A stretch of 63,989 bases of DNA, filler included, from Sluysia triapertura (Eukaryota), in the NCBI GenBank assembly GCA_046118255.1. It is 5 parts of 5 records of this genome, joined end to end, with 100 filler letters (N's around TTAATTAATTAA, not from the genome) between each part and the next. Parts side by side here need not be neighbours in the genome. Positions count along the whole stretch, not along the records: positions 17,028 to 30,108 come from JBJNIA010060982.1; 4 more parts are not named here. One strand, 5' to 3'. Position 1 is the stretch's first letter. Each line of letters begins with the position of its first letter. Under the pieces are notes generated by a model. That model saw only the letters and a program-made list of their open reading frames with translations. It made no database searches and had not been told where the DNA came from. The position numbers and the translations under genes are program-made. Shown here one piece after another: positions 1-63,989 of the stretch.

Positions 1-13381: not shown

Positions 13382-16027
13382 TTACCGATTATTTTTTAAT
13401 GTGGTAAAATTTTTGCTGGAACGTATTGACGATTTTGAATTGAATTTTTTAACAATGAAATTCAGTAATGACAATCGTGCACGTTTTTTGGTTTTGTAAT
13501 TATTAGAATCACAATCTAATGACTCAATTGGACTTATGATTAGGTTGCGTTTTTTGAGTGCTGGAGTGTGTGGACAATTGAATGATTGGATAGATTGGGA
13601 AACCAAAGGCGGCTTTGGTAGAGAAACTGAAGACGGCGTCGAAGGTGACGACTGATACGATCGTCTAAATTGAGGAATAAATGAAGGTGGTGGTGGTAAT
13701 TTGGATGTAGATTCAACATTATTAGACGATAGTGGTGTTTCAGATAAATACGACGTACTTCTATTACCATTAGAATTAGAAGGTGTGCTTAATGAATTTG
13801 CTGTTGGTGAACATTCATCAGATCTATTTTCATAACTTTTTCCTGAGGAAGAATAATATCCTATAGGGGTGAATGATGAGACAGTAGTGCTGTGATTATT
13901 AGGTGTTTGTATGCTGTAAAAACGTTTAGGAGCTAAAATTCTAAAAGGGTTTTCTGTAATGCTTTTACTTAAACTTTTATTGACGTCACATTGTTTAACA
14001 CAATCTATTTTAGATAACAAATTACAAATTTGAGTAGGTTCCTCATCATTACACTGCAATGCAGACGAATTATTAGAAGATTTCATAGGAAAATTAGATG
14101 ACACTCCGGGTACAAATTGTGATAGTTTTAATGGTGGTGTAAATTTTTTAGATATTTTTCGACGAGAGTTCAAAAAATTTAAATTCCGTGGCTTCCAATC
14201 TTCACTTTTTAATAAGAAACTCGGAGGTCCATCAATCCAACTAGGTTCCTCAACTTCCATTTCATAACCATCATCATTATCATTACTTTCTTCAGTTAGT
14301 TTATAAGCTTCTGGGTAGTGCTGATTTCTTACCACAATTGCGTTTTGACTGGAATTTTGTGATTTTTCCGCCACATTTAGATTATTTGCAGCATTTTCTT
14401 GAACTGATGTTTCTGAATCCATCGAAATTTCTTCATAATCGTTCTCTAATGCTATAATATCGTCTCTGGATTCAGCAAATTCACTTTCTTCTAAACCTTC
14501 GCCAATAAACCAATGAACAAATGCACGTTTGTTAAAAATTAATTCGAATTTACTTCGGTCTCGTTTCCATGCTTCACGAATACCGACATTTCCTGAAACC
14601 ATACATAGACAATGATTAGATGATGCTAATGGTAAATTTGGGACACTGACAGGAGGCATTGTATTGAGTCCTAATTTAAAACCAGTTGGACACCAATCAA
14701 CAAAAGATATTTTACGATCGCACTTAACTTTTACAACCGCATCATACACTTCACGAGGACTGATATAACCACGATATAGTAAACAACATGAAGTGTATTT
14801 ATAATTTTCAAAAGGACAGTCAAGAAAATGCGAATCTGATAAAAATACAGATCGAGTCAATTCATTAATATCCAATTTTTCATGATTTAATTGATTAGGA
14901 CTGATTATGGGAGCATAACTGAGCACGGGGAAATGAATTCTTGGATACGGTATTACATTGGTTAATAATTCATCAACATCAGTATGATGTGTACCTTCGT
15001 ATCGATATCGATGTGATAAAAACACACAGGTTATCATTTGACTAACCAAACGATTCATAAGTATGTATGTTGGTTTGGCACAACTTAATTGGTTAATTGC
15101 TTTTCGATATAATGATTCATTGTCAAACAAAATACCACAATCTATGTGCTCAATAGCAGTGTGTGTATGCAATAATGAATTATATGGATCAACTGTACTT
15201 TGAGACATAGTTGAAGATGGAAAAATGCCAACAGAAACTCGAAATTTTTTACCATAAATTTCTGATAAACTCATTAATAATAATGAAGTTAAACCAGACC
15301 CAGTACCACCAGAATATGAATGCATCAATTGAAATGCAGAGGTACTGTCGCAATTGTTAACTGTTTTTCGTATTGTGTCTAATAATGCTTGTAATTTTTC
15401 TTTACCGATTGTATAATACCCTCTAGCGAAATTATTTGCTGCATCTTCAATACTGTTTAGTAAAGTCGAAGGACTATACAAGAGTCTATATGCACCAGTG
15501 CGTATCTCATCTAAAAAATTTAAAAAATAAGTTAGTGTTTGAATTATTTAGATTTCATTTTATTTGTAAATTGGATAATTTTAACATTTTTGTGATGGTC
15601 ATTAAGATTTAAGTTTATTATATTTAATACATTATGTTAGAATTCCAATAATACCTTAGCGCTCGATTAATGTTTATGTTAGGTTTAATTTAAACAATGT
15701 GCCTAAATACCGGTACATTTTAAATCTAGTTTTCAGTAAAGCTAATGAGATTTTCGTTTGTTACTTTGCTAATTCACAATTATAATACCTACCAATTACC
15801 GTTGGTTCCAGATCAACAAAAACAGCCCTAGGAACATAGTGATCATTAGATTCATAAAATAATACGTCCACATGATCATTTAAAGATGTTGATTTATTAT
15901 CTGGACCAGAATATCGTAATTTTCCTTCGGCTGTTATACCATGTTCTACGCAATAAAGTTCCCATAAAGCACTCCCCATTTGAACTCCAGCTTGACCCAA
16001 ATGAATAGTAACGATTTCTTTAGGCAT
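13382..16027 (-). CDS. Divergent alpha-tubulin with ~350-aa C-terminal extension (787 aa, 2 exons)
   Basis: Exon 1 is 16027-15793 (MPKEIVTIHLGQAGVQMG...VPRAVFVDLEPTVI) and exon 2 is 15510-13382, separated by a phase-1 GT-AG intron. Alpha-tubulin motifs include EDAANNFARG, SGGTGSG, PYPRIHF, FVDWCPTGFK, KRAFVHWF and ENDYEE. Confidence 0.93.
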
Positions 16028-16927
16028 CGACAAACTTTAATTAGAGTATGCCTATTAAATTTTAATCTGGAATGCCCTTTTCTATTATTACTTTGCTTTT
16101 TAATAATCAATACTATTACAATTAATTAGCATTATAATTTTGTTTCTTATGAATAAATTATGAATTATTTTTTGATGCCGTTATTAAAATGTTTCACTAG
16201 GCTTCATTAAATAATACTAAAAGTGCAGAATTTAGGAAGTTATTCAGTTAAAATTGCATACCTTTTTTGTTTAAAAATAACAAATATTTATAAAAATAAC
16301 AAACATTATTATGAATAAATAATAATATTAATTATTATTTATAATTAAAAATAATACTATTTTAAATATTGTCATTAAGTTTCGCTTTACGGATAACTTT
16401 TTTAGGTTGCACAAAATTATTTGTGCTTGATTACTAGAACCTTATTATGGTTGTGGTTTTTTTAGTTGAATCTTTTAAGTAATTTAAATTAACTCTTTAA
16501 TTACTTTAAAATAATAACTTAGAAAATTAAAGTAAGATTTAACTTTCTGTATCACAATTAATACAATTTATAAATTAACCAATAAATGGTAAATTGATGG
16601 GATTATTTTGGTAAAAAGAATTATAATTATAAATAATTTTGTGATATTTTCAGCCCTGGTTAGTAACTTATTTTTTGAAAAATTATATGTTGGTAAATTT
16701 TGGGATTGTTATATAAATTTTAATTTACAAAGAGAAATAGTTATTTTGATTTTATAAAAAGTTACTTTAATTTACAAGAAATCAAAATAACTTTCTTGTA
16801 AAATATGTAAGAATGTACATGTTTTTTAAATTTTTATTTGTATGTTTTACAAATTTTTAATTTTTAAATTTATAAAAATATTATAAAATTTATTTAAAAT
16901 TATATATTATAAAAAATTACCAAATTA

Positions 16928-17027
16928 NNNNNNNNNNNNNNNNNNNNNNNNNNNNNNNNNNNNNNNNNNNNTTAATTAATTAANNNNNNNNNNNNNNNNN
17001 NNNNNNNNNNNNNNNNNNNNNNNNNNN
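16928..17027. other. Artificial contig linker (N44-TTAATTAATTAA-N44)
   Basis: Six-frame stop spacer, identical at four sites. Confidence 0.98.

Positions 17028-17095
<68 letters not shown>
17028..17095. repeat. (AAT)n microsatellite at contig start
   Basis: Direct reading. Confidence 0.95.
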
Positions 17096-17096
<1 letters not shown>

Positions 17097-20000
17097 TCAT
17101 TTATTTCATTAGATCACACTTATTATTATCATTATTATTACATTATACTTATTGCATAATTATTTTACTATTCAGCGAGAGTATTTATCGATATTCATAA
17201 AAATAAATAAAAAGCTTTCGACATTTTAATATTACTCCGAAATTGCCTTTATGTTTACGAATATTCTACATTAAACGGTTGATAATAATAATAATTATTA
17301 TTATTATTATTATTTATTTATTTAACTTTAACTTTAATTTAATTTTTAATTTAGTTTTTACATTTGATTAATATTTCGCCGATTTCCAATTATTTTTTAT
17401 TAAATTTATTTTTACATTATTTTTATTTTTTTTTGTTTTTATTTTTATAATTATTTTTTGCATTTTGTTTTTATTTTATTTCTATTTGAAATGTTTGATT
17501 AATGTTTATCTGAGTTATTTGAACTTTTTAAAAATCCAAACAAAAAACAACAAAATAAATAAACAAATGTAAAATAAAAACATAAAAAATAAATTAAAGA
17601 TATAAAATATCAAAAAAAAGTATTTGTAAAAACATATTGATTTTACAAAATTATTTTAATAGAAATTTAACGAAATTTCAAAACTGTCGAATGAAAATTT
17701 ATGTTGAAATTTAATAATGATGATCAAAATATCTTGTTTCGATTTTTTTGTTTTACAAAAACTATAATTTTATCGAATTTAATATTTTAAATACATATTT
17801 CAATACATTTGCTGTTTATTTTCTTATTTTCGTTATTTCCAAAAACAAAAACTATTATTATTACTATTATTATTAACAAAAATTATTATTATATTTTCTT
17901 AAATTTAAACTTTATTTTAATAAATGTATAATCAGCAGACACGTATTAATTAAAAATACTTACATATCAATTTTAGAAAATTATGAAGATTATTAAATAA
18001 TATTAATAATATTATTATTATAAATTAAATTATAATAGTTATAATAGTAAGAAATAATTAATTTTAAATATTATTATGCTGAAAATTTGTAATTCTGAAG
18101 TGTTCTGAACATTATATTTTAAAAATATTCCGAAAATACATGCTTACAAAATATAGGAATATTCCTATGCAATACAATCTTTAAAATATCCAATAATTTA
18201 TGGAACCATTTAATATTATAACTGAAAAGTATTTAAAAATATCGATATTGTTTGGATTTTCTATTTGAATTTATTTCAAGAAATCGAAATAATTTATTAA
18301 AAATTTTATCTATCTTCATGCATTTGCACGGTGACGGTGGACTGTAATATAAAGTTAATATTACAATAATACTATATTTATTAAAATACATATATAAATA
18401 ATTTATATATGTATATATTTGTTAATATCTATCTATGTGTGTTTATATGTTAACAATTCATATGTGTTTAGATGATCATAATACACGTAAATAGATATTG
18501 AATATCGATTATTTCTTTTTGAAAATTTATATGAAAATCTATACTAATTCGGATTTTATTTAACATTTTAAAACATTTTATTTAATTAAAAAATTATTTA
18601 AAATATAACTTTGTTTAAATCATTAAATTAAGTAAACTAACCAAGGTCAGTTTCATAATAGAATAAATAGAATAAATAATTTTCACAATTTTTAAAAGTT
18701 TATTTTCGGAAAATTCAAGGAAAATTTTTTTGAATATTTAAATTAGTCATTCGTTAGTTTATTATTAATAAGATTATTTTTATTATTATTGAGATTATTA
18801 TTAATAAGATTATTATTATTATTATTAGTTTATTATTATTAAGATTCGTACCGGCTAGGGAAAGAGTAATATTTCACTTAATTTTAATTTTTAATCAACT
18901 TTGGAACTTTTTAATATTTCTTACGTAAAATCATTATTAAAATATTTAATCGTTTAATTAACTGTTTTGAGTTAATTTTTTAACTTTATTATAGCTAATA
19001 CCTTATTGTAACCTCATTGTATTAAATATACTTTAGTGATGCAAACTTTTGTTTTTTAATAAATTTAAAATACCTGAATTTTATTGGCATCGTAAAATAT
19101 CTTATTTTTGAATCCTTTTAACGGATTCGTCGTAAAATTATCATAAACCACATAAATAATTTAGTATATCCTTTATAAGAATATTGATTTTACTACTTAA
19201 ACTTAATTGTTTCTAGTACGTTGATGAACTCACCATATTCTTTTATTCTTGCTCTTAGGAAATGAGAAAATATGATTCGCTAAATAATTTAAACCAATTA
19301 AATAGTATTTACATTAAAACATAGTTGTTTTGAAGAATAGGTAGGTCGTTTATTATTGTTATAGTTTTAATAATATAAACAACAGTAATGATTATAATAA
19401 ACATAAATAATAATGAAGCTCTTCGAATCTAATAAAACAAAACTATTGCATATTTTATTAATATTATTATAGAAATAAATACTTATGAAATTTTGAAAAG
19501 TTATTGTAATAATGATAATGAAATTAATAATCATAATGATAATTATACTCTTTATTTAATTTTTTATTTAATTTTAATATTTAACTTAATTATTTCTGAC
19601 TAAATTAATAATTTATTAATGTTAAATTATTTATATCAAATAAAGCAAAAAAAATATTTTGTAAATAAAATCATCAATTGGAAACCAAATTCAATAATAA
19701 ATAATGCACATATACATAAAATATAGTGCATAAGAATATCTAACTGATACTTTTTTTGTCAAAAATTCGACAAAAAAGAAGACGATAAAGCAGATTACGT
19801 TTTAAAATCAGATTGTACTAATTAACATATTCTAAATAAAAGTACTAAATTTTAAAAAAAATACACTAATTACAATAATGAGAGCAATTGTAGAAAATGC
19901 AATATTTATTAAATGTGAAATTTTAAATGGTACAATTAGTAAAGCACAATTTTCAAAACTTTATTTTAAATGACAAACTCTCAAAAATGGTATCATAGAA

Positions 20001-20178
20001 TATCAGATACTTAAATTAAGATATTTAGCATCATTTCACTTCAATTTCCAATTGGTTTAGTTTTCTTAAGCTACAACTTTATTTTCTTTCACAATTCGAT
20101 CTTCTGAATGATTTTTGATTTTTGATTAACGTTGTTTATTTTTATTTTTACTTTTAGTTAATGAATACCGAATATATT

Positions 20179-20337
20179 TGTTAGACTTCATAAAATGGAC
20201 TGACCGGGGATCGAACCCGGGACCTTCGATTCGCAGTGCGAATGCTCTACCACTGAGCTATCAGCCCCGTCTAACAATTTCATTTTCAATATATTCAATT
20301 ATACTACTTGGCACTTTTTAGGCCTTTTACCCCAACA
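20179..20337 (-). mobile_element. 159-bp TG...CA element (solo-LTR-like) containing a tRNA-Ala-derived gene; copy 1, intact
   Basis: On the minus strand it reads TGTTGGGGTAAAAGGCCT...ATGAAGTCTAACA, flanked by the direct repeat ATATT at 20174-20178 and 20338-20342. Homologous copies lie at 24954-25693, 30036-30108 and 45663-45836. Confidence 0.8.
20196..20267 (-). tRNA. tRNA-Ala-like (pseudo/TE-borne) gene with non-canonical anticodon arm
   Basis: 72 nt: GGGCTGA TA GCTCAGTGGTAGAGC A ... GGTC CCGGG TTCGATC CCCGG TCAGTCC A followed by TTTT. A and B boxes are intact and G3:U70 and A73 are present. The anticodon stem pairs poorly around TGC. Confidence 0.6.
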
Positions 20338-20739
20338 ATATTACTTAATAATTTAGAAATTACAATTAGAGATAAACCTAATAATTCTGGATCTCCAATT
20401 GTATCACCAACAGTTTATATATAGAGAATTAAAATATAGAAAGCTGTTAACCACATTGTCCTTTCATTGGAACATATCATAATCATACCAAAGAAGTCTT
20501 TTCCCCAATCTTTCTGAAGCCTAAGACTCTCAATAATTATCGCTCATTTTTGAATTACTCACTTCAATTTTATAATAATAACAACAAATCGAAATACTAA
20601 TTATGTTACATAAAATTAAAATGATATGTAGAAAAATCTTTAAAAACAAGATTAAGTGAGAAACTGGAATTTGTCATACTTAATAATGTCGGGATTGCCC
20701 AACTGTGGAACAAGAAATAAGTAAAAATCATATGGAATT

Positions 20740-21050
20740 ACAAAATAGAAGAAGTAATGGATAAAATATTATAAACACATTTGGAGTAAGAACAATGAAG
20801 AATTGAAAAACATCTTAAAGTTCCAAAGATCTTTATAAGGTGTTGAGATGGGTTTGGAAAACCTTGGAAAGTTGTGAACCTTGAGATCATCTAAGATCTC
20901 CTTGACCTTTAAGAACCTTGAGTAACCTTATAAAGTATTTGAAATCTTTAAAATATTTGAGAAATAAAATTATTTTTCAAGATAAATTAACATAAAGTAT
21001 AACATAATTTTAGAACCTTAATAAAACCTACAAGCATAATAGATTAATTA
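20740..21050 (+). repeat. Dispersed repeat; an inverted, diverged copy lies at ~28610-28990
   Basis: GTTGAGATGGGTTTGGAAAACC and CTTTAAAATATTTGAGAAATAAAAT recur as reverse complements near 28893-28914 and 28802-28827. Confidence 0.6.
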
Positions 21051-21053
21051 AAA

Positions 21054-21596
21054 CCCTTTAGTCGCCGCTGGGATCAATTGGTCCCACTCATACTCTTGCA
21101 AGTTTCTCAGGCTTAAGCGGGTCATGTTACATATTGTTTTAGAGGATTAAATAAGGACAATGTTTTGCATAATCGTTTCTACTCTTAGAGTATGTGCACA
21201 AAGTTATTTCAATAATATACGACCATTTGGTGAGAATAATATTTGAATCAAATAAAATAAGTGAACATATTATAAAGTCTAAAGTTATTATTACTTTTGT
21301 TAGAAGATGACAAATTGCTTTGGAATATTCCACATTATATTACACTTTGATATAGAATACTAAATTTACCAATTTTTTCACATTTTATGCTATTTTATTG
21401 AAAATTCATGAAAAATTACACATTTTTATTAATTTTGAAATTAACACTAACGCATGTGGCACTAGCTTTTTAATGGCTTTTCTCACATATATTTTATATA
21501 ATCTCTCAAATAAATTTATGTTCGCAAAAAGAAAAAGTACATTTTTGTGAATAACGTTTGATTGCTGATTTGTTTTAAAAAGACCTTTAAAAAGGG
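21054..21596. mobile_element. Degraded piggyBac-like non-autonomous element
   Basis: CCCTTTA...TAAAAAGGG termini in decayed TTAA-like contexts, with a GC-rich subterminal region. Confidence 0.4.
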
Positions 21597-23099
21597 TTCA
21601 AGTATGGAAAGCCTTAATATTAAGCAAATTCAAATTTTAATTAATTTTTAATTATGGAATGTTGAATTTTTTATACTTAGAATTATGAATTGAATATAAG
21701 ATGATTGATTTAGAAGTGATTTATTTGAGAATAAGAACCTTAAATGTATTTCATTAGAAAAATTGTTGTGAAAACCTAGAAATCAACTAAATTCTAAAAA
21801 CTAAAATTAAATTCAGTACTTTCTGTATATAAATAATATTGATTATTATTGTTACTTTAATGTGAGATGCAATTTAAGTAATGATAGATCGAGTAAATAA
21901 AAGAAAATAATGGTTACTCATTAATCAAATTTTTTTGTTATGTACCCTAATAAAGTTTGAGAGACCGTGTTATGTAAATGTCACAATTTTTATTGACAGT
22001 TTCATGTTTATTTGTAATCACTGGATAGCAAATAATTATAAAACGAAGTACTTGGAAATTTTACAACACAATCACAATTAATTATTCAAAAGAGGTCCTC
22101 CAAAAGTCCCTGAATTAAGTAAAACATTAATTTATTATACACATTTATTTTAATTTTATTATTTTATTGTTAATTTATTGGGAATCCCCATTTTTATTTA
22201 ATTGTTTATTAATAGTAATTTTAGTAATAAGTTTTATATAGTTTTTCAGGAATTACCCTATCATTTTTATTTATAATTTTGAAGATACTTTTAGGAACTC
22301 CATTTATTAATTTAATTTAAATATTTTGAATACATTTCTTTGGGGATTTCCCTTGTTATTTTAGAGTATAATTTAGCTTTGAGAAATATAGAAAACTTTT
22401 ATCAATTCATAGTTTTGTTAGTTGTGTCAACCCTCGTTCTAAAAGATTATCATAAAATTGCTGTTAATTGCAAGATTAGTCATATTTATTTAGTCATATT
22501 TATAATTATAACAGTTGTCTTTTTTATCTTACAAAATTTTAAATTTAATATTGGAGAGAGACAGATTAGGTAGTATTAAGAAATCACTAAAGAAGTAATA
22601 ATATGATTTGTATTGTCGATAAAGAAAAAAACCCATTGTGATAACTTGTATTTGATTTTGCAATTATTAAATTTAGTGAGACTTTAAGTTAAATTAATTT
22701 TGTTATTTAGTTATTGTTATTAATATATACGGAGAGAGAGAAAACTGGTTATACAATCATAGTATAAGATCAAATATATGTAAATTATTATAGAACTAAA
22801 TTTATTAGATAGTATAATGTTAAATTCAAAGGAATTTGATTATAGTGAAGATGCTATATATTGAAATTAAATAATTATTGACTATAAGTTACTGAGAACA
22901 AATTACTATATGTAAGAAGCAGAATTATTATTATTATTAAAATTATTAAGTCGGATTAACTTATATCACTGCATCTCACTTTGTAAATATACTATCAAGA
23001 TATTATTAGTAAAATATTGTGCAACCATCTAAAATATTTCAAATTATTAATAAATAATTAACATTTCCGTACAGAGGTTTGTCTATATACAATCTATAT

Positions 23100-23330
23100 C
23101 ACGGTTTCTCAACCGTTGGGTCGCGTTAAATATTTTATGGGTCGTGGACTCGCGGCTTAGTATAAATAATATAATATATTATAATACAAATATAAAAAAT
23201 TAATTTATATAATCAAAACGCTAATTAGCGCCAATAGTACACGTCTTTTTTATTTCTTAGCATTCCTTTGTGTAATAACAAATTGGGTCGCAAAACAATC
23301 TGAAAAAATTTTACTGTGTCGCAGGTAACA
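23100..23330. mobile_element. hAT(Charlie)-like MITE remnant
   Basis: Terminus CACGGTTTCTCAACCGTTGGGTCGCG and repeated GGGTCG subterminal motifs. Confidence 0.55.
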
Positions 23331-24953
23331 TGTGTTTGTGTAACGTGGCATCAATTTAGATTCGAATTCTATAAATGATTTTATGAAAACATATATCCAT
23401 CTCCAAATTGGCTTAAATTTATTTCATTAAACGAAGTGGTAGTCACATCAACTATAAAATATGTAGTTTTTCAAGGTTAAAAACCGTTTTTTGTATCGAT
23501 TTTGATTTCAGAACAAAGAATTTAAATATTACCAAAACGATGATTGAATAAAGAAGCGGGAAAATATTAATTACTATTTTAAATACAAAATCAAATGTCA
23601 CTTAATTTTACTTACCGAAAAAACCGTTATTTTTTTTAACTGAAATTTTTGACTAACAAGGCAGCTATAGCAGTCACCTTAAAATCGAATATTTGTGCCG
23701 ATTTAAGCAAGACAATCTCATATTATTTAAATAATTTAGTAAATTTTGAATTAACCCTTTATTTTAATTAAAGATCTTCTTTATAACTATTGAGATTTAT
23801 TTCAATAATTAACTATATCTGAGATGTTTAGAATTGCGAATAAAATTTAAATAAAATTTAATAATTTAAAAATATATAAAAATATTTGATTAATACGTAG
23901 CCGAAGCTACACATTATAAATTAAAAATTAAAAGCAGTGAAACTTAAACATATTAACTAAATTATGAATGTTCAATTCGAGATACTTTTATCAAATTTAT
24001 ACTAATAATTATGGTTTATTCTTATTTGGTTATATGTTTTAATAAAAGATTTAGCATTTGTTTGTCATATTTCGAGTTAACTTTTCACAATTTTGTAAAA
24101 GCAAATAAATTAGAATCAATAAATTTTCTAAAAGTGTATTGTATCATTTTTTTACACTTACAATTTATTGCCCAGAAATTCTTCAGATCTTTTTGGCCTC
24201 TTATTCTAAAGACACTTTTTGTTTTTGATTATATTTTTAAATACCACCTTTCTTAGTATTACTTATTTTATGTATAACTCATATATCATCGATATCTTTA
24301 ACTAATTTGCATTGTGTTTAAAATCAAACTTATTCCGATAGTTAATGCCAAATATTTTCAGTCAATTTTAAATTAGAATTTTTTAAAATTTAAACAAATC
24401 AAACAAATTGTTTTACTATTAAAAATTAACAATTCACTTATAACTTTTGTTGTAATAGGTAAATATACTAGTATTATTTGTTTATGTAGAATTTCGGAAC
24501 CACTTAGAGCAGTAAATGAAGAAAAACTGTATAAGCTTTTACACCTCAATATTAATAGTATTTATAATGATGATATCAATAATTATTTAACCTTTTTTAT
24601 GGTAGTTTTTAAAGATAGGAATTTTTCAGATTAAAGATAATGGCATGAGCTTTCATTTGATACCAAAACCTGTTAGAATGAAAACTTTTTTGCACGAAAT
24701 AAGGATAAACAATTAGAAAATCAGTCAAATGGTATTAAAAAAACTTGCTACATTATTTTTGATCTTTCTCTCTTTACCTTTGCAAGATACTGTAAGATTC
24801 GGTAAATATTTCACTTATGGATTTCAGAAAAGAACTAATTAGAAAAGTTATCGAAAAGTTTGTCAGGCAAAGAGAAATATTGAGAGGAAGGCCATCATCT
24901 GAGTGGTAGACATTTTCTATCATTCATTCCGGTATTTGGCCCGAAATGGTTAA

Positions 24954-25693
24954 TGTTGGGGTAAAAAGGCCTAAAGTGACATTTGGTAAAATTGACTATA
25001 ATAAAATAAAATCGTTAGACGATGTTTATAAATTATTGTAATTATTTATTAAATTATTATAATTATTATATAATAATTATTTATTAAATTATTATATTAA
25101 ATTATTATAATTATTATATAATAATTATTTATTAAATTATTATATGAAATGCAAGCTAGGCCCTTAGGAATCCATAATTATAACAGTTGTTTAACCTGTA
25201 ATATTCGTAAAAGAAAAATGATGATGAAATTCCTAGAAAAATGTTCGTGATGAATTAAACCACATCAAATTTAAATCATCTCATGAAGCAAATGTAAATA
25301 AAATAGTTAATAATTTTAGTTAATAATTTTATTGAAGAAGTATTAGATCATGACATCGATCCTTCAGTGCCTGTTGCTACTTCATATGAAGTTGATGAAA
25401 GTCCATGTCAAAGAGTCACATTATCAGATGAAACGAGAATTCCTTATTCATATATCTTTAATAAGACACAATATACATGCAACAAACTTGTGCCTTATAT
25501 TCCAAATTTTATCAGAATAAAAGAATTAAAAAATGAAGAAAATGAGATGGAAGTAGAAAATTAGGTGTATATAATTTTGATTAATTTAACATGATTTATT
25601 GTATTGCTATTAGAAAATCAATTTGATCATCGAAATGAGCAGCGAGAGGTCCCGGGTTCGATCCCCGGGCAGTCCATTTTATGAAGTCTAACA
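24954..25693 (+). mobile_element. tRNA-bearing TG...CA element, copy 2, interrupted by ~600 bp of unrelated sequence
   Basis: 5' half TGTTGGGGTAAAAAGGCCTAAAGTG...CGTTAGACG at 24954-25021. 3' half GAGGTCCCGGGTTCGATCCCCGGGCAGTCCATTTTATGAAGTCTAACA ends at 25693. TTAA lies on both flanks. Confidence 0.7.
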
Positions 25694-28609
25694 TTAATAC
25701 AACTGTCATTTCTAAATCTTATCATTTGCAAGTAATTTATTATTACTATTAACATGCAATATCAGTTTAACAATGTACAAGCAATAATAATTTTCTAGTA
25801 TAATTATTCAAGGTCAGTTCAGAGTTATTTGTTGGAACAACACTTTTTTGGTATTGGATTTAGTTTATTCTCTTTCAATGATTTATTAATTGATTATAAA
25901 TCTTTATAAAGTTTAAAATAATTACTACTAAAACTGTATGTACCAGGAATTAAAAATAAATTAAATGAATATTTAGCTATTTTAAATTTTTCTCCATTAA
26001 AAAAAATAAAATAATACATTTAAATAAACAATGTACAATAATAAATTTATATTTATTTTCTAAAAGTTTTTTATAATGTACCTTGATTTATTATTATTTT
26101 TATTTTTAAAATATTTTAATATCTTTATTACATTTTATATTATTAAATTACTTCCAATTTCCTGATTATTGTCTATCTATTTTAACAAGGAATTTATTTA
26201 TTAGATCATCTGCTTTTTTTCAAGAATTTTCCTGATACGGAACTACAGTTCAATTCTGAATTTGGACATTATTACTAATTCTGGTTACTCAACTTATTAT
26301 TTCATCCTTATTTTTTAATGAAGTAACTATCTACATTTTATTTTCTTTTAATTACAATTATATTTGAAACAGAGATATTAATTGATTTGACCAATTGAAT
26401 TTCATTTAATTCTGGATTTTCTATTTTACATTTAAAAATTATTTAATTAATGATTTCATTTTTAGGCATCTATAAAATGAATTAGGATCCTTTAAATCTT
26501 ACTTTTTTAATTTTACTTGTTAATTATAATATCTAGAGTTTTCCATTGTGATAACCTTTTCTCTACATAATTTCACTGATGAATACACTTTAGTATTACT
26601 CATTCATAATGCTTATTCATTACTAAAGTATTTGACTGATCTGAAACATCTAGACAAATATTAACTTAACTTTCACCAGGAAATAATCTTTCACTTTTTC
26701 AATATTGAATTCCAATACGATTCTAAGTATTGTTTTATGGCATTTGTATAGATTTTACATTATTATCTCCAATTTTTGTATAACTAATGAATTATTTTTT
26801 GAAACGAAATATCCGAATGCTAAAAACCTTTTGAAATATATCTTGTTTTATATGCTTAATTTGTTCATTGGAACCAACTCTGACATTATTCATTCTACAA
26901 ATTATATTTAAATAGTTTACAATTAAATGTTGCGTCTTTGAAATTACTTGTAACAATAATTCAATATCCGTTTACTTTGCTTAAATAGAATCCCAGTAAT
27001 TTCAATACTCACTAGATCAAGTATAAGTTATCGCAAATTTTAATAATGATATTTATTCAACCAAAAAATTACGTTCTTAATTAAAATTAATAATAACTCA
27101 ATTATATAATAATTGCAAAATCAAATGCAAATCGTTATTATAAGTAATTATAATACAAGTAAACTAACAAACATTAACTTTCATAAAAATATCAAGCACA
27201 CAACAATCTATCCAAAGAAACCAGAAACAAAAATCAAAATATCAATATCTAAAGAAATTGAAAATAATAATAATAATACTTATATATTGTCAAATTATTC
27301 CATTCTAACTTAATAACAAACAAGTTATAAAATAATTCGGGTAGGGAATCTCCCAAAAAATCAATTTATCAATAGCTTAAAAATTATTATAGTAGCAAAA
27401 GTTAGTTAAAGATTCCCAAAAAAATTATTCTTTTTAATAATAATTAAAATAATACAAAAAACATTACCATGATTGTTTGTTAGCTGACTCTACGATTTAT
27501 TGTAAAATTTTTAAGCTTTTTATTTTATACCTTCGCATCATCAAATCAATCCTGCGTTTCACAATAGATAAAAAGAAATTAGTAAATTAGTTAAATGATG
27601 TTGAAAATAGAAGATGATGTATCGCACGATTTTGTCCTGACAGATAGTAATGATCTGACATTTTGCCCAAACTGGTAGAGATCTGTACATAATCCAAAAG
27701 AAAGTTTATTCTCTTATAACTACATAAAATTAAGATCAAGTTCATGTTACTTATCAAAATGTTTAAGATCAATTGTTGAACAAATTTTAATTGAGAAATA
27801 TTTAGATTGAGATTTCATTCAACCAAATGATGCTTTTATTGTTCATAAAAATGGATTTAGAATAAATTATCAAAAATAATAAAAATAGTTTATCACTAGA
27901 ATTACTTCTAGAATTTCCGTAAATAAAATTATGTCCGGCCTTAACGAAACTTGTAAAATTCTGATTAAGTCTGATTTTGTAATTCCTAACGGAATTAAAT
28001 ATTATCAAGAAAAACTTACTGATAACTTAATTTAATCAGGGAAAGATGAATCACTGAAATCAGCAGTCTAATCAACGAATATCACGAACGATGAATTGTG
28101 TTGATTACAAGAACGACAGTATGACTTTGATCATTCTATTACCAATGATGCCAAAAGAAACTCAGTTCACAACAAATCGGTTTTTTAAATTTTTCTTCTT
28201 GTTAATCTTGCGAGTAATTGATATATATCATCAATAAGTTTTAATTTTTTGAATTATTATTGTTTATTTATTTTTAGAAATTTTTTAAACAAATTAGGTT
28301 AGTTGAAACAACAAGAAATAGTGATTAATCAGTCGAAAGTTAGAGGACTTATTTATCCTGATTAATTTGTTTTAAAACACTGCAGAAAAGTAAAGTAAAT
28401 TACTCATTTTATTTTAATTTAGAATTCAGATCAAATGAGGTAAAGTTAATATTTCTTTTTATTATTATTATATTTATTATTATTATTATTATTACTTTAA
28501 TTTTATTATTATTCTTTTTCATTATTTCAGCTACTGGTTTTGACAATAGCATTTTCATTCAAAAGTAATTCATAAAAACCTACTTTTTCTTAAGTTAATT
28601 AAGATTTTA

Positions 28610-28990
28610 ATTAATTAATCTATTTTTAGACTTAACCTTATTTTATGTTTAAAGGTTTTACTTAGGTCTTAAAGTTATTTAATAGTTTATAAAACATTCC
28701 GGAGGCTCTAGATGTTTTCATCTTCATCCCTCTGATTAATTTTTCCACTTCTTCATGTTAATTATTACCATACTAGGTTTGTCCTTAATACCGTAACAAT
28801 GATTTTATTTCTCAAATATTTTAAAGAATTTAAGTATTTTATAAAAAGACTAAAGTATCTCAAATGCTTATCGATGTTTTAAATGATCTGAGGGTTTTCA
28901 AAGTCCATCTCAAACACTTATATATAAGTGTTTGTAATCCTAAGATATTCTTTAGCTATTAATAATATTATAGATGTTTTCAGTTTCGCG
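28610..28990 (-). repeat. Second, inverted copy of the 20740-21050 dispersed repeat
   Basis: Reverse-complement similarity to 20740-21050. Confidence 0.6.
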
Positions 28991-30035
28991 ATTCTAAAAA
29001 ATTTTGAACAATTTGTGATCCTGAACCAAACATTCTAATTTATATTTATTTACACATATTTATATAATTATTTACGCATGTAAACCTGATCATAATTTTA
29101 AAATACATGTATTAATTTCAAATTAATCGAACTGCCCAGGTTCGACCCCTATATTATAATATTTTAAATTTTTAACACAAACAGTATCCACAATATACTC
29201 ATTTCACCATATTCATTGTTAAAAACTTCATCTGTTAAAACAAACTTTAACATTGATTTAGAACATTGATTCACTAATTTCTAGTCTTTATCTCATATTT
29301 GAAAAAGTATTTCCCAAATATTATTTCTTCTTTATCTGTAATATTTTCTAATTGAATTTTGAAATCTAATTTCACATTGCAGATATATTATGGGTTTGAA
29401 ATTCTTAAACTTCTAATAACATCAAATTAAAAATAGAATCATAAAATAATGAAATTTTAATAAATCATTTTTCTTAATATCGTATTTGTTATGATCTAAA
29501 TATAATTTAAATTTATTAGAAATTTCCTCATTTTTAAAGAAAAAAAATCTTTAATTAATGTGTCATGTAAAGTTGGATCTAGTTTTAAATTAAAGAGATT
29601 ATTGTTCATTAGTAATTATTAATTATTATCAGATTCTATTATTATAACAATAATAAAGTCATCAATATTCCTCAATTTTTTCAATATTTTATTAGTTCAT
29701 TGTTATTTTAACTCGATTTTTTGTTTATACTTTTATTTATAGTTTGTAATTTCAATAGATAAACACAGAATTTATTTAGTCTTGATTTATTTATTTTAAT
29801 TTCTTATTTAGGCCGGATTGAAATCACAATTTCTGCCATCGGTTTTATCTACACTTTTTGAGTGTCCTTTTGAAGAACAAACCTATAGTTATAGTAAAGT
29901 ATTCATAAATAAAATAAAATTATTTATTTATTAATTTTATTTATTAAAATTATTTTATTTTATTGATATTATTAGACGACAAAATAGTAGATTTTTTCTT
30001 AATCCAAAGAAATAGTCTCAACAAGAGCATGTTAT

Positions 30036-30108
30036 TGTTAGACTTCGTAAAATGGACTGACCGGGGATCGAACCCGGGACCATCGTCTGCGCAGTGCGAA
30101 TGCTCTAC
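30036..30108 (-). mobile_element. tRNA-bearing element, copy 3, truncated by the contig end
   Basis: TGTTAGACTTCGTAAAATGGACTGACCGGGGATCGAACCCGGGACC...GCAGTGCGAATGCTCTAC is nearly identical to copy 1. Confidence 0.8.
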
Positions 30109-30208
30109 NNNNNNNNNNNNNNNNNNNNNNNNNNNNNNNNNNNNNNNNNNNNTTAATTAATTAANNNNNNNNNNNNNNNNNNNNNNNNNNNNNNNNNNNN
30201 NNNNNNNN
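30109..30208. other. Artificial contig linker (N44-TTAATTAATTAA-N44)
   Basis: Same structure as the other linkers. Confidence 0.98.

Positions 30209-30279
<71 letters not shown>
30209..30279. repeat. (ATT)n microsatellite at contig start
   Basis: Direct reading. Confidence 0.95.
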
Positions 30280-30281
<2 letters not shown>

Positions 30282-30449
30282 AATGCACGAAAAATAATAA
30301 GATAAAAATCAATTTACTTTTCAGAAAACTAATAAATAAATATCAAGTGCTTGAACTCAATTAGAAAAAAACTGAACAAAAGACGTAAAAGTCATTAGTT
30401 AAGTAGTGACGAACAAATAAATATTGATCCAAATTAGATGCATGATAAA

Positions 30450-32401
30450 TCATTAATGATTATAAATATTTAATATTCGCTTGAGGGATTTTGTAAATTA
30501 TTTTCAAAACACATCGATTATGAGTCCTATTTCTTCTGATAAATTACTTCTAAGAGTTTAAATGTTAAGTTCTGTGACAATAAGCCTTGAGAGCGTTTAA
30601 CTGATGCTGTAGTGCGATATTTATTAATGTTACCTAAAACTTTGAAATAGAAGTTATCGTTATTTTTGACTCGTTGAAATATATGCTTAAGGCACTTGAA
30701 ACTAAAACCCTTGACTGTAGGGATGCTAACAAACGCAAAAAAATTTAATGTAATAAAACATACTGTATTTAATTTACGATCACAAAATGACTCGTTTTAT
30801 TCAGCAAATTTTAATCGACCATTATTATCATCTTCGCGGACTTCTACCATATATCGTCACACTATCTTACGCAGGTGACATTTATTTCTTGCACTTGGTC
30901 GATCAACTTTAGTTAAAACATTAACATTGGTCGCATTAACCCTAGAAATGCCGCATAAACAGGTTGCATTAGAGATGCATATGTTTCACTGCTGATCATA
31001 ACATAAAGCACATAATTTCTAAAATTTAAAAACTTTTGAAATGTTTGGCATTCTTTATAGTACCTTGACCATCAAAATTGGGATCTTTCAAAGTTCTAAT
31101 CAAAATATCAATTTTGTCTGACGCGTTCAGCTTCTATTAACTGAACACATTATAGAGATTGTCCTCTGCGTTTGGAAACTTCTAAAATGGCATGTAATAA
31201 CATATTTAGAATTTCAAATTCAAAGGTATTCAAATTGCCATTAAACAATATTTCCGATACACATTCGAAATTCACTTCTTTAAATGAAGCATTAATTTAA
31301 TGTCGAAGAGGTAATTCTGTGAACCTATCTGCAATTACATGTCAAATTGAAAATTTCTGGCACGTTTTCTCATTAAAATAAAACTCTTAACAATTTTTTT
31401 GGTAAGGTTGATATTAGTATCAAAACTGTAAATATAGTCTAATTACAGATTTTAAGGCGTAAGAAATTCATTTGACAAGGTTAAATCGGTACTTCTTTCA
31501 TTATAATTGCACGAAAAAACTCTGATTTACAATATTTACAAAATTTAATTCAATTTTAAATTAAAGTTTGGCAATTTCGATTCCACATATAAATCGTTTA
31601 AAATGGCACAATGTGCATTAGTTTCAAAATCAACACTTTTTATTCTTTTAATTTGATCGGTGATCGTATTTTTTGGCATATATAAAAAGGTTTAATAATT
31701 TTTCATAGAAATTATGAAACTTTGAAATTCAAAATTTTTTATTGTTGTAACTAACAACTTATGTCGATTTAATTTAATTCTAAATCTATATGCAATATTA
31801 CACGAAATTAATAACTTGTATACAATCTAATGTTTAGCACATTAAAACAAACTATTATTAATGTCAAAAATATAATTAAAATTCAATTCAATTTATTTAG
31901 TTAATTTTAATATTTATTTTTCTACAAGATTTTTTCTTGAATATTGTATGATGAAGTCCATATTTAATGAAATATTATAGCGTTTTAAGATTAACTGGAT
32001 ATGAGATAATAAATTCTAATTGGGAAGTCGATTGTGTTTCAATGAATATCAATGTACTTTTCCACTTGAGTTTTTTATTCAATACTTTGGATTCGTCATC
32101 ACCAGAAAATATTTTATTTCTATTGTTGATATTCACCGAAATTCAAACCATTAAAATCTGATAATAGTTTCTAATTATAACATCACATTCTTCGACTTTT
32201 AGGAATTCATAACTTTTTGGAATTTTACGTTAGATGATGGTAAAGCAGATCGATTCGTTGCTTTACTTAATTTTTTGTCTTTTTGTAGCTTAACATTTTC
32301 GATTGAACATTTTAAATTATTCATCGGCTTTTGAATTGATTTCATCTACTTTTTCTTTTGCTTCCTCGGCGAATGAGACTACATTTCTTATTTGTTTGCA
32401 T
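30450..32401 (-). pseudogene. Possible decayed coding sequence antisense to an APC intron
   Basis: An acceptor-like aacag at ~32402 is followed by coding-like, stop-interrupted frames (CKQIRNVVSFAEEAKEKVDEINSKADE*; MNNLKCSIENVKLQKDKKLSK...). GC is raised at 30450-31400. No family recognised. Confidence 0.3.
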
Positions 32402-32485
32402 CTGTTAAATAAAATGAATATTTCAAAAAAATATTCCGAAAACTATTTTCAACGATTTGACAACAACAAGAACAATAAAAATAAA

Positions 32486-32531
<46 letters not shown>

Positions 32532-33901
32532 GTTAAATTATAAAAGTTTATATTTTGGGGATTAATAAGATAAAGTGTATAATGTACAATAATATTAATA
32601 ATAATTTTTAGAGCGGTTGTTTTGAAGTTATTGATAATACTATTAAGAATTGTGGAAACAGTGACTAGATTGTGGTGAGGTGAAAATGTATTGAATGTTT
32701 TGTAGGGGATGGTGAAATAGATGTTAAATAATAGTAGGTATTGAATGTGATTTGATGTATGCATAGGATATCATTGTCAGAAATGGTTTAGGACACCACA
32801 TTACTAACCAATTTTCAATAATTATAAATAAAAATATTGCTTTTTAATGAAATATTACCAATTTAAAATTATGTATCGCATTAGTTTCTTTTTACGTCAG
32901 TACTTTTATTTTCATTCTGTGTACTTAATGACTAAAATATCAATGTCTTTCTATCACATTAAAAATTAATTTATATTTTTTATTTATCAACTTATTTTAA
33001 AAACTAGGTAATCTCTTTTCAATAAAGTAGTTTTTCATACTTATCTTATTTTTATTTATCATTTATTTATCAGTTTTTCATTTCGTTTTTCATTTTAAAT
33101 TTTAACAATTTTTCATTAATAAATCTGTTAATTTTTTTTAATTAATAAGCCTTTTGATCTTTATGATTTCATTGAGGTCGCACTGTTCGTCAAGATGTAA
33201 GAGCATACCTAGTAATTATATTTTTTTAAATTATATTAACATTGCATCTATTTTAACTAAATTATTTTCAACTACAAAATAATTTAGTTTAAATATTAAA
33301 ACCTTTTATTAACTTTTATTAATTTAATCTATTAATTTTACTAATATCGTCTCTAAAATATGTATTAGTACTTATCTTTTCATACAGTTTTAAAATTTTT
33401 TTGTATTCAATATAAGTGGAAATTTATTAACACATTTAAAATGTAATTCCTTAAAATGTAATTAATATGCAATTTAAAATGTAATTAATATGCAATTTAA
33501 AATGTAATTAATATAACATTTTATCCAATATATTTGAAATATAATTGTGCTCCAGTTCATATGCATGTACATATTGACAAATTATATTTTTGTTTACTAA
33601 TTTACATCTATTAATAATTTTATTATCATCATGACATTATCTTTATTTATTTATTTGAATGTTTAAATTGAGTGACTGTATCACATAGAGATAGTACTCA
33701 AATGACAATTATATATGTATTATGATCAAACTTCTAAATTGTTAGTTGAAGTCATACCATCTATACCACACAATTTTATTAATACTGCATGTTATTTAAT
33801 AAATAAGTATTTGTAATTTTTTCACTAAATAATATATGTTAAATGAATTTTTATTTATTTACTTGAAATAAAAATATAAAATTTAATATCTTAATATTCA
33901 G

Positions 33902-35937
33902 CAATGTATTTCATCTGCTATGCCAGTTCCTAAATTACGACCACCAAGTAATATACCAAATTCTACAACTGGACACATGTCAAATTATACATCAATATCT
34001 AAGAAAGTTTCGAATGTTACAGTTACTGACGATAATTTTCATGTATGTGATTAATTAATTTTATAATAATGTTTTGTTAATATTAGGTTGGAATGAATGT
34101 CTCTATGGAAAAATGAGAAATATAAAAAGTGCATGCATTCATAAATTCCACATACATTTAGTCAAGATAACCATTGTTCACTTCGATTTTGAGCCGAAAT
34201 ATTTGATCAGTTGCAGTTTTTGACTTTTGAAGCAATGGTATTTCATTGTCACGAGGCAAAATTACACTTCATGTTAACCAAAGATGGTTGAACTTCTAAC
34301 ATTTTTTGGAATAAGTGATATAATTATTGATAAATGATGTCACATTCATTTTCAATAATTCATAATGTATGACTTATAACTCATAATTCGTAATGTAAAC
34401 CACTTTGTGAAGTCTGTTCAGATGGTTAAACTATATAAAGTCACTGCATTTGCAACTCTTATTAACACTATGATACCAATTTTTCATCTTCCGTAGCGAT
34501 TCGGACAAAAGAGGTTCAGTACTCAGCTTTGGTTATAAAGAAGTTACAAAAAAATCTAAATGAGATTTTTAGATACTTCTGTTTTATTGTCAGATGTGTT
34601 GAAACCAAAACGCTATATTCAAGTATCTTTCCGAGTAGTTTTAAACGATTTAAACGGTTTTTTGAATATCATACTTGTAAATTATGGTGTTTACAGACCT
34701 AGATTTATTCCCTAAGTTGGAGTTCTCTAACTAAATATTCGAAACCACTTTCAACTATTTTATGGCTTACAGAATCTGGATAAGTTAGTAATCAGTGTTA
34801 CAATCGAAAAAAAATGCAAAGTTGAATGTAAAACTTACCATAAAACATAAAAATAATAAGTAATAATAAAATAAATTTTGAAATTTAATTCTACGATTAT
34901 GTATTGTTAATAATTTTAAAGAATATTTAAACAATATTTTGTTAATTTTGAGCTATTCAATTTTTAAATCCGTACAGAAATTTTCCGTAAATACTTGATT
35001 TCCAAACTTATTTTGGTAGTTGTAGTGCTTCTCATAAATTGTAATAAATCATGCAGTAGTAATGGTAGTAGTAGTGGTAGTGGTAGTAGTAGTGGTAGTA
35101 GTAGTAGTAGTAGCATTAGTAATAGTTGCATTCTTGTAAATTATTAAATTATTATTAAGTATTACGTTTTTGTGATATTGAAAAATCAAAGTTTTAAAAA
35201 CTTGGATTCATAATTGATTTTCGATATATTATTTCAGACCGCATCTCCTTCAGCCATTAATTCAACAGAATATAAACTGCCAGCGTCTTCTAATCGCATT
35301 TTATCACGAGTCGTTGCTTCTGCGGCCCCTTCCAAGTTACCTAGTTCAAAAAAATTACCTAGTAATACTTCCAAAGCTACAGGTCTTAGAATTCCCACAA
35401 GCATTAATATTAACACAAATTCTAATAAAGGTGCAGTTACTAATATTAACAGCAAATTACACCATTCTCATATGACAAGTTACTCAGCACGTGCTAGTAT
35501 ATCACATAGTAATACAAGTAGCCGTGCATCTTCTGAAAAATCTGCTCCTATTATAAACCCTACATCACCTCAAGGATCAAGCACTACTAATAAGTGTTCT
35601 TTTTTATTGAATGGCTGCGGTGTACCGGATCCTGGAGGAGGAGGAGGAGACGAAAATCCACTGCCACTGCCACTGACAACACAAACACAACCTCCAGTAT
35701 CAACAGCAACAACAAAAGTTATAGCCAAAAGAAACACAACATCAATTCCAACAAGTGGTAACAAGTTTGGCTTTCAGTCACCGTCTTTAATTCGAGCTAA
35801 TAATAGAAGAGGTAGTGCTCCAAATAATGATCAGAAATTATTTAGTAACAGTTATGCCATCAATGAAAATGCACAAAAAGCTGTTACAAGTAGCGAACCA
35901 AATAGTCGAATAGGTGATGTTAAGAGTGAAATTAATG

Positions 35938-35985
<48 letters not shown>

Positions 35986-38900
35986 TTGTTAAAAGAATTA
36001 TCCGGAGATCTGGTGTATTTGATGAAACAGAAGATTTTCTTATTTCATCATCATCATCAAATTTATCTTCATGCAAAAGAAACAAAGAATTTGTTAATAA
36101 TGATCATGACGGTAATGATAATGTTGAAAATGATGATACGGATGCTGAAATTGAAGAAATTGAAGATATTACTGGAAATGAACAGCAGTTAATTGCTTAT
36201 GGTGTCGAAGTACGATATTATTAAGTTTTTATCAAAATATGAATTATTTAATTCAAAAGCATTAAATAAATTTACAGAAATTGAAATTCGTTTTATATAT
36301 TTTAATAAAAAATATAAACTTAAAATAAAAAGTACATTTCTTGATGTCATATTTGGAATATTAAAATAATTAAACTAAAGAAAAATTGCATAAAAAGTGA
36401 TCACAAAATAATGATTTTTACAAGAATCCATTTGATTAGTGTGCAGTTAACTAAACCTTGCATAATAATCTGTGGTCAGCGAGTAAGATGGTTTGCAAAG
36501 GAAAAAAATCGCACTGATCAAATCTGGTGTCACATATATTAAGGAATGCTCAAAAAAGATTCTTGTAAGATTCTTGTATACAATGTACACGATATATTAA
36601 TTAACCCCGAAACGTCAAAATATTTATTTAAATAATACTTCAACAAGTGTTTGGAAATGTGTACAGATTTACGAATATTCTGAAATATTTTGCATCTGAT
36701 ATGAAAATTCATGTTATTGTTAATATTTAAATAGATTATATCAAAAAGTATACAAAATCTTTAATTTTATTTATTTTGTTATTTTGTATTAATTTTGTAC
36801 TTACTCTGTATAACCGAACTAGAAATTTTGTGCCTTTTAAAGTATAAGATGGAGTAAGTCAACTCATTCTTTTTGTTTTGAAAAGTACCAATGAATTCTT
36901 TCACTTTAAAACTGCCTAAATAAATAATATATAATACAAAAATAAACTTTACAATTTTCTAGATCCATTTTACTTCAAAATTTTAAGTTCTGTATTTTGT
37001 TTCAATTTTTACAATTTATATTTAATTTGTATTTTTAGACAATTTTGGCAAGTCTTAATTTATTGGAAAACGAACAAAATGGTGGATCGGAAGAATCAAA
37101 AGACATTAGTAATACAGAAAGCAAAATATTAAACAAAACTCATTCTAATCAACAAAGGCAGACGAATATTACAGTTACTTCGTTTAATCAAGTAAGTAGT
37201 ATCGTTATTATTTTATTTAAAAATTAAAGTCGAAGTAGAATAATGTTAGTTGTTAATTTAATTTATATAAAAGAAGTATAATTTGCTAACTGATTCAAAA
37301 TGAAATCAAAGAATTAAAAAAGACGCATAGGCTTTCAAACATTCGAAGTAAATGTGAAAACTATTTAAATGTGGATATTAGATATAATATGCACAATTTA
37401 TTTTAAAGTTTTATTAACTTTATTCAAATACAATTTATAATTAGCTGCATCAGTCTGAGCAAACTCAAAATACTAATCAGATTTTTAAAGCACGAATTGT
37501 GAAACCAAATGTTCTAACGGATACTATAAGTAACAAAGAAGCAGCAGGAACTTCAGTTCGTGGTACGCGCAAGTCTTTAACAGGTACTACTTTCATTAAT
37601 ACAATTAATAGTAATTATAATTATTATTATTATCATTAATATTAATAATAATTATTATTATTATATTACGATTATGATGATGATGTTAGGGCTTCATTCA
37701 GAGGATGTTGAATTGGAGTGACTTACTGGTGGAATCCTCCCTCGCATCTAGATATTGTAATTGATGATACAATTATTAAAAACAGTTTTAAAAGGATAAA
37801 AATAAATAATGATAATGGCAATAATAATAATAAAGGAATGAATCATACGCACCAGGACATTATCGTTTATGTATAAAATTTGTGAATTTTAAAAGGCTTG
37901 AAGAAATTGAAATTCGTTTTAATGTATAAAATTGGCAAAAGTGAATTTATTAACTTAATATTAATGTTTTATAAGATAATTTCAGATTAAAAAAGTTATC
38001 AATGAAGGAATAATGATGTCATTATCTATAATTCGCGAAAACATAGCAGTTTTGCGATTCAAATTAACTCATAAAAAGCAAGAAATTTTTATTTTAATTC
38101 AAAGTTTTAGCAAAGATTTGTGTGTGACAATCGGATAAGCTAGGGACTTTATAATGAACCTTGAAGCATAATTCCGAATCTGATGTCTATTTTATCAAAA
38201 AACTTAACATTGATATATTGCGTTTTGAAAATGGTTTTCCTTGTTAAAAGTTATTATAAATAAAGTTAATGGTTATACGAAGAAATAATGTGATTAAATG
38301 TTAAATTTATGTGATAAGTATTTGTTAAAATTAGAAAAATATTTATAAAGTGAAATTAATTTATCACATTAATAATCATCAGAGATTGGTAACTTGAGGT
38401 GGATTTTCAGTCTTAATTATATTAATTTATTAAATGGTTTTCGGCCTAAATAAACTCAAATTGAATAGACAAGTATAATTAGGCAACGCGTTGATTTCGC
38501 CAATATTTTCATTAATTACAACTATTATTCGAGTATAATGACATAGTATGTGGAAAACCTTGCATTGAAGTTTACTTTCATATTGATTGAACGAATTAAA
38601 GCTTGTTTCTGTACCTTTTTTACATATTAATGTGCTTTTTATGTGCATTAGAGTTTTGAATTTGTATAACTTTAGTGTTCTGGGACTCATTAATTGACTA
38701 TTTTATTTATATTTAGAGGCATAATTGTTTAATTAATTTTGTTTTATATTTGATAATATAAGTCTAATTTTATTTTAATTCTGAAAATTGTTTAATAAAT
38801 AATCGATAATATTATCAAATATTATTAATAATATTAATAATGAAATTTAGGTCGTAAAATTGGAAGTTCTAATTCAGTGACTGTATCAAAGAAATCTAAT

Positions 38901-39356
38901 AATTCTGTTAAATCACCTTCACTTCTCAAAAGAAACATTGCTTTTAAACCAACGACCGAACGCTTAAATGATAATCAACAATTGAAAAGTCGAGATTCAT
39001 CACTTAGCAGTTCTATTAGTACATCATCGCGAGTAAAACTTAATAATAATAACAATAATAGTAATAATAATAATAACAATAGTACTAATGGTCATAGAAT
39101 ATCGAGTCGAAATGCAACTAAAGCTAATAAAAGTAATATCGCTTCTAATTCTAATTATAAATTAAAACCTCAAACTAAAGTAATATCTATGCCTTCGAAT
39201 GATGGTGCTGTTTCAATAAATAAATCTCTTCAAACAAATAATAGAATTAATAAAAATGAAGAAAACAATAACGGTGCTGTGGAAGTACGAGAAACAGACG
39301 AAAGTGGTGTTTGGTTAATAAGAAATGAATTATGTCCAGATACTGTATGCAATTGA
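33902..39356 (+). CDS. APC: Adenomatous polyposis coli (APC) orthologue, 3' exons (SAMP repeat, basic/EB1-binding region); 5' part not in window
   Basis: Phase-consistent exons are 33902-34042, 35238-36209, 37039-37191, 37445-37583 and 38851-39356. The first begins QCISSAMP, an Axin-binding SAMP repeat. LIAYGVETILASL resembles APC AIQEGANSIVSSL, ARIVKP...VRGTRKSLTG resembles PRILKP...IKGGKKVYKSLITG, and GVWLIRNELCP resembles DVWVRIEDCP, all in the vertebrate order (compared from memory). Confidence 0.85.
34082..34800 (-). mobile_element. Decayed mariner transposon in APC intron
   Basis: Minus-strand fragments FVRIATEDENWYH (cf. RIVTGDEKW) and VQPSLVNMK..RDN (cf. QPALVNRK..HDNARPH), plus a TATTAGGTTGG mariner-type terminus at 34081. 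Confidence 0.65.
35056..35125. repeat. (AGT/GGT)n microsatellite
   Basis: Direct reading. Confidence 0.9.
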
Positions 39357-40304
39357 AAATAATAATAAAGTTTCTTTATTGATAGAAATAACTTATAAAT
39401 ATCAAAGAAAATATTTCAATGTAAATTATTAAATTTAATTTACAAAATAAATATTTGTATTTGTTCACATTCCAAACGTCATTGTCTTTATCATTAAACT
39501 TTTTATGCATTCTGAAATATTAATAATTTGTTATTAAGTTTTTATTTAACTTGATTTTTCTTTAATGCATTAAATACTTTTGATTATAAGTGACTTTTGA
39601 AACAAATTCGGATATTTATTATTAATTATTATCAAGTGATGGTTTTTAAATATATAAAAACTCAAATCTATGTGATAAAAAATATTAATTTAATTTTACT
39701 GAAAATTAATTTTAACATGTTTTGTGAACATGACAAATGTTAGAAATGCTTTTGTATATAAATTTCAAATATTTAAATGTAAAATACGTTTATATTTTTG
39801 TACATGTTTGTATAGTTTAAAACGTTTATCTTATATACAAAAGTATTTATTGATGTAATAAATTATTTTATTTATTTGGAATTTTATTTTTGAATTTGCT
39901 TTTAGTTATTTTCAATTTATTAAATTATTTATTTATTTAGTTACTTATAATAAAAAGCAAATAATTAAAATTTGAAATAAATTCTGAAATGTAAATATTT
40001 TAATTAAAAGGATTTTAATTATCTTAGAAAACAGGGTTCTTTTTTGTAAATATTAAAATGTAAAGTTAATTGTTTCACTTATATTCAATCTTCGCAACTT
40101 CTTTTAAATGTTTAAAATTTAATTTCAGCAAATGATTTAATATTACATTTTATAATATTAACATATTAACTGTGAAAAGTAATTAATTAATTACTAAAAT
40201 GTCTATGTTTTGTTAAAGATTTTGTTTTGATATTTCATTTATAAAACAATCTATTAAGCATTTAATAAAGTTTGCTTAAATGTATAAATTACAAATATGT
40301 AAAT

Positions 40305-40307
<3 letters not shown>

Positions 40308-40367
<60 letters not shown>
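40308..40367. repeat. (ATT)n microsatellite
   Basis: Direct reading. Confidence 0.95.
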
Positions 40368-40370
<3 letters not shown>

Positions 40371-41302
40371 TTGCAACACCTTTTAGAAGAGTTTCCTTAT
40401 ATTAATTAATTTATTTTATATACATTAGTTCTGTTGCTCTTACCGCCATTAGTTGCATTTTATTGTTTGCCTAATCACTAAATATATAAATTTGAGTTTA
40501 TTTTGATTTATCAAAAGGTTGCTGATAATTTCATTAATTTCACAGCGGTTTCTATTGTAAATTCAATTATTTTCATTTCTGTCAAGATTATTTGGTTACC
40601 AATATTGTACCTTTACCAATTATGATTTTTATTGTGAATTTACACACCTAATTATAATTTTACATTTTGTGAGAGCTAATGGGGCTATAACTAACCCTTT
40701 AACAAAAACACGATAACCAACAAAGTTTATATTAACACCTGAACAATGAAATCTAACGATAATTACTGATAGATAACTAACAAGTTCGTTACCCGACATT
40801 TCCAATTCATTAATGGTCAACGAGGAGCATAAACAAAACGTGGCATTCTTGTTACTTGACTAGTGTTAGAAAATAAAATAGTTAATGAATTGGATTTTCT
40901 ATTACTAAGATCTTGTATTTAACATATCTATCAGAATTTTGTACATTTATCAAGAAAATAAATTAACTTCAGCATTATTGAATGTAATCAAATATACATA
41001 AATGTTGAATTGGTAAAGTAACCTTGAACTAAAGCCAATATCGGTAAACAATAATAAGTTTGATTCAGTTATATACTGAGTTACATTATTAAACCAAAAA
41101 TAACCTAAATCTAATTATCTATAATAAAAATTTTATTAAAGTTTTGTAAAATAAACTAAATAAACTACATCAAGAAAATTAACTAATTTTAGTAATATTG
41201 ATGGTGATAATAAAAGTGCACAAATGTTTTTATATTTGTAAAGTTTAAGTAGTTTAATTAATGTAAAGTTTAAAAGTCAATCTCAAAGTTTATATCAAAG
41301 TT

Positions 41303-41402
41303 NNNNNNNNNNNNNNNNNNNNNNNNNNNNNNNNNNNNNNNNNNNNTTAATTAATTAANNNNNNNNNNNNNNNNNNNNNNNNNNNNNNNNNNNNNNNNNN
41401 NN
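41303..41402. other. Artificial contig linker (N44-TTAATTAATTAA-N44)
   Basis: Same structure as the other linkers. Confidence 0.98.
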
Positions 41403-43532
41403 TATATATATGCAATATGGCATTTTAATTAGTGTTACAATAACAAATTAATACTTTCAAATTAAATAACGATTGTGTATATATTTTTAATTTATCAATT
41501 TAAATTTTAGACATCTGAAATAATAAATAATTTGGTTTTATTAAATTCTTAATTGACTTCAATACCATATTTTGTTGTTTTAATGTGCGTATAATGAGAA
41601 TTCGTAAAGGAAATATTGTTTAGAGAAATTAACATTTGTTTCTGATGCTGTTTTGTTTAAATTGTTATTTTAAAAGTAATATTTGGGATCAAATCATTAT
41701 GTAAATTAGTTTAAAAGTCAATTAAATGTGAAGATTATAATTTTAATGTAATCTTTAAATCAAAATAGCTATTATTTTAATTTTACTCTGTAACAAAAAT
41801 TTATTTTTATTTGTAATTTTATTACAGTATTTATATAGTTATATATAAAATAAATTAATATCTGATTATTTAATGATTGTAAGTTTTAAAATTAAAATAA
41901 ATATTAATAAGTAGCTGTACTACATAAATTTCTGAATAGTAAATACATAAGGTCCACTGTAAAAAATCCGGCAACTAAATTTAAATATAACACGGGTAAA
42001 TAGGTCATTAGAAAAGATTACAAAAGTCATCATTTAATGGACGTTTGTTTGATATTAGCTGGAGATTTTCTCAATGACTTTTTAATACCTTCTAATTGGG
42101 TTTAAAGCGCTAATACACAAATTATAATAACCAAATATAATTATATAGTTTTGGAACACACATATTCACTTACAAACACTCACAATAAAATACCAAGTCA
42201 GAACCACTGAAAAAAGAATTAGGATCAATCTCTAATAGTTTGAGGATCAAACCGTAAATTAAATCACTAAGCCTACATTTAAATTTCATATTACTATTCT
42301 ATTTAATATAATAATAAAACATTTTCACTGATTAGATTGGAAGAGCAATTAACAGAAGCGCCTTATTTGAATAATTAGATGCTCTATTGACAATAATATT
42401 GCTATTATAATACATCAAGAAACTAAATTTGATTATTATTTGTTTGTATGTTAATTTTTATATATTATATACATATAATACTATAATTTTATTACTTATT
42501 ATTTAATTGTTTTCTTTTATGACTTTTATTGATAAAAATTTGACATTAACTGAATTCTGAAGTATATTTTAATATTAAACAGCCAAAATACAATTGAAGT
42601 AATAAAAATAATTTCATAAATGCATAAATATTATTTCTTTAAAATATTCAACATAATAAGCGAATATTAAGAAATTAAATTGTTTTGTCATTTTTTAACA
42701 TTTATTTATTTATTGTTTAAATATATAAAAAATCGTGATAATATTATTTGAAATTTTTGTTTGGTTTTCAAATTGCAATTAAGTTTCAGTTTTATATATA
42801 TTTCCTATTTTGAGATGAAATGTTATTTATGAATTAAATTTACAGGATATTAATTGTGTGATGACTAGAATGAATTTTAATCAATGTGGACTCATAAAAC
42901 ATTGACACCCCTCAAATAATGAATTGGTATAAAGTTTATAGATATAATACTTCTCCCTATCATCAATAATGGACAATGTACAAATTAAGCTGTGATTTAT
43001 ATCACTTAATTGATTTCAATTATCATCATCCCAGATCGAATCCATATATAATATATCCGATAATCAGTCCGACAGAAAAGGTCCAAATTAATAAATTTAT
43101 TAATAATGTAGTATGTTAATTTGTTTAACAATTCTAAAAACCATCTTCGAAGTCAATTCAACATAAATTTAGTAATGCCAATTTATAACAAGCCAATTAT
43201 AATCATATGACCTAAAAATATTGTTAATAACACTTGATAATGCTTTATAGATTTTAATTGCTTATACTTAATAAAACACTTTTAACTTATACACATTTTT
43301 AGTTCTTAAAGTTAAGTAGATTAAAGCAATAAATTTGACCGTTGCTTTTTGAAAGTACCACATAGTTTCAATTATTTTTCTATACATACAAACAACATAA
43401 ATGTGTTTAAAACAGTTAAGTCGCTCTGATTATCCAATGAATTTTAACTATATTATTAGTAATAACCAATAGCTGCGTGGATAGTGTTAATTTTAAGTTG
43501 ATATACGCTATTCTATTTTTCATAATAAAGTA

Positions 43533-44314
43533 ATGACTAGTGAAAAGAAGGGCAATTCTAATTCATCTAAAGTTACACCGCATAGTATTTTGGATATTTT
43601 GGGAAGTTATGAAGAGTCAGACATAAAGGAAAATAATGAAAAGCAAGTTTCAGTAGTTGATATACAGAAATCTAATGAACGTCGTCAAACAATCCCATTT
43701 AGTGCATTTTTAACACCTGCCTCTCAGTTGCAGTTAGAAAAAGCTATTTTTGAAATGTGTAAACAGTCTGCTGGTCAATCGTTTAATCATCCTTTCAGTT
43801 ATATACAGAATGAAAGTAACAATAATATTTCGAGTTCTCATTCGCAGTTATTTTGGGCTAAGTCAAATGGACAAATATCAAATGCAACTTTACCTCACAA
43901 TCCAATAGATTTATGGGCTCGGCAGTTTTGTTTGTTTACAATTTTTGAATTCTTTATTAAAATTAGCGTAATATAAATTTTTATTTAATGATAAATATAG
44001 TTTTGTCAAAATAGGATTTATCAAAATTAGTCGATTTTTAAGCTAACTTTAAAATTTTGATTTTAGGTGCTGTTTCAACTGGAAATATAATATCTCAAGC
44101 ACCGCCACATGGTGTTATCGCAGCACATCAACATCATCATCAACAAATGATGGCTGCAGAACGAGAATGTACAAAAAGAAAACATACTCGACCGACATTT
44201 TCGGGACAACAAATATTCGCTCTTGAAAAAACATTCGAACAAACTAGATATTTAGCTGGTCCAGAAAGAGCACGATTGGCCTTTTTATTAGGAATGTCTG
44301 AAAGTCAAGTCAAG
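43533..44314 (+). CDS. NKX6: Nkx6 homeobox transcription factor, exons 1-2; last exon not found
   Basis: Exon 1 (43533-~43929) carries the eh1/TN motif [10 protein letters not shown]. Exon 2 (44067-44314) encodes [47 protein letters not shown], diagnostic of Nkx6, and ends AAG|gtaaaa just before the expected VWFQN. Confidence 0.93.
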
Positions 44315-45662
44315 GTAAAATTATACTATAGAATAGAATTCAGTTAGAAAGAACATTTTCATTTTTTTTTAAAATTAATTTTATTGTTGCGTACCATCAG
44401 TTAAAGATATAAATGAAAATGAATATGCATTATCGTACGTTTTTAAATAAATTTAAAACATAAATTATAAAAGATAATCAAAACAAGAATTTTATTTTTT
44501 TGTAAGTATTTTTGTAAATACATAAAAGTTAAACAAAGAATTTACTACCTTTTTCGAAGTAATTTTTTCATAAATTAATTTTTTATTCTCAGCGATATTA
44601 TAAAAAGCATCAGTATAAATATTGAGTTACTTGTAGCTGTTTTTTGTCAAAAAAGTGCAATTTCTTACTTGTAATACTTTGATTTAAGTGTACAGCAAAA
44701 ATATTTATTGGACAATGAAGTTAATAAATTGAAATATATTTTTGATGTAAATAGCAACTGAAGACAATTAATTAATAAACGGAAAAACTAATTGTTCATT
44801 TATTAATAACTAATACAAATTATAATAATGGTTTATTATACTCAATTTCATAAAAAGGCATGAAAGTGGCATTTATTATTGAATCAATCGGCAAGAATGT
44901 TTTATAAATTAAAGAGATCCTTTAATACTTTACTTTAAACAGTTTAATTTGCTAACAGTAAAAGAAAAAGGTAGAATAGAAAATCATGTTGATAATGCTT
45001 ACGTTCTAGAAGTGCTGAATATCTTTTGGAAATAATAAAAATACAGAAACCAAAGTGAATGTATTTAAGATATAAGAATTTACGCAGAATATACAAAATT
45101 TAAATATTTCTATTTCTATTTCAGAAATATATTTTCTAAGTTATCTTCAGAAAATAATAATGATACTTATTGTAATAGTTCTTAAGATAGTAATATTGAA
45201 ATACTGATTAATTAATTGATTGACTAACCTATTGTGAATCGCGTAGATAGGGTAATGATCAATATTAGAGTCAAGAAATTATGTTTAAAGGAATAAAATA
45301 TATATTAAAGAATGCACATTTGTGATCAGATATTATCAAAGAAACTAAGAAATGCATTACATTAAATTTCATCAAATATGTATTATTCATAGATTTCTAA
45401 TTATTGTTTCTGTAAATTCCAGTTTAATTTGAAATAAATTAACCGAATTAAGGTATAAAAATGTGTAATATTTCTGTTATATTGTAGTTTATAAATTTCT
45501 ACGATAATTTTTAATTTCTCTAGAGCATAATTTTCTGTTGAATTAAATGTATATTGAAGTTTTCGAAAAAGCTATTTATATAAAAGGCACAATTTTAATT
45601 TTTCATTTTTATACAACTATATAAAAATTTATTTTTTTGCTTTGTTTACTTTGTATCATTAC

Positions 45663-45836
45663 TGTTAGACTTCATTAAAAAGACTGACCGGGATTCGAAC
45701 CCGGACCTTCTTACCTCACAGCTGTGTAGTTTGGATGCTCTGATCATTGAGTATCAGCCCCGTTTAACAATTTTATTTTATTGTAGTCAATTATACTATC
45801 ATTATTCTAAATGTCATTTTAGGCCGGTACTCAAAC
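45663..45836 (-). mobile_element. tRNA-bearing element, copy 4 (diverged), in Nkx6 intron
   Basis: TGTTAGACTTCAT...GACTGACCGGGATTCGAACCCGGACC...TATCAGCCCCGTTTAACAATTTT...TTTTAGGCC aligns to copy 1 over its full length. Confidence 0.75.
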
Positions 45837-47575
45837 CTTACTGCTCTACAAATTGTGTAATTTTCTTTGTATTTCAAACAAATTCATAACGTTGATTTAA
45901 TTAAATTTTTTACTAACCTTAACCGAAAACACATTAAAGTATTTTGACTTAAATTCTTTAAACCTTATATCAAGTAAACTAGTTTATTTGTTACTTATAA
46001 TCTCTATTTTCCAGAATTTATCCAAATGAAATTGAGTAACTAAAATATTGAAGTCTGTATTGCAATAAACACCTAAGTAAATAATGTGGTAATAAAATAA
46101 TATTGGATCAAATGATTATTTTTTGAATTGTAACTTATACTGGAATTTAACTAAATATGAACATTCCGAAATACTTTATTATCGTTTTACTAATTATACT
46201 GTTCTTATTGATCCGTTTTGGATTTACCACTTAGCTTTGATTATGATGGCATGAATTAGGCGTCTACAAATCGAATAAACTAAATCAAACATCCATCAAA
46301 GATTATAAATTTTATTATAATTATAAATTATAAATTATAATTATATATTATAAATTATATTATATTATATATTAAAGATTATAAATCAAAGATTATTTAA
46401 TTATATTAAATACAAGTAAAATGTGTTTACAATAATTAATAATGAATATCGACACAATTAAATTCAAACTAAACTAATATAAGTGTACATTAAGCAGAAA
46501 TGATCCACTGAACGAATGCATTAAACCAAATTTAAATGTATTTTATGCCATCTTAACGTGCTTATTTTTTGATATTTTAATATTTTATTTTGAGATTATT
46601 TACATATTTTAGATTTATTTATAAATTAAATTTTGATTTTATTATTTTCGCGTAAACTTCTACTTACAGCTGAGTGAAATGCGAAAAGTACTTTAGATAC
46701 TTCTGAGTTCATTATAAATGGATGTTTTAAAAACACATCTTACTCTATGCTTCATTCTTGGATTCACAAAACTTGCATTTTCATTATTAAACACTCAATA
46801 CCAGTTTTCATTTTTAACTCTGTCTAAATTTTTATTGATGTCTATTCATACATTTGTGTCATTTGTAGTTGGAATTATTTATGAAAAAATTCTTTCAACA
46901 GCAATATTTAAGACAGTTTTTATTCTTTCTGATATTAATATTAAACTCAATGATTTTAGTTTTAATTTGATACATGAAAATATCAATTTTACTCTTTTTT
47001 ATGCTGACTTTGGATTTATTGATATAAATATGTTAACAATTAAATTGCAAAATAACAAAATTGTATGTCAGAAAACTTTTCTTTTGTTTTATTGAAAAAT
47101 CTATTGTTACATTAACACAATTGGATAATAACCTTAGAAACATCTACTGAAAGCACATTTATAATATTTGACTCAATATATCGTTCTGGACTACTAGAGT
47201 GACTTTCAAAGTTGCAACGAAATTCTTTTGAAAACGTGACTAACGTAGTTCTTTGCCTCGAAACCATTCACCTTTTTCAAAATAAATGGCATTAAATTGT
47301 TTCTAAGGATCATTAGCATTCTCAATTGTGATATTGTATTTTAAATAAACTCGGTCTTATGGAATATTTTAATATATTCTATAAAATGCCAAAATTTGTC
47401 CTATAATATAACGATAAATTTCTTTTTTCCTTTATTAAATCTTTGAAATTTAAATGACGATGTAATATTAACTAAACTTGAAAATACATGGAAAAGTTAA
47501 AACGTTAAAATGTATAAAATTCTAAAATTTCTTAATTGTTTCTGCTAGTGAAATGTTTTATTAATAATTACAATA

Positions 47576-47618
<43 letters not shown>

Positions 47619-48185
47619 TTTGATTTATCACGCCTTCTCTATAAAAAGTCACATCAATAATAAAACACACAGTAAATATATCAATATAACTTTAAACAAA
47701 ATTGTCTTTTAAAAAGTTTGATTTTTTTTGATTCCAGTTGATAAAATATTTTAGTTATAAAACAGTAAAAGGTAGTCGGTAGTAGTAATATTCTATAAAT
47801 ATTCATTTTATTTTAACTACATCAGGTCGCACCAGTTTTACGGCCATTGATTTTCAACTTTTATTAGACTTGTTCGCTCTCTGTTATTCTATTTCAATTT
47901 TATTCGTGTGTGATTCCAAATATTTATTTTATTTTGTTTTATTCATTTATTTTTGTATTGGAATAATTTCGAAAATATTTTATAATGTATAGTGCACAAC
48001 ATTTTGTATGATTTACAAATATTCAATGGATCACTATTTTATTTCAGAATTGTTTTATTTATTTTCATGAAGGTAAATAAATATTTGATATTGTTCAATG
48101 ATTTAATAAGAGAAGTATCTGGATTAATATATATTGTTTCTTAAATTTTCAATTTCAAATTAATTCTGTTGTGCCTTTTTAGTAA

Positions 48186-48213
48186 TGTTGAGGTACAGGC
48201 CTAAAGTGTCATT
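48186..48213 (+). mobile_element. 5' terminal fragment of the tRNA-bearing element
   Basis: TGTTGAGGTACAGGCCTAAAGTGTCATT resembles the copy 2 start TGTTGGGGTAAAAAGGCCTAAAGTGACATT. Confidence 0.5.
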
Positions 48214-49098
48214 GAAAAAAGTCAGAATAACAATGGAAAACATTGTAGATGGTAAGATTCTAGACATGAAACTAAAAGTACGGAAAGCACGATGAACATA
48301 GAAGAAAGTAATGATTGCATTAAAATATTAAATTTGAGATGGCTAAATCAAATGTTAATTCATTGATAACTAATGATATAGATTTTATAGTGCAAATATT
48401 GCAATTACTATTGAGTCAGTTAGAATAGTTTTCAAATAAAATGTTGAAATACTCTAATTAGCAATAGAACTAAAAGTGAAATTCAAAGTCATGACAACAA
48501 TTTATAAATGATTGCATTATGGATATATCTTGGAAATAATAATTCGGAAATAAAAATGTCTTTAAGATCTAATACCTTTTACAGAATCACAATGATAGTG
48601 CTACAAATATATACAACCAGCTACATAATCTTAAACTGCTGTAAGAATATGAAACATTTAAGAAAGATAATGTTCTTTCTATTTAAGGAATATTATAATC
48701 CATTACATATTTTGTAGTAGATTTTAGCACAACATAAATTAATTTATTATTGTTATTATTACTTCGAAATAGTGAACCAGATTCGAAAATAAAACCAATT
48801 TAAAAGCATCAAATTCTACCTCTGTGTAGTATATTAATGTATGTCTTGATAATTTTTCCAATATTTATTTTTATTCGTAAATAATAAAATTTAATGTATT
48901 ATATTATACTTTTTGATACATTTTTAATTAGAACACAACAATTTTTGAATAAAAGTTGTGTCTGATTTAAAAATTGTTACTAAATATTATTTGTAATTCA
49001 ACAGCATATTGCTATTTATTTTGTTATATTTTTATTACTTTACAAAAGATTATATTTCGAAATAGTTTTTGCAATAAATTAGTTTAACATTACTTTGA

Positions 49099-49102
<4 letters not shown>

Positions 49103-49162
<60 letters not shown>
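49103..49162. repeat. (ATT)n microsatellite
   Basis: Direct reading. Confidence 0.95.
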
Positions 49163-52100
49163 GCGATGTTTCTTAAATAAGCTTTACCTAACAAAATAAA
49201 ATTAATAATGCGAATTCAGATTATAGTTTGTCTTTAGGCGCATCCTGTACGAAATCCAATTAATTTCTATTTACTATTTTGATGTTGAGGATACACCCTT
49301 AACGTTTGGTGGACGTTATTTACGATTAGTCACACATTATTTAACTTACACGAAATATTCCTGCCACTGTTAAACTAATATTTACACTCTTAACAATTAT
49401 GTTATTTTTTTACGTAGCGGACAGATAAAAGCAACGAATGCAATAATATATATACTAAACCACTAAATTAATGTTTACGTACATAAATTGAAACAAACTA
49501 TTGTACCAAATTATAAACTAAACTAAAAAGTTCCAATTTATAATATAAATAACAAGAAATTAACGTAGTAGCCGTAATATATAATATCTTTAAATGATTT
49601 TATATGTAGCTTAAGGCTATTGCACAATTATTACAAAGTTTGCCTAGATTTCGGTCTTGCTTAATTCATTTTCAGATTCTCATAATAAAATGTTTCTTGG
49701 GAAATATCTGATAACGAAAAAGCAATCCTTAATATAACATCATTTAATTCATTTATAATATTGTGCTAAATAACTTGTGGCATTTATTACTTTTTTATTA
49801 TTAAAATTGTAATCAATGCTTCATTTTTGAAAATATCAAATGAGATTGGTCAGAATTTATACCTAAGCCTTTACTTTCAAAATTAGCTTTTAAACTTTCT
49901 TTTAGTTGTAAAAATTAATTAAAATAAATGTTTTACTTAATACAAGATAATAAATTTTGTTTTAATTTAAATGTTGTACTTACTATTAAATTATCAGAAT
50001 CCACAATTGAATAGGTAGAAAATATTCACAAATGACTGTTCCACACTTGCTTAGATCGTAATCAATTATTGGATTGTTATTGAACCAATTATTTAGTGTA
50101 TGTCCCACTGATCAATAAATTCCCTGTCTAAATTAAATCTTCTTCTCTGACTCTGTAAGACTTGTGAATTTATAATTTAGTTATGTTCTTAGTTTTATAA
50201 ACTTTTTTTTATAAATAATTTTTAGTTAACATTAATATGTAGGCAATTAACTTTCTTTTACAATTAATCCCTCTATAATGAATTCAAATATATGGCCAAT
50301 TCTATTTCGTACTTACATATATGCATATAATCTTAATCTACATACTATTTTGATTATATGGCCAATTTCTTATGCATATTAATTAATTATGTTCTATAAT
50401 ATAACTGTTAGGCTGTCATTACAACCCTAATATTGTCATTATTTAAAATGGCAATATTAAAATAATATTTCATAATAATATTAACAGAAAATTAATGTTA
50501 TTTAATAGTGTTTAAATAATTATTACTATAAGAAAAGAAAGTAATGTTTATAATATAATGATAATAATAATAAGAATAATCAGGATTTTAAACCTGCGAA
50601 AAAAATCGAAATATGGCATAAAAAGGTACCAATAATGAATAATGATATATAAAGCTGATTTAAATAAGCTTAATTTATGCAAAAATTTAGTTAGACAACA
50701 AAACAATATTACAAACGTTTGACAATTAAAATTTTGAATAATTGTTTGAAATAATCAACAAAATATTTTGTGTGAATTCGTACTTTTTGGTAGATTTTTA
50801 ACTAAAATCAATGCGTTCTTTTACACCGATTTAATGAAGAGAAAATGTGCAATTTAAAGCCCAAGTTATAGATTAATGTTAAAATGTTTTATTTATTATT
50901 GATGATACCTTATTTTTATTGCACAATCTTGTATTATTTGTATAATCTTTGTTTCATAAAAATATTAATTAATGTTTTGATTTAAATGTAAATTTACATA
51001 AGTTATTAACTGTAATTGTGATTTTTTCAATCTTTAATAACAGATAAAGTTTAACACAGCAAAATGCACACTAACAAAACAAATTAAATAATTTTGTTTA
51101 GTTTAGCTACAAATATGCCTACTCTATGTTTTAAGTCGTGGGTTGTGGCCGAACTCATAGTTAAACTAATTTGCAATTAATTTAATTATTTACATCCGCT
51201 TGTGTTTGTGTTCATTTAATGAATATGATTTCTTCAGTGTCACATATTTCTTCGTTTCTGTGATGCTTCGTACTAAAATTTCTTTCAAAATTTCATTTAT
51301 TGTCAAGGCACTTTTTGCCGTTTATTAAGATACTTTTCCTTATTTAAGTTTTAGAATTAATAGACTTTTCTTTTTGAAAATGCTGAATAAAATGGTAAAT
51401 TCTAATTAATATTCATATTATTTTTGAATTATAATTTATATTTTATGTTTATATTTTAGTTAAATATGTAAGTAAACTAATTCATATTTTAGTTAGAATT
51501 TAATATTTACTCATTTTTATAAGTTTCACAATATTAAATAAACTTTAAACATTCTTTATTCGAAATACTGTATTAATTATTTGATGAATAATTATTTATA
51601 GAATAAAGTTTACTAATAAATGTAATGCAATAAATTGTATAATAAAATGATCTTTCACAGTTCAAAGTTAATTCGATCTTGAGTTAAAGACATCGAGTTT
51701 TATTCGCTGGGGCTAATTTGTACTGTCCAATTAAATTTTTCTGAATTTTTGGAAACCTAATAGAGAAAGTTTACCAATAAAGGGTTTTAAATGATTCCAG
51801 ACAAATAAATTTCGAAAGAAATTATACATCTTTATTATTAATCCATGTTTTCCAATTTAATATCAAATGCAAAATGTATACATTTTCAATGAAACGCATA
51901 TTTAATGTCGAATAATCAATTTCTACTGCGACCAGCTGTTTAAAATTTATTTTCAACATCATTTTGAATTATACATATCATAAATTCATTAAAAAATTAA
52001 TGCGCGCTTAACACTGGCGAAAATCATAAACATAAAAATGAGCTAGAGAAAAAGGTAGTTAAAATAATCTGTGCAACAACTAAAACTACAAAGCTACAAC

Positions 52101-52283
52101 AATAATCAGCCGATTATTTTAATAACAATAATTCATTTTAGAACAATACCTGCTGCAATAATTATTTTTGTTATAAATATTTCATAACCTTGACCAGCAT
52201 ATAATAATATGAACATAAAACGAAATTTTCATTGCATTTAGACCACATTTATTATTGTAATTATTATGATTTGTTTAAATTTA

Positions 52284-52351
<68 letters not shown>

Positions 52352-52451
52352 NNNNNNNNNNNNNNNNNNNNNNNNNNNNNNNNNNNNNNNNNNNNTTAAT
52401 TAATTAANNNNNNNNNNNNNNNNNNNNNNNNNNNNNNNNNNNNNNNNNNNN
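52352..52451. other. Artificial contig linker flanked on both sides by (AAT)n
   Basis: N44-TTAATTAATTAA-N44, with (AAT)n at ~52284-52351 and 52452-52521. Confidence 0.98.
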
Positions 52452-52522
<71 letters not shown>

Positions 52523-52960
52523 TGTTATAATTCGAAATGAAAAATATCTTTACAGAGAAAAATAAAATATTTGGGACTTAATAAATCAATTTATTTGACA
52601 CATACATTAAATATTATAGTTTTTTGTATTATATTTATTATTATTATTAATGTGAAATAATAGTAGTATGTAATTATTAATTATTACTAATAATTACTAT
52701 TAGTAATAGTTAAATTCAAGTCATTATAATTATATAATTTTGTTTTCCCAATTATATTTTACGTTATATTTTTTAATGATTGTAATTACAAAACAAATTT
52801 TCACGTTTTATTTTGCTGGATTATTTGAAACGTAATTGTTTTATATTTGGAAATTGAACTTTTTTCCAATAAAAACAGTAAATATTTATATTGTTTGTTG
52901 TATAAACTCTGTAAATTATTAGTTTTTTTAAAGTAATTTATTCGAAATATTAATATTCAG

Positions 52961-55916
52961 ACACGCACTAAATGCCAAGATAGTTTTGTTCGAGTTCGTC
53001 CCGTCATTCAACGTCTTCTTTTTATCATTGCTCGACCTGCACGTCTTTTGGAATGTATTGAGTTTGATCCACAAGAGTTTTATCAATTATTGGAAGCAGC
53101 TGAAGATAGTTTAAGAATCCAGCAGCAGCAACAACAGCAGCAAGGTGTTGCAAATGCAACGTTTCATTGCGACGTACCAAAATACATAATTGGTAAATTG
53201 GGTCTGGACAAAGATCCATACTATATTGGAAGTGAAGAATTGGAAAGTGTAGCCGTCGAGGATGCTGCATATGACGATGCAGCTGGTAGTAGAACAGGAG
53301 TTAATTTCTTTTTATTTTATAATTAAGAAATTTATTTAATTTTTTCGCACAATGCACACTTAATTTTTTTTCAACCAATCTAATATTGCAAAATATTAGA
53401 ATTAAATTAAAAAGTATATTTTTTAGTATACAACAATGTGAAGATATTACTTAGATATTAATTAATTTATTTATATTTTTAAATTGTTTAATTAGGAGTC
53501 CACCAGTAATACATCTCGGTCGAATACTGCAACTTCTAATAGTAGTTCGCTCGGTCGACATCAAAATCAACATAAAACAAGTACAACCACGCCACCGAAA
53601 GTTTCCGATTTTGAAGAAATTAAATTGATCAGTAATGGAGCATATGGGGCAGTTTATCTAGTTTGTGAACGGATGAGTCGACAAAGATTCGCAATGAAGA
53701 AAATTCGAAAAGATAGTTTAGTGTTGAGAAATCAAGTTGAACAACTGTTTGCTGAAAGAGATATCATGACTTTTGCTGACAGTCCATTTGTTGTGGGATT
53801 GTATTGTACGATTGAAACTAAAAAACATGCTTGTTTGGTTATGGAATATGTAGAAGGTAAGGTTTTATTCATTGTAATTTTTTTCCGAACTTTATTGATA
53901 TAACATAATAATATACCGAATTTTCGAATGTATAATAATATAAATTGTATTTGAGTAAGCAATTTATAACATAAATTTTATTAAAAATGTAACCCAATGT
54001 AAAAATGATAAAGAAATCTATTATTAACGAGTCGAAATGGTAAGGAAGATGACGGATTTTTTAGATTAGACAAGATATTTAAAAATGGAAAATTTGGTAA
54101 ACTAATGATCTATTTGGATCTGTTAATTTGAGATGGAATGACTATTGCACAAAGGCCGGAGCTAGAGGAAAACTTTATTGAATTCGTGCAGGAAATGTGA
54201 AATCGAAAAATAGTAAGATGGATGAGGTTTCCAATAGCTGAATGAGACAGAAAAACCATTGTAATGAACACATTTAACAGTTCAAGACTGTAACTTAACG
54301 GAAATAGCTTTTTTTAAAAAGGTTACAATTCCGAAATAATTCTACAAATCTGTCTTTATGAGTTAAATAGATATTATTTTCTGTCGAAGACTTTCAAAAA
54401 TATAAAAATAAAATTAATAGTAAATGTGTTTAGGATAATCAATTTATATTGCTTAAATTTTACATGTGCAGAATTTCATTATTATCTCATTTCATTTGTC
54501 AAAATTTCTGAAATACTTAAAATCTTAACATAACTGTTACTTTCAGTTGCAATTTTAAATTTATTATTTACTCCACTTATTTTATCGATTTTATTTATTT
54601 ATTTGAAAATATTACAGGTGGTGATGTCGCTAGTTTGCTGCACAATATTGGTCCACTACCAGAAGAATTAGCGCGCTTGTATGCAGCAGAGACAGTTCTT
54701 GCTCTTGAATATTTACATTCATTTGGAATTGTACATCGTGATTTGAAACCTGATAACTTACTAATTACTCGCGAAGGTCATATTAAGTTAACAGATTTTG
54801 GTTTGAGTCGAGTTGGGCTGATGAGGCTGACAGCATCATTAGTTGAAGTGGTTTTAGATCGCACGGGTTGTGTAGAATCAATAAGTGGATCTACTAGCAG
54901 TGGATTAAATCGATTTCAAGATAAACAAGTTGGTTCATGATATATTATTAAAGTGTCTTGATGCAAAATGAAATTTTTACAACATTAAAATGATATTTTC
55001 ACTATTAATTTCATTAAAATTCTTACAGTAAAACTCACTTAAATATTCACATCATTTTTATTTCTTCTATATCAAAGGAATGCTTTTATTATTACTGAGA
55101 CACTACTTTATTAGTTCCAAATGTTGGCTGGAACACCTACATATATAATGGTTATAATGAAATTTAGGGTATATAAGATAAATGCGATTAATCTTCCTGA
55201 AAATGGCACGACAAAAAATTGATATTACACAATCAGTTTTATAATAAAACATGTTATGAAATTATGAGTTTGTAGTAGTGCTTGATTATGTATGCAATTA
55301 TCTAGATACATGTATGTGCACGTGACGACACATTTAAAAAGTGGCTCTTCATTACTTTATGAGCTTACGTGGATTTAAATAAACATATTTTATTTTAGTA
55401 TGATTCTAATTATTTTGTTTTGACTATAGTTATAATGTATGCAAATATATTAAATTTACTTTTCTGCTTTATTTATTGCTATTAACCCTTTGATTGCCAA
55501 CATGATTTTTAGAGAATTATCTAAAAGTGCCAGGATGCTACACAAAAATGAAAATTAAAAAAATAATTTATTTTCGGGTACCGAGGAGCGCGATCGCGCT
55601 TGTTGGCACTCAAAGGGTTAATTTAATATTGTTAGTAATCTACTAATACTACTAATTCTAATTCTAATTCTAATACTCAGTACCGTAACTAGCCATACTG
55701 ACGGTCCATGTGCACGATATTAAATCTGGCCCTCTGCAGCAGCAAAAAAACAAGTATACAGCAAATTAATGGATTAGAAAATGATTATAAGAATATTGTC
55801 GGTATAGATAAATTTTCGGCGGGAGCACATACATTCATACGTGGGCTCTGTGATGATGCACTTATTGCACCTGCCTAGTTACTATTACTACTAATAATAA
55901 CAATAAAAACAACAAC

Positions 55917-55973
<57 letters not shown>

Positions 55974-63989: not shown

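What the first reader, a model, noticed from the sequence alone, without database searches (positions are those of the whole stretch)
13382..14425. Alpha-tubulin with a ~350-residue disordered tail replacing the EEY tail
Seen in sequence: after ENDYEEI the frame stays open for ~347 more codons with no intron. This is unlikely by chance at this AT content, and composition stays exon-like up to the stop. The tail has a displaced acidic patch (EESNDNDDGYEMEVEE), then a Ser/Pro-rich basic region with many S/T-P sites, SxIP/SxLP-like motifs (SFIPQFRR, SKLP) and a basic cluster KTKKRAR. Established: canonical alpha-tubulins end in a short acidic tail with terminal EEY/F, and SxIP motifs in basic Ser/Pro-rich context bind EB proteins. 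Inference: a tubulin with a built-in MAP/+TIP-like arm, possibly for a specialised structure such as sperm or cilia.
Basis: partly seen in the sequence, partly recalled or inferred. Interest (0 to 1): 0.75.

Follow-up and report, generated by a model that had tools for sequence, protein, structure and literature searches.

The report
Flatworm alpha-tubulin with giant disordered tail
This is a real two-exon gene for a very divergent alpha-tubulin whose usual 12-residue acidic end is replaced by a 347-residue, mostly disordered tail, and the same design is conserved across a flatworm-centred clade of alpha-tubulins that nobody seems to have described.

Summary
On the minus strand, the frame stays open for 347 codons after the last tubulin helix (13385-14425, stop 13382-13384). 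The chance of this is about 1e-11, and the tail's G+C and codon-position pattern match the exon, not the flanks.

The tail is real coding sequence:
- An orthologue from another organism (L001) is saturated at synonymous sites. It still keeps one open frame through a 554-residue tail and shares short islands as conserved as the tubulin core.
- On a tree built from the tubulin core alone, 16 proteins with tails of 229-672 residues form one clade (support 100). It holds trematodes, a monogenean, a cestode and the window's unnamed lineage.
- All four genomic loci examined have the same structure: one phase-1 intron, with core and tail in a single exon.
- A trematode contig with the two exons already joined looks like a spliced transcript that includes the tail.

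The core keeps the GTP-site and catalytic residues. The tail has no relative outside its closest orthologue and is predicted disordered apart from one basic C-terminal helix.

No RNA data exist for this species, and the function is inferred only.

The parts
15793..16027 (-). Exon 1: start codon at 16027-16025, 78 codons plus the first base of a split Asp codon. Encodes the N-terminal GTP-binding part (GQAG loop). The N-terminus reads M-P-K-E instead of the canonical M-R-E-C.
   Evidence: Pfam Tubulin positions 1-59, E 2e-15. 63% identical to exon 1 of L001.
15511..15792 (-). Intron of 282 nt, GT..AG, phase 1, G+C 0.227, between ..EPTVI and (D)EIRTG.
   Evidence: An intron interrupts the coding sequence at the same place in L001 (53 nt, read base by base as phase 1), L003 (acceptor seen) and the Opisthorchis locus L004 (9.3 kb, from tblastn exon ends).
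14426..15510 (-). Exon 2, tubulin core: equivalent to alpha-tubulin residues about 76-436, through helix H12 and the DYEE motif.
   Evidence: Pfam Tubulin and Tubulin_C. Aligns end to end with alpha-tubulin chains 77-435, E 1e-119. N101, S140, G143-G146, N206, N228, D251, E254, R402 and the H12 acidic ridge are kept. pN 0.125 against pS 0.81 versus L001.
13385..14425 (-). Exon 2, tail: 347 codons in the same frame and same exon. Ser/Asn/Pro/Lys-rich, pI 9.2, net charge -11 in the first 80 residues and +22 afterwards.
   Evidence: No Pfam family, no solved relative, no relative except P0004 among 1.84 billion representatives. Mean pLDDT 43.
14222..14254 (-). Conserved island 1, at the end of the acidic patch: V-E-E-P-S-W-I-D-G-P-P.
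   Evidence: pN 0.115 versus L001, the same as the tubulin core, although synonymous sites are saturated.
14000..14035 (-). Conserved island 2: Q-I-C-N-L-L-S-K-I-D-C.
   Evidence: pN 0.18 versus L001.
13943..13951 (-). Conserved N-P-F tripeptide (tail residues 159-161).
   Evidence: Invariant in alignment A1. It could be chance. Its resemblance to EH-domain-binding NPF motifs is from memory and was not tested.
13679..13699 (-). Conserved L-P-P-P-P-x-F anchor (tail residues 243-249).
   Evidence: The proline run is conserved. The Ser and Ile-Pro of the SxIP readings are not.
13508..13558 (-). Conserved island 3: K-K-R-x-L-I-x-S-P-I-E-S-L-D-C.
   Evidence: pN 0.12 versus L001.
13442..13489 (-). 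Conserved basic amphipathic segment (K/R cluster, then L-S-L-x-x-F-I-x-K-K-F). It is the only predicted helix of the tail (tail residues 310-329).
   Evidence: pN 0.25 versus L001. Helix in the AlphaFold2 model, block pLDDT 55-67.
13382..13384 (-). Stop codon TAA. G+C falls to 0.225 just downstream.
13209..13235 (-). ATTAAA (starts at 13235) and AATAAA (starts at 13214): candidate polyadenylation signals 150-170 nt after the stop.
   Evidence: Consensus match only, with no RNA evidence.

Best explanation
The finding is the C-terminal half of a genuine gene for a lineage-specific, highly divergent alpha-tubulin isotype. In its clade, which is known so far from flatworms plus the unnamed organisms of the window and of L001/L003, the short acidic E-hook has been replaced by a 230-670-residue tail. 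The tail evolves fast and is predicted to be intrinsically disordered. It is encoded in the same exon as the tubulin core and is translated with it. This much is shown.

The following is inferred. The core keeps everything needed to bind GTP, pair with beta-tubulin and act in a lattice. Because the tail starts right after helix H12, it would project from the outer microtubule surface. There it would replace the normal platform for tyrosination and glutamylation with a long flexible arm. That arm carries a few conserved short linear motifs and a basic amphipathic C-terminal helix. These would work as docking or cross-linking sites to partner proteins, membranes or the acidic surface of neighbouring microtubules. 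In other words, the tail would be a built-in MAP-like projection domain for some specialised microtubule array. I put about 0.85 on the identity and translated-tail part and about 0.35 on the projection/docking mechanism.
For: Open frame: 347 stop-free codons, P about 1e-11, with exon-like G+C and codon-position bias.

Orthologue L001/P0004: pS is 0.78-0.81 (saturated), yet a continuous frame is kept through a 554-residue tail. All length differences are in-frame. Islands have pN 0.12-0.25 against 0.125 for the tubulin core.

Tree on 360 core columns only: the 16 long-tailed proteins form one clade (SH-aLRT 100, stem 0.84), with a neodermatan subclade (99) and a window+P0004+P0006+P0007 subclade (93). 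Tails are 229-672 residues in all 16 and 11-46 in the 19 others.

Gene structure: the same two-exon layout with core and tail in one exon is seen in the window, L001, L003 and Opisthorchis L004.

Transcript evidence: L002 carries a complete trematode coding sequence with the exons joined and flanked by UTR-like sequence, whereas Opisthorchis has a 9.3-kb intron at that position. L002 is therefore most likely a spliced transcript that contains the tail.

Core: functional residues are retained and it matches alpha rather than beta chains.

Tail: predicted disordered with one C-terminal helix. No stand-alone homologue of the tail exists.
Against: There is no RNA or protein evidence from the window's own species. 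L002 being RNA-derived is inferred from its structure, not from run metadata. The disorder prediction rests on a two-sequence alignment. Tails of the different subclades share no detectable sequence, so 'one conserved function of the tail' is an assumption. The 39 substitutions at positions that are at least 90% invariant in canonical alpha-tubulins leave open that the protein no longer polymerises. Nothing here shows where it is expressed or what the islands bind.
Confidence: 0.8

Rival explanations
1. Built-in +TIP arm. The SxIP-like motifs in the basic Ser/Pro-rich part of the tail bind EB proteins, so this tubulin recruits the plus-end machinery itself.
For: SKLP and SFIP sit in a basic, Ser/Pro-rich context without nearby acidic residues. 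The orthologue tail also has four SxIP-like motifs in its distal third, against 1.2 expected (p 0.03).
Against: In the window the count is 2 against 0.88 expected (p 0.22). None of the motifs is conserved in place, and SFIP aligns with D-F-D-Y beside the conserved LPPPP anchor. Neodermatan tails carry 0-5 such motifs with no pattern. The islands that really are conserved are different sequences.
Confidence: 0.07
2. Read-through artefact. The true mRNA ends or is spliced shortly after DYEE, and the long open frame is not part of the protein.
For: No RNA run exists for this species. One donor-like site (14332) and T-rich acceptor-like sites (about 13850-13950) exist in the tail.
Against: The open frame has a chance probability of 1e-11 and shows coding periodicity. 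In-frame amino-acid islands are conserved at saturated synonymous divergence, including one inside the only conceivable intron. The tail has exon-like G+C throughout. The same architecture occurs in 16 proteins, and there is a probable spliced transcript.
Confidence: 0.04
3. Decaying or non-polymerising paralogue. A duplicated alpha-tubulin that lost its stop codon and its microtubule function, and now serves only as a scaffold or is drifting.
For: It is only about 45-47% identical to canonical alpha-tubulins. It has 39 clade-specific substitutions at otherwise invariant sites, including G142S in the signature loop. The E-hook, the terminal Tyr/Phe and the MREC start are lost.
Against: The core has pN/pS of about 0.15 against L001. 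The GTP-contact residues, D251/E254, the M-loop His283 and the H12 ridge are conserved in nearly all 16 members. The clade is old enough to span trematodes, cestodes and monogeneans.
Confidence: 0.08
4. Ancient gene fusion. The tail derives from a once separate downstream gene, for example a microtubule-associated protein, that was captured by loss of the tubulin stop codon.
For: The tail carries its own conserved islands and a terminal helix, as short independent proteins do.
Against: No stand-alone protein resembling the tail was found among 1.84 billion representatives, 5.8 billion clustered proteins, Pfam or the PDB. This concerns origin only and is compatible with the best explanation.
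Confidence: 0.08

Closest known systems
Canonical metazoan alpha-tubulins (e.g. tubulin alpha-1B, PDB 3j8x/5gon)
   Same: Same fold and family over residues 77-435 (E 1e-119). GTP-site residues, D251/E254 and the H12 ridge are retained.
   Different: Only about 45-47% identity, where alpha-tubulins are normally far more alike. There are 39 clade-specific changes at invariant sites. The start is MPKE instead of MREC. There is no acidic E-hook and no terminal Tyr/Phe. The tail is 347 residues instead of 11-18.
Uncharacterised long 'tubulin' predictions of parasitic flatworms (e.g. Opisthorchis viverrini T265_09922, Paragonimus P879_01968, Echinostoma, Calicophoron, Fasciolopsis, Dicrocoelium, Protopolystoma, Schistocephalus)
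   Same: Same clade on the core tree (support 100). Same two-exon structure in the one locus checked (Opisthorchis L004). A long low-complexity tail follows DY.E in each.
   Different: Cores are 47-53% identical. The tails share no detectable sequence with the window's tail. Neodermatan tails have their own islands (an N-M-N-N-A-R..F-L-P-T-E-P block, a His-rich tract of 33-44 His, and a T-P-V-L-S-A-W-S end) and are near neutral rather than basic.
Beta-tubulin variants of Chytridiomycota and Neocallimastigomycota with C-terminal extensions of up to 1,100 residues (Findeisen et al. 2014, PMC4202323)
   Same: A tubulin with a very long, low-complexity C-terminal extension that is poorly conserved between species but supported by conserved gene structure.
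   Different: Those are beta-tubulins of fungi, so they arose independently. Here it is an alpha-tubulin of animals, and short conserved islands are detectable between orthologues.
Toxoplasma and coccidian alpha3-tubulin (PMC10056924)
   Same: A divergent alpha isotype with an altered N-terminal regulatory motif and an unusually long tail.
   Different: [quoted passage not shown] Those proteins also lack D251/E254, which are kept here.
FtsZ C-terminal linker plus conserved C-terminal peptide (analogy from general knowledge, not tested)
   Same: A tubulin-fold core is followed by a variable disordered linker that ends in a short conserved helix-forming peptide.
   Different: This is a bacterial homologue with no sequence relation in the tail. 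The resemblance is architectural only.

Membership tests
Alpha-tubulin | Tubulin GTPase domain plus Tubulin C-terminal domain | tested here: met
   Pfam PF00091 (E 7e-32 for exon 2, 2e-15 for exon 1) and PF03953 (E 3e-30), all above the curated cut-offs.
Alpha-tubulin | Closer to alpha than to beta or other tubulins | tested here: met
   All of the best 60 solved-structure matches are alpha chains, residues 77-435. The protein nests among alpha-tubulins on the tree.
Alpha-tubulin | Nucleotide-contact residues and the catalytic D251/E254 of loop T7 | tested here: met
   N101, S140, G143-G146, N206, N228, D251 and E254 are present in the window and in 15-16 of the 16 clade members. G142 is Ser.
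Alpha-tubulin | Short acidic C-terminal tail ending in Tyr/Phe (tyrosination cycle) | tested here: not met
   The tail is 347 residues, has pI 9.2 and ends ..K-N-N-R.
Alpha-tubulin | N-terminal MREC autoregulation tetrapeptide | tested here: not met
   The N-terminus is M-P-K-E in the window and in L001. The functional consequence is inferred only.
Long-tailed flatworm-centred alpha-tubulin clade (defined here) | Monophyly on the tubulin core alone | tested here: met
   SH-aLRT 100 and stem length 0.84 on 360 core columns. This is the quick search only, with no bootstrap.
Long-tailed flatworm-centred alpha-tubulin clade (defined here) | Tail of more than 200 residues after DY.E, in the same exon as the core, and a single phase-1 intron after EPTV[IV] | tested here: met
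   Window, L001, L003 and Opisthorchis L004. Tails are 229-672 residues in all 16.
EB-binding SxIP +TIP proteins | [ST]-x-[IL]-P in a basic, Ser/Pro-rich, non-acidic context | tested here: met
   SKLP and SFIP at tail residues 241 and 248, followed by F-R-R-S.
EB-binding SxIP +TIP proteins | Motif more frequent than chance and conserved in orthologues | tested here: not met
   2 observed against 0.88 expected, p 0.22. The aligned residues in L001 are D-F-D-Y.
EB-binding SxIP +TIP proteins | Binding to the EB homology domain and plus-end tracking | not testable with these tools
   Needs a pull-down or live imaging.
Chytrid long-extension beta-tubulins | Beta-tubulin core | tested here: not met
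   The core is alpha-type, so this is an analogue and not a member.

The most novel reading that the evidence does not exclude
Flatworms possess an ancient, clade-specific alpha-tubulin isotype that carries its own MAP-like projection domain. Under this reading it builds or decorates a flatworm-specific microtubule structure, such as the cortical microtubule rows or the 9+'1' axonemes of trepaxonematan sperm. The conserved terminal helix and islands would tether the lattice to membrane or to neighbouring microtubules. No Schistosoma member appeared among the named hits. From memory, schistosome sperm axonemes are atypical, which makes this a testable lead, but nothing here tests it.
Probability: 0.2. 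Interest if true: 0.8.

Novelty: new variant of a known kind. Interest (0 to 1): 0.6.

Why it matters
The C-terminal tails of tubulin are the main substrate of the 'tubulin code', and they are short and acidic almost everywhere. A review of apicomplexan tubulins calls a 48-residue tail extraordinarily long (PMC10056924). The only much longer extensions I found described are on chytrid beta-tubulins, and their function is unknown (PMC4202323).

Here a whole clade of animal alpha-tubulins has 230-670-residue disordered tails, conserved gene structure, an intact GTPase core and short conserved motifs. This would be a natural experiment in fusing a MAP-like arm to the lattice subunit itself. It occurs in a phylum with unusual microtubule arrays, and the named members come from parasitic flatworms. 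The members in public databases are only labelled 'hypothetical protein' or 'tubulin domain-containing'.

Tried and rejected
1. Word-based search with the tail alone found nothing at E <= 0.001, probably because low-complexity words swamped it.
2. A profile of the two tails against 1.84 billion representatives found only P0004 itself.
3. The tail has no hit in Pfam or the PDB.
4. Local phmmer and blastp of the window tail against the other 14 tails found nothing significant.
5. An apparent resemblance between the C-terminal island and an island of P0006/P0007 scored below shuffled controls and was rejected.
6. A search with the 1014-residue Opisthorchis protein, meant to list only long family members, was swamped by tandem-tubulin mis-predictions and added no new members.
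7. No RNA run holds the window sequence. The one run that holds it is kept as contigs and may be the source assembly.
9. Literature searches for flatworm long-tailed alpha-tubulins and for the database locus tags found nothing.
10. Rfam found nothing in the window.
11. The first tree included tail columns by mistake and was replaced by the core-only tree.
12. The two exons were analysed separately by reference.

Full report
**What is there**

The finding lies on the minus strand. The start codon is at 16027. Exon 1 runs to 15793 and ends ..EPTVI plus one base. A 282-nt GT..AG intron follows (15792-15511). Exon 2 runs from 15510 to the TAA at 13384-13382.

I analysed the two exons separately by reference and did not join them. 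Exon 1 and the first 361 codons of exon 2 match Pfam Tubulin and Tubulin_C above the curated cut-offs. The exon-2 core aligns end to end with residues 77-435 of solved alpha-tubulin chains at E 1e-119, and all the best matches are alpha chains.

**Is it more than chance?**

- With the tail's own base composition a stop is expected every 14 codons, so P(no stop in 347) is 1.3e-11. None of 20,000 shuffles was stop-free, and the other five frames carry 14-49 stops.
- G+C is 0.338 in the tail and 0.333 in the tubulin part of the exon. It is 0.227 in the intron and 0.20-0.225 in both flanks, and it drops right at the stop.
- GC3 is far below GC1 and GC2 in the tail, as in the core.
- Contigs of the only public run that holds this sequence cover the gene without any insertion or deletion. 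They show two substitutions in the tail, one synonymous and one Arg to His. That run may be the source of the assembly, so it only excludes a gross assembly frameshift.

**Relatives**

A word search with the tubulin part found one protein at 81% identity (P0004, 921 aa) and two at 59% (P0006, P0007). It then found a block of flatworm proteins of 694-1068 aa at 47-53%: trematodes (Paragonimus, Opisthorchis, Echinostoma, Fasciolopsis, Calicophoron, Dicrocoelium), the monogenean Protopolystoma and the cestode Schistocephalus. All of these scored above ordinary 450-aa alpha-tubulins, which reach 45-47%.

I built a maximum-likelihood tree on 360 columns of the core only, with tails removed.
- The 16 long proteins form one clade with SH-aLRT 100 and a long stem.
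- The clade splits into a neodermatan subclade (99) and a subclade holding the window, P0004, P0006 and P0007 (93).
- Every member has 229-672 residues after the core. The 19 other alpha-tubulins on the tree have 11-46.
- This was the quick search without bootstraps. An earlier run that included tail columns was discarded.

Its position outside the neodermatan subclade suggests a non-parasitic flatworm lineage, but that is inference.

**The tail is translated**

P0004 is encoded on L001, a 3.4-kb genomic contig with an intron at the same position and phase but only 53 nt long. Comparing the window with L001 gives these figures:

| Region | Amino-acid identity | pN | pS |
|---|---|---|---|
| Tubulin core | 80% | 0.125 | 0.81 (saturated) |
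| Tail, 316 alignable codons | 40% | 0.43 | 0.78 (saturated) |

The tail's conservation is concentrated in islands:
- V-E-E-P-S-W-I-D-G, pN 0.115
- Q-I-C-N-L-L-S-K-I-D-C, pN 0.18
- N-P-F
- L-P-P-P-P-x-F
- K-K-R-x-L-I-x-S-P-I-E-S-L-D-C, pN 0.12
- a terminal basic segment L-S-L-x-x-F-I-x-K-K-F, pN 0.25

Between the islands the two tails differ by many insertions and deletions, all in frame: 347 residues against 554. A frame kept open over 350-550 codons in two lineages at saturated divergence, with islands as constrained as the tubulin core, means the tail is read in this frame.

Gene structure agrees. In Opisthorchis the gene spans 12.4 kb, with residues 1-79 in exon 1, a 9.3-kb intron, and residues 75-1014 in a single exon. 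L003 (P0007) shows the same acceptor.

L002 is a 3.4-kb contig from another run. It carries the complete coding sequence of a trematode member (P0013) with the two exons already joined and with UTR-like flanks. Given the intron in the other four loci, L002 is most likely a spliced transcript, so the tail is transcribed with the core in at least one species. This rests on structure, not on run metadata.

**What the tail is**

- It has no Pfam family and no solved relative. A profile of the two tails found only P0004 among 1.84 billion representative proteins.
- Tails of the other subclades share no significant sequence with it. One tempting island match to P0006/P0007 scored below shuffled controls.
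- Neodermatan tails have their own conserved islands and a His-rich tract.
- AlphaFold2 with the two-sequence alignment gives mean pLDDT 43. There is no secondary structure except one helix at tail residues 310-329, the basic amphipathic end. The alignment is shallow, so this is weak support for disorder.
- Composition is 47% Ser+Thr+Pro+Asn+Gln and pI is 9.2. Net charge is -11 in the first 80 residues and +22 afterwards.

**The core**

- The nucleotide-contact residues, D251/E254, His283 of the M-loop, R402 and the acidic ridge of H12 are kept in the window and in nearly all clade members.
- 39 positions that are at least 90% invariant in canonical alpha-tubulins carry a different, clade-typical residue. 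Examples are G142S, L242H and N380G/T381N.
- The N-terminus is M-P-K-E in both the window and L001, instead of M-R-E-C.

- SxIP-like motifs occur twice against 0.88 expected (p 0.22). S/T-P sites occur 10 times against 7.1 (p 0.15).
- The window's SFIP lies next to the conserved L-P-P-P-P anchor, where L001 has D-F-D-Y.
- L001 has four SxIP-like motifs elsewhere in its distal tail (p 0.03).
- EB binding is therefore not excluded, but it is not what selection visibly preserves.

**Most likely working**

The following is inferred. A polymerisation-competent alpha-tubulin isotype would project a long, flexible, mostly basic arm from the outer microtubule surface, because the tail starts right after H12. 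It replaces the normal acidic platform for modification. It would offer a few conserved docking peptides and a terminal amphipathic helix for attachment to partners, membrane or neighbouring acidic lattices.

The architecture resembles MAP projection domains and the FtsZ linker plus C-terminal peptide. These are analogies from general knowledge and were not tested.

**Comparison with the literature**

- Findeisen et al. 2014 describe chytrid beta-tubulin variants with low-complexity C-terminal extensions of up to 1,100 residues, supported by conserved gene structure. They do not mention flatworms.
- Searches for flatworm long-tailed alpha-tubulins or for the database locus tags found nothing.
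- The family therefore exists in databases only as unnamed predictions.

**Verdict**

- Observation: confirmed.
- Interpretation: partly supported. The tail is real, conserved and predicted disordered. The EB arm is not supported.
- Novelty: a new variant of a known kind. The known kind is a tubulin isotype with a giant C-terminal extension. Here it is on an animal alpha-tubulin, clade-wide, with conserved short motifs.
- Missing: the main gaps are RNA or protein evidence in this species and any expression or localisation data.

Noticed in passing
window 16016-16027 (-); L001 235-246: The protein starts M-P-K-E in both the window and its orthologue, and MGRE/MARE in trematode members, instead of the MREC tetrapeptide of canonical alpha-tubulins. 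From general knowledge that motif drives co-translational tubulin autoregulation, so this isotype may escape it.
   Followed up: partly
L003 (P0007) and L001 (P0004), both from sample SRR33002330: The same sample carries two paralogous long-tailed alpha-tubulins (59% and 81% identical to the window's core), with similar G+C (0.41 and 0.40) and an intron at the same position. The P0006/P0007 tails (229-244 residues) have their own conserved, Lys-rich islands that look helix-prone (no structure prediction was run on them). Whether the window's genome also has this second paralogue is unknown.
   Followed up: partly
P0008-P0019 tails (neodermatan members): Trematode and monogenean tails share an N-M-N-N-A-R..F-L-P-T-E-P island, a His-rich tract (33-44 His per tail in most trematode members) and, in trematodes, a near-terminal V-Y-E-V-S..T-P-V-L-S-A-W-S island. 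None of these is present in the window's tail.
   Followed up: partly
(hit lists): No Schistosoma, Fasciola, Echinococcus, Taenia or Hymenolepis protein appears among the long-tailed clade members, although their canonical alpha-tubulins do. This could be loss, length or clustering filters, or missed gene models. It was not tested.
   Followed up: no
window 15511-15792; L001 458-510; L004 2238-11577: The single intron sits at the same codon but ranges from 53 nt (L001) through 282 nt (window) to 9.3 kb (Opisthorchis).
   Followed up: yes
window 13637 and 14163: Contigs of run X1 differ from the window at two tail positions: 13637 (synonymous, Thr) and 14163 (Arg to His at tail residue 88). There are no indels. 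They are possible alleles.
   Followed up: yes
window 12103-12720 (-): The next open frame downstream on the same strand (205 aa) has a weak, sub-threshold match to the CCDC92 coiled-coil domain (E 4e-4, 20.5 bits against a cut-off of 28.3). Its second half looks like non-coding read-through.
   Followed up: no
window 5176-6363 (-): Three open frames on the minus strand look like exons of another gene with no Pfam match. One contains a run of about 20 Asn residues encoded by a TTA/AAT triplet repeat at 5249-5304.
   Followed up: no

What the first reader, a model, noticed from the sequence alone, without database searches (positions are those of the whole stretch)
20174..20342. A solo-LTR-like mobile element built around a tRNA gene
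Seen in sequence: a 159-bp unit begins TGTT, ends AACA and is flanked by a 5-bp direct repeat (ATATT). It contains a 72-nt tRNA-like gene with intact A/B boxes and a T4 terminator. About 70 bp of element sequence lies upstream of the tRNA and is shared with the copies at 24954 and 45663, and its first ~28 bp with the fragment at 48186. There is no poly-A or simple-repeat tail. Established: ordinary tRNA SINEs start at the tRNA head and end in a tail, whereas TG...CA ends with a 4-6-bp TSD mark LTR-integrase products. Cassandra TRIMs carry a 5S Pol III promoter in their LTRs, and I recall tRNA-bearing analogues being reported in some animals, which needs checking. Inference: this is the solo LTR of a non-autonomous LTR retrotransposon driven by a tRNA Pol III promoter. 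Four to five copies in 64 kb suggest an abundant family.
Basis: partly seen in the sequence, partly recalled or inferred. Interest (0 to 1): 0.85.

Follow-up and report, generated by a model that had tools for sequence, protein, structure and literature searches.

The report
tRNA-bearing solo LTR (Helenus-like)
A 159-base mobile repeat carrying a broken tRNA copy as its built-in promoter looks like the leftover end (solo LTR) of a miniature retrotransposon of the "Helenus" kind described in 2024, so it is probably a new family of a known kind.

Summary
At 20179-20337 (element on the minus strand) lies a 159-bp unit. It starts TGTT, ends AACA and is flanked by an exact 5-bp repeat (ATATT). It holds a 72-nt tRNA-like sequence (Rfam tRNA, 58 bits) with A and B boxes and a T4 run.

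Two more copies lie in the 13-kb piece:
- B, 24954-25693, plus strand, split at its A box by about 596 bp and flanked by TTAA.
- C, 30036-30108, minus strand, cut off by the piece's edge.

Similarity between copies stops exactly at TGTT and AACA. The tRNA-like part cannot decode: a 6-bp stem with a 3-nt loop replaces the anticodon arm, and that arm differs in all three copies.

The build (about 69-bp leader, tRNA-like, T-run, 13-nt tail) matches the LTRs of Helenus, the tRNA-bearing TRIMs that Kojima described in 2024. No family-specific word of this element occurs in that paper's consensus file, so it is a distinct family.

The defining proof was not found: no two LTRs enclosing a PBS and PPT, and no further copies could be fetched.

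Verdict: a Helenus-like solo LTR (about 0.6) and a new member of a known kind. The host is unknown.

The parts
20179..20337 (-). Copy A: the complete 159-bp unit, TGTT...AACA (solo-LTR-like)
   Evidence: Sequence. Its ends are set by where similarity to copies B and C stops.
20174..20178 (.). Flanking direct repeat ATATT (target-site duplication, one side)
   Evidence: The chance of such a 5-bp match is 0.5%.
20338..20342 (.). Flanking direct repeat ATATT (target-site duplication, other side)
20269..20337 (-). 69-nt leader upstream of the tRNA-like part (U3-like). It starts TGTTGGGGTAAAA and ends TGTTAGAC.
   Evidence: 84% identical to 24954-25025. The first 19-22 nt and the last 8 nt are the best kept.
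20196..20267 (-). 72-nt tRNA-like sequence (R-like). G3:U70 in the acceptor stem. The anticodon arm is replaced by a 6-bp stem with a 3-nt loop.
   Evidence: ARAGORN tRNA-???. Rfam RF00005, 58.2 bits, with one inserted base in the anticodon stem. Fold.
20250..20260 (-). Pol III A box, TAGCTCAGTGG
   Evidence: Read from the sequence. It matches TRGCNNAGTGG.
20207..20217 (-). Pol III B box, GGTTCGATCCC
   Evidence: Read from the sequence. Identical in copies A, B and C.
20192..20195 (-). T4 run directly after the tRNA-like 3' end (Pol III terminator-like)
   Evidence: Kept in all three copies.
20179..20191 (-). 13-nt tail ATGAAGTCTAACA (U5-like). Its last 8 nt are the inverted repeat of TGTTAGAC at 20269-20276.
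   Evidence: The 8-bp pairing shows in the folds. The tail is identical in B and has one change in C.
24954..25025 (+). Copy B, left part: the leader plus the first bases of the tRNA-like part
   Evidence: nhmmer E 2e-4.
25026..25621 (+). About 596 bp of unrelated sequence splitting copy B at its A box, with about 15 nt of the tRNA-like part lost. It starts with 35-bp AT-rich tandem repeats. Its origin is unknown.
   Evidence: No clear inverted ends or flank repeat. The 85-aa open frame at 25307-25561 has no homologue.
25622..25693 (+). Copy B, right part: tRNA-like from the 3' side of the D arm to the end, T4 and tail
   Evidence: 89% to A and 87% to C; nhmmer E 1.6e-10.
24950..24953 (.). TTAA flanking copy B (left)
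   Evidence: The chance of a 4-bp match is 1.4%.
25694..25697 (.). TTAA flanking copy B (right)
30036..30108 (-). Copy C: tRNA-like 3' two-thirds, T4 and tail. The rest is cut off by the piece's edge.
   Evidence: 94% to A; nhmmer E 1.8e-14; sequence.

Best explanation
The 159-bp unit is most likely the solo LTR of a miniature non-autonomous LTR retrotransposon. Its LTR carries a decayed tRNA copy as an internal RNA polymerase III promoter. That makes it a Helenus-type element, a 'TRIMp3' in Kojima's terms.

Proposed anatomy, read on the minus strand:
- U3 is the 69-nt leader that starts TGTTGG.
- R is the tRNA-like sequence, from its 5' end to the T4 run.
- U5 is the 13-nt tail that ends AACA.

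Proposed working (inferred, not shown):
1. Pol III binds through the A and B boxes and starts at the head of the tRNA-like part in the 5' LTR.
2. It reads through the weak T4 run and the short internal region, and stops at the T4 run of the 3' LTR.
3. Reverse transcriptase from an autonomous LTR retrotransposon copies this RNA and rebuilds both LTRs. This is how the 69 nt upstream of the promoter travel with the element.
4. That element's integrase inserts the DNA through its TG...CA ends and duplicates 5 bp of the target.
5. Later recombination between the two LTRs leaves the solo LTR seen here.

The 5-bp duplication and the TGTTGG...AACA ends point to a Copia-type helper, or possibly BEL/Pao. 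The tRNA-like part serves as a promoter only; it cannot decode.
For: Shown:
- Three copies in 13 kb share the unit, and their similarity stops exactly at TGTT and at AACA. The flanks are unrelated.
- Copy A has an exact 5-bp flank repeat (chance 0.5%). Copy B has TTAA on both sides (chance 1.4%).
- The tRNA-like part scores 58 bits on Rfam tRNA, has A and B boxes, and is followed by T4.
- It has no anticodon loop, and its anticodon arm differs between A, B and C. The B box, the 3' acceptor strand, T4 and the tail are nearly identical in all three. That pattern is expected if the promoter and the element's ends are what is kept.
- The leader lies upstream of any internal-promoter start, yet it belongs to the repeat.

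From the literature (PMC10886601):
- Helenus LTRs are 104-323 bp.
- They hold a non-functional tRNA-like sequence with boxes A and B kept.
- The consensus LTRs start TGT and end ACA, with a leader, a tRNA-like part, a T-run and a short tail. Examples are Helenus-1_SMo, Helenus-6_PCor, Helenus-1_LiLo and Helenus-3_LAn.
- Fungal and plant families give 5-bp duplications and look Copia-mobilised.
- Some families survive only as solo LTRs with their duplications.
- Helenus-1_CroRib LTR shares our first 9 bases, TGTTGGGGT.
Against: - No full-length element was seen. None of the three copies has a PBS-like sequence after AACA or a polypurine tract before TGTT.
- There are only three copies, one of them cut and one split, so the boundaries rest on two 5' ends and three 3' ends.
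- The flank repeat is 5 bp at A but 4 bp as read at B.
- No family-specific word of this element occurs in Kojima's consensus file, so there is no sequence link to a proven Helenus.
- A T4 run directly after the tRNA-like part in the 5' LTR would have to be read through.
- No transcription data could be obtained.
- The host organism is unknown, so I could not check whether Copia, Gypsy or BEL partners exist. Pfam found nothing significant in the piece.
Confidence: 0.6

Rival explanations
1. It is a short non-autonomous DNA transposon (a MITE). A cut-and-paste transposase of the retroviral-integrase type, such as Ginger2/Tdd, moves it as DNA. The tRNA-like piece is a captured passenger.
For: - Ginger elements have TGTNR ends like LTRs. 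Here both ends fit the pattern (TGTTG and TGTTA).
- Ginger2 makes 4-bp duplications in AT-rich RTATAY targets, and Tdd-4/5 make 5-bp ones (PMC2836005). The rebuilt target of copy A contains ATATAT.
- No LTR pair, PBS or PPT was seen.
- An 8-bp inverted repeat, TGTTAGAC/GTCTAACA, brackets the tRNA-like part.
- A DNA transposon would also carry the leader along.
Against: - Ginger terminal inverted repeats are about 40-270 bp. Here the two ends share only TGTT plus scattered bases.
- The 8-bp inverted repeat is internal on one side, not terminal, and the inner 97-bp unit has no flank repeat.
- The whole layout copies that of published Helenus LTRs.
- No transposase relic was found in the piece.
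Confidence: 0.15
2. It is an ordinary tRNA-derived SINE, copied from a Pol III transcript by a LINE's reverse transcriptase.
For: It has a tRNA-like head with A and B boxes and a defective anticodon arm. It is short and present in several copies.
Against: - The 69 nt upstream of the tRNA-like start belong to the repeat, and a transcript from the internal promoter cannot carry them.
- T4 follows the tRNA-like part at once, leaving only 13 nt.
- There is no LINE-derived 3' region and no A-rich or simple-repeat tail.
- The ends are a sharp TG...CA with 4-5-bp flank repeats, not long variable ones.
Confidence: 0.05
3. Copies C and A, both on the minus strand and about 9.7 kb apart, are the two LTRs of one large, non-coding, decayed LTR element. 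In that case neither is a solo LTR.
For: They have the same orientation. They are each other's closest relatives: 94%, against 87-89% to copy B. There is a weak gag-like hint (DUF1759, E 0.021) at 26795-26971 on the same strand.
Against: - Copy A has its own exact 5-bp repeat on both sides.
- There is no PBS after C and no polypurine tract before A.
- With LTRs still 94% alike, the coding domains should be recognisable, but Pfam finds none.
- The DUF1759 hit is at chance level for ten queries.
- The interval holds an old inverted duplication and copy B.
Confidence: 0.05
4. It is not a mobile element. These would be local duplicates of a tRNA pseudogene with its flanks, and the flank repeats would be chance in AT-rich DNA.
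For: The genome is 78% A+T, so short flank matches are not rare. Only three copies were seen, all within 10 kb.
Against: - Similarity ends at the same bases in all copies, and the flanks are unrelated.
- Two independent flank repeats have a joint chance of about 7e-5.
- The copies lie in both orientations.
- Eight other organisms' runs hold 10-19% of the locus's sampled 31-mers. That is more than a shared true tRNA could give, because neither half of the tRNA-like part is 31 nt long without the aberrant arm or the flanks. This last point is an inference.
Confidence: 0.03

Closest known systems
Helenus (TRIM with a tRNA-like sequence in its LTRs; Kojima 2024, PMC10886601)
   Same: - The LTR-sized unit (159 bp) falls within the published range of 104-323 bp.
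- The ends are TGT...ACA.
- The order of parts is the same: leader, tRNA-like part with boxes A and B, T-run, short tail.
- The tRNA-like part is not a working tRNA.
- The flank repeats are 4-5 bp.
- Solo LTRs that keep their flank repeats are known.
- The first 9 bases equal those of Helenus-1_CroRib LTR.
   Different: - No full-length copy with a PBS and PPT was seen here.
- There is no sequence match to any published consensus beyond generic tRNA motifs.
- The DNA is far more AT-rich than the published consensuses shown.
- The host is unknown. If it is an animal, a 5-bp duplication would differ from the 4 bp reported for animal Helenus.
Cassandra and Ajax (TRIMs with a 5S rRNA-derived Pol III promoter in their LTRs)
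   Same: The principle is the same: a small-RNA gene fragment inside the LTR supplies an internal Pol III promoter. Kojima groups them all as TRIMp3, and they make 5-bp duplications.
   Different: The promoter here is tRNA-type (boxes A and B), not 5S-type (box A, IE, box C). Cassandra is a plant lineage and Ajax is known from two nemerteans.
tRNA-derived SINEs (SINE2)
   Same: A tRNA-like head with A and B boxes, used as promoter only. The element is short, non-coding and interspersed.
   Different: SINEs start at the tRNA head, have a LINE-related or simple-repeat tail, and have longer variable duplications. This unit has a 69-nt leader, no tail, and TG...CA ends.
Ginger2/Tdd DNA transposons and their short derivatives (Bao et al. 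2010, PMC2836005)
   Same: TGTNR ends, 4-5-bp duplications and AT-rich targets.
   Different: Ginger elements have 40-270-bp terminal inverted repeats; none are present here. No tRNA-like module is described for them.

Membership tests
Helenus / TRIMp3 | tRNA-derived sequence inside the repeat, with box A (TRGCY...YGG) and box B (GGTTC) kept | tested here: met
   TAGCTCAGTGG at 20250-20260 and GGTTCGATCCC at 20207-20217. Rfam tRNA scores 58.2 bits.
Helenus / TRIMp3 | The repeat ends in TG...CA like an LTR, at the same bases in every copy | tested here: met
   TGTT at two 5' ends (A, B) and AACA at three 3' ends (A, B, C). The flanks are unrelated.
Helenus / TRIMp3 | Target-site duplication of 4 bp (animals) or 5 bp (fungi, plants) | tested here: met
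   Copy A has ATATT/ATATT, exactly 5 bp. Copy B has TTAA/TTAA (or TTAAT if one T was lost). Chance is 0.5% and 1.4%. The far flank of copy C lies outside the piece.
Helenus / TRIMp3 | Full-length element: two direct LTRs enclosing a PBS and a polypurine tract | tested here: inconclusive
   None among the three copies in 13 kb. No further copies could be fetched. Kojima lists families known only from solo LTRs.
Helenus / TRIMp3 | LTR length within the family's range | tested here: met
   159 bp, against 104-323 bp in Table S1.
Helenus / TRIMp3 | Sequence similarity to a described Helenus family | tested here: not met
   Family-specific words from the leader, anticodon arm and tail have 0 occurrences in DataS1. 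Only generic tRNA motifs and the first 8 bases, TGTTGGGG (as one 8-base query), occur there. This makes it a separate family. It does not rule out the kind, which Kojima argues arose several times.
Helenus / TRIMp3 | Transcription by Pol III from the LTR | not testable with these tools
This is also unproven for published Helenus.
tRNA-derived SINE (SINE2) | The element starts at the tRNA-like head | tested here: not met
   A 69-nt shared leader precedes it.
tRNA-derived SINE (SINE2) | 3' tail: A-rich, a simple repeat, or LINE-derived | tested here: not met
   Only T4 plus 13 nt follow, ending AACA.
Ginger-type MITE | Terminal inverted repeats of tens of bases | tested here: not met
   The two ends share TGTT and little more. 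Ginger terminal inverted repeats are 40-270 bp.

The most novel reading that the evidence does not exclude
The 159-bp unit might be the whole mobile element, not a leftover. It would then be a one-LTR, SINE-sized, Pol III-driven element that an LTR-retrotransposon or integrase-type machinery inserts without any internal PBS/PPT region. It would be spread over at least nine organisms with very AT-rich genomes. A milder version: a Helenus lineage in a host group where none is known, using a 5-bp (Copia- or BEL-type) insertion.
Probability: 0.12. Interest if true: 0.7.

Novelty: new member of a known kind. Interest (0 to 1): 0.4.

Why it matters
- tRNA-bearing LTRs inflate tRNA gene counts. In rust fungi nearly all of the most numerous predicted tRNA types come from Helenus copies. 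Recognising this family keeps such pseudo-tRNAs out of the annotation of this genome and its relatives.
- Each copy also plants a possible Pol III promoter, which can affect nearby chromatin and genes.
- If the host lies outside the groups listed by Kojima, the family widens the known range of Pol III-promoter TRIMs. It would add a case for the idea that they arise repeatedly.
- This does not open a new question: the kind was described in 2024.

Tried and rejected
**Fetching more copies. All attempts came back blank.**
- Exact-pattern scans of the tail, leader and anticodon arm found nothing in metagenome contigs.
- A shorter 17-base leader pattern gave 100 loci. BLAST with the whole element showed them to be chance hits.
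- Genome contigs gave nothing, nor did viral contigs.
- A protein search with the 47-aa frame across the element, meant to catch spurious gene calls on other copies, found nothing.
- An exact look-up of an 81-aa frame, meant to find the source contig, found nothing.

**Reads.**
- The look-up of sequencing runs gave only coded names. One run holds 84% of the words and eight other organisms hold 10-19%.
Frames overlapping them were filtered out. Only local scripts in the closed sandbox read the whole piece.

**Coding content.**
- Pfam on 20 stop-free frames gave nothing above chance. That includes a DUF1759 hint at E 0.021.
- By eye, a piggyBac-transposase-like C-terminal pattern appears at about 24700-24960, but Pfam does not support it.
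- The 85-aa frame inside copy B has no homologue.
- The two Atlas look-ups stayed under their reliability marks.

**Readings rejected.**
- Copy B as a full-length TRIM. Its 740-bp length is like wasp Helenus, but it has one leader and one tRNA-like 3' part, not two LTRs.
- The inner 97-bp unit bracketed by the 8-bp inverted repeat as the real mobile unit. It has no flank repeat, and the leader is shared by A and B.
- The tRNA-complement next to the tail as a PBS. It lacks the CCA complement and lies inside the unit.
- The 596-bp insert in B as a recognisable transposon. It has no inverted ends and no flank repeat.

Full report
**What is there**

The piece (17028-30108) is 78% A+T. GC runs from 14% to 32% per 500 bp. 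It has almost no open frames: only two ORFs of 70 aa or more.

At 20179-20337 lies a 159-bp unit whose sense strand is the minus strand. Read on that strand, it has four parts:
- A 69-nt leader that starts TGTTGGGGTAAAA.
- A 72-nt tRNA-like sequence at 20267-20196. ARAGORN calls it 'tRNA-???'. Rfam tRNA scores 58.2 bits against a gathering score of 29.
- A T4 run directly after its 3' end.
- A 13-nt tail that ends AACA.

ATATT flanks the unit on both sides, and the repeat is exactly 5 bp.

The A box (TAGCTCAGTGG) and the B box (GGTTCGATCCC) are good. The acceptor stem has G3:U70. But one extra base in the anticodon stem makes the arm fold as a 6-bp stem with a 3-nt loop. It is therefore a promoter-competent tRNA relic, not a tRNA gene.

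**Other copies in the piece**

The repeat finder, BLAST and nhmmer find exactly two further copies.

Copy B is on the plus strand.
- Its leader and the first bases of the tRNA-like part lie at 24954-25025, 84% identical to copy A.
- About 596 bp of unrelated sequence follow, and about 15 nt around the A box are lost.
- The tRNA-like 3' part, T4 and tail lie at 25622-25693, 89% identical to A.
- TTAA flanks the whole.

Copy C is on the minus strand at 30036-30108, 94% identical to A. The piece's edge cuts it off.

Similarity stops at the same bases in every copy: before TGTT in A and B, and after AACA in A, B and C. The flanks are unrelated.

**Is it more than chance?**

In this piece a 5-bp flank match at this spacing occurs at 0.5% of positions, and a 4-bp match at 1.4%. 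Copy A is the only TGTT...AACA pair 80-400 bp apart with a 5-bp flank repeat. The ends were set by similarity between copies, not by the flank repeats, so the two flank matches together are very unlikely to be chance.

**What is kept and what drifts**

Across the three copies these parts are nearly identical:
- the B box and T arm;
- the 3' acceptor strand;
- the T4 run;
- the tail;
- the first ~20 nt of the leader (compared between A and B only).

The middle of the leader and the anticodon arm differ. Each copy has its own version of the anticodon arm. With only three copies this is a hint, not a proof. It does fit a family in which the element's ends and its Pol III promoter matter and decoding does not.

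An 8-bp inverted repeat brackets the tRNA-like part plus T4: TGTTAGAC just before the tRNA-like part, and GTCTAACA at the very end. I have no firm explanation for it. It may be a trace of a shorter ancestral LTR.

**Mechanism**

An internal Pol III promoter starts transcription at the tRNA head. A SINE-type copy made from that transcript therefore cannot carry the 69-nt leader. The lack of any tail, the T4 run 13 nt from the end, and the TG...CA ends also argue against a SINE.

Two known routes carry promoter-upstream sequence along:
- LTR-type reverse transcription, in which U3 is rebuilt from the 3' LTR.
- Cut-and-paste DNA transposition.

The layout fits the first route: U3 is the leader, R is the tRNA-like part up to T4, and U5 is the tail. 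TG...CA ends and a 5-bp duplication are what an LTR integrase leaves. A solo LTR that keeps its duplication is the usual product of recombination between two LTRs.

These steps are inferred: Pol III initiation, read-through of the first T4 run, trans-mobilisation by a Copia- or BEL-type element, and LTR-LTR recombination. What is shown is the anatomy, the shared ends and the flank repeats.

**Comparison with what is known**

They exist. Kojima (2024, PMC10886601) described Helenus.
- Helenus elements are TRIMs whose LTRs hold a tRNA-like sequence. They occur in rust and other fungi, six animal phyla and Selaginella.
- Together with Cassandra and Ajax they are called TRIMp3.
- Their LTRs are 104-323 bp.
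- Boxes A and B are conserved, and most copies cannot encode a working tRNA.
- Fungal and plant families make 5-bp duplications and share PBS types with Copia. Animal families make 4-bp duplications and match Gypsy.
- Some families are known only from solo LTRs with duplications.

The consensus LTRs I could read in the paper's data file have the same order of parts as this unit: TGT-start leader, tRNA-like part, T-run, and a short tail ending ACA. Examples are Helenus-1_SMo, -6_PCor, -1_LiLo, -3_LAn and -2_PiNo. Helenus-1_CroRib even starts with the same nine bases.

None of this element's family-specific words (leader, anticodon arm, tail) occurs in that file. So it is a distinct family and not a catalogued Helenus, at least as far as that paper goes. 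I could not consult Repbase or Dfam.

**What is missing**

The defining feature of a TRIM is two LTRs around a PBS and a polypurine tract. It was not found.
- No copy is followed by a tRNA-complementary stretch or preceded by a purine run.
- Copy B, at 740 bp, is not a full-length element. It has one leader and one tRNA-like 3' part, so it is a single LTR split by an insertion.
- Every attempt to get more copies failed. Scans of metagenome, genome and viral contigs were blank or gave chance hits only. Protein-based tricks were blank too.
Only local scripts read the whole piece.

**Spread of the family**

Run look-up shows one run holding 84% of the locus's sampled words. Eight other organisms, with coded names, hold 10-19%. 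Neither half of the tRNA-like part reaches 31 nt without the aberrant arm or the flanks. So those shares probably mean that family-specific sequence of some 60-85 bp is present in other organisms. This is an inference from word counts, not an alignment.

**Rivals**

- An integrase-type MITE is the main rival, at about 0.15. Ginger2/Tdd elements have TGTNR ends, make 4-5-bp duplications and prefer AT-rich targets (PMC2836005). Their 40-270-bp terminal inverted repeats are absent here.
- Copies A and C might be the two LTRs of one 10-kb decayed element. Against this stand A's own flank repeat, the missing PBS and PPT, and the absence of any coding relic despite 94% LTR identity.
- A SINE and a non-mobile duplication are both unlikely, for the reasons given above.

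**Verdict**

Novelty is a new member of a known kind. The host is unknown. If it is an animal, the 5-bp duplication would be unusual for Helenus. Interest is 0.4.

Noticed in passing
window 20269-20276 and 20179-20186: An exact 8-bp inverted repeat, TGTTAGAC / GTCTAACA, brackets the tRNA-like part plus T4. It extends the acceptor stem in the folds. Copy B keeps 7 of the 8 bases on the left side. It may be a trace of a shorter ancestral LTR.
   Followed up: partly
window 25026-25621: About 596 bp split copy B at its A box. The insert starts with four 35-bp AT-rich tandem units (25034-25151). It holds an 85-aa stop-free frame (25307-25561) with normal amino-acid make-up but no homologue or Pfam match. 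No inverted ends or flank repeat were found.
   Followed up: partly
window 20795-22726 versus 28963-27049: An old inverted duplication, about 60-70% identical in patches over roughly 1.9 kb. The two arms are about 4.3 kb apart. It may be two decayed copies of another repeat family facing each other, and copy B lies between them.
   Followed up: partly
window about 24700-24960, plus strand: By eye, the shifted frames read like the C-terminal part of a piggyBac-type transposase: KWY..LL.YF, then FR.EL, then GRPS, then GRHF..IP. Copy B sits right after this stretch at a TTAA. Pfam gave no support for the pieces.
   Followed up: partly
window 26795-26971, minus strand: A weak Pfam hit to DUF1759 (E 0.021, 15 bits, below the cut-off). 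This domain is found in the gag of BEL/Pao retrotransposons. The hit is at chance level for the number of queries.
   Followed up: no
window 17028-17100 and 17282-17323: A long (ATA)n/(ATT)n microsatellite lies at the start of the piece, in a region of only 14% GC.
   Followed up: no
   Followed up: no
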